A DNA stretch of 64,000 nucleotides from Acidobacteriota bacterium (GCA_965263035.1 OZ253580.1:2912001-2976000); one strand, 5' to 3'. Positions 1 to 64,000 are shown, counted from the first letter of the stretch. Translations and numbers: made by a program. The notes: a model not told the origin generated them from the sequence alone.

Positions 1-576
1 TAGATTTGTAGGACGGTCCTTGATACCGGCGACGGCTGTTTTTCCTGCCGCTCCGCGCCCTGTAAGGGCCTTACGCTTCGACTTGTGCATATTCCGACGC
101 TTACCACCCATGTAGGTCTCATCAACCTCTACAGGGCCTTGAAACGTGCTGGCACCAATCTCTGCGGCCTTACGCAGCCGCGCCAGCATGAACCAGGCAG
201 CCTTCTGACCGATGCCCAGCTCCCGGTGCAGCTTCATGGAAGAAACGCCCTTGATGTTGGTAGTGAAAAGGTAGATTCCCACGGCCCAGACTCGATAGGG
301 AAGTTTGGTGGACTCCATGACCGTTCCCTTGCGGATGGAGAACATGGGTCGCTTCGGGCAGTCCCGGCAACGGTGAGACATGGTCTTGTGCTTGATGCCG
401 CTTTGGACGTTAAACGATCCGCAGTCGGGGCAGAACGGACCGTCCGACCAGACCTGCTCTTCAAGCCACTTGAGGGCTGATTCGTCATCCCGAAACATAT
501 CCGCTACTTGGAGCAGCGTGAGACCTTTTCTGTGTGCTTTTCCCGGTGCTTTCGGCTTGCCTTTTGTCTCTCTCAT
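1..576 (-). CDS. IS1595-family transposase (runs off left edge; absent from ORF track)
   Basis: Manual translation from ATG at 576 gives MRETKGKP...CPDCGS...CRDC...FSIRKGTVMESTKLPYRVW...KGVSSMKLHRELGIGQKAAWFMLARLR...GPVEVDETYMGG: zinc ribbon, HTH and start of the DDE domain of IS1595 transposases. Confidence 0.93.
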   Translation of the reverse strand, partial: MRETKGKPKAPGKAHRKGLTLLQVADMFRDDESALKWLEEQVWSDGPFCPDCGSFNVQSGIKHKTMSHRCRDCPKRPMFSIRKGTVMESTKLPYRVWAVGIYLFTTNIKGVSSMKLHRELGIGQKAAWFMLARLRKAAEIGASTFQGPVEVDETYMGGKRRNMHKSKRKALTGRGAAGKTAVAGIKDRPTNL

Positions 577-585
577 TGTGACTAT

Positions 586-614
586 ATGGTAACATTTTGG
601 AGAGTGGGAGTCAA
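586..614 (-). promoter_or_regulatory. sigma70-type promoter for the transposase
   Basis: Minus strand TTGACT-N17-TACCAT, ending 9 nt before the ATG. Confidence 0.6.
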
Positions 615-615
615 G

Positions 616-1166
616 CCCTCAGCGAAGAAAATTGTGTTGATTCTCCCAGCACCGTCACCTAGACTCTCGTGCACCATGCTGAAGACCCCCGCCAGTTCTC
701 GTTACGACGCCGCACAAGGAGGAAGAGGATTATGCTGGAAGACCAGTTGAAACAACACGGCCGAGACCTGAAAGACGCTCTCAAGAAGTTCCAAGACATG
801 CAAAAACGGATCGCCAAAGCGGCCGCTCCACCAAAACCACCGACCATTGACATAAGGTCTTCAAACTCAATGGAAGTGATCGTCGAGAGAATCCAGTCGC
901 TTGAGAAGGGGATTAGAAGGATCGAGAAGACGCAGAGTTTCATAATACGTGCGCTTAGCAGTAGCTACGTATCTACTGCGTTTGCGCTCCTCGGGGAGCC
1001 CCTCGACCCACCTGAAAAATCTCGTGATATTGGCTTCGTATCGCCTCCTTAATTCGGCGAGTTGCACCTGCCTCCACTCGCGATGCTCCTTCGGAGTCCT
1101 GCACTCAGAAACAAAGACAAATCTTCTATCAATCATTGAGGCACACCCTCAGCAAAGAAAATTGTG
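616..1166 (+). repeat. 21-bp direct repeat pair CCCTCAGC(G/A)AAGAAAATTGTG at 616-636 and 1146-1166
   Basis: Read directly; one mismatch; brackets the 732-1052 gene. Confidence 0.85.
732..1052 (+). CDS. hypothetical coiled-coil protein (IS passenger)
   Basis: AGGAGG-like RBS before ATG 732; MLEDQLKQHG...RDIGFVSPP. Confidence 0.6.
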   Translation: MLEDQLKQHGRDLKDALKKFQDMQKRIAKAAAPPKPPTIDIRSSNSMEVIVERIQSLEKGIRRIEKTQSFIIRALSSSYVSTAFALLGEPLDPPEKSRDIGFVSPP

Positions 1167-1381
1167 ACTTTGGGATATAATCCCCTTTGAAAAGCAGCGT
1201 CGCGGAAATTCGCCTTGGCTTTCTCGTGCCACGCACGAGTCTGCTCGTTCCATAGATGTCGGTTTTCTATCCACTCACCGGATTCCTCCAGTGCCATCTT
1301 GTCCGCGACCATCTTGTCCGCCCATGCGTTCCAAGCACGCTCTCCTCTCTGGAAAAGCTCAAGGCTCTGTTTTTTGTCCAT
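1133..1381 (-). pseudogene. N-terminal fragment of a probable pentapeptide-repeat protein, truncated by the IS end
   Basis: GGAG RBS; MDKKQSLELFQRGERAWNAWADKM...KAKANFRDAAF resembles pentapeptide-repeat protein leaders; the last codons come from the IS terminus. Confidence 0.5.
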
Positions 1382-1446
1382 AACAATGCTTCTCCAACGT
1401 GTGTCCGGTCCGGCAGGGTTATTCGTAACAAATCCGCCAAAGACCC

Positions 1447-2424
1447 TCAGAAGGGGATTCGATCGACGATGCTGCGGGTGACGCGGCGGCGGTCGTAGAG
1501 CTGGGTGGTGGACGGGTGGGAGTGCCCGACCAGGTGCTGAACCTCCTCGACGGGAACGTTCTGGGAGAGCAGGGCGGTGACGACCATGACGCGGAAGGAG
1601 TGAGGCGTCAGGTGGGCGGGGAGCCCGGCTGAGGCGAGGCGGCGCTTGAGCATGGCCCGGACGGCGGCGCGGGCGACACCCCGGCCGGTGAGGGACCCCC
1701 CACGGAGGGCACCGCGCCACAGCGGCGCTCCGGACGGGTCTTCGGCGATCCCAGCCGCGTTCATGTACGCTCGAATCCACTCATCCAGGTCATCGCGCAC
1801 GAGGATCTCGCGTTCCTTGCCGTTTTTCTCGCGGAACCGAAAGAGCCGACCGTCCTCGTGGGTGCGCAGGTCGCCGACGCGCAGCCGGCAAAGCGCCCCG
1901 ATCCGACACCCGGTCGTGATCAGGGTGCCAAGCATGGCCCGGTCCCGAAGTCCCATGGGGGAGTCGAGTTCAATGGCGGCAAAGAGCCGGCGCGCTTGCG
2001 ACAGGCTGATCTCCGGGGTCTTGCCGTCGAGAACCTGGTGCTGGATCCCCCGGACCGAGTGAAAAGGATTCGAGACGACGGCGTGGCGGGTGACCAGGGC
2101 GTCGAAAAAATACCTGAGCGCCGCGAGGGCCTGGTTCTTGGTGGCGGCCGAGACGGGCAGGTCGCGAAGGAAGCGTCCGGCCAGGCCGGGCGTGACGTGG
2201 GCGAGCTCCAGGTCCTCACGCTCGCAGAACTCGAGAAACCACCCGACGGCCCGGCCATAGGCGCGGCGGGTCTCCGCATTGGAGATCCGGGCGGAGAAGA
2301 ACTCGTCGGCGGCAAAGCAGGCAGTGACGCCGGCCCGTTGCAGGACCGGCGGGAACTCCTGGACGCGCAGCTCCCCGCGGCCGGGTTCGGCGGCGAGGGC
2401 GGGAAAAGGGCCAGCCACAACCAT
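1447..2424 (-). CDS. Xer-like tyrosine recombinase/resolvase
   Basis: N-terminal SAM-like domain; LRDRAML..TGCRIG, HSFR and VGHSHPSTTQLY carry the catalytic R-H-R-H-Y set. Confidence 0.92.
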   Translation of the reverse strand: MVVAGPFPALAAEPGRGELRVQEFPPVLQRAGVTACFAADEFFSARISNAETRRAYGRAVGWFLEFCEREDLELAHVTPGLAGRFLRDLPVSAATKNQALAALRYFFDALVTRHAVVSNPFHSVRGIQHQVLDGKTPEISLSQARRLFAAIELDSPMGLRDRAMLGTLITTGCRIGALCRLRVGDLRTHEDGRLFRFREKNGKEREILVRDDLDEWIRAYMNAAGIAEDPSGAPLWRGALRGGSLTGRGVARAAVRAMLKRRLASAGLPAHLTPHSFRVMVVTALLSQNVPVEEVQHLVGHSHPSTTQLYDRRRVTRSIVDRIPF

Positions 2425-2450
2425 TTACGGTAACGTACTTTACCGACACC
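2423..2450. promoter_or_regulatory. dif-like tyrosine-recombinase site (11-6-11)
   Basis: ATTTACGGTAA-CGTACT-TTACCGACACC resembles the E. coli dif reverse complement ATTTAACATAA-TATACA-TTATGCGCACC; abuts the recombinase start. Confidence 0.7.
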
Positions 2451-2931
2451 GATTCCCGGCCGGCGCCAAGAGGCCACGCTCCGGGCAACCGCCCGGACTC
2501 TCAGGCGTTTAGCGCCGCATTTTGTGGGATCCGATTCCTCCTCCGCAGCCCAGAGTTCCCGACCCCGGTCCATCCGTTCCGAGTCGCGGGACATCCGCAC
2601 TGAACTTCACGACGCTGCCCCTCTCCGCACTCTGGAGGCCTTCCAATAACTGAAATTAACGGACTTTCTGGGAGATATCGGAGGGTTTCTCTGGTTCTAC
2701 GGTCCAAGAGAAGCTGACCTGCCCCCTCCTGGGGGGCTAGGGTTCAAAAAGATAGGATTTCGAACCGACGCCCAAAAAATGCTGAGGACTGCATTATCTC
2801 CCGAATCGTTCCATTTACCAGGACTAACAGGCCCTGGACCCAACACACACCACAGGATTGGCAATCGATTCTCAATAATTGACCAGCCATTATAGGGGAA
2901 CCCGGCTGACAGTCCAGCTGAAAATGTCTGT

Positions 2932-3018
2932 CCCCGGTTGGCGGAATTGGCAGACGCGCTGGATTTAAAATCTGGTGGGCTTCGGCCCGTGGAGGTTCGG
3001 GTCCTCCGCCGGGGACCA
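2932..3018 (+). tRNA. tRNA-Leu(UAA), atypical
   Basis: Acceptor CCCCGGT/GCCGGGG, discriminator A, encoded CCA; D arm GCG-GAATTGGCAGA-CGC; anticodon arm CTGGA-TT-TAA-AA-TCTGG; long variable arm GGGCTTCGGCCC; T arm GGAGG-TTCGGGT-CCTCC. Confidence 0.9.
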
Positions 3019-3035
3019 GCGTTCTTCCATCACAC

Positions 3036-3674
3036 CTAAAACCCAAGAGTCTTTAAGAACTCAAGCCCGCGTGACTCCAGATCGAGCCCTGTTTTTTCGA
3101 AAGGACCGGGGCGGTCTATTTCGTAACGTCTCCACAGCGAGAATAAAACAAGACCGACGTGGTGTGCGGTTTCTTTCATTTGCGTGACCAATTCCACAGG
3201 AATCGGTTCAGGTGTTACGCGGCTCGCTTCAACTACTCGGCGCGCTTCATCTACTACAAGCGCAAGGCCATCGAAGGCACCGAGCAAATTCGCAGTGTCT
3301 CGGTGGCCCAGTGAGCCCAATTTTGGTAGCGCGGCTTCAAGAACCACTCTGCCAGTTAGCCTCTGTTCTAGGTTAATAATGCTCCGTCCCAGGCGTTCTA
3401 CGTCTACGTGTGACAAGTTCAGTCGCGGCAGCAACCGGACTAACATACTCAATTTTCCGTAGAGATCCGCACTTACAAGCGCAGCGACTGATTTTTCGTC
3501 GCGCCTGCGTTCGCGGTCCTGAAGCTTGCGAGCGTTCTTCATCGTCAGCCACGCCGAAAGGAACGCAGCTCCCACCGCAATCAAAGCCGACGCCATAATT
3601 GCCAAGACAGTCCAAATCGTTTCGCTGCTTGGCGCTTTGGAAAGTGAAGTAACCAGGGAACACCAATAGCTCAT
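3036..3674 (-). CDS. hypothetical protein with N-terminal transmembrane helix
   Basis: 212-aa ORF; IWTVLAIMASALIAVGAAFLSAWLT followed by a charged coil; start uncertain. Confidence 0.7.
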   Translation of the reverse strand: MSYWCSLVTSLSKAPSSETIWTVLAIMASALIAVGAAFLSAWLTMKNARKLQDRERRRDEKSVAALVSADLYGKLSMLVRLLPRLNLSHVDVERLGRSIINLEQRLTGRVVLEAALPKLGSLGHRDTANLLGAFDGLALVVDEARRVVEASRVTPEPIPVELVTQMKETAHHVGLVLFSLWRRYEIDRPGPFEKTGLDLESRGLEFLKTLGF

Positions 3675-4121
3675 TGAAAGTCCTTACAGGCGCTTGGCGT
3701 TTGTCCCGGATCAGCCATTTCAAACACTTCGATCAGCAGCAAGGCGACCATCTTATCGATCCAGTATGTCAACCTCGGCGTGGTACTCTGGCGGGGCCTG
3801 GAGGCGTTCTTCCGCTTGGTCTGCCTGGGAGTTTGGGCGGGCGGCGTCCGGCTCACCAGGTCGTCCAAGCACCCCCGGCCAAGGCTCAGTGCCGGGGGTG
3901 TGAGTCCCCCGCCGGTGCCGTCAACCTGACACCACACCATCAAGAATGTGGTGTCACCAAAATATGATAGACTTCCCATCGTGGTCGGACAGGTTTAGTA
4001 TACTGTCCGCGTCAACTCACGGGCCAGACCAGACCCATCGCACTCTAGTCAATTGCTTTCCTGGTCTGGCCTTCCCTACCGTGTCGTACCGACGTAGTAC
4101 CATCCACTCGACTAGAGTGAG

Positions 4122-5471
4122 ATGGGACAAGCACACAGTCGAAGCAGACAATCGAAGGTAGTTGAGGCTGCTCAGTCCGTCCTTGGCAGCCTGGGGATAG
4201 ACCGGACCGACTCAGCCCCCCCTTCGATCCAGCATTACCACCACCAGCACCGGGACCAGTACGGAAGCCGAAGGGAGTGCTACAGCGACCTGGGAGGCCG
4301 TGCCTGGGGTAGAGAAGCCAAGGGCCGTTGGTCGGCCAAGGGTGTCCTCTGGAAGATCATACTGAAGGGACTGTGCCGGTCCGTCCGACGCTACACACAC
4401 CAAGAGATAGGTGAGCGGGTACTGGCCAGGGCCAAGGCTCTGGGGCTCAACGAGGAACAGGTAGCAACGGCGGGACTCAAGGATCTGAGTGCCCGGTCGG
4501 TTCGTTATCGGCTCCGAAAGTACGGCCTGAATAGCCTGAAAACAGGCCCTAAAAATAGCCCGAAAAGTGACACTTTTTCTAAAGAGGGATCTAAGAAACA
4601 GACTTACATTTTATTACATTCTAAGAATCAGGATAGGAGAAGTTCTATAGAATCTACTTCTACCCCTTCTTCTCCTACAACTCTTAAAACAGAGTTAAAG
4701 GTAAATTCTGTTTCGGAAAGGTTTTCGCCGGAGAAGCTGGAACACGGAAACCCTGAGAAATACTGGTGGGGCCGCCTGACGCCGTCGAGCAGGTTCCAGA
4801 GGGATCTGCCGTACTTCCAATTCAAAGAGGGACCCTGGGTTGTCCTGGTCTACGGAGCTTGCCATCCGGGACACACGGTACGAGTTGACTCCAAGGGGGA
4901 GCCCCTAGACATCGAGGTCAGGGCAGTCATCCGCCGATTCTCTCACTACCAGAACGGACGGGATCTGACCCTTTGCACGTTCTGGAGCCACAAGCCGGAA
5001 AACGGACCATTCAAGAAATGGAAAAAGGTGGAGCAGCGGGACACGGTTCCTCGATCCTGGGACCAGACCTACAGCACGATTGGAAGGGACAAGGTGCCGG
5101 AGAAGTCCAAGATGCCGGTGGGGACGATCTGGAAGGATGTCAGCAGTCCCGATATGGATATTTTCAGATGGGAGTCCAGGGAGGCGTTCATGAAGGCTTA
5201 CCACCAATACAGGAAGGATCTGACCACGGCTGCCTGGGAGGGTTATGTACTAGGAGAAGTACAGGTCGGAGGACTGTTCTACGGGTGGAGCCGGGAGTGT
5301 TCCATCGACCAGAGCGTGATGGAGGTTACAGAGGTCATTCGACGGTGCCGTGATCGGCAAGGGCGGAAGATGTTGCGGGTAAAGGCTCGGATGTCCTCTA
5401 CGAAGATACACTCCGGAGACCACGTGCTATTCAGCGCCAGCTACTGCAAACCGACGGGGAGGCCGTCATGA
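4122..5471 (+). CDS. hypothetical protein, putative replication initiator (HTH + S/T/K-rich linker + duplicated beta domain)
   Basis: 449 aa; HTH-like YTHQEIGERV...LSARSVRYRLRKYGL followed by an AT-rich internal segment; first gene of an overlapping operon. The function is inference. Confidence 0.6.
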   Translation: MGQAHSRSRQSKVVEAAQSVLGSLGIDRTDSAPPSIQHYHHQHRDQYGSRRECYSDLGGRAWGREAKGRWSAKGVLWKIILKGLCRSVRRYTHQEIGERVLARAKALGLNEEQVATAGLKDLSARSVRYRLRKYGLNSLKTGPKNSPKSDTFSKEGSKKQTYILLHSKNQDRRSSIESTSTPSSPTTLKTELKVNSVSERFSPEKLEHGNPEKYWWGRLTPSSRFQRDLPYFQFKEGPWVVLVYGACHPGHTVRVDSKGEPLDIEVRAVIRRFSHYQNGRDLTLCTFWSHKPENGPFKKWKKVEQRDTVPRSWDQTYSTIGRDKVPEKSKMPVGTIWKDVSSPDMDIFRWESREAFMKAYHQYRKDLTTAAWEGYVLGEVQVGGLFYGWSRECSIDQSVMEVTEVIRRCRDRQGRKMLRVKARMSSTKIHSGDHVLFSASYCKPTGRPS

Positions 5472-5677
5472 GCCAACAAACATTGCAATTCGGTCCTGAC
5501 GTTTCGATCCCGTCACCGGCTCCCATTACGCTTCGATACATGGAGCAAGCGGGACCCTACAGGGATTCCAAGCCGCCTGCAAACGAACCGATGGAGGAGG
5601 TCGGAATCCACTCACGGGAGAGCAACGGGACCAGGAAGCTGCGCTCGCTGATCCCGCGTCCTTCCCCGCTGGAGTGA
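5468..5677 (+). CDS. small hypothetical protein
   Basis: ATGA overlap with upstream gene, GGAGG RBS. Confidence 0.55.
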   Translation: MSQQTLQFGPDVSIPSPAPITLRYMEQAGPYRDSKPPANEPMEEVGIHSRESNGTRKLRSLIPRPSPLE

Positions 5678-5877
5678 CTGCGCAGGCCAGACCCCGACCG
5701 GGATACGCGATGGCCTACGCGCTGCCGATGTTGGTCCCTGGACACGTCTTGCACATCGGCTGCAAGACGCACTCAACGACTTCACAGGAAGACCTGTATG
5801 TCCCAGTGGGGACGGCGGTCCGGTGCTGCATCTGCGGCGAGCCGGTGAGCTTGAAAGGGGAGACCAGGTGGAGCTGA
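5674..5877 (+). CDS. small putative zinc-binding protein
   Basis: GTGA overlap; CKTH...CCIC motifs. Confidence 0.55.
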   Translation: MTAQARPRPGYAMAYALPMLVPGHVLHIGCKTHSTTSQEDLYVPVGTAVRCCICGEPVSLKGETRWS

Positions 5878-6086
5878 TCTCCTTCAGGCGCAATGGCTAC
5901 CTAATCCGTTGGCCGTCCCAGTTCGGAGACTTCACCGCGGTCTGCGCCCGATGCTGGGCACGATCTCCAAACTTGAGATCCCTGCTGGAGGCGGGGCCGG
6001 GAGAGTGGGCCTCCCCTCTCAGCATCACCTGCACCCGTTGCCGGAAAGTTCTACGATTGATGCTCGGCCGACGAAAGGAGAACTAG
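5868..6086 (+). CDS. small CxxC-CxxC zinc-finger protein
   Basis: GTG after AAAGGGGAG; CARC...CTRC. Confidence 0.55.
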   Translation: MELISFRRNGYLIRWPSQFGDFTAVCARCWARSPNLRSLLEAGPGEWASPLSITCTRCRKVLRLMLGRRKEN

Positions 6087-6091
6087 ACCTG

Positions 6092-6427
6092 ATGACTAGA
6101 AAACACACTCTCACCGCGACCCCGGAACGGTTGCCGAACGTGACCGCGTCCAAAAAATACACCGTACAGCACCGCGACAAGTTCGGATTCGCCAACGTCA
6201 GCGTCGTCCCGACTACCGGCGATCTCTCGACCGACGATCCGGCGTCCGTGCTTCCTGGCGGACGCAATATCGTCTTGCACGTCGGAAGCTCCGAGACACT
6301 GGCGGCATCGGGACCCCAGAGGATAAGGGAATATCTACAGTTAACTGTGGGGGGCCAAGGGGGGTATGGTTTCCCCCTGTACCGGCCTCCCCGTGCATTT
6401 TCTTCTATCAATCGTCCTGGAGTTTGA
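6092..6427 (+). CDS. hypothetical protein
   Basis: AAGGAG RBS, ATG 6092; last gene of the operon. Confidence 0.5.
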   Translation: MTRKHTLTATPERLPNVTASKKYTVQHRDKFGFANVSVVPTTGDLSTDDPASVLPGGRNIVLHVGSSETLAASGPQRIREYLQLTVGGQGGYGFPLYRPPRAFSSINRPGV

Positions 6428-6874
6428 GAAAGTTATAAGTAGAGGGGGCATCCACTGGAACACAGCATGGCAGTCGAAGCGAATCAGGCATGACAGGGGC
6501 GCCCTGAACCAGCAGGGACAAAGACCATTCCCGTCCCGTTCGGAATGCCCCTACCCGTCCCACTGTTCCAGCACCCGTTTCCACCTCCAACCCCTCCCGG
6601 GTCCAATTCTCTTTTTCCCGTGGGACTTTTCTCCCCTGTACTGGCCTCCCCGGGCTCCCGTTTGGCCATGTGTCTGTCGGTTTGCACGATCTGGTGGCCT
6701 ACGCATAAGGCTCCGAACTGGGGCTTCTGGGCCCGCTCTGGAAGCTCACTTTCGATGGAAATGGTGGGATCGGGTTGTCGCCTATAACCCGGGCTTACCG
6801 CGTAGCGGTAAGCGGCTCTGCGTATTCAACCCGGTGTTTTCGACATGGGTTGTTCGCTTGGAGAGGTCGACTAA

Positions 6875-7628
6875 CAGCCCGTGGCAAAAACCCCAATTTC
6901 TCTGACTAATGTTCTTTCTGTGAGTTGATGTTGAGATGGTTTATTGATGGATCCGAGGAGCCCAAAACAGCGAATCGGGCCGGATCGACGCCCAGAAACG
7001 CTCCCAGACCCGATCCCAGCCGATCCAGCGACCGGTTCGCGCCCCCAAAAGCGTAAAAAGACGTGCCCGACCGCGGCCCGGGAGACTGCGGGGCGTACCC
7101 ACCCCCGTCAGATGGCGCAGCAGCAATCTCAGATTGAAGCCGCAGACATGGATCAGCAGTCGCTTGCGCACGTTGGCGTGGCCCCGGACGAAGATCCGAC
7201 GTAACCCTCCCGTGCCGAACTGGTGCGCGACAAGGTGGAGTGATTCGGGGGCGTCTCCTCCGGATCCAAGTCCAGAAAAGCCCGCACACTCATCGAATCC
7301 GCCACTCGCCATGCGATGGCCCGTTCCGAGTTTAGCCCTTCGAAGTACCCCAACAACAGCATCCGGAAGTACCGTCCGGGGCGCAGACTCGGGCGCCCGG
7401 TCCCGTCGGCACAAAACCGCGCGCACAGTCCCTCCACGAAAGCGTCGAACCCCGCTTTCTCCAGCACCCGATTCAGCCGCTCGTAGAAGGGATGCCCCGG
7501 ACTCCGAGGCAGTTTCTCCGCCGCCACCCACATCTTCCGTTGCCGTCCCGCAGACGGTTTCTTTCCCATGGCCATAGTGTCATTTTATTTCAGAGATCTG
7601 GCTCTTCCCGGACTTTTGCCACGGGCTG
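6875..7628 (-). mobile_element. internally deleted IS1182-family element
   Basis: Terminal IRs CAGCCCGTGGCAAAA / TTTTGCCACGGGCTG; 4-bp duplication CTAA at 6871-6874 and 7629-7632. Confidence 0.88.
6941..7575 (-). pseudogene. IS1182 transposase remnant (N-terminus fused out of frame to C-terminus)
   Basis: GHPFYERLN...GRPSLRPGRYFRMLLLGYFEGLNSERAIAWRVADS...HSTLSR, then in another frame GGLRRIFVRGHANVRKRLLIHVCGFNL; DDE core missing. Confidence 0.85.
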
Positions 7629-8452
7629 CTAAGCTATCCAAAATTTATCGTCCCCGTGTGACGACCATGGACGCCCCCCCCGAACCCGGAGAGCCGGAAT
7701 GGGGGTTTGACGGGAGTCTGGGGTGCGGATTCCCGGCTCCCAGACGGCCCCAGATCGACACAGAGGGCGTGAGGCATACTGAGCACCTTCGATACACGCT
7801 ACGGCCTTCTACGGAGTCTTTGGGTCAAGTCGTTGATAAAGAGGGATTGATGCAGGATTTGAACAGGACTGTGACCCAAAGACGGGTTCAAAACTTGACC
7901 TAAGGATCGGATCAATACTATCGGGGCACGTATCACGGGCGCGAGGGTTAACGGGCCGTGCTATGGACGAGGCACGCGGGCACGCAGTGAAGAACCCGGG
8001 ATCAAGCAGCGACACTTATGCGGCGGGCGTCCCGGACATCCGCCGAAGGCCCTCCAAACCAGGGCGCTGGGAAAGCCGATACTGGCGCGGATGGAGTACC
8101 GGCAAGGCGTAGTACCCGGACCGTCCGTAAACCGACACGGAGCGGGCTGTCCGGGAGGAAGCTCCCCATCCCACGGAAGACAGACCTCACCTGGTCGATT
8201 CGAGGATAGAATCATCGGCATGTGCGTTCGGATCGCCGCAAAATAGGACTAGCTTTGCCTTCTGCCTGTTCCTATGGAGCTTGAGCGCCTTCCCGATCCA
8301 TAGTTCCTGCGTGCCCTTATAGGTAGACCGTCCAGAAGTCGAAAATCAGCAGGACTAGAATCCACGGAAACGGAACGAGAAGAGTCTGCTTCCAGTTCGG
8401 CTTCTAGTGCCTCCTGATCAAATCGGTTTACAAATTCTCCGCTCGATACAAT

Positions 8453-10793
8453 TCACGGCGCCGGCGCCTGCTTGTATGTAACCTGGAACGACGCATCGCT
8501 GACCAGCCGGTTGAAATTCGGATCGTCCATGAACCTTTTAAACAGCTGGGTGTCGTCCTGTATCACCCCCACCATGACTTGTTCCAGTACCTTGTCGTGT
8601 TCGATGCGTGCATTCTCCCGGTCCGAGTTTTCCTGAGCGTTCCTGTAGGCGGTGTTCTGTGCGACTCGTGAAGGAATCGTTTCAGTGATGAGCTCCAGCA
8701 CACGGTCTTCGTCTTCCCATTGAATGTTCCCGAATAGATCGTTGAAGGTCTGGATGATGTTCGATAAGAGGTCTATCTCGGGCTCCGCACGGCCACCGGA
8801 ACCGTTGTCCGGAATGGGGTCGATCTTGGCGTCCTCATCCGACAGGCGAATTTTCTGCATCGCCCGTTTCTCGACCCGGTAGCTATCCATATCGATGGCG
8901 TCGAGAACGCCCTTGGACAAATCCTCCTCTCGCGGGGACGGTAACTTTGAGACCAGGAAGTTCAGGAAAATCGAGCGTTCTTCCCACTTCGCGTTGTTGT
9001 ACGGAAGGATCGAAGAGAGGAAGGCGTAGGTTCTCAGGAACACTTTGGCCTGGCGCTTGAACTGAACTTGCCCATCTTCGTCCAGGTCCTGCTCGTACAC
9101 CGCCACGCAAGCATCGAGGATGGGATCAAGCTCCTCGCGGTCCTCGCCAGCCAAATAGCGCGACACGAAGTCTTTGATCTGCTCAAAGGAATAGACCTGT
9201 GCGCCGTCCAGGTCTGCCTGGAGGTCGTGCAACTTGTTGGGATCGGTTTCTTCGGACAGGATCGTCGCTCGATAGTAGTCCGCGAAGGCGTCGCGGATGG
9301 TGTCCGATTCGTTCAGGAAATCCAGCACGAATACATCGTGCTTCTTGGGATGAGCCCGGTTGAGCCGCGAGAGGGTCTGGACCGCCCTGACGCCCGAGAG
9401 CGTCTTGTCCACGTACATCGTATGCAGCAGAGGTTCGTCGTACCCGGTTTGGAACTTGTCCGCGCAGACCAGAAAGCGGTACGGATCCTCCTGGAACCTC
9501 TCGGCAATCTTGTTCGAAGGAAAGCCGTTCAGTGTGGGCTCGCTCACCTTCGCCCCGCCGTATTCGTGCTCGCCCGAGAAGGCCACGATCGCCTGATAGC
9601 GGCTCTTTCGTTCCTTCAGGTAGGCGCGGATGGCATGGAAGTACTGGATCGCGCGTTTGACGCCATTGGTGACGACCATCGCCCGGGCTTTGCCGCCGAT
9701 CTTGCCGTGGGACAGCACCTGCGTGTGGAAGTGGTCCACCATGATCTCCGACTTGAGGCGGATCGCATGGTCGTGTCCCTCAACGTAGAGCCGCAACTTC
9801 TTGCGGGCCCTTTTCGCTTCGAACTTGGAATCGTCCTCCACCGCCTTGGCGAGCTTGTAGTAGCTCTTGACCGGCGTGTAGTGCCGCAGCACGTCCAGGA
9901 TGAAACCCTCCTGGATCGCCTGTTTCATGCTGTAGGTGTGAAAGGCGTGATGCTGGACCGTACCGTCGGGCTGCCGGTCCGGGTCACCAAAGCTCTCCAA
10001 GGTCTTGTTCTTCGGGGTTGCGGTGAAGGCAAAGTAGCTGGCGTTGGGAAGGAGCTTGCGCGACTCCATCAGGCGGTTGATCTGATCCTCGTAAGTCTCC
10101 TCTTCCGCGGTTTGTCCCGCCTTGCCCAGCGCCTGGGCCATGGCTGCTGCGGTGCGGCCGCCCTGGCTTGAGTGCGCCTCGTCAATGATGATCGCAAAGC
10201 GGCTCCTACGATGTTCGTTCCCGATCTCATCGAGAATGAATGGGAACTTCTGGATCGTCGAGATAATGATCTTTTTTCCGGACTCGATGAAACGTCGCAG
10301 GTCGCCCGAACGGTCGGCGTGCCCTACCGTCGAGCGCACTTGGGCGTATTTCTTGATCGTGTCTCGGATCTGCCTGTCGAGGATGCGGCGGTCGGTGACA
10401 ACTATGATTGAGTCGAAGACTGGAGCTTCGTCCTTTTCCAGCCGGATCAGTTGATGGGCCAGCCATGCGATCGAAAAGCTCTTGCCGCTGCCCGCCGAGT
10501 GTTGGATCAGGTAACGCTTACCCGCTCCGTGGGCTCCCGCATCGTCCAGGAGCCGGCGCACCGCGTCGAGCTAATGGTAGCGGGGCCAGATCTGGACTCG
10601 TCTCTTCTTCCCCGTCTTGGCGTCCTTCGATTCCACGATTTGGGCGTAGTTCTCAATGATGTTGGTCAGGCTCCGGCGGATCAGCACTTCGCGCCACATG
10701 TAGTCTGATCGCAGGCCGTTCGGGTTGGGCGGGTTCCCCGCACCGTCGTTCCAACCTCGGTTGAAGGGCAGGAACCAGGAGGCCTTCCCCTGC
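8453..10793 (-). pseudogene. hsdR: type I restriction enzyme R subunit, 5'-truncated with a nonsense mutation
   Basis: Helicase motifs HSAGSGKS, DEAHSSQ, FTATPK, TGYDEP. The frame continues upstream as ...FLPFNRG...QIWPRYH*LDAV with TAG (10571-10573) in place of the expected Gln; homology stops at about 10793. Confidence 0.9.
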
Positions 10794-10841
10794 GGACTGT
10801 TTCTATAATTTCCTTAAATTATTCAATATATTTGACTCCCC
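10794..10841 (+). mobile_element. probable IS1595-type terminal sequence truncating hsdR
   Basis: Abrupt AT-rich GGACTGTTTCTATAATT...ATATATTTGACTCCCC; TTGACTCCC is shared with the IS1595 subterminal region at 606-614. Confidence 0.5.
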
Positions 10842-10874
10842 GAAGGTAGTGTCCTCGTCTGAGGAGAATACGGC

Positions 10875-11200
10875 ATGGAGAACGGATCAAAATACCTTCT
10901 AGCAGCTTGCATCTTGGTTTTGCTGTCGGCAAGTCCTGTGAACGCCGCTCGCATTGTGAATGAAGCAAGTGGAATCGCTTGTTACTCCACGCAAGACCTT
11001 CTGACTGCCCACAGTGCCTTCGATTTTTCGACCAAAGTCAGTTGCAGCTTCTAATTGCACAGAACAAGTGCTTCGTGATGCAGAAGAATTGGCGTGTCCG
11101 CCAATTCCATGAAGAGCGGACTATTAACGGGGTGAACGTGAAGATGGTTCTGGTTCGACTCGATACGAGTATCGACATCCCATCGCGTGGACATTGTTAG
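10875..11200 (+). pseudogene. frameshifted secreted protein
   Basis: GAGGAG RBS; signal peptide MENGSKYLLAACILVLLSASPVNA; frame stops near 11054 while a second frame (FFDQSQLQLLIAQNKC...) continues to 11200. Confidence 0.45.
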
Positions 11201-11332
11201 CGAACCTTACCTCGCCGTAACCTTAGTCAGCAATGTCAGCCTTGAATGGCATCATCAAGAGAATGAAGTTCGGGAAGGCAGGGGTTTTTGTTGACTCTGG
11301 ACGAGATTCTCCGGGGCGCGGATGAAGAGTGG

Positions 11333-11680
11333 CTAGCTACCCGACGACCTGCGATTGAGCGGATCAGAAGGGCGCGTCTGCTGGCATCTCTGGAAAAACC
11401 TGATGATTTCATCACATGTTTTGATAGTTTCCTCAAAGTGTTGCCGCTGAGTGCTGGGAACTTTCTGACGCATAACCTTCGTTAACCACTCTAGATTGCT
11501 AATAAGCAACTTTCTGTTTGAACACTGAGCTATTAACGCATATATGACAATCCATTGGGCGATGCTGTCTCCACGCAGTTCCTCTGTTTTATTGTGCGCT
11601 TTGCCGGCGTGTTGATATGCGTCATCGTACAGACTGGTGAATAGTGCAATGTCTTTATCGGTAAATTCCAGCTTCCCCAT
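11333..11680 (-). CDS. hypothetical protein (AT-rich)
   Basis: MGKLEFTDKDIALF...; helical, no recognisable motif. Confidence 0.5.
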   Translation of the reverse strand: MGKLEFTDKDIALFTSLYDDAYQHAGKAHNKTEELRGDSIAQWIVIYALIAQCSNRKLLISNLEWLTKVMRQKVPSTQRQHFEETIKTCDEIIRFFQRCQQTRPSDPLNRRSSGS

Positions 11681-11993
11681 TTTTGATTCCCCCCGAGCAA
11701 CCTCCGCTTGAATCCATGTCATTGGATGGCGCGAAATCGGCTCGATTTTACTAGAACCAGAGGGAAAAAGCACCCAGGACGTTCAGGCTCACCACCAAGA
11801 AAGCTCCAGCCGCCGCCAAATCCGAACCGATCCATTTGAGAGGATGGTGAAAGGATCTGACATCTTTTCCCGAGCCTCCTTTCTCGGACTCACTGTGCCC
11901 AGGCCACGAACAGTAACGCGCCCATCCCTATCCAGCCTTTCGATGCGTTCCTGAGGGATGGGCCCCGACCTAGAATGATGCGGACCCGAGCGG

Positions 11994-14900
11994 TCATATG
12001 TCTCGATCTTCAGGTTCGATCGGATCTGGAAGATCTGCCACAACGCGAACCGTCTCGATGCTGACCTGGACGATTCGCCGAACTGACGAGATCAAATCCC
12101 GCGGATCCTCAAACCAGCCGTTGGGATCGTTGGTGAGACCGCTTCGCGTGTCTCGCTTGATGTAGTAGCGGTCGATGAACCATTCGATCGGCGTCCGTCC
12201 GTTGACGTCGTACTGTTGGGCGGCCGCCGGAATTCCCCGCAAGCGAATATGCTCGTTGACCACGAGCTCGGTCCTATCAGAGTCGGCCCATTTCATCTTC
12301 TTCGTTCCGATCCGGAAGTGCTCTGGTCGAGGTTCTCCCGGCTGGGCATGGTGCAACTCCAGCGGACACTCCTTACAGGTCTCATAGCCGAGATGAATTC
12401 GCGCGAGTTCTCGTCCGGCTGTGGCGAAGGTGCGGAAATCAGGCGCGAAAGGAATGCGCGGGAGTTCCTTGGACAGATCATTGGAGAAGCGCTTGCGATA
12501 GGCGGGGGCGTGTAGAACGCCATAGATGTAGTCGAAGATCTCATCCTTGGTAATCGTGTTGTCCTTGTAGCGCACTCGAAAAGCTCGCAAGGCCTTATCG
12601 GAGATATTGTCGACCCGCTCCAGTTTCTGCGCATGGCCGGGAAGAGCACGCTGCGCGTTCGCCGGCTGGCGATACCGGTAGCGCGGAAAGCATTGGCCCT
12701 TCGAAATCAACTCTAGGTCCGGCATCGAGTTGACCACCAGGGCGGAAAACGGCTTCACTGATCCGACGCCCGGAACACAAATGGCTCGGTTCTCACTATT
12801 GGCCGCCGGGAAGATGCGGTCCATCTGGTACTTGTTGTTCACAAGCACATATTCAACGTAGCAGTGCTGCTTGACGAAAGCCCGGTACGACGTTGCCCAT
12901 ATCCTGTCCGGGTCATACGCCACTTTCTTCCGGCGTCTTAGGTTATTTTTCAGTTCTCGATCCCACCGGACATGCGAGGAATGAAGGCTCGCGAGGCTCT
13001 CCACTAGATCTTGTAGATCTTGGGCTTCGACTCGACTTTCCTCCAATTCCCGCAGAGCTCCAAGATAATCACCCACCATTTTCCGGGCGTTCTCGGCGCA
13101 GGCATCGCGGGAGAAGTTGTAGATGTAGGCGTCTCGACTCGTGGCGAAGCCTCTCGAATAGAGCTTGAAGATGGCGTCGTCAGTTTTACCTGACTTCGCC
13201 GTCTTTGTTCCCATCGGGTAGAATTTCTGGAACGCCTCGTTGCGTTGGTCGATCCAGTCATCGTGGCGATCGGGCGTAATCCTCCGCCAGTCCTTAATGC
13301 CGTCGATCGACTCCGCTGTACGCAGGATCACCAGCTTCTCTTCACGCTTGAGGTAATCGCCGATATCCCGGTAGAGGATGCGGCAGCCTTCATGGTCGGC
13401 TTCCGGATTGCGTACCAAGATCGTAATCGCTACTGGAGCTCGCGACCCTTGCCCGAAAACGTTGTCTCCTTCCGAACGGCGCCTATCGCCCGATGTTCTT
13501 GCATTGCCCCGCATGTTTAAAACGTAGACTGAACTGAACTCCTCCACCAGACAGGCGCGCACGCCCGAATCCACGTTGCCGTCTATCCAGGAACCATTGG
13601 TGACCACGGCAACGACACCCTGCTCACCGATCCGGTCTGAGGCCCATCGGATCGCCATCTTGTAGGTGTCGTAGAGGCTGTTCTTCAATGTCGCTCGGGA
13701 CCGCGCCGCATAGGTAGCAGCGACGCGCCCCTTTAGTTTGGGATAGTCGACGTTGGGGTTATCATCCGCCGAACTTCGCTGCCCTGCCGACCACGGCGGA
13801 TTGCCAACGATGACCTGGATCGACGTCTTCCGCTGGCGTTCCACCCGTTCACTGTTGTCCGGCAGCCAGTATGCGGAGAACTCTCCCTGTCCCTTGTTCA
13901 GATTGAAGGTGTCGGTCAACACGATGCCTTGGAACGGCTGGTAGGCACTCTCAGGGCCTCGCCGGCCATGAAACGCCTCTTCGATATGGATGGCCGCAAT
14001 GTAGTAGGCCAGCAGCACGATTTCGTTGGCGTGGAGCTCTTTCTCGTACTTCCGGGCCAGATCGACTTCTCGGATCAGCGCAGACTGGATCAGGCGCACC
14101 AGAAAGATGCCGGTGCCGGTGAACGGATCCAGGACGTGGACATCCTCGTCCCCCAGTCCCCGGCCGAACTCTTCCCGCAACACGTGGTCCGCACTGTTGA
14201 GGATGAAGTCCACGACCTCGACTGGCGTGTAGACGATGCCGAGCCGGTCCGCTTCCTTCTTCAGCGCCGTGGCGAAAAACTTCTCGTACAGCTCCATCAG
14301 CACGCGCTGCCGCGCTTGACTGTTGTCCAGTCCCCGGGCGCGAAGCCGTACGCTTGCATAGAAGGGCTCCAGATCTCGGGTCTCGTTCTCCAAGCCGAAG
14401 TCCCCGAAATCCTTCCGCAGGGCATCGAGCGCTTGGGCTACCGGGTTGCTGGCGGCAAAGTCATAGTGCTCGAACAGAGCCTCGAAGACCGGCTGTGTCA
14501 GGACATGCTGAGCCATCATTTCGACGGCATTTTCGCGGGTGATCGACTCGTTGATCGAAACCTTGAGTTCTCCGTGGAAAGCCTCGAACCACTCGCGCAG
14601 AAGGTCATTTTCGGGGACGTCGAGAAGACCCTCGATCCGGTAGACGAGCCGCTGGAAGATATCGGCCACGTCCTTGGCCCAGGTCTCCCAGTATTTCCGG
14701 TCGCCACACTTGTCAACGATCTTGGCGAAGATCGCTCCGGGGGGCAGATCCAGAGGGGGAAAGGGCAATTCGGGGAGGAGAGGGCCAGGCGTCGGATCGT
14801 CGATCCCGCCTCCACCGAAGATGATCCGACTCGTCGGCGTGTTGTTGAGATCAATCTTGTTGATCTCGGCATCGAAGCGGTCGTCGTGCGAGCGTAGAGC

Positions 14901-16763
14901 ATTCAGTACGCTCCAGACCACAGCGAAACGATCATCCTCATCGAGTGCCCGGGCTGGATCAACTCCCGCCCGCACCGCGATGGGGAGAATGATGTAACCA
15001 TACTTCTTGCCCTCGGCCTTGCGCATGACCCGACCAACCGCCTGAACAATATCCACCTGCGATTTCCGCGGATTCATGAACAACACCGCGTCCAGCGCCG
15101 GCACGTCGATGCCCTCGGATAGGCACCGGGCATTCGAAAGGATGTGGCAGGCTCCATTGGAGTCGCCTCTGAGCCACTCGATACTGGCCTTGCGATCCAG
15201 GGCGTGGTGCCGCCCATCCACATGGCGCGTCTCGCACCGAAATGCTTCCGATCGCTCGCTTTCGGGTAGCTGCCGGATGGCCTGGTCCACGATCGTTCCC
15301 CAATGAGCCACAAATTGTTGAGAAGATATAATCGTATTCGTGAATGCGATGGCACGTTTGAGAGCAGCGATTGGTCCCTTGTCTGGGGTCCGGTTCTCCG
15401 GATTTTGCAACGCGCGCCAGCAACCGACGATTTTTGCCGTGTCACTTAGGTTGATCTCGGACCCGCCTGAGACCGCCGCAAAATGCGCCTGCAACGTCGC
15501 ATCGACATGCTGTTCAGAGATAGCGAAAACAACCACCTTATAGTCGGACAATAGATCCTGCTCGACGGCCCGGGAGAAGGGGAGACGGTGCAACTCCGGC
15601 CCGTAGGTCGCCGGATCGTCCATGGAGAAGACTTCGACTTCGTGACGGGCTGCCTTCCTCTTGGCTCCTTCCGTATAAAGCCGGGGCGTCGCGGTCATGT
15701 ACAGGCGCTTCGCCGCCCGAATTCTCTTGGCGTCGTGAACCAGTACGAAGGGAGACGTCTTGTCACCGGGGCGCTCGATGCCGGTCGTTCGATGGGCCTC
15801 GTCACACAGGACGAAATCGAACGGCGGCGCCCCTTCGTCCTGTGCCTGCTCCACGATCCCCAGCGAGTGGTAGGTGCAAAAGACGACCGTCATCGTGTTC
15901 GGCCGTAATTCCTGTAACGCCTTGGAGATTGACGACGGGTCCGTCGTGACCGGGATCTCGAGTTCGTGAAGGGAGGCGTCCTCGTCATTGCGGCCGGCGC
16001 GTGTATCCGAGCAGATCCCGATATAGCGGTGAGGGACCTCCTGTTGCGTCGCCCATTCCCGCATCGACTGCTGGAACAGAGAGATCGACGGCACCAGGTA
16101 AAGGGCTCGGCCCCCGACGCCCGCCACCTCTTCCGCGATGCGCAGCGCCGTAAAGGTTTTTCCCGTGCCACAGGCCATGATCAGCTTGCCGCGATCTTGA
16201 TCCTTGAAACCGCCGATCACGTCATCGAATGCAGCTTGCTGGTGCGGGCGCAGGTGGAACGGTTCGGCCCGTAAAGACAGATCCTCCGGTTGGTCTTGAA
16301 CCAGGTCCGGCCAATCGAAGGGACGGCTGGCAAGATCGCCAAAGCGAACCACTTGGAAAGGGAGGCTCAGCGCTCTTATCGTGTTGCGCGCCGTTGGCCC
16401 CCACGAGTCTCCGGTATCGACGAAGAGACGACCGGTGAAGGGTTCGCGAGCTGAGGCCGAAATGAAGGAATCCAGATGGGGTTTCGAAATCCGCGTCCCG
16501 GCCGCGTAGCATTTGCATTGAATCGCGCAGTAGCCGCCCTGGCTCTCTTCGGCGACCAGATCGACTCCCGTATCGGTTCCCGTAAACCCAGGCATGTGCT
16601 GGACCCACTCGGACCAGAGCCAGACCTGGGAGAACCGACCCTTGTAGTGGGGATCCTCGGTAAAAAACGTCTTCATCAGACGTTCGAAGAGGCGGCCCTG
16701 GTGAGCTGTGGAATCAGCGATGGACCTGAGATGATCCAAGGTTTTTTGGAAGCTGACACTCAT
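11994..16763 (-). CDS. type ISP (LlaGI/LlaBIII-like) restriction-modification enzyme
   Basis: 1589 aa: Mrr-like nuclease (D..GVDLVA...AIQCKCY), SF2 helicase (MACGTGKT, DEAHRT, MTATP, QAVGRVMR), N6A methyltransferase (LDPFTGTG, GNPPW), C-terminal TRD. Confidence 0.95.
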   Translation of the reverse strand: MSVSFQKTLDHLRSIADSTAHQGRLFERLMKTFFTEDPHYKGRFSQVWLWSEWVQHMPGFTGTDTGVDLVAEESQGGYCAIQCKCYAAGTRISKPHLDSFISASAREPFTGRLFVDTGDSWGPTARNTIRALSLPFQVVRFGDLASRPFDWPDLVQDQPEDLSLRAEPFHLRPHQQAAFDDVIGGFKDQDRGKLIMACGTGKTFTALRIAEEVAGVGGRALYLVPSISLFQQSMREWATQQEVPHRYIGICSDTRAGRNDEDASLHELEIPVTTDPSSISKALQELRPNTMTVVFCTYHSLGIVEQAQDEGAPPFDFVLCDEAHRTTGIERPGDKTSPFVLVHDAKRIRAAKRLYMTATPRLYTEGAKRKAARHEVEVFSMDDPATYGPELHRLPFSRAVEQDLLSDYKVVVFAISEQHVDATLQAHFAAVSGGSEINLSDTAKIVGCWRALQNPENRTPDKGPIAALKRAIAFTNTIISSQQFVAHWGTIVDQAIRQLPESERSEAFRCETRHVDGRHHALDRKASIEWLRGDSNGACHILSNARCLSEGIDVPALDAVLFMNPRKSQVDIVQAVGRVMRKAEGKKYGYIILPIAVRAGVDPARALDEDDRFAVVWSVLNALRSHDDRFDAEINKIDLNNTPTSRIIFGGGGIDDPTPGPLLPELPFPPLDLPPGAIFAKIVDKCGDRKYWETWAKDVADIFQRLVYRIEGLLDVPENDLLREWFEAFHGELKVSINESITRENAVEMMAQHVLTQPVFEALFEHYDFAASNPVAQALDALRKDFGDFGLENETRDLEPFYASVRLRARGLDNSQARQRVLMELYEKFFATALKKEADRLGIVYTPVEVVDFILNSADHVLREEFGRGLGDEDVHVLDPFTGTGIFLVRLIQSALIREVDLARKYEKELHANEIVLLAYYIAAIHIEEAFHGRRGPESAYQPFQGIVLTDTFNLNKGQGEFSAYWLPDNSERVERQRKTSIQVIVGNPPWSAGQRSSADDNPNVDYPKLKGRVAATYAARSRATLKNSLYDTYKMAIRWASDRIGEQGVVAVVTNGSWIDGNVDSGVRACLVEEFSSVYVLNMRGNARTSGDRRRSEGDNVFGQGSRAPVAITILVRNPEADHEGCRILYRDIGDYLKREEKLVILRTAESIDGIKDWRRITPDRHDDWIDQRNEAFQKFYPMGTKTAKSGKTDDAIFKLYSRGFATSRDAYIYNFSRDACAENARKMVGDYLGALRELEESRVEAQDLQDLVESLASLHSSHVRWDRELKNNLRRRKKVAYDPDRIWATSYRAFVKQHCYVEYVLVNNKYQMDRIFPAANSENRAICVPGVGSVKPFSALVVNSMPDLELISKGQCFPRYRYRQPANAQRALPGHAQKLERVDNISDKALRAFRVRYKDNTITKDEIFDYIYGVLHAPAYRKRFSNDLSKELPRIPFAPDFRTFATAGRELARIHLGYETCKECPLELHHAQPGEPRPEHFRIGTKKMKWADSDRTELVVNEHIRLRGIPAAAQQYDVNGRTPIEWFIDRYYIKRDTRSGLTNDPNGWFEDPRDLISSVRRIVQVSIETVRVVADLPDPIEPEDRDI

Positions 16764-16904
16764 CCCTTGATTCTCTCCGAACTGGATGGCATGTGAAAGG
16801 CTCCGATCCCCAAACCCGATCCTTCCGATTTCAGGCGGAGCATCGATGAAGAGACAGACATCCAGTGATCACCCGACCAGGAATGAGCTACCCGACAGCA
16901 GGGA

Positions 16905-17426
16905 TTGGACCAGAGACAAATTCCAGAACTCGTAGGATCTATCTACCGTTTCAATTCGTTTGCCACACCCCCCGGGCTTCGGACAGAGGCGCTTACGGAA
17001 GCGAGGACGGTCTACGACGAAAGAAAGAGCCAGCATTACCGGAAGCTGTCGCCGGTTGTGGGACGGCTCGCCGAAGCGCTTGCCAGGGACGGTCGGTTCG
17101 CGGCGGAAGACAGGATCCTAGACATTGCCACCAGTCTGGAACGGATGTATGAGCTGGGCGGCGGAGAGATATCCCACAAGATGCGTACGCGGGCATCGTG
17201 GTTTCTGGGTCGGGATGCCGAAGACCGAATTCGGGTCATGGAATCCATTCGGCACTTCTACCGCGTACGGTCCGAAATCGTGCACAAAGGGAAGCGAAAG
17301 GCATCGGCGGAGAGATACCGAGAGGCGTTCGACACGGGATTCGACATCGCGGCACGAACGCTGTTCAAACTCTTGAAGGAAGGCCCGCCCGGCAATTGGG
17401 AGAAATTGGTGATTGCGGGAAGGTGA
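16905..17426 (+). CDS. ApeA-like HEPN domain protein, probably N-terminally truncated
   Basis: DIATSLERMY...FYRVRSEIVHKG (Rx4H); no convincing start. Confidence 0.7.
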   Translation: MDQRQIPELVGSIYRFNSFATPPGLRTEALTEARTVYDERKSQHYRKLSPVVGRLAEALARDGRFAAEDRILDIATSLERMYELGGGEISHKMRTRASWFLGRDAEDRIRVMESIRHFYRVRSEIVHKGKRKASAERYREAFDTGFDIAARTLFKLLKEGPPGNWEKLVIAGR

Positions 17427-17661
17427 AGTGTAAGGCTGACAATGGGTGCCTGGCGCGGGGGAAGGTTTTCGGATCGGAAAAATCACTCGAACTGAATGCC
17501 GGCGTGGAACTGCTAGCGCTGCTGCGCGGGCGGAGGCGGATGCCGACGGCGTATCTGCGGGGCCTCACATAGCGCTCCTTGGAACGAAATCGACTCCCAG
17601 GCGAATGAATCGCGCATTCCCGCAAGGCTCATCCTGGAAGGAGAGTCTGGGGCGTGGTTTA

Positions 17662-17689
17662 GATTATGATAAAGTACATTATACAACCT
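17662..17689. promoter_or_regulatory. second dif-like recombination site
   Basis: GATTATGATAA-AGTACA-TTATACAACCT; AT-rich 11-6-11 site with TAA-N6-TTA core in GC-rich surroundings. Confidence 0.55.
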
Positions 17690-17732
17690 TATTTCTGGCA
17701 TAGATCTGGAACTGGAGGCCAGGATCCCGAGT

Positions 17733-17975
17733 TCAAGCTGATGGTTTGATCCACCTAGTTGACAGCCCTGAAGGCCCGGCAGCCGGCCGGGAAATCCGGG
17801 CATGGTCGACGATCGGCGGCTGGCGCTGAACACCCTGTCTTGAGTCCCTGGAGCCGTCTCGAACTCCGGATCCGCGCCGGTGAGGGACGTCCGCGGCGGT
17901 CTTGAGGCCGATGCCTTTCCCTGATGCTGCTAGCTGGAGGCCCAGTGCCGTCAAGAAGCCATGAGCCAGCATCAA
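17733..17975 (-). pseudogene. possible transposase C-terminal remnant (IS701-like)
   Basis: Only MLAHGFLTAL resembles the IS701 C-terminal motif. Confidence 0.25.
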
Positions 17976-18062
17976 GCTTCGGATGCGGTACGTGGCAGCG
18001 GCGTCCGGCGGCCTCGTAGTAACAATATCGGGAGGAATTTACGACTATTACTAGTTTGTGGT

Positions 18063-18293
18063 TCAGAGAACTGAGCTACCTGCTTCGGCTCTGCTCCGTC
18101 CCTCGCCTGTTGCGACTGGTCTGGACTCAAGCCATTCGTCGATATCGGACCTAAGCCAGCCAACGGCACGACTCCCGAGTTGAAAGGAAGACGGGAACTT
18201 ACCCTGTTTTTGGAGTCGCCAAATTGTGGCTCGGCTGAGCCCGACTACTTGACAGACTTGATTTGCTCGGAGGATTTGCGGTTGGACGTTCAT
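18063..18293 (-). CDS. alpA: AlpA-family excisionase/transcriptional regulator
   Basis: ILRANQVCQVVGLSRATIWRLQKQGKFPSSFQLGSRAVGW; AAAGGAG RBS. Confidence 0.92.
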   Translation of the reverse strand: MNVQPQILRANQVCQVVGLSRATIWRLQKQGKFPSSFQLGSRAVGWLRSDIDEWLESRPVATGEGRSRAEAGSSVL

Positions 18294-18473
18294 TCAAGGA
18301 CTCCTTTCGTCGAAGCCATCTCCTTCGCAAATGGATGGCTTGCGTCGAGTTCTAGAGTCCTGTCAAATGTCCGACCCTATCTGAGATCAGACACTAGAAC
18401 CTGTAAACTTATCTTGTAACCTAAGCTTCGTAACCTCGTCACCTTTCATTTTCTCTTACTTCTACATGCGGCG

Positions 18474-19625
18474 TCAAGCGATATAATTCGCCCAATGCCC
18501 CATCAATTCGCGTCGCCGCGCGAACATATCAGATCGAAAATAGGCGCCTTCAACACCCTTGACGGTGTGCGCCAGACAAGCTTCTGCGACTTCCCGCGCT
18601 GCCCCGGTGTCGCCACACCAATCTCGGAAACTGGACCGGAAGCCATGCGGCACCGCCGGGATGCCGTTTTCTCTGATGAGCTTGGAAATCGTCGAATCGC
18701 TCAACGTCCGCCCGCTCGGACTCGGAAACACCAGCCCGGAACCGTCCGCGAATTTCAACACCTCGTTAAGCACTTCGAGAGCCCGTTTCGACAACGGCAC
18801 CCGGTGCTCCCGCCGGGTCTTCATGCGCTTGCCCGGTATGGTCCAAGTCGGTTTCGAAAGGTCCACTTCCTTCCACCGAGCGCCCCGAACCTCACCGGAG
18901 CGACAAGCCGTTAGCACAATGAACTCAAACGCAAGCACCGTGGCCCGGTAGGCACCCGACTGTCGAACTTTCTTAATCGCGGCCCCGACTTCACCATGCG
19001 GGAGGGCCCTATGGTGCTGGCGGCGAACACCGTTTTTCGGGAGAGCCGCCCCGATGACTTCTCCGGCCGGATTGTCTTGACGGTAGTTCTGGGCCACCGC
19101 CCATTTCATGACGGCGCCGATGCGTTGCCGCACCCGTCGAGCCGTCTCCCGCTTCTCGTTCCAGATTGGAAGGAGCACGGCCAGCACGTCAGCCGTCGTT
19201 ATCTTGTCCACGCGCTTGCGCCCCAGTATCGGCATGGCGTAGTCACGGAGACTCGCCCGCCATTGCGCCTCAGATTTGCCGCCGGGCCGCCACGTCGCCG
19301 CATGAATTCGGATGACCTTATCGGCGGCTTTCTCAAACGTCGGAATGCCGCCGCCGCGCGGGTCGCGTCCTTGGTGGACGGCCCGGCGGTTAACCAGCAC
19401 CACGTTGCGGGCCTCGGCCAGCGTGACCACTGGATAGATGCCGAGGCCAATGTTGAACGGCTTGCCGTTCATTCTGAGCCGCTGCGACCAGGTTTTGGAG
19501 AGTCGCCCGGATGCGGTAGGCTTGACCAAGATGCTCAAACCATGCCCACCGCGCCCGTCTCCATACCGGCCCGGTCGGTTGATGGATCTAACGAAAGATG
19601 CCGACAGTTGCTTGGGACGTTTCAT
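18474..19625 (-). CDS. P4-like tyrosine integrase
   Basis: Arm-binding N-terminus (PGRYGDG..GLSILV...GLGIYPVVTLAEAR); LTACRSGE, HGFRSSFRDW, LAH, AYFRSD. Confidence 0.95.
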   Translation of the reverse strand: MKRPKQLSASFVRSINRPGRYGDGRGGHGLSILVKPTASGRLSKTWSQRLRMNGKPFNIGLGIYPVVTLAEARNVVLVNRRAVHQGRDPRGGGIPTFEKAADKVIRIHAATWRPGGKSEAQWRASLRDYAMPILGRKRVDKITTADVLAVLLPIWNEKRETARRVRQRIGAVMKWAVAQNYRQDNPAGEVIGAALPKNGVRRQHHRALPHGEVGAAIKKVRQSGAYRATVLAFEFIVLTACRSGEVRGARWKEVDLSKPTWTIPGKRMKTRREHRVPLSKRALEVLNEVLKFADGSGLVFPSPSGRTLSDSTISKLIRENGIPAVPHGFRSSFRDWCGDTGAAREVAEACLAHTVKGVEGAYFRSDMFARRRELMGHWANYIA

Positions 19626-19763
19626 TTCGGTATTATCTCCATTATCACTATCTTGGAGAGATTACACGAAACGGCGTGAAACGTCAATGGACATCAAAGA
19701 TATGATTATAAAAGAGTTAGGTGGACTTTCTGAGACGAATAGAAACTGATCAAAACCCTATAA

Positions 19764-19784
19764 TGGCGGATACCTCCTCCGCCA
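19764..19784. mobile_element. putative att site, tRNA-Ser 3'-end-like
   Basis: TGGCGGA-TACCTCC-TCCGCCA upstream of the integrase; ATTATC/ACTATC repeats at 19632-19652 resemble arm sites. Confidence 0.55.
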
Positions 19785-19880
19785 GCTTCCGTTCCATTTC
19801 ATCAGTTGGTCGGTTTCCCGGACCGACATGACGGATACAGTCGGGAGAGGGCGTGAAAACCTCAACGCGCGCCAGCGAAG

Positions 19881-20396
19881 TCACTTGCGCCGCTTCGGCT
19901 CGAATGTCATCGGGGACTCCCCGGTGATCTGCCCGCCCTTCATGCTGTGCCAGTGGGTCGTGAGGAGGTCCTCCCCCTGCAGTATGTACTCGGCGTGGTG
20001 CATGTAGTGGCCCTTGGGTGACGAGAGATTGGTGATGCTGTCGAAACGCAGCTCGAGGCGGTTTTCGGCGTCCCTGGCCCGTACTTCCAGGCGCGGCTGA
20101 TTTCCCGCCGCACAGTAGTGAGTCATCAGCACGCGTTCTCCGTCCGCGTGGTACATGTTGAGCATTTCATGTCCGTCGGGGCTGTTGGGAAACATCAGCT
20201 CCACCAGAGCCGAACCGCCGGAAGTGAGCCGGAAGCTGGAGCCGACGACGCCGGTTTCGCCGCCGTTCTCGTCCAGCAGGATCCATTCGCCTTCCAGCGC
20301 AGTCAGCTTCGACATCACGTCATCGTCCTTCGCGCCCGCCCCAGAGAGACCGATGGCGGCCAGAGCCAAGCCGACAAACAGAGTTTTTCTTGCCAT
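19881..20396 (-). CDS. secreted hypothetical beta-rich protein (THYCxxGNQPR motif)
   Basis: AAGGAG RBS; signal peptide MARKTLFVGLALAAIGLSGAGA. Confidence 0.8.
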   Translation of the reverse strand: MARKTLFVGLALAAIGLSGAGAKDDDVMSKLTALEGEWILLDENGGETGVVGSSFRLTSGGSALVELMFPNSPDGHEMLNMYHADGERVLMTHYCAAGNQPRLEVRARDAENRLELRFDSITNLSSPKGHYMHHAEYILQGEDLLTTHWHSMKGGQITGESPMTFEPKRRK

Positions 20397-20642
20397 TGGA
20401 TGGTTCTCCTTCCGTACCAGTCTAGCAGCAAGCCGGTAACTAGCTGCCAAACGAGAACGATCCGCGTAGCCGCTGTGCCCGCCACGTTTGGAAAACGTCT
20501 CGGCGGGAGCCGCCGGCCATCGCAAGGCGCCGTCCATGCGTCCAACTTGACTGCTTGAAAATTGCCGCCGCTTGATTTGCAGGTTAGCGCCGTCAAGATT
20601 CAAGGACCAGCGCTCCGGCGCCCGAAATTTGACGTGGCGACC

Positions 20643-20719
20643 AATCCGATTCCGGCGTGCATTCCGAATCAGACGGTGTTACATTCCGAATCGGACGGAG
20701 TCGGAATCCGAATTGGACG
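20643..20719 (+). repeat. four imperfect direct repeats A(T/A)TCCGAATCRGACG
   Basis: Units start at 20643, 20661, 20683, 20705 (spacing 18, 22, 22). Confidence 0.8.
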
Positions 20720-20726
20720 ATGCCTG

Positions 20727-21986
20727 ATGCCGGATCAGACGATACGCACCGGGGAGTTTGTGGCGCGGCATGCCGAGCGGCCGGTTCGCGCAGCGCTGGC
20801 AGATACCCGCATCGTCGCGATCGTAGGGCCGCGCCAGTCCGGCAAGACGACGCTCGCTCGCCGTATCGCCGCTGCCGACGGCCGCCCTTTCATCACCCTG
20901 GATGACGATCAGTTCAGGCGGTTTGCTCGAAATGATCCGGCTGGCTTCATGCGCGCCCAACCGGCCGCGGTGATCGATGAAATCCAGCGCGCGCCAGGTC
21001 TCATCCTGGCACTCAAGCAAGCGGTGGATGAAGACCCGCGTCCCGGGCGCTTCCTGATCACGGGCTCGGTCGACCTTTTCCGGGGCTCGATCTCGCCTGA
21101 TTCGCTCGCGGGGCGCGTCGAGACGATCGAGCTCCTACCGTTTTCGCAAGCGGAGATCGCCGGTACCGGTCCGCCGGACTTCCTGGATCGAGCCTTTGCC
21201 GCAGATTTTCCGAACCTCGCGCTGACGGGATCGACCGACGGCTTGACGGAACGAATCATCTCCGGCGGTTTTCCCGAAGCTCTTTCTCGTGCGGTTCCTT
21301 CCCGACGGCGGAGCTGGCTGCGGGCTTATGCCCGCGCGCTCGCCGAACGCGATGTCTCCGATATCGCCTCCATCGCCAAGCTGAGCGACCTGAGCCGCCT
21401 GATCGACTACGCGGCTGTTTCCGCAGGCCAGTTGCTCAACCTGTCGGCCCTCGGATCGCGAATTGGCGTCGACGGCAAGACGGTCGACCGCTGGCTCGCC
21501 TTGTTCGAACACATGTTCCTGGTCCGACGTATCTTCGCTTGGCATCGTAGCGGGCTGAAAAGGCTCATCAAGGCGCCGAAGCTGCACTTTCTGGATTCCG
21601 GTCTGCTGGCGGCGCTCCAGCGGGTCTCGGCGGCGGCAGTGGCCAAGGACCGGCAGAAACTGGGGCCGCATCTGGAAAGCTTCGTTTACGCTGAGCTCGC
21701 CAAGGCGGCCACTCTTTCCGGCGAGGAGCTGACCATTAGTCATTATCGCGACAAGGATCAGGTCGAAGTTGACTTCGTGCTGGAGCGATCCCCCAGCGCA
21801 ATCGTCGGGATCGAAGTCAAGGCAAGCGGGACGGTGCGCCCCAGGGACTTCAAGGGCCTGAAGCGACTGCGAGAGGCCGCGGGCGACCGTTTCTCTTGCG
21901 GCATCATCCTCCATGACGGCGAGCGCGTTCAAAAAGCCGCGCCCAGGCTTTTCGCGATGCCCGTCAAGATGCTCTGGACTAACTGA
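20727..21986 (+). CDS. AAA+ ATPase with DUF4143 / PD-(D/E)XK C-terminal domain
   Basis: GPRQSGKTT, IDEIQR, LITGS, SLAGR, GGFPE, EVDFVLE..GIEVKA. Confidence 0.92.
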   Translation: MPDQTIRTGEFVARHAERPVRAALADTRIVAIVGPRQSGKTTLARRIAAADGRPFITLDDDQFRRFARNDPAGFMRAQPAAVIDEIQRAPGLILALKQAVDEDPRPGRFLITGSVDLFRGSISPDSLAGRVETIELLPFSQAEIAGTGPPDFLDRAFAADFPNLALTGSTDGLTERIISGGFPEALSRAVPSRRRSWLRAYARALAERDVSDIASIAKLSDLSRLIDYAAVSAGQLLNLSALGSRIGVDGKTVDRWLALFEHMFLVRRIFAWHRSGLKRLIKAPKLHFLDSGLLAALQRVSAAAVAKDRQKLGPHLESFVYAELAKAATLSGEELTISHYRDKDQVEVDFVLERSPSAIVGIEVKASGTVRPRDFKGLKRLREAAGDRFSCGIILHDGERVQKAAPRLFAMPVKMLWTN

Positions 21987-22031
21987 AGACAGGAAGCAGG
22001 GCCGATTTCCGGCTGATCCGGGTCGCACTGG

Positions 22032-22190
22032 GAGTCTGCGCGGTAGAAACGATGGTAGCGAGAAAGTGGGGAATCGAGGCCGGATTTTCTCGATTTGGAG
22101 GTGCCTAGTTGTTCTATTCGCCGAGAAATCGGGGAAATATGGACCGATTCTACCGCTTTCGCAGTAGATCAATTTCTGTGGCGCAGGCTC
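22032..22190. mobile_element. MITE family A copy 1 (159 bp)
   Basis: Imperfect terminal IRs GAGTCTGCGC...GCGCAGGCTC; near-identical to 56180-56338. Confidence 0.85.
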
Positions 22191-22203
22191 CCAGGAGGGA
22201 GGG

Positions 22204-22482
22204 TCAATCCAGATCCCAGAGACGCTTCGGGTCCTCCAGTTCGTCCTTGGACTGCAGGGCCTCCCGAAACTTGTCCTCCAGACTGGCGTGCCGGCGTTTC
22301 TCGTCATCCACGACTTTGCTGAAACGCTGGTCCGCCCTGGCCTTGCGCTCGGTGATCGCCTCCAGGGCCGACTCGAAGGAATAGTCCTGTTTCTTGCTCT
22401 CGCTTCGAATCACGAGGCCGGTCTTGCCGTCGACCAGGAGTCTGCATCCGCATTCGGGGCATTCCACCTTGAGCCTGGACAT
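22204..22482 (-). CDS. small zinc-ribbon/coiled-coil hypothetical protein
   Basis: MSRLKVECPECGCRLLVD...PKRLWDLD. Confidence 0.75.
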   Translation of the reverse strand: MSRLKVECPECGCRLLVDGKTGLVIRSESKKQDYSFESALEAITERKARADQRFSKVVDDEKRRHASLEDKFREALQSKDELEDPKRLWDLD

Positions 22483-22557
22483 GATTTCCCAATTCTAATA
22501 CGAATCGCCCAGGGCCGCTCCGGAGGGGGAAACGGAAGGTTGCCGGACCGGCGTTCG

Positions 22558-23157
22558 TCAGGATGGAATGCGGGAGAGTTCTTCCAACTGGCGCCGAAGT
22601 CCGGGCTCGGCCATGAGTTCCGACGCGCGAAACAGGGAAAAATAGCGGTAGGAATCCAGATTCTCGGCGGCGCCCTCCTCCCGATCGACGATGGAGATGA
22701 CGGCGGCCACGCGGTAGCCTTCGGCCTCGGCCTGGACGATGGCCTTCAGGGCCGATCCTCCCGTCGTGCAGACATCGTCGACCACCACCACCGGAGACCC
22801 CTTGGGTCCCTGGTAGCCTTCCAGGTAGCGCCGGGTGCCGTGGCTCTTGGGCTGCTTGCGGACGATGAACGCGGAAATCGGATCGAATCTGGCCCGGTGG
22901 GCGAAACTCACCGCCGCCACGGCGGCGACGATGGGGTCGGCGCCCAGGCTCAGACCGCCGATGGCGGCCGCCGAAACCTCACGCCGCCGAAGCTCCTCCA
23001 GGATCAACAGGGCTGAAAGGTAGGCCCCCTCGGGCTCCAGGGTGGCCCGCTTCAGGTCCAGGTAGTAGTGACTGTGCCGGCCCGAAGCGAGCCGGAAACG
23101 ACCCACTTTCAGGCAGCGGGTCAGCAGAATCTCTTGCAGGCGGTCGCGGGTGTCCAT
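22558..23157 (-). CDS. pyrE: orotate phosphoribosyltransferase
   Basis: FRLASGRHSHYYLD, VRKQPKSHG, VVDDVCTTGGS. Confidence 0.95.
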   Translation of the reverse strand: MDTRDRLQEILLTRCLKVGRFRLASGRHSHYYLDLKRATLEPEGAYLSALLILEELRRREVSAAAIGGLSLGADPIVAAVAAVSFAHRARFDPISAFIVRKQPKSHGTRRYLEGYQGPKGSPVVVVDDVCTTGGSALKAIVQAEAEGYRVAAVISIVDREEGAAENLDSYRYFSLFRASELMAEPGLRRQLEELSRIPS

Positions 23158-23199
23158 GGGGATTCGAGTATACATGGAGTCTGGTACCATGACGCGCTC

Positions 23200-24519
23200 A
23201 TGCAGAGACCGGGCAAGTGGCTGTCTCGGATCGGTCCGGGCGCCATCGTTGCATCCGCCACGGTGGGAGCCGGCGAAACGGTCCTGGCCGTCCGTACCGG
23301 CGCCTGGGGCGGTTACGATCTCCTCTGGCTGATCCTTCTGGCCATCCTGGCCAAGTCGTTCCTGACGCTTTATCTCTTGGGCCACTATGCGGTCGCCACC
23401 GGACGCGCGGTGGCGGAGAAGCTGGTGGATCTGCCCGGTCCACGGGGGTGGTTCCTCTGGGTCGTCCTGGTGCTGGAGTCTCTGGTGGCTCCCTTCGTCT
23501 TCGTGGTGATCGCCGTCCCGTGCGGGCGCTTGATGAGCCAGGTGCTGGCGGCGGGCGGATTGAGCGTCTCCTACAAGTGGCTGGCTCTGGCCTTCCTGAG
23601 CTTGGCCATCCTGGTCGGCCTGGTGCAACGGTACGACACTCTGGAGAAGTCGCAGGGGCTGGTTTGCCTGGTGCTCCTGGTGGGAACCGTGACCGCCACC
23701 CTTCTGGCCCGGCCCGATTTCGCGGGGATTCTCAAGGGACTGTTCAGCCTGGGGACGGTCCCCCCCTACCCGGACTGGATCCCCACTGAAATCAAGGGCA
23801 GAAGCCGTCTTTTGGAGATGGCCGCGGTCTTCGGATACGCCGGCAGCATCCCCATGAACTACGTGGTCTACTCCAACTGGGCCCTGATGAAGGGCTGGAG
23901 CCTGAAGGGGGTCAAGGGAGGTTCTGCGAGAAAACGCGCGCTGGGGCCTCTGAAATTCGACGTGGGAGTCAACACCGTGGTCGTGTTTCTGGTGACGGTG
24001 GCTTTCATGGTGTCCGGCGCCGCAATTCTGAACCCCGCCCGGAAGATACCGCAGGGATATGATCTGCTGACGGAGCAGGCTCATATCTTCGCCGAAATCT
24101 CCCCCATGATGATTCCGCTCTACTACGTCACCATTCTCGCCGCCCTCTGGGGGACATTGAACGCGCTACCCGACATTTATGGCAGAGGCGCTCACAGCTT
24201 TTTGCGGCAGCTCCTGCCCGGCGCCCGGGAGTGGTCGCTCTCCAGGGTGAGAAACGTTTACGGGCTCTCCACCCTGGTCCTTTCCGGATTCTTCATCTGG
24301 AGTGGGACGACGCCCATCATCATGGTGGACATGGTGGCGCTTTTCAGCACCAATGTAGGTGTGGGCCTGACCTGTATCGCGGCAATTTGGCTGAATCGGC
24401 AGTTGCCGCCCGACAAACGGGTCCCGGCCTGGCTCTCCGGCGCCGCCGTGGCGGGAGCCGCCGTCACCAACGTCATGGCGCTGATTTCGGCGCGAGAAGT
24501 GTTGTTGCGTTACTTTTGA
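23200..24519 (+). CDS. NRAMP-like membrane transporter
   Basis: IGPGAIVASATVGAGE N-terminal motif; many hydrophobic helices. Confidence 0.8.
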   Translation: MQRPGKWLSRIGPGAIVASATVGAGETVLAVRTGAWGGYDLLWLILLAILAKSFLTLYLLGHYAVATGRAVAEKLVDLPGPRGWFLWVVLVLESLVAPFVFVVIAVPCGRLMSQVLAAGGLSVSYKWLALAFLSLAILVGLVQRYDTLEKSQGLVCLVLLVGTVTATLLARPDFAGILKGLFSLGTVPPYPDWIPTEIKGRSRLLEMAAVFGYAGSIPMNYVVYSNWALMKGWSLKGVKGGSARKRALGPLKFDVGVNTVVVFLVTVAFMVSGAAILNPARKIPQGYDLLTEQAHIFAEISPMMIPLYYVTILAALWGTLNALPDIYGRGAHSFLRQLLPGAREWSLSRVRNVYGLSTLVLSGFFIWSGTTPIIMVDMVALFSTNVGVGLTCIAAIWLNRQLPPDKRVPAWLSGAAVAGAAVTNVMALISAREVLLRYF

Positions 24520-24581
24520 CGCGAATTTCCGGTTCGGCTCTTGCGTTCGGAAGAGCGAGACCTGCAGATGGGAGGAAGCCC

Positions 24582-26117
24582 GTGACCGCCGACAAGCGAT
24601 TCAATCCTGACGAACTGAAACAGCTGCTCCAGAACAAATACGGGACCGGGGTGCGGGTCGAATTGTTCCCCAAATCGGATCGGGAGGAGACGGGCGAAGA
24701 GCCGAATCAGGCACCGGTGGAGCATCGTGACCTGACGTTCGACTATCGGCCGAGTCAGATCAAGGAGTATCTGGACCGTTTCGTCATTCAGCAGGACGAA
24801 GCCAAGAAGGTTCTGGCCACGGCGATCTGCGACCACTACCACCACATCCAGAACTGCAGCGACCCGGACGAGTGCCGGGAGTACAAGAAGCAGAACATCA
24901 TCATCATCGGTCCCACGGGGGTGGGAAAGACCTACCTGATCCAGAACATCGCCCGTTTGATCGGCGTTCCGTTCTGCAAGGCCGACGCCACCCGGTACAG
25001 TGAGACCGGCTACGTGGGGGGCGACGTGGAGGATCTGGTCCGGGAACTGGTCCAACAGGCGAACGACGACGTCCGGCTGGCGGAGTACGGAATCGTCTAC
25101 CTGGACGAGATCGACAAGATCGCCGCACCCACGGGGCTGATGGGAAGAGACGTGAGCGGCCACGGCGTGCAAAGGGGTCTCCTGAAGCTCATGGAGGAGA
25201 CGGAGGTGCCGTTGCGATCCCCCACGGACATCGCCAGCCAGATGCAATCTATGATGGAAATTCAATCTGGCCGCAAGTTGGAAAAGAAGACGATCAACAC
25301 CAAGCACATCCTCTTCATCGTCAGCGGGGCCTTCAACGGGCTGACCGAGATTGTCGGGAAACGCCTGGGCTCGAGACAGATCGGCTTCATGGGCGGAGAG
25401 CAGGAGGCGGAGCGGAAGGAGGAATTGCTGCTGCAGCAGATCCGGTCCACGGACTTCGTGGAGTATGGTTTCGAGTCGGAGTTCATCGGGCGCCTGCCGG
25501 TCGTGACCCACTGTCGGCGCCTCAGCGTCGACGACCTGTTTCAGATCCTCAAGAGGTCGGAAGGGTCCCTCCTCAAGCAGTACAAGAAGGACTTTCTGGC
25601 TTACGGCATCGACGCCTATTTCAAGGATGGGGCGATGCGGGCGCTTGCCGAGCTGGCGGAGCGGGAAGAGACGGGCGCGCGCGGCCTGATGACCGTGTGC
25701 GAGAGAATTTTCCGAGACTACAAATACCATCTGCCGGATCATGAGGTGACGGAATTGGTGGCGGACCGTGAGCTGGTCGAGAATCCGCAGGCGGCGCTCG
25801 ATGAACTCCTGGCCAGGCCGGGCCTGCATCACGAGGCCATCCTGCAGTTCCAGCTCAAACGCTTCGAGGGGGAGTTCCAGAAGCAGTACGGAGTGGAAAT
25901 CACGTTTACGCCAGAGGCCGTCGCACTCATCTCGGAACGGGTGAAGGGACCGAATGCCGACGTCCTGCAGTACTGCCGGGACCTGTTTCGGGAGTACGAG
26001 CACGGGATGAAGCTGCTGGCTCGCGCGCAGGCTTCCAAACCCCTGTCCGTGGACCCTCAGGTCATCAAGGACCCTGCGGGTTCGTTGGAGCGGTGGATCC
26101 GTGAGACTTACAAGTGA
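24582..26117 (+). CDS. ClpX-like AAA+ ATPase without the N-terminal zinc-binding domain, with C-terminal extension
   Basis: GPTGVGKT, GYVGGDVE, LDEIDKI, VQRGLLKLME, IGF loop, EFIGRLP, TGARGL; GTG start after GGAGG. Confidence 0.85.
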   Translation: MTADKRFNPDELKQLLQNKYGTGVRVELFPKSDREETGEEPNQAPVEHRDLTFDYRPSQIKEYLDRFVIQQDEAKKVLATAICDHYHHIQNCSDPDECREYKKQNIIIIGPTGVGKTYLIQNIARLIGVPFCKADATRYSETGYVGGDVEDLVRELVQQANDDVRLAEYGIVYLDEIDKIAAPTGLMGRDVSGHGVQRGLLKLMEETEVPLRSPTDIASQMQSMMEIQSGRKLEKKTINTKHILFIVSGAFNGLTEIVGKRLGSRQIGFMGGEQEAERKEELLLQQIRSTDFVEYGFESEFIGRLPVVTHCRRLSVDDLFQILKRSEGSLLKQYKKDFLAYGIDAYFKDGAMRALAELAEREETGARGLMTVCERIFRDYKYHLPDHEVTELVADRELVENPQAALDELLARPGLHHEAILQFQLKRFEGEFQKQYGVEITFTPEAVALISERVKGPNADVLQYCRDLFREYEHGMKLLARAQASKPLSVDPQVIKDPAGSLERWIRETYK

Positions 26118-26132
26118 GGAAGCCGCACCGCC

Positions 26133-26735
26133 TCAACTGGAGCGGCGGCGATAGACGGCGGCGAACACTGTTCGCAAGGGAGAGACGCAATAGGTCTCGA
26201 TGATCTGCTTTCCCGCCTGGGGCCGAAAGCACTTCTCGAGGTAGGGGTTGTCCACCTTGAAGGAGAGCCGCATGATGTCGGCGCCCTCGCCCCTTCTCTC
26301 CACGGCAAAAGCATCCTGCAGACTGGGCTCCAGGAGAAAGATCTGGTTGTAGCGGAGGTGTTTCAACTCGTAGGGCGTTGGCACCTTCTCGCTTCCCAGA
26401 TGCCGGTAGTGGGCCATGAGGCGACGCAGAAAATCGTCGTAGTCGAATGATTCCACCTTGTTGTTGACGCTCACTTCCACGATGAACGCGCCGTCGATCC
26501 AGGAAGAGCGCAGTCCGTAAGTGAAGTCCAGATCGCCCTTGTTGAATTTGATTCGGTGGCCCTTTTCGTCGTGGAAACGCTTGAGCTCCTCGGTTCCCTG
26601 TTGATCGGGAAGGTTCGCCACCTGCTCGCTGGTGATATAGAAGCTGGCGACGTTCCCGTACCAACCGTCAATGATATTGCCGAGGATCTTGTCGGCAGCC
26701 TGCCATATCTTCTCGGCGTCAGCAGTGGTCAACAT
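26133..26735 (-). CDS. hypothetical protein
   Basis: About 200-aa globular C-terminal part of the track ORF, from MLTTADAEKIW. Confidence 0.7.
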   Translation of the reverse strand: MLTTADAEKIWQAADKILGNIIDGWYGNVASFYITSEQVANLPDQQGTEELKRFHDEKGHRIKFNKGDLDFTYGLRSSWIDGAFIVEVSVNNKVESFDYDDFLRRLMAHYRHLGSEKVPTPYELKHLRYNQIFLLEPSLQDAFAVERRGEGADIMRLSFKVDNPYLEKCFRPQAGKQIIETYCVSPLRTVFAAVYRRRSS

Positions 26736-26815
26736 GCGGTCCGCAGATTGTAAACCAAGCCCTGAAATCGTGTAAATAGCCTCAACGCAGTTTTGTTGCC
26801 TGCGACGGCCGGTCC

Positions 26816-27997
26816 TCATTCCTGTGCCGCCTGTGGCGCGGCCGTCAGCCCGCCTTTTCCCAGGTCGGGCGGCAGCCGCAATGCCAGGATGAATCCTGGC
26901 ACCGCGAAGAGGACGATGGCCGTCATGGTCAACTGAAGACCCACCGTCTGACTGACGAATCCAACCACGGGCAGGAGCAAGCCGCCCACGCCCCAGGCGA
27001 ACCCCATGAGCAGCGCCGAGATGGTGGAGGTGGCCTCCGGCACCATCTGTTGGGCCATCACCACGTTGACGGGGGAGGTGGAGAGCAGGACGCCGCCTCC
27101 CAGAATGCACAGCACGATGGAAATTGGCCCCTGGGACCAGAGAAAAGCCAGCAACAGAGGCAGGCTGCCGCACATGGAAAGAGCGAGGATGCTCTTGCCC
27201 CCGAAGCGGTCGCTCAGGATGCCCCCCAGGAAACCGGCGCTGCCGCCGGCCAGCAGAAACAGGCTCAGAACCAGGGCAGCCCGCGCCGCGCCATATCCGT
27301 GCAGCGTCAGATACAAGGGGAGAAAAGCGACGAAGATGATCTGAATGGATCCTCGGATGACCACGAGCAGGTAGAGGATCAGAAGTGGCTTTCGTTGCTC
27401 CATAAGCCGCGAAAGAAGTGTTCTGTGGTGGAGAGCGGCCGTCGGGGACGGGGACGGGCCGTAAAGGATGAGGTACAGACTCATGGCGACGCCCGGCACG
27501 CCCGCCCAGAGGCTGGAGCCCAGGCCCACAAGGGCAATCACGGCGGTGATATAGACCGGGCCCAGGGCGTAGCCGAGCATGCCGCCGGTGACGAAAACCG
27601 ACATGTGGAAACCCTTTCTGCGGGCGGAGGACTCCGAGACAATAGACGCCGCCTGGGGGTGAAACGCCGAGATCCCGACGCCGCCCAAAATGACCATCAC
27701 CAACAGCGCCCGGAAATCGGGAGCCAGGCCCAGGGCGGAGATGAAGAGCCCCGCCAGTCCGGGTCCCAACGCGGTGAAGACAGGTTTCCGCAGCCGGTCG
27801 GCCAGGTAGCCGTAAAAGGGCTGCATGAACGCGCTGGAAAAACTCAGGACGCCGCCCAGAATCCCGGCTTCGACCAGCGACAGGTCCAGTTCCTGGTGGA
27901 GGAAGGGCAGGAACGCCCCGAACATGCTGGCGTAGCAGTCGATGAGGAAGTGACCGCCGGACAATGAAAGAACCGGCCTCGGAACTCTGAACGACAT
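26816..27997 (-). CDS. MFS transporter (Fsr-like)
   Basis: GHFLIDCY, QPFYGYLADR, AFHPQA, GILSDRFG. Confidence 0.9.
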   Translation of the reverse strand: MSFRVPRPVLSLSGGHFLIDCYASMFGAFLPFLHQELDLSLVEAGILGGVLSFSSAFMQPFYGYLADRLRKPVFTALGPGLAGLFISALGLAPDFRALLVMVILGGVGISAFHPQAASIVSESSARRKGFHMSVFVTGGMLGYALGPVYITAVIALVGLGSSLWAGVPGVAMSLYLILYGPSPSPTAALHHRTLLSRLMEQRKPLLILYLLVVIRGSIQIIFVAFLPLYLTLHGYGAARAALVLSLFLLAGGSAGFLGGILSDRFGGKSILALSMCGSLPLLLAFLWSQGPISIVLCILGGGVLLSTSPVNVVMAQQMVPEATSTISALLMGFAWGVGGLLLPVVGFVSQTVGLQLTMTAIVLFAVPGFILALRLPPDLGKGGLTAAPQAAQE

Positions 27998-28080
27998 GGA
28001 CGCGCCATTCTCGCACAATCCGCCGTATAGTAGGGGTACCCCTCGTGGGTGCCCGCTTCGACTCTACGCTCTGAAATAAA

Positions 28081-29097
28081 ATGAAACACGTCTTGAAGCT
28101 GGACGATTTCGACTACGAACTGCCTCGGCGCCTCATCGCACAACGTCCCCACTCTCCCCGCGACTGATGGTGCTCCGCCGGAAGACCGGCACCTGGGAGC
28201 ACGCCCGGTTCGCCGATCTCCCCGATCTCGTGTCGGAGCGGGATCTCCTGGTGTTGAACGACTCCCGAGTCCTGCCCGCCCGGCTGGCGGCCGTCAAGGA
28301 GACGGGAGGGCAAATCGAGGTGTTGCTGCTGGATGCTCTCGAGAGTCAGGTCTGGCGGGCCCTGCTCAAGCCGGGCCGCCGGGCCCGCGCCGGCGACCTC
28401 CTCACCGTTCTTCCGGAGTTGCTGTCGATTCGTGTGTTGGACGATCCCGGTCCCCCCGTCCGTCAGGTCCGGCTGGAACCCGCCGGGGATTTTCAGGAGG
28501 TCCTGGAGCGAGTGGGACGCCCGCCCCTGCCTCCCTACATCCAGCGGGAGGTCGACTCCCGAGACCGCGAGGCCTATCAGACGGTGTACGCCGCCAAGCC
28601 GGGTTCGGCGGCCGCCCCGACGGCCGGACTCCACTTCACCGAAGCGCTCCTCTCTCGTTTGAACCATTGCAAGATCACATTGCACGTGGGGTACGGGACG
28701 TTCCAACCTATCGTGGCGGATCGAGTCGAGGACCACCGGATGCACTCGGGGTACTACGAGGTCTCGGCGGAATCGGCGCGGAGGGATTCGGCGCCACCGC
28801 CGGGCGGGGGGGCGCGTCATCGCGGTAGGGACCACGTCGACCCGGGTTCTGGGGCAGGTTCACCGCCACCACGGCGACGTGGTGCAGGAGCGGGGATGGA
28901 CCGACCTCTTCGTGAAGTCCGGCTTCGAATTCGGAGTCATCGGCGGCCTCATCACCAACTTTCACCTTCCCGGGACGTCACTCTTGCTCCCGGTGGCGGC
29001 GTTCGCCGGAGGCCGGCTGTTGAAAGAGAGCTACCGAGAGGCCGTCGCTCGCTGCTATCGCTTCTACAGCTACGGCGACGCCATGCTCATTGTCTGA
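28081..29097 (+). pseudogene. queA: S-adenosylmethionine:tRNA ribosyltransferase-isomerase with two frameshifts
   Basis: DFDYELP..LIAQ in one frame (stop near 28167); LNDSRVLPAR, PPYI, YQTVYA, AAPTAGLHF, LHVGYGTF in a second; RVIAVGTT, TNFHLP, YRFYSYGDAM in a third after about 28785. Confidence 0.9.
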
Positions 29098-29466
29098 GAG
29101 GGAGAAAGAGGAAAAAGAAAAGCTCCCCCACCGGCCGACGCCCGGCGGCGTCAGACGGGAAGTGACGTTGCGTGGACAATTTGTCCGTTCATAGCAAAAT
29201 GAGACCGATTATTTGCTATGGATAGTAAAACTCTCTCATCGGACAGGGTCCGGCGGTATCAGGTGAGAAACAAGGCATCGAGTCGAATTGGCTCAGGCGC
29301 CCTCGGCGAGACCACTCTCCGTTCTGCGACCCGCTACGCGTAAACGGCGCGCCTTTCTTCACTCTTTCTTCTTTTCTCTTTCCTCGTTTCCTCTGTTTCC
29401 AAGAAGAAAGAAGCGGAAACAGAAGAGAGAGGGAAGAGGCTGGGTGACCGTTCTCGCGGTCTCGCC

Positions 29467-30435
29467 TCAGGAAATCAGGGCGAACTCCACGTCGGTGACG
29501 TTCTTCAGGGCGTCTTCCATGTAGGCCTTGATCTTCTTGGTCAATGAGATCTGGTTGAGGCGGATCGCCTCTCGACTCACACCGAAGCGCGTCCCCAGCT
29601 GTTGCAGGGTCTTGGGCTCCTCGGCGATGAGGCGCTCGTTCAGGATGGCCCGCTCCCGTTCGTTCAGCGTTTCGGCGAACTCGCGAAGCTTGTGGGCAAA
29701 AAGCCGTTTCAACTCGCCCCGTGCCAGTGTCTCGTCCACCAGATCCTCGGTGGCCTTGAGCATGTCCAGGTGCCGGATGGTCTGGTTGGGGTCGATATAA
29801 TGGTCCAGGCTCAGGTCAGAGGACTCGATGGCATGCTCCACTGCCCGGACCTCCTCGACGGGCACATCGAGTCTCTTGGCGATCAGCGATGTGGTGGGCT
29901 CGATCCCCTGAAGCCGCAACCGCTCCTTCTCTTTGCGCAGGTTGAAGAGAAGCCTCCGCCGCTGGTTGGTGGTGCCGATCCGGACGATCCGGAAATTGTC
30001 CATGATGAACTTGATGATGTAGGCCTTGATCCACCAGGAGGCGTAGGTGGGCAGGCGGGTTCCCTTGTCGGGATCGAATCGGCCCAGGGCTTGGATCAGA
30101 CCGATGTTCCCTTCCTGGATCAAGTCCATGACGTTGTTGTAGACGCGCCGGTAGATGAGGGCGATCTTGACCACCCGCTTCAGGTTGGAGGTGATCAGGC
30201 GATAGGCGGCCTCCTGATCGCCCCCCTGCTGATAGCGCCGGATCAGTGACCGCTCTTCTTCCACCGTCAGCGGTTCAAACTGGCTGATCTCCAGAAGGTA
30301 GCGCCGGAGAGGGTCCAGGTTGACCAGCTTGGCTTCTTCCCGGGAGGGCAACTTGCTGGTCTTCTCGCCCAGAATGGCCTCGAGGCGTTCGGACTCGAGG
30401 GCTGAGCCGGCCGGCCCCGGAGGCTGGGAATCCAT
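29467..30435 (-). CDS. RpoH/RpoD-family RNA polymerase sigma factor
   Basis: DLIQEGNIGL, YASWWIKAYI, RpoH-box-like QRRRLLFNLRK, region 4 TLQQLG..GVSREAIR. Confidence 0.9.
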   Translation of the reverse strand: MDSQPPGPAGSALESERLEAILGEKTSKLPSREEAKLVNLDPLRRYLLEISQFEPLTVEEERSLIRRYQQGGDQEAAYRLITSNLKRVVKIALIYRRVYNNVMDLIQEGNIGLIQALGRFDPDKGTRLPTYASWWIKAYIIKFIMDNFRIVRIGTTNQRRRLLFNLRKEKERLRLQGIEPTTSLIAKRLDVPVEEVRAVEHAIESSDLSLDHYIDPNQTIRHLDMLKATEDLVDETLARGELKRLFAHKLREFAETLNERERAILNERLIAEEPKTLQQLGTRFGVSREAIRLNQISLTKKIKAYMEDALKNVTDVEFALIS

Positions 30436-30448
30436 GGCCGCATCTTAA

Positions 30449-30608
30449 CAGCCCGTGGCAAAAGTCGTCACGGCATTCGACCGTCCCTGCACCGTGCGCG
30501 GACTGCGTTGCTATCGGCTCACATACTCCCGGCATGCTCCCTCCGTTGCGCCTGGTCCGGCGGGCGCAGGAACGGTCTCGGTGCTCGCGGGACTCTCACC
30601 ACGGACGG
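30449..30608. mobile_element. MITE family B copy 1 (160 bp, IS1182-type ends)
   Basis: Starts CAGCCCGTGGCAAAA (same as IS at 6875), ends CTCACCACGGACGG; flanks TTAA/TTGA; homologous to 36670-36828. Confidence 0.85.
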
Positions 30609-30627
30609 TTGACAAATCAGGGTTCGG

Positions 30628-31989
30628 CTAAAGGCCAAGGAGTTGGTGGAGCTTTTCCTTGTCGGGGGGCACGTGGACCGGGGGGTTGGCGTAAGTGGAT
30701 TGGATTTTGCCGTGCTTCTCGACGATCCGGTTCTCGTAGGCGGCGTGCTCGTAGAGGTTGTCCAGGTGGTAGTTGACCGTGTACTCGGGGTCCTTGAGTT
30801 GATGTCCGGTCAGAATGGCCACCACGTTCTCGGAGGGGTCGATGGTCACCTCGGGACGCTCCTCGCCGCGGGTGTCCAGCAGGCGCTTGAGACCGGCCAC
30901 CGTGGTGGCCGAGGCGGGTTCGCACCCGATTCCGTCCCGTCCCAGAATCGCCTTGGCGTCGGCGATTTCCTGCTCCGTGACCTTGTCGCACCATCCATCC
31001 GAGAATTGGAGGGCCCGAACCGCCTTCTTCCAGCTGATGGGCTGTCCGATCTTGATGGCGCTGGCCAGGGTCCAGGCGTCGTTGACGGGCACCAGTTCCT
31101 GCGAACTGGTCACCAGGGTCCGATAGAGAGGGTCGGCGCCCTCGGCCTGGATGATCGTGATTCTGGGAATCTTGTCGATCATTCCCAACTCTTTCAACTC
31201 CAGCAGGACCTTCCCGTAGGAGGAGCTGTTTCCCAGATTGCCGCCGGGAACCACGATCCGATCCGGACTCTTCCAGTCCAGTTGATCCATCAACTCCAGC
31301 ATCACCGTCTTCTGGCCCTCCAGACGGAATGGGTTGATGGAGTTCATCAGGTACAGGTCGGTCTCGGCGGCCAATTCCTGAACCAGCTTCATGGCCACGT
31401 CGAAGCTGCCCTGGATCTGGAGAGTCAAGGCGCCGTAGTCCAAGGCTTGGGCCAGCTTGCCGAATGCAATCTGGCCTTCTGGAATGAAGACGACGGGCCG
31501 CAGGCCGGCGCGGGCGCAATAGGCGGCCATGGAGGCCGACGTGTTCCCGGTTGAAGCGCAGGCCACGACCTGGGCGTCGAGCCGGATCGCCTGGGAGACG
31601 GCCGTGGTCATGCCGTAGTCCTTGAACGAGCCGCTGGGGTTCCAGCCCAGGTGCTTCACCTGGAGCCGATCCAGGCCCACGTATTCGGCGCACCGAGGGG
31701 CGTCCAGGATGGGCGTGTTCCCCTCGCCCATAGTCACCACCCGGTCCAGGTCTCCGGCTTCGAAGGGAAGCAGTTCTCGATATCGCCACACCCCGCTCAC
31801 GTCGAGGGGGCGATTCGAGAGACGCCTCCGCGAAAAGCTCTCCTTGAGGGAGTCCACGTCGGTCCGGCTGAAGTCGTAGACGATGTCCAGCAGGTCCTGG
31901 CAACGGGGACACTGGTAGAGCTTGTTTTGGATCGGAAACTCCCGGAGGCAGGAGTCATTGATGCAGCGGAAGCGAAACCACTTGGTCAT
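30628..31989 (-). CDS. thrC: threonine synthase
   Basis: GEGNTP, NPSGSFKD, ASTGNTSAS, NSINPFRLEGQKT, PGGNLGN, EPASA. Confidence 0.95.
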   Translation of the reverse strand: MTKWFRFRCINDSCLREFPIQNKLYQCPRCQDLLDIVYDFSRTDVDSLKESFSRRRLSNRPLDVSGVWRYRELLPFEAGDLDRVVTMGEGNTPILDAPRCAEYVGLDRLQVKHLGWNPSGSFKDYGMTTAVSQAIRLDAQVVACASTGNTSASMAAYCARAGLRPVVFIPEGQIAFGKLAQALDYGALTLQIQGSFDVAMKLVQELAAETDLYLMNSINPFRLEGQKTVMLELMDQLDWKSPDRIVVPGGNLGNSSSYGKVLLELKELGMIDKIPRITIIQAEGADPLYRTLVTSSQELVPVNDAWTLASAIKIGQPISWKKAVRALQFSDGWCDKVTEQEIADAKAILGRDGIGCEPASATTVAGLKRLLDTRGEERPEVTIDPSENVVAILTGHQLKDPEYTVNYHLDNLYEHAAYENRIVEKHGKIQSTYANPPVHVPPDKEKLHQLLGL

Positions 31990-32561
31990 TCGGCCAAAAG
32001 GTGACGGATTCGGCTCACGACTTCCGGGGAGTTCCAGACGTGCATCCCCACATGGTGCAACGCCAGTCTTCCACGGGCGTCGACGATCAGTGTGGTGGGG
32101 AGTCCGGTGACCTGAAAGCGGCCTTGGAGGATCCGTTCAGGATCCGACAACAGCAGGAAGGGGTAGTCGGCGCCCGTCTCTTCGAGAAACGTCCGGACAG
32201 CCCCGGGTTCCTCCCAACTCACGGCGGCAACCGCCAGACCTTCTTTGGAAAGCCTGCGATAAAGGTCGGCCAGATAGGGCATCTCCAGCCGGCAGGGTCC
32301 GCACCAGGTGGCCCAGGCGTTGATCAACAGGGCCTTGCCCTTCAACTCCTGGAGGGGGACTCGCTTTCCGTCGAGGGTCGACAGCGATCCGGACAGATCC
32401 AGATGCGGCCTCTCGGCGGCGGGGATCCATGATCTGTAGAGCCTGCCCTGAGACGCGGCGGCCTCGGCGCCGCAAAGCAGAAGCACTGATGGAAGAGCTA
32501 CCGCCAACAGGAGACCGACGGATCCAGCGACCCTGATTCTCGCGCCCGACTGCCTGCCCAT
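31986..32561 (-). CDS. TlpA-family thiol-disulfide reductase
   Basis: NAWATWCGPCRLEMP, GLPTT; N-terminal anchor. Confidence 0.88.
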   Translation of the reverse strand: MGRQSGARIRVAGSVGLLLAVALPSVLLLCGAEAAASQGRLYRSWIPAAERPHLDLSGSLSTLDGKRVPLQELKGKALLINAWATWCGPCRLEMPYLADLYRRLSKEGLAVAAVSWEEPGAVRTFLEETGADYPFLLLSDPERILQGRFQVTGLPTTLIVDARGRLALHHVGMHVWNSPEVVSRIRHLLAE

Positions 32562-32696
32562 TGCCGACAACTCTATAGCAGGCCCGGAGGAGAGGAAAGA
32601 GAAAAGCCACATCTCTCCATCCGTAGTAGACTGGGCGGGCCGCCGGGACCGGGGCATGAATTCGGTCCGGTTCCGGAACCCTGCGCGGACGTCGCT

Positions 32697-33422
32697 ATGA
32701 AGGTGTCGCTGTTCGTGACCTGCCTGGTGGATCAGATCTTTCCCCAGGTGGGACTCAGCACGTTCAAGATTCTGAATCGGCTGGGGGTCGACGTCGATTT
32801 CGATGAACGCCAGGCCTGTTGCGGCCAACCGGCGTTCAACGGCGGTCATTCCGAGGAGAGCCGCACCGTGGCCCGGCGATTCCTGGAAGCTTATGCCGAC
32901 AGCGGCCCCGTCGTGGTTCCTTCCGGATCGTGCGCCACCATGCTCAAGGTGTTCGTCCCCACTCTTTTCCCGCCCGATTCCCGGGAGCGCCGGCTGGCCC
33001 GGGAGATCGCCGGGAGGACCTACGAGCTGTCCGACTTCCTGGTTTCGGTCCTGGGAGTGACCCGGACCGGCGCCCGCTTCCCGGAGGCCGTCACCTACCA
33101 CGACTCCTGTCACCAGCTTCGGGAATTGGGGATTGCCCGGCAGCCGCGCCTCCTGATCCAGGGCGTGGAAGGAGTCCGGTTCGTGGAAATGCCCTACGCT
33201 GCCCGATGTTGCGGGTTTGGCGGGACCTTCTCGGTCAAGTTTGCCGATGTCTCCGCTGCCATCGGAGAGGACAAGGTGGACACCATTCACGAGTCGGGCG
33301 CCCGCTACGTGGTGGCCAACGATGTCAGTTGCCTGATGCACATCGGCGGTCTGCTCCAGCGTCGGGGATCCCAGGTCCGGACCCTGCACCTGGCCGAGCT
33401 GTTGTCGAAGTTCGAGGAGTAG
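32697..33422 (+). CDS. lutA: lactate utilization protein A (CCG domains)
   Basis: LFVTCLVD, QACCGQPA, PSGSC, YHDSCH, CCGFGGTFS. Confidence 0.92.
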   Translation: MKVSLFVTCLVDQIFPQVGLSTFKILNRLGVDVDFDERQACCGQPAFNGGHSEESRTVARRFLEAYADSGPVVVPSGSCATMLKVFVPTLFPPDSRERRLAREIAGRTYELSDFLVSVLGVTRTGARFPEAVTYHDSCHQLRELGIARQPRLLIQGVEGVRFVEMPYAARCCGFGGTFSVKFADVSAAIGEDKVDTIHESGARYVVANDVSCLMHIGGLLQRRGSQVRTLHLAELLSKFEE

Positions 33423-33426
33423 TTGG

Positions 33427-34845
33427 ATGCAACTCAGGATCCGGCCCAACACCTCGGCGGTCTTGTCCGACGCTACGCTACAAGCCAACCTGAGGCCGGC
33501 GTTGGAAAAGTCGCTCCAGGCCCGGGACCGCGCCGTCGCTGAGGTTTCGAACTGGGAAGAGCTCCGGCAGCACGCCCGCGACGTCAAGGACCATACCCTC
33601 TCCCGCCTGGACCACTATCTCGAGGAGTTGGAGCGGAAGGTCATCGCTCAGGGCGGCAAGGTGGTCTGGGCCGACACCGGAGCCGAAGCCCTGGAGTTCA
33701 TCGTGGGCCTTCTCCAGGAGCGGGAAATCAAGAAGGTGGCCAAGAGCAAGACCATGCTGGGAGAGGAGATCCACCTCAACGAAGAGTTGGAGCGGGCCCA
33801 ACTGGACCCGGTGGAAACGGACCTGGGCGAGTACATCATCCAGCTCTCCCGGGAGACGCCCTTTCACATCGTGACCCCGGCTCTGCACAAGTCGAAGGAG
33901 GAGGTGGTCGAGCTCTTCGGCCGGGAGCTCGGCATGCCCCCCACCGATGACGTGGAGGCGATCACGGCCACGGCGCGAGCCGTCCTGCGGCGCCATTTTC
34001 TGACCGCCGGAGCCGGAATCACCGGCGTGAATTTCGGCGTCGCCGAAACCGGAACGCTGGTGGTGGTGGAAAACGAGGGGAACGTTCGTCTCTGCGCCTC
34101 CCTGCCGGAGGTGCACATCGCCATCATGGGCATCGAGAAGGTGATCCCCCGAGCCCGGGACCTGGCGGTATTTCTGAAGCTCCTCTCCCGGAGCGCCACC
34201 GGACAGAAGAGCACCAGCTACGTCAATTTCATCAACGGCCCGCGCCGGGAGGGAGAGTGGGACGGCCCGCGGGACTTCTATCTGGTGCTGGTGGACAACG
34301 GCCGGAGCCGGATTCTGGCGGATTCGGAATTGCGGCAGACGCTGGCCTGCATCCGTTGCGGCGCCTGCTTGAACGTCTGCCCCGTGTACCAGCGAATCGG
34401 CGGACACGCCTACGGCTCCACCTATCAGGGGCCCATCGGCGCCATCTTGACTCCTCAACTGACCTCGGCGGAGGCGGCGCCCGAACACCCCTTCGCGTCT
34501 TCGCTCTGCGGAGCCTGCTACGAGATCTGTCCGGTCAAGATCGAGATCCCCCATATCCTCTTGAAGCTGCGCGAGCGGGTCCAACGGAGTAAACAGCGCC
34601 TGGCCCGGCAGCTGCCGCTGGAAGCCTGGGCCATGCAGTTCTGGGCCTGGGCCATGAGTTCTCCGAAACGGTATTCGTTTCTGGGGAATTTCATGCGGCG
34701 GGTCCACCCGTTCTTGGTGAGGGATGGGAGGATGCGGGTGCCGTTGCCGCCCTTCAGCGGTTGGGACCGGTACCGGGATCTGCCGCCGTTGCCCGAAAAA
34801 AGCTTCCGCGAGCAGTTCCGGGCGCTGAACAGGGAGGGGAAGTGA
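33427..34845 (+). CDS. lutB: lactate utilization protein B (Fe-S)
   Basis: ETDLGEYIIQL, ENEGN, CIRCGACLNVCP, SSLCGACYEICP. Confidence 0.93.
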   Translation: MQLRIRPNTSAVLSDATLQANLRPALEKSLQARDRAVAEVSNWEELRQHARDVKDHTLSRLDHYLEELERKVIAQGGKVVWADTGAEALEFIVGLLQEREIKKVAKSKTMLGEEIHLNEELERAQLDPVETDLGEYIIQLSRETPFHIVTPALHKSKEEVVELFGRELGMPPTDDVEAITATARAVLRRHFLTAGAGITGVNFGVAETGTLVVVENEGNVRLCASLPEVHIAIMGIEKVIPRARDLAVFLKLLSRSATGQKSTSYVNFINGPRREGEWDGPRDFYLVLVDNGRSRILADSELRQTLACIRCGACLNVCPVYQRIGGHAYGSTYQGPIGAILTPQLTSAEAAPEHPFASSLCGACYEICPVKIEIPHILLKLRERVQRSKQRLARQLPLEAWAMQFWAWAMSSPKRYSFLGNFMRRVHPFLVRDGRMRVPLPPFSGWDRYRDLPPLPEKSFREQFRALNREGK

Positions 34846-35537
34846 GTCGCCCGAGGATCATGCAGAAGGTCCGTGCGGCCTGCGGCGTCAAGCCGCCCGC
34901 CCCCCTGCCGGCCGGATATCCCGAGGCCCCCAGGTTCCAAGACCCGGTGGGAGTCTTCCGCCGGGAATTGGAGGCGGTCGGAGGCGTGTTTCTGGATGCC
35001 CGGGAGCGGAACCCGGCGGAGGTGCTCTCCCAGGTCCTGCAGCAGACGGGGCATACGGAGGTCTTCTGGGAAGAAGAGAAGATATTCATCAAGCACGGCT
35101 TGCCCTACAGGCTGCGCCTGCCCGAGTCGTTCTCCACTCCCCACCTGGTCTTCAGCTACCACTACCAGGGACGGGTCCGGCTTCCGATCACACTGGCCGC
35201 CCGCTCCATCGAACGGGACCGGTTGGCCGCGATTCCCGTCTCCGCCTCCAGTGCCGCGTTCGGCATCGCCGAGACCGGGACCGTCGTGCAAACCGTAGGG
35301 CCGGGCCGGGGGCGCCTGCTCAACGTTCTTCCCGAGACCCATATCGTCTTTTTGGCGGAGGGGGACCTCCTCTCGAACCTGGACCAGCTCTTCGAACGGG
35401 TTCAGCCGGGAGAGGAGGGAAGCGCGCTCACCCTGGTCACGGGTCCGAGCCGGACCGCGGACATCGGGAAGGTGCTGGTCAAGGGGATGCACGGTCCCCG
35501 GAGATGGTTCGTGATCCTCACGGAGGGAGCCGGATGA
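34842..35537 (+). CDS. lutC: lactate utilization protein C (LUD domain)
   Basis: IAETGT, TGPSRTADI, GMHGP; GTGA overlap. Confidence 0.88.
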   Translation: MSRPRIMQKVRAACGVKPPAPLPAGYPEAPRFQDPVGVFRRELEAVGGVFLDARERNPAEVLSQVLQQTGHTEVFWEEEKIFIKHGLPYRLRLPESFSTPHLVFSYHYQGRVRLPITLAARSIERDRLAAIPVSASSAAFGIAETGTVVQTVGPGRGRLLNVLPETHIVFLAEGDLLSNLDQLFERVQPGEEGSALTLVTGPSRTADIGKVLVKGMHGPRRWFVILTEGAG

Positions 35538-35977
35538 GCCGTAGCGGAGCGAAGCGCGTTGCGGGCCGGCACACCATCGTCAAGCGCCTGCACTTTTGCT
35601 ATGGCCACCGGCTGTTGGATTACGACGGCAAGTGTGCGTTCGCCCACGGCCACAATGGAATCCTGGAGATCGAGCTGTCCAGCGGTGGGTTGGACCATCG
35701 GGGCATGGTCTACGATTTCGGCGACGTGAAGAAAGAAGTGTCTCGCTTCATCGACGGCCAGCTGGATCACCGGATGCTTCTCCGGGAGGACGACCCCCTC
35801 ATCGAAGCGTTGCGCGGGGTGGGGGAGAGTCCCTACGTGATGAAGTCGAATCCCACTGCCGAGAACATCGCCAAGCTCATTTTCCACGAAGCCCGGGCTC
35901 GCCGCCTTCCGGTGACGGCGGTGCGGCTCTGGGAAACGCATGACGCCTTCGCCGAGTACCGCGCGGATGACGACTGA
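35534..35977 (+). CDS. queD: 6-carboxytetrahydropterin synthase
   Basis: HFCYGHRL..YDGKC..HGHN, DFGDVK, LDH, NPTAENIA, LWET. Confidence 0.9.
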   Translation: MSRSGAKRVAGRHTIVKRLHFCYGHRLLDYDGKCAFAHGHNGILEIELSSGGLDHRGMVYDFGDVKKEVSRFIDGQLDHRMLLREDDPLIEALRGVGESPYVMKSNPTAENIAKLIFHEARARRLPVTAVRLWETHDAFAEYRADDD

Positions 35978-36635
35978 TCGCACGGCCGTCCTGGTGAGCG
36001 GCGGACTGGACAGTTGCGTGATGCTGGTCTCGCTGGCCCGGTCGGCCCGCCGGGTCACTCCCGTCTACGTCAAATGCGGTCTGGTCTGGGAAGGTGAGGA
36101 GCTGGATCGGCTGAACGCTTTCCTGGAAGGCGTGGCCGATCCTCGAATCGACCCGGTGCAGGTTCTGGACCTGCCCATGAGCGATGTCTACGGCGGGTTA
36201 TGGCATACCTCGGGCGTCGGGATTCCCGGCTTCCATGAGGCGGACGAGCGATGGGAGATCGCGGGCCGAAATCTGGTCCTCATGGTCAAGGCGTCGGTGT
36301 GGTGCCGCCTCAACTCCGTCGGCGGGATCGCCTTGGGCATTCTGGGCAGCAATCCCTTCTCCGACGCCACACCCGAGTTCTTCGAGGGCCTGGAGCGGAC
36401 TCTGAGTCGAGGTCTGGATTTTCCGCTCCGTCTTCTGAGGCCTCTCGCGGGCATGTCCAAGGCCGAAGTGATTCGGTTGGGGCAGGATCTCCCGCTTGAG
36501 CTGACACTCAGTTGCGCCGAGGCTCGGAAGGGTGTGCACTGTGGCGTCTGTGGGAAGTGCAAGGAACGGATCGAGGCCTTTGCCGAATCAGGGATCCCCG
36601 ATCCCACGGCCTACGCCGCCCCGCCGCCGGTTTGA
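35967..36635 (+). CDS. queC: 7-cyano-7-deazaguanine synthase-like protein
   Basis: SGGLDS PP-loop, GRN, TLSC...HCGVCGKCKER, DPTAY. Confidence 0.85.
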   Translation: MTTDRTAVLVSGGLDSCVMLVSLARSARRVTPVYVKCGLVWEGEELDRLNAFLEGVADPRIDPVQVLDLPMSDVYGGLWHTSGVGIPGFHEADERWEIAGRNLVLMVKASVWCRLNSVGGIALGILGSNPFSDATPEFFEGLERTLSRGLDFPLRLLRPLAGMSKAEVIRLGQDLPLELTLSCAEARKGVHCGVCGKCKERIEAFAESGIPDPTAYAAPPPV

Positions 36636-36669
36636 AACCGGCGTTTCCGCCGACCACCCTGCTTGCTAG

Positions 36670-36828
36670 CAGCCCGCGGCAAAAATCGTCACGGCATTCG
36701 ACCGTCCCTGCAGCGTGCGTGGACTGCGTTGCGACTCGGTCGCATACTCCCGGCATGCTCCCTCATCGCGCCTGGTCCGGCGGGCGCAGGAACGGCCTCG
36801 GTGCTCGCGGGACTTTCGCCACGGACTG
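36670..36828. mobile_element. MITE family B copy 2 (159 bp)
   Basis: CAGCCCGCGGCAAAA...TTTCGCCACGGACTG with CTAG duplication (36666-36669, 36829-36832). Confidence 0.88.
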
Positions 36829-37620
36829 CTAGAATTTGCCTGTCCGGCGCTCCCTCGAGGGCATGATCTCCAGGCAGGTGGTCCACCACCCGGTCTGCGT
36901 CGTCTCCACGAATTCCTCCGGCAGCCCTTCGTCCCGCATCTCCCGGGCCAGCCGCCGGTGATCGTATCGGAGCGGGCGAAACTCGAATCTGAAGTCGGAG
37001 CCGTCCGCTTCCAGGAGGGTGTACCAGACGTTGGTGCGGCCGTCGTTCTCGGGGCGGCCGATGACCCCCACGTTGAAGAAATGTTTATGGCCGGGCAGTT
37101 CCCGATGCCACTTCAATCCGGTATGGGTGCAACAGAGGACGGCCGCCCCGGCGCTGTCCAGAAAACCGGAGAGCAGATGGTCGGGCGAGGTGCTGTCCCA
37201 CAGGAACTCGTTGACCCGCCGGGGAGACCCGTGGCACAGGCGGACCTGCAGCGGGCCCAGTTCGAAACCGAGGCTGGAAGGGAGCGTTCCCAGCCAATCC
37301 TTGTTTTCCCTGGAGGTGTTCAGGAAGGTGTAGTCGTAGCTGATGCGGGCGAAATGGTTGTCGGCGGGGTCGGTGTAGCCGCAGCCGCAGTCCTCATTGC
37401 CCTGCGCCAGCGAAAGGTCGTAGTTCCCGGCGATGCTCTGGATCTCGCCGGACCGCAGAAGCGGAAAGGACCGATCGGGGTGGGGTCCGAATCCCCCCAT
37501 GTCGCCCAGGCAGAAGATGGCGTCGACTTGGGATGCCCGGCATTCCCGGACCAATTCGCCTAGCGCCAGGTAGTTGTTGTAGACCCCTCCAAAAAGAGCG
37601 ACTCTCCGATAGCTCTGCAT
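36829..37620 (-). CDS. metallophosphoesterase with non-canonical first motif
   Basis: FGGVYNN (in place of DxH), CLGD, GNYD, CGCGY, CHGSP, CTHTG, NVG..GRPENDG. Confidence 0.85.
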   Translation of the reverse strand: MQSYRRVALFGGVYNNYLALGELVRECRASQVDAIFCLGDMGGFGPHPDRSFPLLRSGEIQSIAGNYDLSLAQGNEDCGCGYTDPADNHFARISYDYTFLNTSRENKDWLGTLPSSLGFELGPLQVRLCHGSPRRVNEFLWDSTSPDHLLSGFLDSAGAAVLCCTHTGLKWHRELPGHKHFFNVGVIGRPENDGRTNVWYTLLEADGSDFRFEFRPLRYDHRRLAREMRDEGLPEEFVETTQTGWWTTCLEIMPSRERRTGKF

Positions 37621-37750
37621 GGCCGCCGGCCCGTCAGGCTCTCTCACTTCTCACTCCCGCGTTCGTCATCCAAGAAGTTCCCCCACCGGCCGCGCCCGCA
37701 ACGCGTACACTTCTCACCCGTCTTCACTCTTTCCTGTTTCCCTCTGTTTC

Positions 37751-38620
37751 TCAGAAGTTCTTGCAGGTCATGCCGGTGACGTAGCAGGTATGGCAGGAGG
37801 AATGGTAAAGGGAGCAGTCCCGGAGGCCTCCCTCCAGGTCATCCGCCAATCGGGCTTCCGGCTCGCCCACCAGGATGGGGCAGGCATAGACTCCGTCGTG
37901 CGCCACGATTCGCGAAGACGAACATTGAAGGGCGTCCGGGTCCAGCTCGCGGAGCATCTCTGGCGTCACGGGGCGCTGGCCGGAGGGAGTGGGCAGCATT
38001 CCCATTTCGAAGATGGGGATGACCTTGATCCGGGGCCGGTCGATACCAAAGGACCGGAGCAGTTTCACGTAGCGGCCGTGAAGGTCGCGCTCTCCCCCCC
38101 GCGGGTCCAGGTAGTCCCGCATCTCGGTGACCGTGAGGATGGGCAGGAATCCGCGGTCATAGAGCAGCTTGTACGCCTTCAGGGCCTTGCGGAACGTTCC
38201 GTTGCCGCGAATGGCGTCGTTTCGCGCCTCTTCGTAGTCGTCGATGCTGATGCGGATCTCGAGGGAGAAGCGGGAGCCGTCCGCGATTCGCCGCAGCCGT
38301 TCCGCTTTCGCCTGATCGATGAGGACGCCGTTGGTCAGCACGGACACCGGGAAATCCCGGAGGGCGCATTCGAGTATGGACAGGAAGGACCGGTGAATGA
38401 AGGGCTCGCCGCCGGTGAAGTAGATCTCCTTGACCCCCATTCTCCGGGCATCGTCCAAATAGCGGAAGATGCGGGGGGCTTCCATCAGCTCCAGGGCGTG
38501 GTTGTCCGGGGCGCAACTGATGAAGCAGTGATTGCAGCGAAGGTTGCAGAGGGTCCCGGCGATCTGGAACCAGAGCGTGTCCAGATGCTGGAGGGGGAGC
38601 GAGGGAGGCACCAAGGCCAT
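37751..38620 (-). CDS. radical SAM protein with Cys-rich C-terminus
   Basis: CNLRCNHC, FTGGEPF, LTNG; C-terminal CSSSR...ACPIL...HSSCHTC...TC. Confidence 0.9.
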   Translation of the reverse strand: MALVPPSLPLQHLDTLWFQIAGTLCNLRCNHCFISCAPDNHALELMEAPRIFRYLDDARRMGVKEIYFTGGEPFIHRSFLSILECALRDFPVSVLTNGVLIDQAKAERLRRIADGSRFSLEIRISIDDYEEARNDAIRGNGTFRKALKAYKLLYDRGFLPILTVTEMRDYLDPRGGERDLHGRYVKLLRSFGIDRPRIKVIPIFEMGMLPTPSGQRPVTPEMLRELDPDALQCSSSRIVAHDGVYACPILVGEPEARLADDLEGGLRDCSLYHSSCHTCYVTGMTCKNF

Positions 38621-38628
38621 ACTGTCAT

Positions 38629-41304
38629 TTAAGCCGGCTTGCGGGCCGGGATCAACTGCTCCACGGATTGGAAGATGCGTTGGGTCGCCTCCTGATAGTC
38701 CTCCGGCTCCGGCAGAAAGGGCTTGCCGAACGTGATCTCCACCGGGTGGAGACGGATTCGGTTGGAGCCGCGGCGCCAGGCTTCGTAGGTCCCCTTGATT
38801 CCCACCGGGACTACGGGAACCCTCAGTTCCGTGGAGAGGATGGCGGGTCCCTTGCGGAACGGCTTCAGGCGGCCGTCGATGGAGCGGGTGCCCTCTGGGA
38901 AGACGCACAGGACTTTTCCCTTCTTGAGCCCCTCGGCGCCCAGGCGCAGGGCTTGACGGAGATAGCGGTCCGCGTCCACCGGCACCACTTTGAGGAAACG
39001 GCCCACCAACGACGTGAATCGGCCTATGAAGTAGTCGCTGTAGCCCAGAAAGAAGATCCGCCGGGTCAGACGGTAGGGCAGCACGGCCGCCACCAGGAAG
39101 GCGTCCAGATAGCTGAGGTGGTTGGGACAGAGCATGAACGGATACTCTCGCGGCAGGTTCTCGGCGCCGCGGGTCTTGATGCGGAAGAGGATCCGGGCCA
39201 GGGTGTGGACGGTCTTGGCCGTGGCGTAGAAGGCCAGGTCCGACAGACGCCCGTGGCCCAGGGTCTTGCGCATGAGGACCGCATCCTGTCCTTCCAGGGG
39301 GTTCGCCAGGATCTCTCCCCAGGAAAGCCAGGAACTCCCGTCGGCTTCGGAGTCGGGCGATTCGGCTCCGTCCAGGGCCCGGACCAAATCGTCGACGGTG
39401 AGAATCTCGGCCGCCGCCTCGTCGGAGATTCGGACCCCGAAAGTGTCCTGCAGGCTCGACAGGAACTCGACTCTTTCCAGCGAATCGAAACCGAGGTCCA
39501 ATTCCAGGTTCATCTCCCTGTGGATGAGGGGCGCCTTGCGGGTCCGGCGAAGCAGCTCGAAGATTCGTTCCTCGGTGGGAGTCTCGGGCGCGCTGGCAGC
39601 TTCGAAGCGGGCCGGGGACTCGCTTGCGGCGCTGGCCTCGACCTCCCGTTGGAGGACGAAGCGTTTGATCTTCCGGGTCGTGGTCCGGGGGAGAGGCTCG
39701 GTCCGAATGGCGAAGCTGTGGACTCGCTTGTAGGGGGGCAACTGCTGGGAGATCCCTTCCAGCAGGTAGTGGATCATCTCCTGCGAATTGACCACCTGAT
39801 TGCTGCGCAGCACGTCGAAGTCGGGGACGATCACGGCGTGGAGCCGTTCCTGAATCTCGCCTTCGGGCGTCTGGACGCCCAGCACGCACATTTCCTTGAT
39901 GTAGGGACAGTGGCTCTGGTAGTGGTGCTCCACCTCTTCGGGGAAGACGTTCTTTCCCGAGGGCAGGACGATCATCTCCTTGTCACGCCCGGTGATGTAG
40001 AGGCTCCCGGATGCGGACACGTAGCCCAGATCGCCGCTGTCGAGCCAGCCGTCCCGAAAGGTCTTCTCCGTCTCTTCGGGATTCCTCCAGTACCCGTGCA
40101 TGATGTTCTCGCCCCGGATCAGGACGCGTCCGATCCCGTCCGGATCGGGGTCCTGAATTCGGATCTGGACGTGCGGAAGAGGCATTCCGACCGAACCCAA
40201 CTCCCGGGTGGAGGGTGGGTTCAGCGTGGCCAGGGCCGCCGTCTCGGTCATCCCGTAGGCCTGGATGATGGTGAAGCCCAGATCTCGCAACGACAGGGCC
40301 ACCTTCTCGTCGAAGCGGGCGCCGCCGACGCCGAAGTAACGGAATTGGAGTCCGAACTTGCTGTGCAGAGGCCGGAACAGGGTGCGTCCCGGGTTGAAAC
40401 CGAGTTTTCGGTTGCAGAATCGGGAAAAGGCCAGGAGGCAGCGAAAAAGGATTCTGCGCACCAGCGGCTGTTTTCCGATCTCCTGGAGGATGCGCCGGTG
40501 AAGCAGGTAGTAGAACTGGGGCACGCAGACGAAGATGGTGATCAGCTCCTCTCGAAACGCCCGCAGCACCCGCTGGGCTTCCAGGGTGTCCAGATAGGTC
40601 ACCCTCGCTCCCGCGTAGAGAGGGATGATGAAATTGGCGACCAGAGCCAGCACGTGATAGAGCGGGAGGACCGAAAGGATGTGGTCTTGGGAGGAGACCT
40701 GAATCATCTTCAGGAGCTCGCCCATGTTCCGGTACACGTTTCGGCGGCTCAGGACCACACCCTTGGGATTGCCGGTGGTGCCGCTCGTGTACAGGATGAG
40801 GAAAGGTTCGTCGGCCCCTCTTTCGACCAGAGGCATGGAAGCGGTTCCGTCGAATTCTTCCAGCACCCGGTCCCATTGGTTCTCCGCCTCGGGAATCTCG
40901 CCCACTGCCAGGATCGGAAGGGTATAGCCCAGGTGTTCCCAGATCGGCGCCAGCCGCGGATGGAAACGTTCCGAGCAGATCACGAACTGGCACCCGGCAT
41001 GCTCGAGGAGATAGGCCAGAGTTTCATCCGTGTGAAGGACGTCGAAGGGCGCCATCACGGCGCCGGTGCTCTGGGCCGCCAGGAAAGCGATTCCCCACCG
41101 CGGATGGTTCTCCATGAGGATGGCCACCTTGTCCCCCTCCCGGACGCCGTGGTGCTGCAGGAAAAGGGCGATGGAGGAGACTTCCCGTCCGACCCGGCGG
41201 TAGGTGAAGACTTCCCGCCCCTCATCGTTGATGCCCTGCAGGGCGACTTGGTCCGGGATGGCGTCCAGGTGACGGTCCAACTGGCTGAAGAAATGGAGAT
41301 TCAT
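38629..41304 (-). CDS. acyl-CoA/acyl-ACP synthetase fused to ACP and PlsC-type acyltransferase
   Basis: YTSGTTGNPKG, YGMTE, DSGDLG, GRDKE; ACP motif LGFDSL; acyltransferase motifs NHLSYLD and FPEGTRS. Confidence 0.92.
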   Translation of the reverse strand: MNLHFFSQLDRHLDAIPDQVALQGINDEGREVFTYRRVGREVSSIALFLQHHGVREGDKVAILMENHPRWGIAFLAAQSTGAVMAPFDVLHTDETLAYLLEHAGCQFVICSERFHPRLAPIWEHLGYTLPILAVGEIPEAENQWDRVLEEFDGTASMPLVERGADEPFLILYTSGTTGNPKGVVLSRRNVYRNMGELLKMIQVSSQDHILSVLPLYHVLALVANFIIPLYAGARVTYLDTLEAQRVLRAFREELITIFVCVPQFYYLLHRRILQEIGKQPLVRRILFRCLLAFSRFCNRKLGFNPGRTLFRPLHSKFGLQFRYFGVGGARFDEKVALSLRDLGFTIIQAYGMTETAALATLNPPSTRELGSVGMPLPHVQIRIQDPDPDGIGRVLIRGENIMHGYWRNPEETEKTFRDGWLDSGDLGYVSASGSLYITGRDKEMIVLPSGKNVFPEEVEHHYQSHCPYIKEMCVLGVQTPEGEIQERLHAVIVPDFDVLRSNQVVNSQEMIHYLLEGISQQLPPYKRVHSFAIRTEPLPRTTTRKIKRFVLQREVEASAASESPARFEAASAPETPTEERIFELLRRTRKAPLIHREMNLELDLGFDSLERVEFLSSLQDTFGVRISDEAAAEILTVDDLVRALDGAESPDSEADGSSWLSWGEILANPLEGQDAVLMRKTLGHGRLSDLAFYATAKTVHTLARILFRIKTRGAENLPREYPFMLCPNHLSYLDAFLVAAVLPYRLTRRIFFLGYSDYFIGRFTSLVGRFLKVVPVDADRYLRQALRLGAEGLKKGKVLCVFPEGTRSIDGRLKPFRKGPAILSTELRVPVVPVGIKGTYEAWRRGSNRIRLHPVEITFGKPFLPEPEDYQEATQRIFQSVEQLIPARKPA

Positions 41305-41624
41305 GCGTTTGCGTACAGAGTTGATCGTAGCATGGACCGGTTTGAAGGGGCGACTTTTAGTCGCTCCTTCTTCCACGCGCCCATGCAACATGGGAGTTTC
41401 GGCGGCTGGAAAGTTGCCGCCCCTGCGGAATTAATGTCAGGGGTGACCAGTTACAATCCGTCCTTGAGAAGGGCGTCCCTTGTCCCATCCGAGATTCATC
41501 AGCCTCTCTCCAATCAACTCGGCAGCGCCCTTCTCAGCCCCTGCCGTCCTCAAACGAGTCACTTCGATAGGGAGAGGCTGTTCGTCACCCGCCTGCGGCA
41601 TCGCGCCGGACGAGAACGCCCCGA

Positions 41625-42008
41625 TCATCCGAGCCTGCCGCGATGGAGCACCACGGTGAAGTCGAAGCGGTCCAGAACTCCGTGGACCTTTTCCAGCGTC
41701 CGGACCGGGTCCGATGGAGCCGGCGTCCGATCCACGGCTCTTCGCACCAGCTCGGAGTTGGTGGTCAACCGTCGCTGAGCCAAGTCGACCTCCAGCCAGT
41801 GAGTCGCCCTGCGCCGGGGAGGGTCGACACCGATCTGCAGCGTATATCCCAGCAACTTCAAGATGGCCGCCGCCGGGTCGGAAGCTTCCAGAACGTCGTC
41901 CAGGTAGCGAAGCAGATCCACGGCCAGCCAGCCGTTCCGGGGAAAAATCAGGGTGTACCAGGTCCCGTCCAGCCTGAAGCTGAGGGAGCCGGTGTCTGCT
42001 GGGTCCAC
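41625..42008 (-). CDS. hypothetical protein
   Basis: 127-aa ORF with plausible composition upstream of the synthetase. Confidence 0.55.
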   Translation of the reverse strand: MDPADTGSLSFRLDGTWYTLIFPRNGWLAVDLLRYLDDVLEASDPAAAILKLLGYTLQIGVDPPRRRATHWLEVDLAQRRLTTNSELVRRAVDRTPAPSDPVRTLEKVHGVLDRFDFTVVLHRGRLG

Positions 42009-42094
42009 ACCGCCAGTGTAGTGACCCGTCCTCCTTCCGGGAAGCCCGTGAGACTTTCTCTCGCTCCTCGTTCCTTTTTCGTTTATTTCTCGTC

Positions 42095-42122
42095 TTGAAT
42101 CTACTCCGGCAGTTGGTACAAT
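42095..42122 (+). promoter_or_regulatory. sigma70-type promoter for the oxidase operon
   Basis: TTGAAT-N16-TACAAT with TG extended -10. Confidence 0.55.
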
Positions 42123-42148
42123 GGCGTCGATTTTTGGAGGCGTGACTC

Positions 42149-42934
42149 ATGATATTGGCGGTGACGATCTGGATCATCACGGTGGTTTCCACGGTGCTGA
42201 TGGTAGGCAAGTACTGGTGGTTTCCCGAAGTGGCGTCGGCGCATGGCGCCGACTTGGACCGGCAGTTCATGGTGACCCTGGTGGTGACCGGGGTCATCTT
42301 CATCCTGGCGCAGGTGGGCCTCGGCTACCTCATAGCGCGCTACCGGGACGGCGCCGGAAAGGTGGCCCACTATACCCACGGGAGCGAGAAGCTCGAGGTG
42401 ATCTGGACCCTGGCCACAACCGTGATCTTCTTCGCCATGGTGATCCCGGGCCAGAGCATATGGGCCAGCCTCTACCTGGCCGAAACCCCTGAGGACGCCG
42501 TCCGCATTGAGGTGACCGGACAGCAGTTCGCCTGGAACATGAGATATCCCGGCCCCGACGGCGAGTTCGGGAAGTTGGCCACGGAACTCATCAATGACGA
42601 AGGGGGCAATCCATTGGGATTGGACCGTTCCGATGCCGCCGCCCAGGATGACCTGGTCGTTCCCGTCATGGCGGTGCCCTTGGGCAAGCCGGTGGAGCTG
42701 CTCCTGCGCTCCAAGGACGTGACCCACGCCTTCTCGGTACGGGAGCTTCGGGTCAAACAGGATCTGGTCCCGGGACTACTCATCCCCGTTCAGTTCACGG
42801 CCACCAGAACCGGCCGATTCGAGATCGCCTGCGCCGAGCTGTGCGGGCTGCAGCATTACAACATGCGGAGTTTTCTGGAAGTGCTTTCGGAGGCGGACTT
42901 CGCCCAGTGGCTGAAGGACCAGGCTGAAGAATAG
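42149..42934 (+). CDS. coxB: cytochrome c oxidase subunit II
   Basis: LEVIWT, GQQFAW, DVTHAF, CuA motif CAELCGLQHYNM. Confidence 0.95.
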   Translation: MILAVTIWIITVVSTVLMVGKYWWFPEVASAHGADLDRQFMVTLVVTGVIFILAQVGLGYLIARYRDGAGKVAHYTHGSEKLEVIWTLATTVIFFAMVIPGQSIWASLYLAETPEDAVRIEVTGQQFAWNMRYPGPDGEFGKLATELINDEGGNPLGLDRSDAAAQDDLVVPVMAVPLGKPVELLLRSKDVTHAFSVRELRVKQDLVPGLLIPVQFTATRTGRFEIACAELCGLQHYNMRSFLEVLSEADFAQWLKDQAEE

Positions 42935-42964
42935 GGTGCCGGAGACGCAGGGAGTTTGACCGCT

Positions 42965-44743
42965 ATGGCAGAAGAGGTTCAGACGCACGCCGCTCACCAC
43001 GAAGCGCCGTCAGGCTGGGTTCGAAAGTACATCTTCAGCACCGACCACAAGGTAATCGGGATCCAGTACTACCTGCTGGCTCTGTTCTCAGTTCTGGTGG
43101 GGATGGGTCTGTCGGTGCTGATTCGCTTGAATCTGGCATGGCCGGGCACCGAGGTATCCATTCTGGGCGCCCTCTTTCCGGAGGGGGCTCCGGGCGGAAT
43201 CATGACCCCCGAGTTCTACTTGGCCATGCTCACCATGCATGGGACCATCATGGTCTTCTTCGTGCTCACGACGGCTCCTCAGGGCGGCTTCGGGAATTAT
43301 TTCCTGCCCATCCAGATCGGCGCCGACGACATGGCCTTCCCCATCCTCAACATGCTCTCGTTCTGGGTGACTTTCCTGGCGCTGGGCGTTCTCATGGCTG
43401 CGTTCTTCGTGGAAGGGGGTGCGCCCATCTCGGGATGGACGGCCTATCCTCCTCTGAGTGCGCTGGGGGAGATCGCCGGACCGGGGTTGGGCACTGGACA
43501 GAGCCTATGGGTGGTGAGCATTGCCTTGTTCTGCGTGGCCTCACTCCTGGGTGCCCTGAACTTCATCACCACCACCATCGACATGCGCGCCAAGGGTCTC
43601 ACCATGATGCGCCTGCCGCTGACGGTCTGGGGCTGGTTCGTCACCGCCATCCTGGGCCTGCTGGCGTTCGGAGTCCTGCTGGCAGCAGGAGTCCTCCTGC
43701 TCTTGGACCGGTGGGCCGGAACCAGCTTCTTCATTCCCGGTGGGCTGGTGGTGAGTGACCAGGTCATCGACCACACGGGGGGATCGCCGCTGCTCTGGCA
43801 GCATCTTTTCTGGTTCTTCGGTCATCCCGAGGTCTACATTGCCATCCTTCCAGGGATGGGGGTCGTCTCCCACATCCTGGCCACCTTCGCCCGCAAACCG
43901 GTGTTCGGTTACAAGGCCATGGCCTTCGCCATCATCGGCATCGGCGCGGTGAGCTTCATCGTCTGGGGCCACCACATGTTCCTGAGCGGGATGAGCCCCT
44001 ACACCGCCATCGTCTTCTCGCTGACCACCACGGCGGTGGCCGTGCCGTCGGCCATCAAGACGTTCAACTGGCTGGGAACCCTCTGGGGCGGCCGGATCCA
44101 ATTGACCACCGCCATGCTCTACGCCCTGGGTTTCGTCTCCCTGTTCGTGACCGGCGGCCTGACGGGCCTGTTCCTGAACCAGCCCGCGGTGGACGTCTAC
44201 CTCCACGACACATACTTCGTGGTGGGACACTTCCACATGATCATGGGAGTGGCGGCCATCTTCGGCATCTTCGCCGCCACCTACTACTGGTTTTCCAAGA
44301 TGTTCGGGCGCCATCTGAGCGAGTTCTGGGGCAAGGTGCATTTCTGGTTCACCTTCGTCGGGGTCTACTGCATCTTCATGCCCATGCACAATCTGGGGAT
44401 CGCCGGGCAGCCGCGGAGATACGCCGAATTGACCTCCTTCGATTTTCTGCAGCCCCTGGTTTCGCTACAGCAGTTCATCACGGTGGCCGCCTTCATCACG
44501 GTGACCGCCCAGCTCATCTTCGTGGCCAACTTCGCCTATAGCCTCTTCAAGGGCCGGGTGGCGGAACGGAACCCCTGGCGGGCAACCACCATCGAGTGGG
44601 AGGTCCCCTCTCCTCCGCCCCATGACAACTTCGGCGGCAAGTTTCCGGTGGTGCATCGCGGGCCGTACGAGTACAGCGTCCCGGGCGCCAAGGAAGACTT
44701 CATCCCTCAAACTGCTCCCGACGCGCGCGGGTCCACCGGCTGA
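42965..44743 (+). CDS. coxA: cytochrome c oxidase subunit I (type A1)
   Basis: STDHKVIG, MHGTIM, WFFGHPEVY, VWGHHMF, HDTYFVVGHFH. Confidence 0.97.
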   Translation: MAEEVQTHAAHHEAPSGWVRKYIFSTDHKVIGIQYYLLALFSVLVGMGLSVLIRLNLAWPGTEVSILGALFPEGAPGGIMTPEFYLAMLTMHGTIMVFFVLTTAPQGGFGNYFLPIQIGADDMAFPILNMLSFWVTFLALGVLMAAFFVEGGAPISGWTAYPPLSALGEIAGPGLGTGQSLWVVSIALFCVASLLGALNFITTTIDMRAKGLTMMRLPLTVWGWFVTAILGLLAFGVLLAAGVLLLLDRWAGTSFFIPGGLVVSDQVIDHTGGSPLLWQHLFWFFGHPEVYIAILPGMGVVSHILATFARKPVFGYKAMAFAIIGIGAVSFIVWGHHMFLSGMSPYTAIVFSLTTTAVAVPSAIKTFNWLGTLWGGRIQLTTAMLYALGFVSLFVTGGLTGLFLNQPAVDVYLHDTYFVVGHFHMIMGVAAIFGIFAATYYWFSKMFGRHLSEFWGKVHFWFTFVGVYCIFMPMHNLGIAGQPRRYAELTSFDFLQPLVSLQQFITVAAFITVTAQLIFVANFAYSLFKGRVAERNPWRATTIEWEVPSPPPHDNFGGKFPVVHRGPYEYSVPGAKEDFIPQTAPDARGSTG

Positions 44744-44746
44744 AGC

Positions 44747-45415
44747 ATGGCAATCGTCACACCACCTTCCCCTCCCAAGACCGCCGTCCGTGAATTGGAC
44801 CCCCGCAGTCCCGTTCTGTCCGGCGCTCCGGCCCTGCCCACCGGGCGCGGAGGCTGGGGCGATTCCCGGGGAGGGCGTCCGGGAGTTCCCGAGCATCGCT
44901 ACTACACCGGAATGCTGGTGCTCATGGCGGCGGTGACCATGCTGTTCGCCGCCTTCACCAGCGCCTACATCGTGCGCAAGGGAATCTCGGACGATTGGCT
45001 CGCGACGGCGTTCCCCCCCCTGGTCTGGGTGAACACGTTGGTTCTGCTGGCCAGCAGCCTCACTATGGAGAGGGCCCGGAGGCTCTACGGCGAAACGGCC
45101 GCCCTGGCCAAATGGTGGCTGGCAACCACGAGCCTCGGTGTCATCTTTTTACTGGGGCAGCTCGTGGTCTGGCAGCAACTGGCCGGTGCGGGAATCTATC
45201 TGCGCACCAATCCCAGCAGCGCCTTCTTCTACATCCTGACCGGCGCCCACGGCGTCCATCTCCTGGGCGGTGTGGCGGCGTTGGTCTATTTGTCCCGGAG
45301 GCTGCTGCAGGATCGTCCCCCGACCCGTACGGTTCTCAACGTTACGGCCATCTACTGGCATTTCATGGATGGACTCTGGGTCTATCTTCTGTTGTTCCTT
45401 TTCCTCTGGAGGTAA
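44747..45415 (+). CDS. cytochrome c oxidase subunit III (first paralog)
   Basis: FYILTGAHGVHL, YWHFMDGLW. Confidence 0.9.
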   Translation: MAIVTPPSPPKTAVRELDPRSPVLSGAPALPTGRGGWGDSRGGRPGVPEHRYYTGMLVLMAAVTMLFAAFTSAYIVRKGISDDWLATAFPPLVWVNTLVLLASSLTMERARRLYGETAALAKWWLATTSLGVIFLLGQLVVWQQLAGAGIYLRTNPSSAFFYILTGAHGVHLLGGVAALVYLSRRLLQDRPPTRTVLNVTAIYWHFMDGLWVYLLLFLFLWR

Positions 45416-45418
45416 TGG

Positions 45419-46042
45419 ATGGCTCAGCAGGCACACGACGCGAGCATTTCCGATTGGGCGGGTGGGCGTTCCCCGTTCGCCGTCGGTTCCAAGAAGCTGG
45501 GGATGTGGCTTTTCATCCTCTCCGACACCTTGACCTTCACGGCTCTGCTGCTGGCCTACACCTACGTCCGAGTCGCCAACGAGGGCTGGCCCCGCCCCTT
45601 CGAGCCGGCCAGCATCGCGCTGGCTTCGGTCATGACCTTCTGCCTGCTCTCCAGTTCGCTGACCATGGTCCTGGCCGTCGCCGCCGCGCACCGCGGCGAT
45701 CGATCGACCGCGGCGAAGTGGATCTGGGCCACCATGGCGGGAGGACTGGCCTTCATCGTGCTCCACGCCAACGAATGGATGCAGTTGATCCAACATGGAG
45801 TCACTCCGTTCGGCAATCCCTGGGGGGTTCCGCTGTTCGGGGCCACCTTCTTCACCCTGACCGGGCTCCACATGACACATGTGACCGCCGGCGTCATCTA
45901 TCTGGGGATCGTGGCCTGGGGTTTCAAGGGCGGCCGGTTCAACTCCGAGGACGTGGAGGTGAGCGGCCTCTACTGGCACTTCGTGGACTTGGTGTGGATG
46001 TTCATCTTCCCCTTGGTCTACCTGTTGTCCAACGTAATCTGA
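45419..46042 (+). CDS. cytochrome c oxidase subunit III (second paralog)
   Basis: KLGMWLFILSD, FFTLTGLHMTHV, YWHFVDLVW. Confidence 0.92.
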   Translation: MAQQAHDASISDWAGGRSPFAVGSKKLGMWLFILSDTLTFTALLLAYTYVRVANEGWPRPFEPASIALASVMTFCLLSSSLTMVLAVAAAHRGDRSTAAKWIWATMAGGLAFIVLHANEWMQLIQHGVTPFGNPWGVPLFGATFFTLTGLHMTHVTAGVIYLGIVAWGFKGGRFNSEDVEVSGLYWHFVDLVWMFIFPLVYLLSNVI

Positions 46043-46063
46043 GATCCGGAGAAAGGCGAGTCC

Positions 46064-46360
46064 ATGAGTGACGAACATTCCCACAATCGGCTCTATCTGA
46101 CGGTTTGGGTGGTGCTCCTGGTGGTGACCGTCGTGGAGGTGGTGCTGGCTTACATCAACCTCTCGATCATGCTCATGTTGTCCACGCTGGTGATCCTCTC
46201 CTTCTTCAAGGCGGGTCTTATCGTGGCCTATTTCATGCACCTGCGTTTCGAGAAGTTCAGCCTCTTCATCTCCCTGATTCCCATGTTGCTGATCTGCGTC
46301 ATTCTGATGCTGGCGTTTCCGCTTCCGGACGGGGTCCGGGCGCTGGAGTTGAAGCCGTAA
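46064..46360 (+). CDS. cytochrome c oxidase subunit IV
   Basis: KAGLIVAYFMHLRFE, three TM helices. Confidence 0.9.
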   Translation: MSDEHSHNRLYLTVWVVLLVVTVVEVVLAYINLSIMLMLSTLVILSFFKAGLIVAYFMHLRFEKFSLFISLIPMLLICVILMLAFPLPDGVRALELKP

Positions 46361-46602
46361 TGGACGGACGCCGGGCGGGAAAGTTCCGGTTCTTGCGCCG
46401 GGCGGCGGCGAGTTTGGCAGGGCTCCAACTGGTTGCCGGGCCGGAGTCCGGACTGATGGCCCAAGGCTGCGCCATGTGCAAGAGTTCCGCTCAGGTGCTG
46501 GGCCAGTTCTCGACTTTGAATGCCGGGATACTGGTTCTCGGCGTGCCGCCTGTGATGATCTTGACACTGTTCCTTTATCTGGCCTTTCGCCAACGGCCCT
46601 GA
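46360..46602 (+). CDS. small membrane protein with CAMC motif
   Basis: TAATG overlap; AQGCAMC followed by a TM helix. Confidence 0.6.
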   Translation: MDGRRAGKFRFLRRAAASLAGLQLVAGPESGLMAQGCAMCKSSAQVLGQFSTLNAGILVLGVPPVMILTLFLYLAFRQRP

Positions 46603-46768
46603 AGTTGCCACAGCCTGCCGCCGGGGACATCGGCCCACGGCGGAAACCATGCTGCTGCGCCCTTGACAAGCTCCGGCGGAGGATGTTTTAACAGTTCGGG
46701 AACTGTCGAGGACATCGAGCCGGAGTGGGGTCGAGTCGTTGTTCTGAAACCTGCGAGTTGTATCGAGA

Positions 46769-47296
46769 ATGCCTGCAAGAAAAGTTACTCGGGCGGACGG
46801 AGATGCCAAGGGCGAAAGGCGCCTGATTCGGCGCCGGAAGTTCGCCTTTGCCAGCATCTTCGCCTTTCTGACGGCCAATTTCTTCATGACCTTGCGCTTC
46901 TTCTTCCCGCGCACCCTGTTCGAACCCAAGACCACGTTCAAGGTGGGCTATCCGAGCGATTTCGCCTTCGGGGTGGACACGCGGTTTCAGCAGAAGTACC
47001 GCATTTGGGTGGTGCGGAACGCGGAAGGCGTCTTCGTCATTTCCGCCATTTGCACCCATCTGGGCTGTACTCCGGACTGGGTCGAGAGCGAGCAGAAGTT
47101 CAAGTGCCCCTGTCATGGCAGCGGCTACGACAGTGAAGGCAGAAACTTCGAAGGTCCGGCCCCCCGCCCCATGGACCGAGCCCACGTGGAGCTGGGCGCG
47201 GATGGGCAGATCTTGGTGGACGTGAGCCGGGTCTACAGGTGTCCGCCGGGGGCGCCGTGCGAGTTCCGGGAAGAGGGGTCGTATCTGCCTGTCTGA
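46769..47296 (+). CDS. Rieske iron-sulfur subunit of a bc-type complex
   Basis: Tat-like RRRKF + TM; CTHLGC, CPCHGSGY, GPAPRP. Confidence 0.93.
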   Translation: MPARKVTRADGDAKGERRLIRRRKFAFASIFAFLTANFFMTLRFFFPRTLFEPKTTFKVGYPSDFAFGVDTRFQQKYRIWVVRNAEGVFVISAICTHLGCTPDWVESEQKFKCPCHGSGYDSEGRNFEGPAPRPMDRAHVELGADGQILVDVSRVYRCPPGAPCEFREEGSYLPV

Positions 47297-47346
47297 TCCC
47301 GGTGTCGAAGTCAGTCGAACCGTTGGAGATCTGAGCGAGGAAGACC

Positions 47347-48273
47347 ATGGTCCAGAATAAGCGGGGAGAGGTGGAGCCTGCCCCCCCTCCCGGAAAGCTC
47401 AAGTCGCTCCTCAACAAAGTCCAGGCCGTCCTTGATCCCTACATCGGATCCTTCGTTGATAAAGGTAAGGATGATGTCAAAGCGATCCGGCAATACAAAG
47501 GGAGTAAACTCTGGAAGTCGGTCTTTCGTCACAAGCTGGATGACACGCCCCGCAACCGCTCACTGGCGGTTCTGACGAATGTCTTTCTGCACCTGCATCC
47601 TGCCAAGATCAACCGGGACGCCGTCCGCTTCCGGTTCACCTGGGGCATGGGAGGGCTCTCCTTCTACCTATTTCTGGTCCTGACCATCACCGGCATTTTC
47701 CTCATGTTCTACTACCACCCGACCAAGGGTCAGGCGTACGCGGACATCATGTATCTGCACAACGACGTCCCGTTCGGCGGGTTGCTGCGGAACATGCATC
47801 GCTGGGCCGCCCATCTGATGATCCTGACCGTGTGGCTCCACATGTTTCGGGTGTTTTTGACCGGGTCGTACAAGTCGCCGAGAGAGTTCAATTGGACCGT
47901 CGGAGTGATCTGTCTGGTTCTGACCCTGCTCCTCTCCTTCACCGGATACCTGCTGCCCGACGACCAATTGGGTTTCTGGGCGGTCACGGTGGGGACCAGC
48001 ATGGCCCGGGCCACACCGCTGCTGGGCCACGAGGGCCCGTTCGGTCCCGAGTTGGGAATCACGGCCTTCAACGACGTGAGGTTTGCCTTGCTGGGTGGGT
48101 CCATAGTGGACGCCAATGCCCTGTTGCGGGCCTACATCTGGCATTGCATCGCCATCCCCTTCATTCTCACGGCATTTCTGGCCGTCCATTTCTGGCGGGT
48201 GCGAAAGGACGGAAGCATTTCCGGTCCGGCGCCGGTCATGCTGGAGTCGGAGATCAAGCGCGTCAGGAGGTGA
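47347..48273 (+). CDS. cytochrome b N-terminal (b6-like split) subunit
   Basis: RNMHRWAAH..WLHMFRVF, YKSPREFNW, FTGYLLP, WHCI...AVHFWRVRK. Confidence 0.93.
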   Translation: MVQNKRGEVEPAPPPGKLKSLLNKVQAVLDPYIGSFVDKGKDDVKAIRQYKGSKLWKSVFRHKLDDTPRNRSLAVLTNVFLHLHPAKINRDAVRFRFTWGMGGLSFYLFLVLTITGIFLMFYYHPTKGQAYADIMYLHNDVPFGGLLRNMHRWAAHLMILTVWLHMFRVFLTGSYKSPREFNWTVGVICLVLTLLLSFTGYLLPDDQLGFWAVTVGTSMARATPLLGHEGPFGPELGITAFNDVRFALLGGSIVDANALLRAYIWHCIAIPFILTAFLAVHFWRVRKDGSISGPAPVMLESEIKRVRR

Positions 48274-48332
48274 GCTCCCCTAAGGCAGATCCTGGTGCAG
48301 GCTGCCTTGCCGGGTGAAGCGAGGACATTGAC

Positions 48333-49268
48333 ATGGATTGGTATCAGCTCTGGGCGATCGTCTCCCTACCCGACAACATTCCCATCGTGGCCATGATTGT
48401 GCTGGTGCCGTTCTTCTGCTGGTACGCGTTCCGGCAGGCGCTGGCCACCGACCGGATGATCGTGCAGTTGGAAGCCGACCCCAAGGCGGCCCGGGGCCAC
48501 TACCGGAAGATCGAGCCGTTTCGGGAAGGTTGGGAGCGAAAGCTCCACGTCTGGCCCTACCTGTTGAGGGTGGAATTGCTGGCCACCGTGATCGTCACGG
48601 TGATTCTGATGGTCTGGTCCATCACCCTCAACGCGCCGTTGGAGGAACCGGCCAATCCGAACCTGACCATGAATCCCTCCAAGGCGCCCTGGTACTTCCT
48701 GGGCCTGCAGGAGATGCTGGTCTATTTCGACCCCTGGATCGCCGGCGTCCTGATGCCGACGCTCATCATCGTCGGACTGATGGTCATCCCCTTTATCGAC
48801 ACCAACCCTCTGGGGAACGGCTACTACACCTTCCGCCAGAGGAGGTTCGCCATCCTGGCCTTCTGCTTCGGTTTTCTGCTCCTCTGGAGCGTCATGATCG
48901 TCATCGGGACCTTCATCCGCGGGCCGGGGTGGATGTGGTTCTGGCCCGGGGCCACCTGGGACCATCACCGTCTGATCTTCGAGACCAACCGGGACCTGCA
49001 TGAGTTGCTGGGCGTCACCCAGCAGCCATGGATCGCCTTGCTGGGCGCCGCCGCCGTCGGTCTCTATCTGGCGGTCTTCGGTTTTCTGCTCCACAAATTG
49101 ATCCTGTCCACAGAATTCAATCGGAAGATCTATGCCAGGATGACCCTGATCCAGTACGTCCTCCTGCAGACCCTGCTGCTGATCATGTTGGCGCTTCCGG
49201 TCAAGATCATTCTCAGGTTGGTTTTTCGCATCAAGTACGTCTGGGTGACCCCATGGTTCAACGTTTGA
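48333..49268 (+). CDS. cytochrome b C-terminal (subunit IV-like) protein
   Basis: APLEEPANP..NPSKAPWYFLGLQE, PFIDTNP. Confidence 0.88.
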   Translation: MDWYQLWAIVSLPDNIPIVAMIVLVPFFCWYAFRQALATDRMIVQLEADPKAARGHYRKIEPFREGWERKLHVWPYLLRVELLATVIVTVILMVWSITLNAPLEEPANPNLTMNPSKAPWYFLGLQEMLVYFDPWIAGVLMPTLIIVGLMVIPFIDTNPLGNGYYTFRQRRFAILAFCFGFLLLWSVMIVIGTFIRGPGWMWFWPGATWDHHRLIFETNRDLHELLGVTQQPWIALLGAAAVGLYLAVFGFLLHKLILSTEFNRKIYARMTLIQYVLLQTLLLIMLALPVKIILRLVFRIKYVWVTPWFNV

Positions 49269-52200
49269 TTGCGCTGCTCCGGCGCCCATTCACCCGGAAA
49301 GGGTCGCGCGGACCCTTCTGGGAACGACCGGTGCCGGAAAAAGATCCCATAGTCCATTCCACACTGGCTACTCCCATGGCGGTGAGTGCGCTCTTGCTGA
49401 TGGTGACACTCATCTGGGCCTTCTACGAAGAAGGTTGGGGCCTGAGGCCCTGGAGGGCCTACCAGGACGAGTTCGTCGAGCGTTATTCCACGTTTCTGAG
49501 AGGCCTGAAGCCGCGGCAGGCGAGCCAGGAAGAGGAGATCAAGTCTTTGGACGGATATCTGGACCTGCAGCGGCGGCAACAGGAAGCGGAAGCCGCCGTC
49601 ACGCCCCAACTGGCAGAGATCGCCACCGAGGAAGAAGCCATCGACACCAAGCTCCGGGCCATCGAAAAGACGTTCACCACTGCCCGAAGCGAGGTCCAGG
49701 CCACCATCTACCTGATCGAGACCACGTCCGGCTCCACCAGCGAGGGTCACGAAGAGGATCGCGAGCGACTGGAGCAGGGGCCCTTCGAGGTCCTCCTCCC
49801 CGGAGAAGATGCGCCTCGGGAACTGAACTACGCCGAGTTGGAGGGCATGTTCAATTCCCTGAAAGAACGGCAGGGACGGGTCCGGGCCCGGAAGGCGGTA
49901 GTGCTGCAGAGGCCGGGCCAGATCCGGCGGGAAATGCAGACCTACGTTTCGAACCGCATGGATGGGCTCACGGCCAGTCAGGTTCAAGGCCTGGTCAATT
50001 CGCTGGACGACTTCGAGTACGGAATCCAACAGATCCACAACGGGGACATGGGCTTGGTGGACCGCTGCGAATCGTGTCACCTGGGGATCACCGAGCCGGT
50101 CACGATCCGGGCCGCCGACATGGGCGGCATGGGACTTTTCACCAGTCATCCCCGGAAGGAGCTGTTGGACGTTCACGACCCGGAGGTGTATGGCTGCTCC
50201 CCCTGCCACAACGGGAACGGAATCGGAACCGTTAGTGCCGTGACGGGCCACGGACGGTACAAGCACTGGCTCTGGCCGCTCTACGCGCCCGAGAACATGG
50301 AAGCCGGCTGCATGCGATGCCACGGCGATGCCGCCCGGCTGGACATGGCTCCGGTGTTGAGCGCGGGCCGCGAACAGTTCCGGTGGCGCGGCTGTTGGGG
50401 CTGTCATCCCAGGCAGGGATTTGACCAGGAACGGCTGGCGTTGCGGATCAACCAGAAAGACGTTTCGACCTTGGAGACCGAAAAGGAGGCCGTCCGCCTG
50501 CTGATCGAGCGGACAGTGGCACGGGCCGACGAATCCGAAACCAATGAAGAAGCGAGCCGGCTCTACGCAGAGGCCGACCGTCTGACGCTGGCGGTGGCCG
50601 ACCTCGACACCAGGGCCGACCGGGAGCGGCAACGGGGCCGGCAACTTCTCGAAGAGGTCAAGACCCCCGGGCCGAATCTCAAGGAGGTTCGGGTCAAGGT
50701 GCGCCGCGACTGGCTGCCGGGATGGATCGAGAATCCCCACACATTCCGGCCCACCACCAAGATGCCTCGGTTTCGGCTGGAAGAGGATCAGGTCCAGGCG
50801 ATTGCGGCCTTCGTCTGGCAGTCGGGCGTCAACGGAGATCTTGAGGATCAAGCCCAGGGGGATCCGGAACTGGGCAAGGTCCTGTTCGAGACCCGAGGGT
50901 GCATGGCCTGCCATGCCATTGGCGAAGGCGATGATGCGGTCGGAGGGACCTTCGCGGCCAATCTGAGCCGTGTGGGCGACAAGGTGCACTATGACTACCT
51001 GGTGCGCTGGATCCACAATCCACGGGAGCGGACATTCCCCTATTGTCCGGTCCACCAGCGGGACATCACTCCCGAGGACTATGCGTCCGCCGGGAAACCG
51101 TTCGGTTTCGACCTTCAGGACAACGAATGTCCCCTGGGCACCCACATTCTCCAGGTGCAGAATCCCACGGTCATGCCCAACCTGCGTCTGTCCTGGGAGG
51201 AGAGCCGCGACATTGCGACCTACCTGAAGAGGCAAGCTCCCGGAACCGAATATGCTGCCGCGGCGTGGCTGGAGGATTCGGAACTGGCGCCCAGGGGGCG
51301 CGCCATGGTCCGCCACTTCGGCTGTGCCGGCTGCCACGAGATCGCGACGTTGGAGGAGGAAGGCAAGATCGGGACCGATCTCACGGAAGAGGGGAGCAAA
51401 CCTCTGGAGCGTCTCGACTTTGCGCTGCTCACCAAGACCGCCAAGCGGGAAGGTTGGTACAACCACAAGGGATTCTTCGAGCGGAAGCTGGAGAATCCGG
51501 CCGTCTACGACCAGGGCAAGATCAAGGAGCCGCTGGAGCGACTCCGGATGCCCAACTTCAATCTGGACCCGGAGAAGATCACCCAGCTCACCACCTACCT
51601 GTTGGGCAGCGTGCCGCCGGAGGACCGCGTTCCGGAGCGGTATCACTACCGGCCGCGGGACCAGAGGAGTCACATCCAAGAGGGCTGGGACATCGTTCTC
51701 AAGTACAACTGCATGGGTTGCCACCAAGTGGCGCCGGGACAGCAGCCCGTGGTCAAGAGCCTGCCTCTTTACCAACAAGAAGATTGGCGCGAGCAGCTGC
51801 CTCCCCCGTTGGTCGGGGAGGGGGCCAGAGTCAACCCCAACTGGTTGACTCGTTTCCTGAAGAACCCGGCTCTGGACGAGGAACGGCCTCACCGCAACGG
51901 GGTCCGGCCCTATCTCCAGATCCGGATGCCCACCTTCACACTCTCCAACGGGGAAGTGGAGAAGCTGGTGCGTTTCTTCGGGGCGCTGGCGCAGCAGCCG
52001 TTGCCCTATCTGGCCAAGACTCTGGACCCGCTATCGCAGCGGGAGCTGACCATGGCCCGCCAGCTCTTCACTCACCCGGCGGCGCCCTGCCTGCGGTGTC
52101 ACGCGACCGGCGACCCGCAGCATGACCGCAATGCGACGGCGCCCAGCTTCGCGCTGGTGAGTGAACGCCTGCAACCGGACTGGACGCGGCGCTGGATGGT

Positions 52201-52390
52201 CCATCCGGAGATCATACAGCCGGGGACCTCCATGCCCTCGGGATTGTTCGAGCGCGAGGAGAACCGGTGGATCTTCGCTCTGGCGGACCTCCCCATCATG
52301 AAGGACTACGAGAAGGACCACGCCGACCTTGTGCTACGATATATGTTCCAGTTCACGCTGCAGGAACAGCGTCGGCTCAGAGGTCGATGA
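49253..52390 (+). CDS. membrane-anchored octaheme c-type cytochrome
   Basis: Eight CxxCH motifs: CESCH, CSPCH, CMRCH, CWGCH, CMACH, CAGCH, CMGCH, CLRCH; N-terminal TM and coiled coils; start uncertain. Confidence 0.9.
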   Translation: MVQRLIALLRRPFTRKGSRGPFWERPVPEKDPIVHSTLATPMAVSALLLMVTLIWAFYEEGWGLRPWRAYQDEFVERYSTFLRGLKPRQASQEEEIKSLDGYLDLQRRQQEAEAAVTPQLAEIATEEEAIDTKLRAIEKTFTTARSEVQATIYLIETTSGSTSEGHEEDRERLEQGPFEVLLPGEDAPRELNYAELEGMFNSLKERQGRVRARKAVVLQRPGQIRREMQTYVSNRMDGLTASQVQGLVNSLDDFEYGIQQIHNGDMGLVDRCESCHLGITEPVTIRAADMGGMGLFTSHPRKELLDVHDPEVYGCSPCHNGNGIGTVSAVTGHGRYKHWLWPLYAPENMEAGCMRCHGDAARLDMAPVLSAGREQFRWRGCWGCHPRQGFDQERLALRINQKDVSTLETEKEAVRLLIERTVARADESETNEEASRLYAEADRLTLAVADLDTRADRERQRGRQLLEEVKTPGPNLKEVRVKVRRDWLPGWIENPHTFRPTTKMPRFRLEEDQVQAIAAFVWQSGVNGDLEDQAQGDPELGKVLFETRGCMACHAIGEGDDAVGGTFAANLSRVGDKVHYDYLVRWIHNPRERTFPYCPVHQRDITPEDYASAGKPFGFDLQDNECPLGTHILQVQNPTVMPNLRLSWEESRDIATYLKRQAPGTEYAAAAWLEDSELAPRGRAMVRHFGCAGCHEIATLEEEGKIGTDLTEEGSKPLERLDFALLTKTAKREGWYNHKGFFERKLENPAVYDQGKIKEPLERLRMPNFNLDPEKITQLTTYLLGSVPPEDRVPERYHYRPRDQRSHIQEGWDIVLKYNCMGCHQVAPGQQPVVKSLPLYQQEDWREQLPPPLVGEGARVNPNWLTRFLKNPALDEERPHRNGVRPYLQIRMPTFTLSNGEVEKLVRFFGALAQQPLPYLAKTLDPLSQRELTMARQLFTHPAAPCLRCHATGDPQHDRNATAPSFALVSERLQPDWTRRWMVHPEIIQPGTSMPSGLFEREENRWIFALADLPIMKDYEKDHADLVLRYMFQFTLQEQRRLRGR

Positions 52391-52477
52391 TCCACGATGG
52401 TCCGTGACATTAGGCGTCACGGACCGCAATGCTTAGACCGCCCGTTCGGGATAGACAATCTTCCGGGAGAGAAGACC

Positions 52478-53260
52478 ATGGAGAGAGCAAAGTTCATTTT
52501 CGTATTGATGGTGACTGGACTGCTATTGGCGTCATGCGGCGGCGGTGGCGGGGACGCGGAGCCCGTGGCCGACGAGGCTCCGGCGCCGGCGGCAGACATG
52601 AAGCCGGCTCCCGACCTGTCCCAGGCAGGCTCGGTGGCGGGCAAGGTCAGCTTCGGCGGCACTGCGCCGAAAAACGCCCGCATTCGCATGGATGCCGATC
52701 CGGTCTGCGTCAAGGAGCATTCAGGTATCGTGCGGAGTCAGGATATCCTGATCGGCGATGACGGCGCGTTGCTCAACACGTTCGTCTGGGTCAAGAGTGG
52801 TCTTGAGCAGTATGGCTTCGAGACGCCTGCCGAACCGGTCAGCCTGGACCAGAAGGGTTGCATCTATTCGCCCCACGTCCTGGGAATACAGACTCGGCAG
52901 AAGCTCCATGTGCTCAACAGCGACGGAACCACGCATAACGTTCATCCCCTTCCCAGGAACAACCGGGAGTGGAACCAGTCGCAGCGGGCCAAGGGCAAGC
53001 CTCTCATCCGGTCGTTCCCTCGCGCCGAGGTCATGATTCCGGTCAAGTGCAACGTGCATCCCTGGATGAAGAGCTATATCGGCGTCGTGCCGCATCCGTA
53101 CTTTTCCGTCACGGGAACCGACGGGGCCTTCGAGATCAAGAACCTGCCGCCGGGCGACTATGTCATCGAAGCATGGCACGAGAAGTTCGGAGCCCAGGAA
53201 CGGCAGGTGACGGTCCAGGCCAGCGAGGCCAAGGAAGTCAGCTTCGAGTTCTCCGGCTGA
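52478..53260 (+). CDS. lipoprotein with cupredoxin-like and carboxypeptidase-regulatory-like domains
   Basis: Lipobox LLASC; DQKGC, HNVH, KCNVHPWM. Confidence 0.82.
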   Translation: MERAKFIFVLMVTGLLLASCGGGGGDAEPVADEAPAPAADMKPAPDLSQAGSVAGKVSFGGTAPKNARIRMDADPVCVKEHSGIVRSQDILIGDDGALLNTFVWVKSGLEQYGFETPAEPVSLDQKGCIYSPHVLGIQTRQKLHVLNSDGTTHNVHPLPRNNREWNQSQRAKGKPLIRSFPRAEVMIPVKCNVHPWMKSYIGVVPHPYFSVTGTDGAFEIKNLPPGDYVIEAWHEKFGAQERQVTVQASEAKEVSFEFSG

Positions 53261-53347
53261 TCCGCATTCTTCGAGCATATTCGGGCCGACGGTCGGAATA
53301 CCGGTAGCCGTCGTGCCCGCGTCTGTTTTTCACACGGCAGTTCCCGC

Positions 53348-54289
53348 GTGGGAACCCAGAGTCTTCATATGGTGCATAGATTCGCGGTGGTGACCGCGGT
53401 GGCCACTTTCCTCCTGTTGGTGGCGGGAGCCCTGGTCACCAGTAACGACGCCGGCCTTTCGGTTCCGGACTGGCCCCTCTCCCACGGGAGTCTCATGCCC
53501 GAGATGGTGGGAGGTGTCTTCTACGAGCATTCCCACCGCTTGATCGCTGCGACGGTGGCGATTCTGACCTTGATTCTGGCTATCTGGCTGGGGCGTGTCG
53601 AGCGGCGCCGGCAGGTCCGGCGCCTGGCCTGGACCGCCGTAGGAATGGTCTTGGCCCAAGCTCTGCTGGGCGGCCTCACCGTACTGCTCTACCTGCCCGT
53701 CGCCATTTCGGTCCTGCATGCCTGTCTCGCCCAGCTGTTCTTCTGCACCGTGGCGGTCATCGCTCTGGTCACGTCTCCGGCCTGGAGGAACCGCAGCCTT
53801 TCCCGCTTTTGTCCCGGGGAAGACCGGAAAGAGGCTATTTTCTGCGGGTTGGCCACGGGGGCCGTCTACCTCCAGTTGATTCTGGGTGCGCTGGTCCGGC
53901 ACACGGGGGCCGCCGAGGGCAGCAAGGGAGTCACTCTGGTGACGCACCCGCTCCTGGCCCACCTGGGCGGCGCTGTCGTGGCGGGGGGCCTGCTGCTGAT
54001 GGCGGCGGCCAAGGTGCTCAGGAGTCCGAGCCTCAGGGGGTTTTCGGGCGGGGCGTACGCCCTCGTTTTTCTGGTGATGCTTCAGTTCCTGGTGGGTTTT
54101 GGTGCATTATGGGCGCGCGTCGTGAGAATGGGAGCAACGCAGCCGTTCCCGTTGGGCGTCCTTCTCACTACCTCGCACTTGGCGTTGGGGGCAATCCTGC
54201 TGGCAACGGGCCTGCTGCTCACCCTGCAGATCTCATTTTCGAACGCCGGTGATGCCGCGGAGTCGACTGCCGCGCCGGCGAGCCTTTGA
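53348..54289 (+). CDS. ctaA: heme A synthase (COX15/CtaA family)
   Basis: GALVTSNDAGLSVPDWP, YEHSHRL, QALLGGLTV, VLHACLAQ. Confidence 0.9.
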   Translation: MGTQSLHMVHRFAVVTAVATFLLLVAGALVTSNDAGLSVPDWPLSHGSLMPEMVGGVFYEHSHRLIAATVAILTLILAIWLGRVERRRQVRRLAWTAVGMVLAQALLGGLTVLLYLPVAISVLHACLAQLFFCTVAVIALVTSPAWRNRSLSRFCPGEDRKEAIFCGLATGAVYLQLILGALVRHTGAAEGSKGVTLVTHPLLAHLGGAVVAGGLLLMAAAKVLRSPSLRGFSGGAYALVFLVMLQFLVGFGALWARVVRMGATQPFPLGVLLTTSHLALGAILLATGLLLTLQISFSNAGDAAESTAAPASL

Positions 54290-54336
54290 ATGAGGGTCGG
54301 CGCCCCGGCCCAACCTGACGGCGTCCGTTACCGGAG

Positions 54337-55188
54337 TTGGACCGCATGTTGGCTTATCTGGAGTTGACGAAGCCTCGGGTCACGCTGATGGTGGCCCTGA
54401 CGGCCCTGGTCAGCTTCTATCTGGCTTCCACCAGCATCGATCTCGTTCTTCTGGTCCACACCATCGTGGGGACGACGCTCCTGGCCGCAGGTTGTGCGGT
54501 CTCGAACCAGTACCTGGAGCGAGACGTGGACGCGCGAATGCAACGGACCCGAAGCAGGCCGCTGCCGTCGGGCCGGATCACGCCGGCGAAGGCCCTGATT
54601 TTCGGAGTGGTCCTCACCTTGGGCGGAGGGCTCTATCTGGGGGCGACGGCGAATCTGCTCACCGCAGGCTTGGGATTGGCGTCCGCCGCGCTCTACCTTT
54701 TCGGCTACACACCCTTCAAGAAAAAGTCGCCCCTCTGTACCACCATCGGCGCCTTCCCGGGTGCGGCTCCCGTGCTCCTGGGCTGGGCGGGAGCCAGAGG
54801 CACGTTGGATCCGGAGGCGTGGATCCTCTTCGCCATGCTCTTCCTCTGGCAGTATCCTCATTTTCTGGCGATCGCGTGGGTCTACCGGGACGACTATCGG
54901 CGAGGGGGGTTCCGGATGTTGCCTAAGATGGACCCCGGGGGAAGGAAGACAGCGCGGCAGATCCTGATCTTCATCCTGCTGTTGGTACCCGTCAGCCTGC
55001 TTCCAACCCAGGTGGGGCTCAGCAGCTCTCTGTACGCGGCCGGCGCCATCGTCCTGGGGGGTGTGCTCCTCTGGTCAGGCCTCCGTGTGAGCAGGACCCG
55101 GTCCCGCGCCGCGGCTCTCAATCTCCTCAAGACCTCCGTGGTCTATCTCCCCCTCCTCATGGCCCTGATGGCGCTGGATCGGATCTGA
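54337..55188 (+). CDS. ctaB: protoheme IX farnesyltransferase
   Basis: ELTKPRVT, NQYLERDVDARMQRTRSRPLPSG, WQYPHF, DYRRGG. Confidence 0.95.
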   Translation: MDRMLAYLELTKPRVTLMVALTALVSFYLASTSIDLVLLVHTIVGTTLLAAGCAVSNQYLERDVDARMQRTRSRPLPSGRITPAKALIFGVVLTLGGGLYLGATANLLTAGLGLASAALYLFGYTPFKKKSPLCTTIGAFPGAAPVLLGWAGARGTLDPEAWILFAMLFLWQYPHFLAIAWVYRDDYRRGGFRMLPKMDPGGRKTARQILIFILLLVPVSLLPTQVGLSSSLYAAGAIVLGGVLLWSGLRVSRTRSRAAALNLLKTSVVYLPLLMALMALDRI

Positions 55189-55201
55189 GGGAAGGACGCC
55201 T

Positions 55202-56179
55202 GTGCTAACGCCTGCCTCCCAGCCCACGGGGCCCGAATCGAAGGCCAAGGCCGCCGCTTCGGCAGCCTTCGTCGAGGTCCGGGATCTCGCCTTCCGTTAC
55301 GGTGACCGAAAGGCCCTGGACGGGATCAGCTTTTCCCTGGACCGGCGGCGGATTCTGGGGCTGTTGGGACCCAACGGCTCCGGAAAGACCACCCTTTTCC
55401 GGATTCTCTGCACGTTGTTGCAACCTCAGGCCGGACAGGTGCGGTTGGCGGGTCTGGATCTGGAGAGGGATCCGGCCGGGGTCCGGCGCCGCATGGGTGT
55501 CGTCTTCCAGACCAACAGTCTCGACCAGGAATTGACCGTGGCCGAGAATCTGGCTTGCCAGGGCCACCTGCATGGTCTACGCGGCGCACGTCTCAAAGGC
55601 AGGATCGACGAGTTGGTGGAGCGGTTCGATCTCGGTGGGAGGCGGAACTCCCGCATCCGAAGTCTTTCCGGCGGGATGCGGCGGCGGGCCGAACTGGCCA
55701 AAGGGCTGTTGCATCGTCCCCAGATCCTGCTGCTGGATGAGCCCACGGCGGGGCTGGATCCTCATATTCGCCAAGAATTCTGGGAACATCTGACCGACCT
55801 TCGCGACTCGGCCGGGATCACCATCCTCTTCACGACCCATCTGATGGAAGAAGCGGAGGTTTGCGATCGCCTCGTCATCCTGGACCAGGGGCGGGTCGTG
55901 ACCGAGGGGAGCCCGGTGGAGCTCAAGGAAAGGATCGGAGGCGACGTGATCGTCCTGCGTTCCCGCGACCCCAATAGTCTGAAAGCGCGAATCCAGGGGC
56001 GGTTTCAGAGTTCCGTATCGGTGGTGAACGGGGCGGTCCGGATGGAACAGCATCGAGGCCACGAGCTGATCCGGGATCTGATGGAAGAGTTCTCGGGTGA
56101 GATCCAGGCGATCTCGCTGGGCAAACCGACCCTGGAAGACGTCTTCATCCGGGAGACGGGCCGAGAATTTCAAGGCTAG
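55202..56179 (+). CDS. ABC transporter ATP-binding protein (DrrA-like)
   Basis: GPNGSGKTT, LSGGMRRR, LLDEPTAGLDP, TTH, PTLEDVF. Confidence 0.93.
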   Translation: MLTPASQPTGPESKAKAAASAAFVEVRDLAFRYGDRKALDGISFSLDRRRILGLLGPNGSGKTTLFRILCTLLQPQAGQVRLAGLDLERDPAGVRRRMGVVFQTNSLDQELTVAENLACQGHLHGLRGARLKGRIDELVERFDLGGRRNSRIRSLSGGMRRRAELAKGLLHRPQILLLDEPTAGLDPHIRQEFWEHLTDLRDSAGITILFTTHLMEEAEVCDRLVILDQGRVVTEGSPVELKERIGGDVIVLRSRDPNSLKARIQGRFQSSVSVVNGAVRMEQHRGHELIRDLMEEFSGEIQAISLGKPTLEDVFIRETGREFQG

Positions 56180-56338
56180 GAGTCTGCGCGGTAGAAATGA
56201 TCGTAGCGAGAAAGTGGGGAATCGAGGCCGGATTTTCTCGATTTTGAGGTGCATAGTTGTTCTATTCGCCGAGAAATCGGGGAAATATGGACCGATTCTA
56301 CCGCTTTCGCAGTAGATCAATTTCTGCGGCGCAGGCTC
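56180..56338. mobile_element. MITE family A copy 2 (159 bp)
   Basis: Near-identical to 22032-22190; flanked by CTAG/TTAG, which contain the two convergent stop codons. Confidence 0.87.
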
Positions 56339-56821
56339 TTAGGCCGAGGCGATTTCCCGATAGCGGCCCCGGTAGAATAGAAGGGGTTCCGCCTCGGAGT
56401 CACCGAGACGGGCGACTCGGACTTCCCCTACCAGGATCACGTGATCTCCTCCGGCATACTGGTGGACGGTCTCGCACTCGAACCAGGCCATGGATCCCGT
56501 CACCACGGGGACACCCGTCCGACCGGGAGCATAGGGCCCCTGAGACCGGTCGGTTCCGCGGCTGGCGAAATGATTGGAAACGTCCTGCTGGTCTCTTGTC
56601 AGGATGTTTACGGCGAAGCGGCCGCTCTCCAGGAAGATGTCCAGTCCGGTGAGGCCGTTGTCCAGACAGATCAGGACCAGCGGGGGATCCAGGGAAACGG
56701 AAGTGAAAGAGTTGACGGTGAGGCCGTAGGGGCCGCCCTCCCGATCCTGAGTCGTGACCACCATCACGCCCGTGGCGAAACAACCGGCAACCTTGCGAAA
56801 AAGATCCGCAGAGACTTCCAT
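56339..56821 (-). CDS. flavin reductase family protein
   Basis: FATGVMVVT, GLTVNSFTSVSLDPPL, GGDHVILVG. Confidence 0.93.
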   Translation of the reverse strand: MEVSADLFRKVAGCFATGVMVVTTQDREGGPYGLTVNSFTSVSLDPPLVLICLDNGLTGLDIFLESGRFAVNILTRDQQDVSNHFASRGTDRSQGPYAPGRTGVPVVTGSMAWFECETVHQYAGGDHVILVGEVRVARLGDSEAEPLLFYRGRYREIASA

Positions 56822-56939
56822 GCGTCCTCAGGAGGCGAGACTATACCAGTTGGTTTCTTCCGGGACCAACTGCCGGACTCGTCGGCGACAGGTGTTTCCG
56901 TACTGGTTCCGGCAATTGAGAAACACTCGAGGTGACCGG

Positions 56940-57479
56940 ATGCCGAGAAGCTTCTTCATAACGCTCGCCAGCCTGCTGCTGGTCTCGACTTTGGCGCTGG
57001 GGCAAGAGCCGGGAATAGGCGATCGAGTGCCGGAACTCGCAATCGAGAAGTTGCTCCGGGGCCCGGCCGACAATGATCTGAGTTGGAGGACCCTGGAGGG
57101 GCGGGCGGTGGTTCTGGAGTTCTGGGCCACATGGTGCGGACCGTGTGTACGAGCCATCCCTCATCTCAACGAACTCACGGAGAGATTCTCGGACCAGCCC
57201 GTCCGGTTCGTCTCCATAACGGACGAGGAAGAAGCCGTCATCCGACCCTTCCTGGAATCTCAGCCCATATCCGGCTGGGTTGGATTGGATCTCGACAGGT
57301 CCGTCTTTCGGGATTACGCGGTGGTAGGCGTCCCTCATATGGTGCTGGTGGACAAGGAAGGCCTCATTCGAGCGGTCACTATGTCCGACCGCGTGACCGA
57401 AAAGACCTTGCTCGATCTGATCGAGGGTCGAATTCCCGACGTGGTTCGGTTCACGGACCACGACTCGTCTGTTCCGTAG
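56940..57479 (+). CDS. TlpA/redoxin family protein
   Basis: Signal peptide; LEFWATWCGPC. Confidence 0.87.
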   Translation: MPRSFFITLASLLLVSTLALGQEPGIGDRVPELAIEKLLRGPADNDLSWRTLEGRAVVLEFWATWCGPCVRAIPHLNELTERFSDQPVRFVSITDEEEAVIRPFLESQPISGWVGLDLDRSVFRDYAVVGVPHMVLVDKEGLIRAVTMSDRVTEKTLLDLIEGRIPDVVRFTDHDSSVP

Positions 57480-57799
57480 TCGAGTCGAGATAAAGGAATC
57501 ACTTATGGAGACGCCCGCAGGAAAAACGATGGACGACAGTACCTATACTTTGCGCTGCTGGAACGAGTTCAGAATCACCCGGCCTTGACGTCTTTTCACC
57601 TGTCCTGGTCCACGGGCCTCGTGGTGGCCGTCAAGGGTTAGGATCGGAGATCATAGACGGGCGTTTCCTGCCCCTGCCGAGATGAACTCCGGACGGTCAA
57701 CTCTCCCGCTCCTGATCCGAACCATGCCGGAACGAAACCGAAAGATACGGAACTCTCCCTCGCTTCGACTGCCCATCCACATACCACGAATGGACCTCG

Positions 57800-58147
57800 T
57801 CAACTGTCGATGAGCCGGGTCAGCATGTGCCGGACGTGATCCTGTCCCCCGAAGAACACTGCCAGGAGACGTACGCTCTCGTTTTCTTCATCGACGTCAA
57901 ACCAGTAAATCGCACGATTGATCGTCAGATGCCGCAGTCCCGGCAGAATATCGTCGTGACGTTCGCCTCGGTGCGGCGCAGTCAAAATGCGATCAGCGGT
58001 CGCACGGATTTCCAGAACCCGTGCCTCGGCATGCTCGATCGCATTCTCTGCACTCTCGCCGAAGCTGATGTAGCTTTCGAGGAGATGGTCGAATATCAGC
58101 CCGAAATCTCGTTCGGCCTCCGCCGAAAACTCAAGCTGAAACGCCAT
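57800..58147 (-). CDS. ParE/RelE-family toxin
   Basis: FSAEAERDF...PHRGERHDDILPGLRH...VFFGGQDH. Confidence 0.87.
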   Translation of the reverse strand: MAFQLEFSAEAERDFGLIFDHLLESYISFGESAENAIEHAEARVLEIRATADRILTAPHRGERHDDILPGLRHLTINRAIYWFDVDEENESVRLLAVFFGGQDHVRHMLTRLIDS

Positions 58148-58406
58148 GGGTACGGCGTTTGTCGGCAAGCATCCTGCTCAACCGCTCGTCCATTTCTTCC
58201 GCTCCGACAAACTCGCCGGACCGGCGGCGGGACAGGAGTTCGTAAAGCGCCCTGCGCTCCAGGTCTTCGACTTCCAAACGCTGTCGCAGTTGTTCAATAC
58301 CTTGCTGAATGACCGCGCTGACACTCGCGTACCGCCCGGTGTCCACCAACGCCCTGGCAAAGGCGTGTTGCTCATCTGTGAGAGAGATCGAGGATTTAAC
58401 CGTCAA
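58131..58406 (-). CDS. ParD-like (RHH) antitoxin
   Basis: TTG start after AGGAGG; SISLTDEQHAF...GRYASVSAVIQQG; overlaps toxin. Confidence 0.85.
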   Translation of the reverse strand: MTVKSSISLTDEQHAFARALVDTGRYASVSAVIQQGIEQLRQRLEVEDLERRALYELLSRRRSGEFVGAEEMDERLSRMLADKRRTHGVSA

Positions 58407-58427
58407 GAGGCACCCTCCTGGCGCTAC

Positions 58428-58447
58428 GGTAGCACTGGGTAGCACTG
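58428..58447. promoter_or_regulatory. tandem 10-bp repeat, probable antitoxin operator
   Basis: GGTAGCACTG twice, directly upstream of the antitoxin RBS. Confidence 0.6.
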
Positions 58448-58493
58448 ACAGCAATCCGTGTCCGGGACGATTGTCGGCCTGGAACCTTTCCCC

Positions 58494-59807
58494 CTACGCC
58501 AAAGGAAGCACCAGCAAGGCTCTGCAGCCTGGCGTCTCCTTCCGGTTGGTCAGGCTGAGGAAGCCGCCGTGGGCTTCCTCGATCTGCCGGGCCAGGACCA
58601 GGCCGATGCCGCTTCCCTGGGGCTTGGTGGTGAAGAAGGGGACGAACAGGTTGGCGGTGTCGGCCAGTCCCTTCCCCTCGTCCTCCACCGAGACTTCCAA
58701 CTGGTCGCCGACCCGTCTCCAGCCGATGCTGGCGCCCCCTCCGGTCTCCGCGACGGCGTCGACGGCGTTCCGGACCAGGTTGATCAGCAGTTGCTCCAAC
58801 TGATCCGGGTCGGCCCGAACTCGGACCGGCCGGCCGGCTCGAATCGCCACTGGCATCCGGGTCTCCAGACTCACTACCTTGCGGACCGAGTTCTCGATGG
58901 AGACCGGACGCTTGTTCGGGGCCGGCAGCCGGGCGAGCCGGGAATAGGCGCCCATGAACCGGCTCAGCGCCTGGGACCGGGAGGAGATGACGTGCAGGCC
59001 CTCCCGCAGGTCCTGCTCCCGGTCCGAGTTCGAAAGGTCCTTCTCCAAGAGGGATTCGAGACTCCCGGCGATAGACTTGATGGGGGTCAACGAGTTGTTC
59101 AACTCGTGTCCCAACACCCGGATCAGACGCCGCCAGGCTTGCCGCTCCTCCTCTCGCAGGGTCTGGTTCAGGTCCGCCAGGACCACCAAATGATGTGGCC
59201 TCCCCTCCTCGCGAAACACGGTCCGGCGCATTCCCCAGCGGCCGCTGCCTCCGGGCAAATGGATTCGGAGTGTCCGGACCGGCGCTCCCTTCAGGCAGTC
59301 CTTCAGATCCAGCTCCGCCGCCCTCTTCTCCAGCGCTTCCCCTCCCGGAATTCCCAGGAGCCTCTGGCCGGTCCGGTTGATGAGGCGCAGGCGCTGTCCG
59401 TCGTCGAACGCGAAGACCGCCACGTCGATCTCCTTCATCACCTTTTGCAGCAGGGCGGCCGCCTCGACCGCTCCCAGGCGTTGCCGGCGCAGGACCTCGC
59501 CCAGGACGTTCAGTTCCGCGGCGAACTCGCCCAGTCCCTTGTCCGCTCCGGCCCGGGCCCGGATGGAGAAGTCCCCTTCACGAAGCGCCGAGACCACGTT
59601 GGCGAGGGTCTGAAACTGAAACGTCAACTTCCGGTACAGCAGGATCAGGCCGCCCGCCAAGGCTCCCACGGACAGCAGCGAGAGGCCGTAGCGCACGCGC
59701 GGCTCGTGATCGCCGGTCCAGAGCAGGACCAGCAGTGCGGCGCAGGCGGGGAGGGCGGCGGCAAGGGAGATCAGGATGATCCGCGCCTGGAAGCCGAGCC
59801 GGTTCAT
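58494..59807 (-). CDS. NtrY/NtrB-like sensor histidine kinase
   Basis: Two TM helices; HELNNSLTPI, NLVRNA, DEGKG, FFTTK, GSGIGL. Confidence 0.93.
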   Translation of the reverse strand: MNRLGFQARIILISLAAALPACAALLVLLWTGDHEPRVRYGLSLLSVGALAGGLILLYRKLTFQFQTLANVVSALREGDFSIRARAGADKGLGEFAAELNVLGEVLRRQRLGAVEAAALLQKVMKEIDVAVFAFDDGQRLRLINRTGQRLLGIPGGEALEKRAAELDLKDCLKGAPVRTLRIHLPGGSGRWGMRRTVFREEGRPHHLVVLADLNQTLREEERQAWRRLIRVLGHELNNSLTPIKSIAGSLESLLEKDLSNSDREQDLREGLHVISSRSQALSRFMGAYSRLARLPAPNKRPVSIENSVRKVVSLETRMPVAIRAGRPVRVRADPDQLEQLLINLVRNAVDAVAETGGGASIGWRRVGDQLEVSVEDEGKGLADTANLFVPFFTTKPQGSGIGLVLARQIEEAHGGFLSLTNRKETPGCRALLVLPLA

Positions 59808-61174
59808 AGCCCGAGTTTTTCCATCCGCCGGTAGAGGGCGGTCCGGCTCATTCCCAGGCTTCGAGCGGCTCGGCTCACGTTGCCGCCAGTGCGGGCCAGG
59901 GCCTTGCCGATCAGAACGCCTTCAGCTTCCTCCAGGGTCATCATTTCCAGAGGATTCGAATACGGCGAGTCCGCCGGCAGGCTCAGGTCCTGGACCGAAA
60001 TGGAGGACTCCCGGGCGAGCAGGACGGAGCGTTCCACCACATGGCTGAGCTCCCGGACGTTTCCCGGCCAGGAGTAGTGGGCCAGGGCAGCCAGGGCCGG
60101 TTCGCTGAAACCGTCCAGCGGTTTCCGGTATTTCTGGTTGTAGCGGCCCAGGAAGTGGTTGGCCAAGAGGAGGATGTCCTCGCCCCGGTCTCTCAACGGA
60201 GGAAGGCGGATCTCCACCGTGTTGAGCCGGAACAGGAGGTCCTCCCGGAACCGGCCGCGGGCCACCTCCCGCCTCAGGTCGGCGTTGGTGGCCGACAGCA
60301 CCCGCACGTCGACGTGTTTGGTGCGGGAGGAGCCGACGCGCTGCATCTCTCCGCTCTCCAGGACTCGGAGGAGGTTGGCCTGCTGGCTCACGGGGATGCT
60401 GGAGATCTCGTCCAACAGCAGCGTGCCCCCGTCGGCCAGTTCGAAGCGCCCGATGCGGTCCGTTCGGGCATCGGTGAAGGCGCCCTTGACGTGCCCGAAC
60501 ATCTCGCTGACGAAGACGCCTTCGGAAAGGCCTCCCAGGTTGACGGCCACCAGAGGCTTGGAGGAGCGTGCCGAGACCGAGTGCAAGGTCCGGGCCACCA
60601 CTTCCTTGCCGGTGCCGTGCTCGCCGGTGATCAGCACATGAGCGTCGGAGGGACCCACGCGGGCGATCAGATCCAGGACCGGCCGCATGACTGAGGACTG
60701 GGTAATCAGGCGTACGTGTTGCCGGGAGCGGAGGACGCGGTTCTCCTCCTCCAGCCGCCGTCCCTGACGCAACGCCCGCCGGAGCTCGATCTGATTCCTC
60801 AAGACGGTAAGGAGGCGCTCGTTCTCCCAGGGTTTCTGGAGGAAGTCCCGGGCGCCGCGCCGCATGGCCTCCACGGCCAGGTCGATGGTGCCCCAGGCGG
60901 TCATCACCACCACCCGCAGCGAGCCGTCCGACGCCAGCAACCGGGTCAGGAGATCGAGCCCCTCCCGGCCCGAAGTGGTGTCCCGGGCGTAGTTCATGTC
61001 CATCAGGATGACGTCGAGGTCGAGACGCCGGGCGCACTCGAGGACGCGCGCGGGAGTGTCGGCGGTGGTGATTTCGTAATCTTCGCTCTTCAGAAGTAGC
61101 CGGAGGGAATGGAGCACGTTGGCCTGATCGTCGGCAATCAGGACACGGGGTTTCTTGGGGCGGGTTGTTGGCAT
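59804..61174 (-). CDS. sigma-54-dependent response regulator (NtrC family)
   Basis: Receiver domain; GEHGTGKE, GAFTDA, FREDLLFRLN, WPGNVREL; Fis HTH. Confidence 0.95.
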   Translation of the reverse strand: MPTTRPKKPRVLIADDQANVLHSLRLLLKSEDYEITTADTPARVLECARRLDLDVILMDMNYARDTTSGREGLDLLTRLLASDGSLRVVVMTAWGTIDLAVEAMRRGARDFLQKPWENERLLTVLRNQIELRRALRQGRRLEEENRVLRSRQHVRLITQSSVMRPVLDLIARVGPSDAHVLITGEHGTGKEVVARTLHSVSARSSKPLVAVNLGGLSEGVFVSEMFGHVKGAFTDARTDRIGRFELADGGTLLLDEISSIPVSQQANLLRVLESGEMQRVGSSRTKHVDVRVLSATNADLRREVARGRFREDLLFRLNTVEIRLPPLRDRGEDILLLANHFLGRYNQKYRKPLDGFSEPALAALAHYSWPGNVRELSHVVERSVLLARESSISVQDLSLPADSPYSNPLEMMTLEEAEGVLIGKALARTGGNVSRAARSLGMSRTALYRRMEKLGL

Positions 61175-61202
61175 CGTCTTCGTAGCTCAGGTCCGCTGGG
61201 AA

Positions 61203-63719
61203 TCATTCATGGCGCAGCGCCTCCATGGGTTCCAATCGGATGATGCCGTAGGCGGGGACCCAGCTCGCCAAAAGAGACGCGGCCACGACTACCAGAGAGG
61301 CGACTAGATAAGTTACCGGATCCAACGCGTCCAAATCGGACACGAAATGCCCGATCAGTCGGCTCAAGCCGATTGCCGCACCAACGCCGATGGAGAGACC
61401 GATGACAACCAGCACCATCGCTCGCTTGAGGATCAGCCAAGCCGTGTGACCGCGCCTTGCTCCCATGGCCAGCCGAACCGCGATCTCGCGGGTCCGGCGA
61501 ATGACCGAGTGGGAGAGGACTCCATACAATCCAACCGAGGCCAATGTCAAAGTCAGAAGGCCGCAAGCACCGAACAGGAAGTTCACGAACAGCCACGGAG
61601 CTACGTTTTCTGCAATCGTGTCCGACAAGGAAGATGGGCCGTAAGTCGGCAAATCCGGGTCCAGTTCGCGCACGGCCCGGCGCATGGTGGCGACCGTTTC
61701 GGAAGTCTGTTGTCGGGAGCGCGCCATGAGGGTGAAGCTTCCTTGATATCGCTGGAGCAACGAAAAGTACACATACGGCTTTTGGCCGCCGCCGAGCCGT
61801 CGGTATTGGATCTTTCCGGCGACTCCCACCACCTCCCAGCTTCCTGACCCGGAAAAGATCTGTTTTCCAATGGGATCGGCGTTGGGCCAGAGTCGTTCAG
61901 CCACCGGCTGACTGATGATAGCGACTGGCTGGAAGTCCTGGTCGTCTGTCCAGCGAAAGTCGCGACCCCGGACCAGGGGCATTCGGACGGTCTCGAAGTA
62001 TTTGGGCCCAATGGAGTTGACTTCGACTGCAACCCCCCGTTCTCTGCTATTTAGCCCGACGTTAGCCCCTGCCGATCTATTGGCGGCAGGAGCGAACTGC
62101 GCCAGCGTCGCGGACTCCACGCTTGGTGCCGTTTCCACACGTCGCAGGAGTTGTCTCAAGAAAAGGGCTCCTCGCGTTTCGTCGTACCCTTGTGTAGCCA
62201 TGTCTACCGACAGTGTGCTCACATTCGCGGGCTCGAACCCCGGATCCAGAGCGAGCCGATTTCCGAGGGTGCGGATAGACAACCCTGCCACGACCAGCAG
62301 TGTAAAGGACAAGGCCACCTGAAGGATGACCAGGAAGTGCCGCCAGCGCCCCGACCGTAACCGACCGTAACGCTCCGTGGACTTGAGTTCCGAGAACAGG
62401 TCGATTCGGCTGGACTGTACCGCTGGAACGAGGCCGAAGACAATGGCTGTCGTCAGTGTGAGGAACAGAGTGAACAATAGCGTGCGGTTGTCCAGGTCGA
62501 GACCGACGTTCAGCAGGTCCAACCGGAGGAGATGGCTCGGGACCGAGAATAAAGACACCATTGCCATAAACCAGGGCCCCACCAGGATGGCGGCGGCGCC
62601 TCCAGCCAGAAAGAGCACGGCCGTCTCGGTAAGGAGGTAGCGCGCCAAACGTTGCCGGCTGGCACCGGCAGCCAGCCGGATGGCCATCTCGAGCCTCCTT
62701 CCCCTGGCGCGAGAGAGAAGAAGATTGGCGACGTTGGTGCAAGCGATCAAGAGCACGGAACCCATGATCGCACCCAGGATGATGCCTGTGAGCTGGATTT
62801 GGGATTGCTCATTTTGGCCAATCGTTCCCCGGTGGTTTGGCCCCAAGCGCAGGATTCGATTTTTCCAGCCGGGATCTTCGAGTGCCAGTTGGGGGACAAT
62901 GGCGGCCAAACTGGATTGGGCACTTTCCAGGGTCATATCGGGTTTGAGACGTCCGATCATTCTCAGCCAACTGTAGTTGGGATTGTCGAGGCGATTCGGC
63001 GGCCAGACTTGTGGCTGCATCATCATAGGCACCCAAACGTCCGCACTTCCCCCGGAGAATCCTTTGAAACGCTTTGGCACGACTCCTATCAGCGTGAATG
63101 GATGACCGTTCACTTTGACGGTTTTTCCGACAACCTCTCGACTGCGGTGAAACCGCTCTCGCCAGAGGCGATCACTGATCATGGCCACCGGATGACGCCC
63201 GGGAGTTTGTCCCTCCTCCGGCAGAAAGCCCCGACCGACGCTGGGTTCGATCCCAAGGACCTCGGTGAAGTTTGCGGACACCATCTCTCCGTTAAGCCTT
63301 TCCGTGAATCCATCGGCACTAAGGTGGACGCTGAACAGGCTCCAGGCAATCAGACCGGAGAAAGCTTGGTTGGCTTCCCTGATTGTGAGATAGACGGGGA
63401 AGGGAAAACCTTGGTTATGGCTATCTTGCCGACCTCGAATAGCAGACCCGAGACTCACGATCTGGCGGGGATTCGGTACCGGTAGCGGACGAAAACCAAG
63501 GGTGTCGACCAGAGTGAAGACCGCGGTATTCACACCGATCCCGAGAGCCAAAGTTACGATGGCTACAATCGTGAAACCAGGATTCCTGGCCAGCGTCCGA
63601 AACGAGAGCCTGACGTCTCTGACGGTGTCCTCCACGTAAAGCGACAGACTCCGCGATCTCTCCTTCTTCTTCTGCCCGTCGTCTGTGGAAGATGTCGCCC
63701 TCTGGCGTCGATCCCTCAT
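61203..63719 (-). CDS. MacB-like duplicated ABC permease (ADOP type)
   Basis: TLALGIGVNTAVF, LIACTNVANLLL, RRLEMAIRLAAGA, RTREIAVRLAMGA, PMEALRHE. Confidence 0.93.
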   Translation of the reverse strand: MRDRRQRATSSTDDGQKKKERSRSLSLYVEDTVRDVRLSFRTLARNPGFTIVAIVTLALGIGVNTAVFTLVDTLGFRPLPVPNPRQIVSLGSAIRGRQDSHNQGFPFPVYLTIREANQAFSGLIAWSLFSVHLSADGFTERLNGEMVSANFTEVLGIEPSVGRGFLPEEGQTPGRHPVAMISDRLWRERFHRSREVVGKTVKVNGHPFTLIGVVPKRFKGFSGGSADVWVPMMMQPQVWPPNRLDNPNYSWLRMIGRLKPDMTLESAQSSLAAIVPQLALEDPGWKNRILRLGPNHRGTIGQNEQSQIQLTGIILGAIMGSVLLIACTNVANLLLSRARGRRLEMAIRLAAGASRQRLARYLLTETAVLFLAGGAAAILVGPWFMAMVSLFSVPSHLLRLDLLNVGLDLDNRTLLFTLFLTLTTAIVFGLVPAVQSSRIDLFSELKSTERYGRLRSGRWRHFLVILQVALSFTLLVVAGLSIRTLGNRLALDPGFEPANVSTLSVDMATQGYDETRGALFLRQLLRRVETAPSVESATLAQFAPAANRSAGANVGLNSRERGVAVEVNSIGPKYFETVRMPLVRGRDFRWTDDQDFQPVAIISQPVAERLWPNADPIGKQIFSGSGSWEVVGVAGKIQYRRLGGGQKPYVYFSLLQRYQGSFTLMARSRQQTSETVATMRRAVRELDPDLPTYGPSSLSDTIAENVAPWLFVNFLFGACGLLTLTLASVGLYGVLSHSVIRRTREIAVRLAMGARRGHTAWLILKRAMVLVVIGLSIGVGAAIGLSRLIGHFVSDLDALDPVTYLVASLVVVAASLLASWVPAYGIIRLEPMEALRHE

Positions 63720-63754
63720 CCATGCACCTCCTAATGGCCGCTTGCAGGAGTGTT

Positions 63755-64000
63755 CTACGTTGCCTCGTCCTCGTCGACGATCTGCCCGTCGAAGAGGTGC
63801 ACGGACCGCTCGGCATGATCGGCGTACCGGGGATCGTGGGTGACGATGCAAATGGTGGCGCCTTCCCGGTGCAGCTCGTCTAGAAGCCCCATGACGGCTC
63901 CACCGTTTCTGGAGTCCAGATTTCCGGTGGGCTCGTCCGCCAGGAGGATCGCCGGTCGTCCCACCAGGGCCCGTGCCACCGCCACGCGCTGTTGTTGACC
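63755..64000 (-). CDS. ABC transporter ATP-binding protein (LolD/MacB type), partial
   Basis: GQQQRVAVARAL...LADEPTGNLD...VTHD; runs off right edge. Confidence 0.92.
   Translation of the reverse strand, partial: GQQQRVAVARALVGRPAILLADEPTGNLDSRNGGAVMGLLDELHREGATICIVTHDPRYADHAERSVHLFDGQIVDEDEAT

Follow-up and report, generated by a model that had tools for sequence, protein, structure and literature searches.

Several described systems resemble a tRNA-Leu(UAA) gene carried by mobile DNA of a GC-rich bacterium. The bldA tRNA of Streptomyces is presented in PMC2000904 as the only UUA decoder of its host. The core set of cf-PICI satellites, as listed in PMC10085698, consists of integrase, large terminase, HNH, portal and capsid, together with an alpA-type regulator, a primase-replicase, a small terminase, a head-tail adaptor and a connector, with no tail or holin and with spread dependent on a helper phage; the term tRNA has 0 occurrences in the main text of that survey. 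TRNA-dependent lysogeny of actinobacteriophages, as outlined in PMC10865867, involves an element that has an integrase and, close to attP, a tRNA of its own, and phage tRNAs are reported in PMC11464382 and PMC10802454 to neutralise tRNA-cleaving defences. The locus described here lies in a window of 64,000 nucleotides from a soil-type Acidobacteriota genome (G000; relatives are labelled G001, G004 and so on). Its segment 2429-3979 is best explained, with a probability of roughly 0.55, as a relic att-proximal module left by one of a family of integrative elements that are small and phage-like and carry a tRNA as an accessory gene.

The sole tRNA that ARAGORN finds in the whole window is a tRNA-Leu(taa) at 2932-3018 on the plus strand, which scores 37.8 bits against Rfam RF00005 (gathering score 29). 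It folds into a type II tRNA-Leu cloverleaf with a 7-bp acceptor stem, a 3-bp D stem, a long variable arm, a 5-bp T stem, discriminator A and an encoded CCA, and has a C1-G72 pair, a U7-G66 wobble and two G-U pairs in the anticodon stem, while its T-loop, TTCGGGT, places a G at position 58. The first-pass annotation had called this tRNA atypical for its initial C, its T-loop and the two G-U pairs, all of which are present. In bacteria, leucyl-tRNA synthetase identity and tertiary elements include A73, the long variable arm, U8, A14, G18G19 and T54-psi55-C56; besides its long arm, the window sequence has A73, U8, A14, G18G19 and T54-psi55-C56. The partner of T54, A58, is absent from the window and locus B copies, which both have G58, and present in the copies of elements C and D, G004 and G001. 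Across five C1-type copies, 95% of cells are paired and 8 of 24 pairs have changed in a compensatory way, a level reached in 0 of 500 shuffles. The C1 copies nevertheless score 37.8-43.6 bits in Rfam against 63.2 for the canonical gene, with the element C copy below the gathering score, and the copy in G001-L020 is reduced to its 5' half. Their sequence departs from the canonical gene in the acceptor and anticodon stems and at anticodon-loop positions 32 and 38, and the C1 body is nearest to the tRNA-Leu(UAG) of the genus (84%, against 77% for the canonical UAA gene).

Immediately upstream of the tRNA, a leader of 45 nt (2887-2931, minus strand) is kept in all four C1-type copies aligned. Its minus strand contains a near-consensus promoter (TGGACT/C, 16 nt, TATAAT; match 2916-2889) directed away from the tRNA. 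The promoter scan gave one hit against 1.4 expected, so the weight of this putative promoter comes only from its conservation. The same scan found no plus-strand promoter for the tRNA. Further out, at 2429-2448, lies an imperfect inverted repeat, GGTAACGTACTTTACC..., which has the character of a recombinase core-type site and may act as att. It forms the left edge of the segment common to locus B, has exact copies at G000 2914429 and 2102420, and recurs with one or two mismatches at G000 5708213, where it adjoins an integrase paralogue, 6157451, 6192484 and 3963872. Divergent from the tRNA is a tyrosine recombinase of 325 aa (1447-2424, minus strand; Pfam Phage_integrase, 1e-24, with a SAM-like N-domain; phrog_1, 3.5e-32), a member of a multi-copy integrase family in the genus whose paralogues share 66-87% nucleotide identity. 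This integrase may be the property of a neighbouring element.

This gene is not the housekeeping tRNA-Leu(UAA) of the host. Among the 63 tRNAs of G000, five are Leu(UAA): one canonical G1-type gene at 2801586-2801672, conserved in 8 of 8 genus relatives, and four of the C1 type, two of them identical. The C1 type is confined to islands absent from the relatives, and all four G000 copies lie in mobile DNA. It was seen only in G000, G001 and G004 when 41 genomes and the 8 genus relatives were searched, and the exact pattern of the C1 5' half occurs in G000 and G001 alone among 401 Acidobacteriota genomes, every other match being G1. The earlier assignment of the tRNA to the island, and not to the housekeeping genes of the host, is thus borne out, and a second, canonical Leu(UAA) gene, for which the first-pass annotation had recommended a search, does exist. 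The likeness to bldA, which consists in the tRNA-Leu(UAA), the GC-rich genome and the place of TTA as its rarest leucine codon, is therefore limited by the presence here of a canonical gene and four extra copies.

The other C1 copies place the window locus in a wider family. Comparison with empty sites delimited five tRNA-bearing elements, namely elements C (9.9 kb) and D (28.8 kb) in G000, G001-L019 (8.4 kb), G004-L013 (11.6 kb) and G001-L020 (about 10 kb); locus A, which is that of the window, and locus B are not delimitable as single elements. Each of the five has its tRNA 56-594 nt in from one end and, at the opposite end, a tyrosine integrase directed inward. Short direct repeats of 6-20 nt flank elements C and D, and for L019 and L013 the two flanking sequences share 8-11 nt when placed on the empty site. 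None of the five insertions is in a tRNA gene: element C is inside a transporter gene, a tRNA was likewise not detected at the insertion points of D, L019 and L013 or close to them, and the left flank of L020 has only the truncated tRNA copy of the element itself. Element C encodes a large terminase (phrog_9, 1e-28), an HNH protein, a capsid protein (phrog_10, 3e-5), a portal (PF04860, 4e-10) and the integrase, with no Pfam or PHROG hits to tail or lysis genes among its scanned ORFs. Searches with tblastn found homologues of its terminase and capsid in L013, L019 and L020 and of its portal in L019 and L020, and L020 also has HNH. The four elements of 8.4-11.6 kb, all with large terminase and capsid and three with a portal, thus look like capsid-forming satellites. 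Their proteins are only 30-60% identical between elements, and near the tRNA the DNA that elements C and D have in common consists of the tRNA and its leader only.

These elements resemble the cf-PICIs in size class and content: C, L013, L019 and L020 span about 8-12 kb, and carry integrase, large terminase and capsid. No tail or holin hits were found in them. The full set of integrase, large terminase, HNH, portal and capsid is present in C and L020, while L019 has terminase, capsid and portal, and L013 terminase and capsid. They differ from cf-PICIs in gene order and are smaller than the 14-kb median. The remaining ORFs of element C gave no Pfam or PHROG hit to an alpA-type regulator, primase-replicase, small terminase or head-tail adaptor or connector, of which divergent versions are possible. 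The window locus itself has none of terminase, capsid and portal, and no homologue of those of element C was found in 2429-6427, so the satellite-like character proposed for it holds for its relatives and not for the locus as it now stands. The resemblance to phage and prophage tRNAs is closer: an extra, divergent tRNA for a rare codon of a GC-rich host lies on phage-like mobile DNA, falls below host tRNAs in its score on the general tRNA model and keeps its cloverleaf by compensatory change. It is unlike them in that the carriers are very small, at 8.4-11.6 kb, and limited to head and packaging genes, the tRNA is always at the att-proximal end, four copies occur in one genome, and carriage is unlinked to TTA use.

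Convergent with the tRNA is a gene (3036-3674, minus strand) for a membrane-anchored, all-helical protein of 212 aa, which has no Pfam match and 44 metagenome relatives. AF2 predicts a long helix (residues 17-86) and a helical bundle with a pLDDT of 87.5, and the predicted structure has zero fold matches at E <= 0.001. The protein adjoins the tRNA at three G000 loci (A, B and C) and at one in G001 (L020), its homologues being 100% identical at locus B, 36% in element C and 44.5% in L020. The association is not strict, since the protein occurs without the tRNA at L044 and the tRNA without the protein at L013 and L019. An ORF of 102 aa (3671-3979, minus strand) is linked with the 212-aa gene by ATGA coupling. 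The last 67 residues of its product are conserved, and in element C they form one protein with the 212-aa homologue; the first ~26 codons of the ORF lie past the break in homology between loci A and B at 3901.

To the right of this module lies a divergent intergenic region (3980-4126) with nested inverted repeats, an outer pair of 22 nt (4034-4055/4105-4126, 86%) and an inner pair of 11 nt (4022-4032/4061-4071, 100%). The outer right arm overlaps the start codon of the next gene, and the repeats may form an operator or a 5' UTR structure. The genes that follow on the plus strand were described at first pass as a tightly coupled operon of a 449-aa protein, two small zinc-finger proteins and two small ORFs, and the ORFs found agree with this. 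The 449-aa gene (4122-5471) is followed by a 69-aa ORF (5468-5677) with an ATGA overlap and a 67-aa ORF with Cys and His residues (5674-5877) with a GTGA overlap. A small CxxC...CxxC protein comes next, of 87 aa from GTG 5823 (5823-6086) or about 72 aa from GTG 5869, which overlaps the upstream stop. The last is a 111-aa ORF (6092-6427), whose final 13 codons lie within a segment common to loci B and D. The same annotation had proposed that these are replication genes, an assignment that finds no backing: the operon proteins have no Pfam, PHROG, PADLOC or PDB match (for the 69-aa ORF, Pfam, PHROG and PADLOC searches gave nothing), and AF2 folds the 449-aa protein poorly (pLDDT 39.6). This orphan protein has 5 relatives among 5.8e9 proteins and 9 hits among 1.84e9 representatives, and consists of a helical N-terminal region, a low-complexity linker that is AT-rich, and a C-terminal domain that is conserved but matches no recognised fold. 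The N-terminal region probably holds a helix-turn-helix: the best Atlas match (0.75) is a Tc3-type HTH, and a distant relative has a weak HTH_23 hit (E 4.6e-4) that is below the cut-off. The operon thus probably begins with a DNA-binding protein. The C-terminus of the 67-aa ORF recurs at the end of the relative P0002.

The tRNA module and the operon are separable. The operon is single-copy in G000, while window 2429-3901 is 99.3% identical to locus B (at 2.10 Mb) and 6387-8317 is 96.5% identical; between them, locus B has 630 bp in place of window 3901-6387, and is thus a tRNA module without the operon. Read depth in an independent run was 21.5 on the tRNA module against 9.2 on the operon, and one divergent metagenome contig appears, as a hint only, to hold the operon without the tRNA and 212-aa gene. 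The operon (from about 3833/3901 to 6387/6427) is an independent, swappable cassette filling a variable slot.

Separability bears directly on the proposal that the element supplies or gates translation of its own genes through TTA codons, such that, as with bldA, its tRNA would be needed for the TTA codons of its operon and would thereby control expression. Every TTA codon listed in its favour is in place: 4611 and 4614 (in tandem) and 4695 in the 449-aa gene, 6341 in the 6092 ORF, and 3443, 3146 and 3056 in the 212-aa gene on the minus strand. The 7 TTA among the 1097 codons of the module amount to 6.4 per 1000, roughly sevenfold the genome average of 0.93 per 1000 (3215 long ORFs), in which TTA is the rarest leucine codon (0.9% of Leu). 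Genes of matched GC (0.52-0.56) have 4.48 per 1000, however, and the excess over these gives a Poisson P of 0.23; TTA use is thus no higher than local GC predicts, an outcome that the first-pass annotation had named as counting against its proposal. The rate of the 449-aa gene is reached by 13.75% of 160 GC-matched genes, and its three TTAs all fall in a stretch of 150 nt with 33% GC that encodes the low-complexity linker, where the LL site of the tandem pair is not conserved in the relatives. In favour of gating, the 212-aa gene has 14 TTA per 1000 codons, a rate that 2.2% of 46 GC-matched genes attain, and the element C homologue likewise contains 3 TTA, but the positions are not conserved across the three homologues compared at the DNA level. 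Sibling capsid elements without the tRNA have 0.45-12.3 TTA per 1000 codons, against 0.86-2.7 in tRNA carriers, so that siblings lacking the tRNA use as much TTA or more; islands A, B and D have 2.9-3.8. With a canonical Leu(UAA) gene in the host, a locus with the tRNA and no operon, and TTA that is neither concentrated beyond GC expectation nor fixed in position, a bldA-like role is very unlikely. The tRNA is a mobile-element accessory and not a switch for the neighbouring operon. Since carriage does not track TTA use, a benefit through codon supply would also be weak.

A role in counter-defence, in which the variant would replace or shield a host tRNA-Leu(UAA) cleaved by an anticodon nuclease, whether the host's or a rival element's, would agree with the differences of the C1 copies in the acceptor stem, the anticodon stem and positions 32/38, with the defence genes of the islands and with the phage tRNAs of PMC11464382 and PMC10802454. 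The first-pass suggestion of a back-up against such nucleases nonetheless lacks its counterpart, as no tRNA-Leu-targeting anticodon nuclease was found, PADLOC gave no hit on seven module ORFs (including the 212-aa, 102-aa and 449-aa proteins), and several C1 copies are decaying; we consider it quite unlikely. A host tRNA gene captured once beside att by imprecise excision, and carried since as a neutral passenger, would fit the att-adjacent position of the tRNA in 5 of 5 elements and its closeness to tRNA-Leu(UAG), and the window copy might now be a pseudogene, given its G58, the sub-threshold and truncated copies of element C and L020, and the IS remnants and truncated hsdR around the locus. 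Against this stand the compensatory changes that preserve the cloverleaf across elements with proteins only 30-60% identical, and the fact that elements C and D agree better in the tRNA than in any other DNA, which leave neutral carriage unlikely. TRNA-dependent lysogeny, in which the element would insert into and destroy the host tRNA-Leu(UAA) and bring a replacement, matches the tRNA beside the attachment site, and beside the integrase in the circular form, in the manner described for actinobacteriophages in PMC10865867. It is contradicted here, where no attB of the five delimited elements is a tRNA gene and the canonical gene remains undisrupted both in G000 and in 8 of 8 relatives, and is extremely improbable.

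The preferred reading, a relic module with an accessory tRNA, would run as follows. The recombinase core site, the conserved leader, the element-borne C1-G72 tRNA-Leu(UAA) and the convergent 212-aa membrane protein would be what is left of one integrative element, now inside a composite island of 32.6 kb integrated at tRNA-Ser(UGA). On the most likely working model, the tRNA, travelling with the element, would be transcribed, processed and leucylated, and would add UUA-decoding capacity in a host with one chromosomal gene for its rarest leucine codon, which may aid the AT-richer genes of mobile DNA generally and not the neighbouring operon. The 449-aa cassette would fill the position of the first genes read rightward, which is taken by other genes in sister elements. 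The low Rfam scores, the sub-threshold copy of element C, the halved copy of L020, the window copy without A58, the lack of a plus-strand promoter hit and the loose linkage of the 212-aa protein all weaken this reading, and the window copy may be impaired because of the derived A58G change and its decaying surroundings. An unlikely, more far-reaching version would join these elements into hitherto undescribed capsid-encoding, tail-less satellites of 8-12 kb in Acidobacteriota that keep a private C1-G72 tRNA-Leu(UAA) at the att-proximal end. In the excised circle, transcription of the integrase would start at the outward promoter of the leader and cross attP. For its part, the tRNA would serve the cycle of the element itself, as a nuclease-resistant replacement of the single UUA decoder of the host or as a licence for the TTA-rich membrane protein, and the 449-aa operon would represent one choice among several early modules for regulation or replication.

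The 32.6-kb island that encloses the module has the features of tRNA-targeting islands. Its left border is the 3' end of tRNA-Ser(UGA) (G000 2899049-2899138), where synteny with the relatives, which lack the island, breaks, to restart at about window 19880. A 14-nt direct repeat of that 3' end lies at the right border (19771-19784, plus strand; E 0.009 within 37 kb), next to an integrase (18474-19625, minus strand) with arm-binding, central and catalytic domains (Pfam Arm-DNA-bind_3, Phage_int_M and Phage_integrase), the architecture of P4-type integrases. The island thus resembles P4-like islands in its tRNA start, repeat, arm-binding integrase, restriction systems and IS elements, but is unlike them in that it is only the container here, with the leucine tRNA inside it and not its integration target. 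Between the operon and the right border lie a decayed IS remnant common to loci B and D (6428-8317; 94-96% identity to G000 2098416-2100338 and 5666840-5671156), in which 6941-7531 presumably encodes a transposase C-terminus, and an N-terminally truncated type I restriction R subunit (8453-10561, minus strand; 702 aa, against 1002 aa at locus D; Pfam SWI2_SNF2, ResIII and T1R_D3; PADLOC REase_I, 1e-34). A fused restriction-methyltransferase of 1589 aa, type ISP / IIG, follows (11994-16763, minus strand; PADLOC PDLC03597 and PDLC03051, E = 0); defence genes are carried by the islands according to PADLOC. In the five relatives from the genus that were searched, partial matches to the IS remnant are numerous.

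The only tRNA gene that ARAGORN calls in the window is a tRNA-Leu(taa) on the plus strand (2932-3018), which scores 37.8 bits against the Rfam tRNA model (threshold 29). As the first-pass annotation had described, it is atypical: it starts with C (a C1-G72 pair), its anticodon stem contains two G-U pairs and its T-loop reads TTCGGGT (G58). The cloverleaf also has a long variable arm, a discriminator A and an encoded CCA. The host genome (G000) is a single contig of 6.198 Mb, of which the window covers 2912001-2976000, with 63 tRNA genes, and a genome-wide search for a second, canonical Leu(UAA) gene was successful. Five of the 63 genes are Leu(UAA), and the one canonical gene among them (c2801586-2801672) starts with G, has a normal T-loop and is kept in all eight of eight genus relatives, scoring 63.2 bits (Rfam) in one of them. 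The window gene is neither the sole Leu(UAA) gene of the host nor its UUA decoder. The four others start with C (C1 type): the window copy, an identical gene in a near-identical module at about 2.10 Mb (locus B, c2101850-2101936), and two divergent genes in the insertions termed element C (5348837-5348922) and element D (c5672126-5672212). TTA is the rarest leucine codon of G000: across 3215 long ORFs it makes up 0.93 per 1000 codons and 0.9% of those for Leu. The anticodon with the most gene copies is thus the one that reads the rarest codon.

The sites of elements C and D are uninterrupted in same-genus genomes. Element C (G000 about 5348771-5358660, 9.9 kb) has a short flanking repeat and splits a transporter gene, while element D (about 5643498-5672268, 28.8 kb) has a 20-nt flanking repeat. 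The tRNA of each is placed 56-66 nt within one end, and a tyrosine integrase at the other end reads inward. The same tRNA placement is found in three sister elements, L019 (8.4 kb) and L020 (about 10 kb) in G001 and L013 (11.6 kb) in G004, and for L019 and L013 the unoccupied insertion site can be seen in G000. The layout with the tRNA at one end and the integrase at the other is thus found in five of the five delimited elements. The matches in element C are to a large terminase, an HNH nuclease, a capsid protein (a weak match), a portal and the integrase, and none are to tail, lysis or replication genes. By tblastn, terminase and capsid homologues are present in L013, L019 and L020, and a portal also in L019 and L020. 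No Leu(UAA) gene accompanies the terminase, capsid or portal homologues of at least six other G000 clusters (about 19-23, 364-371, 1785-1789, 4879-4886, 5100-5107 and 5138-5144 kb); these homologues share 28-68% identity with the element C proteins, and some clusters use TTA at up to 12.3 per 1000 codons. No related elements were found in IMG/VR with the element C capsid or the 212-aa protein next to the window tRNA as query. The transporter gene interrupted by element C (G000 5348461-5348805 and 5358661-5360289), which from the translated junction we take to be of the sodium:solute-symporter type, is uninterrupted in G002, G003 and G007; the insertion has split it into a 5' fragment of 114 aa and a 3' ORF of 542 aa. 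L019 carries three tRNA-like genes by Rfam (37.6, 53.7 and 43.6 bits; noted at 11000-11202, minus strand); one of the three is called Leu(aag), and the 101-nt gene at 11102-11202 is missed by ARAGORN.

The C1 lineage is carried by three genomes of one genus (G000, G001 and G004). Among 401 sampled Acidobacteriota genomes, a count that takes in G016, where there is no C1-type match, the exact C1 5' half occurs in G000 and G001 only, and all one-mismatch matches are genes of the canonical type starting with G. When the five distinct sequences of C1 type are aligned, base pairing is seen in 95% of stem cells and compensatory change in 8 of 24 pairs, a level matched by none of 500 shuffles, while shifted partners reduce pairing to 36-49%; the test was also run with two canonical genes added. 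Near the tRNA, the similarity between elements C and D is limited to the tRNA and a leader of roughly 45 nt. Together with the covariation, this indicates present or recent selection on the C1 fold. The copies are not in full health, however: their Rfam scores are 37.8-43.6 bits, the element C copy scores below threshold, the L020 gene is truncated to its 5' half, and G58 is restricted to the window and locus B copies. The C1 tRNA body (window 2939-3007) is 84% identical to the genus tRNA-Leu(UAG) (G000 3697495-3697564) and 77% to the canonical Leu(UAA), which suggests that the lineage arose through a switch of anticodon and the gain of a new acceptor stem. A partial Leu tRNA copy that could serve as an att repeat was not found besides the five full genes.

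In the window, the tRNA module (core site, tRNA and 212-aa gene) and the operon of the 449-aa gene lie within a 32.6-kb composite island at the 3' end of tRNA-Ser(UGA) (G000 2899049-2931784, window -12951 to 19784). The synteny of relatives ends exactly at that 3' end (G000 2899138) and returns near window 19880, and window 19771-19784, where 14 nt of the tRNA-Ser end are repeated, adjoins the integrase at the right end (18474-19625), which has an arm-binding domain. The island cargo includes IS copies, a Fic protein, a portal fragment, a fused restriction-methyltransferase of type ISP/IIG on the minus strand (11994-16763, 1589 aa; PADLOC E = 0) and, also on the minus strand, an N-terminally truncated type I R subunit (8453-10561), of which element D has a full-length copy (1002 aa). 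The left half encodes a 477-aa Fic/DOC-domain protein (G000 2903327-2904760; stretch L035, 11327-12760, plus strand) and a 181-aa HIRAN-domain protein (G000 2909629-2910174; L035 17629-18174, plus strand), between which lies an IS with a DDE_3 transposase present in about 18 copies in the genome. A 2.1-kb end segment of the island recurs, 98.6% identical, at G000 2118118-2120234, the edge of the locus B array. The 3.66-kb segment found beside tRNA-Ser(UGA) in G001 and G003 lies at G000 6030335-6033992, 3.1 Mb away, implying a rearrangement at the island border.

The window and locus B are 99.3% identical over window 2429-3901 and 96.5% over 6387-8317, and the 2.5 kb with the 449-aa operon is replaced in locus B by 630 bp, a stretch that overlaps an ORF related to one following the tRNA module of element C. 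An imperfect palindrome, GGTAACGTACTTTACC, forms the left edge of the segment that the two loci share; elsewhere it adjoins a paralogous integrase, and in the window it lies between a 325-aa integrase and the tRNA. This order of integrase, core site and tRNA is the one that would be expected for a circular form of such elements; the 325-aa integrase may be part of the tRNA module or of an adjacent element. The 20-nt recombinase core site does not recur inside the array of the window locus or that of locus B, and neither can therefore be delimited as a single element. On the minus strand, the leader has a conserved TGGACT/C, 16 nt and TATAAT in four of four copies, a putative outward promoter; no plus-strand promoter was found for the window tRNA. 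A search for RNA data sets covering window 2800-6500 found none.

The constant neighbor of the tRNA is the convergent gene for the 212-aa protein, not the operon. Homologues of this protein occur in locus B (100% identity), element C (36%, fused to a 102-aa ORF) and L020 of G001 (44.5%). The linkage is not universal: stretch L044 encodes the protein but no tRNA, and in L013 and L019 the tRNA lacks this neighbor. The protein has 44 relatives, none of them named and many from contigs of 8-12 kb, and no Pfam domain. Its confident model (pLDDT 87.5) has a transmembrane helix that continues as one long helix, followed by a helical bundle; no PDB or BFVD match was obtained at E <= 0.001, and the top rows are generic helical bundles.

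The operon is tightly coupled, as first described: its ORFs (4122-5471, 449 aa; 5468-5677; 5674-5877; 5823/5869-6086; 6092-6427) overlap at ATGA or GTGA or are 5 nt apart. It occurs once in G000. The 449-aa protein has five relatives among 5.8 billion proteins and nine matches among 1.84 billion representatives, and their alignment shows real conservation that includes a low-complexity linker. It has no Pfam, PHROGs or PADLOC match and no PDB profile match at E <= 1, and its best ESM Atlas score (0.75) is too weak for use. The AF2 model is poor (pLDDT 39.6); the sole leads are two weak hints of a helix-turn-helix in the N-terminal region. No related loci were found in the genome-contig or metagenome-contig collections. 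In Logan data from independent studies, the tRNA, 212-aa gene and operon all lie on contig X6 (3173 nt), and X5 has a depth of 21.5 over the module versus 9.2 over the operon. A single, roughly 10%-divergent Logan contig, X11, joins window 2918 to 3833 through 10 other letters, a hint that the operon may occur without the tRNA and 212-aa gene. Both the 449-aa and the 212-aa protein have a relative (of 118 aa for the latter) on one 11041-nt contig, suggesting that the two families are linked in another sample.

The first-pass annotation had proposed that a cryptic replicon with its own tRNA supplies or gates the translation of its own replication genes, with Streptomyces bldA as precedent. All the TTA positions that it named are correct (4611-4616, 4695 and 6341), and the gene at 3036-3674 holds three. 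The module has 6.4 TTA per 1000 codons versus 4.48 in genes of GC 0.52-0.56 (P = 0.23), which is not above the GC expectation, the outcome that the annotation itself had named as refuting its proposal; its other refuting outcome, a sole Leu(UAA) gene of the host that is syntenic in island-free relatives, does not hold. The rate of the 449-aa gene is reached by 13.75% of 160 GC-matched genes and that of the 212-aa gene by 2.2% of 46, and the TTA positions are not common to three 212-aa homologues compared at the DNA level. In crude ORF sets (the longest ORFs of at least 100 aa that do not overlap), TTA is used at 0.86-2.7 per 1000 codons in tRNA-bearing elements versus 0.45-12.3 in their tRNA-less siblings.

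What stands of the proposal is that the tRNA is on mobile DNA and is not the host decoder; the bldA-like switch on a cryptic replicon is unsupported and gives way to a testable model, a genus-restricted tRNA lineage found on mobile DNA only. We read the tRNA as an accessory gene that belongs to a lineage of mobile elements. The window copy would be a module surviving as a relic within a larger island, and the operon a cassette independent of it. For the lineage, a general supply of UUA decoding for AT-richer mobile genes is the likeliest role, although codon usage lends this weak support. A counter-defence role, in which the C1 tRNA would back up a host tRNA targeted by anticodon nucleases, is another candidate, but no such nuclease was found. 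The tRNA may also be a neutral passenger that is now decaying. Dependence of lysogeny on a tRNA, as described in PMC10865867, was rejected because none of the five delimited insertions is in a tRNA gene.

The window finding is a mobile-element tRNA on satellite-like elements, a variant of a known phenomenon. Four of the five decoder genes for the rarest leucine codon are imported, so that tRNA content is shaped here by mobile elements and not by host codon use. A survey of satellites (PMC10085698) gives the core genes of cf-PICI and never mentions tRNA in its main text, and the Streptomyces satellites described in PMC10690885 are without tRNA genes. A literature search at the level of title records found no published account of such elements in Acidobacteria. 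If the small capsid-encoding elements are satellites, capsid-forming satellites would extend to Acidobacteriota, and the genes known from satellites would come to include a tRNA. The 449-aa family, with its nine matches, and the 212-aa family, with its 44 relatives and new helical model, are clean targets for the discovery of function. The divergent intergenic region upstream of the 449-aa gene (window 4022-4126) has nested inverted repeats with 22-nt arms (86%) and 11-nt arms (100%), the outer right arm overlapping the start codon. Within the gene, which is otherwise 55-60% GC, a 150-nt stretch of 33% GC (4572-4722) encodes a Ser/Thr/Lys-rich linker that is present, with altered sequence, in all full-length relatives.
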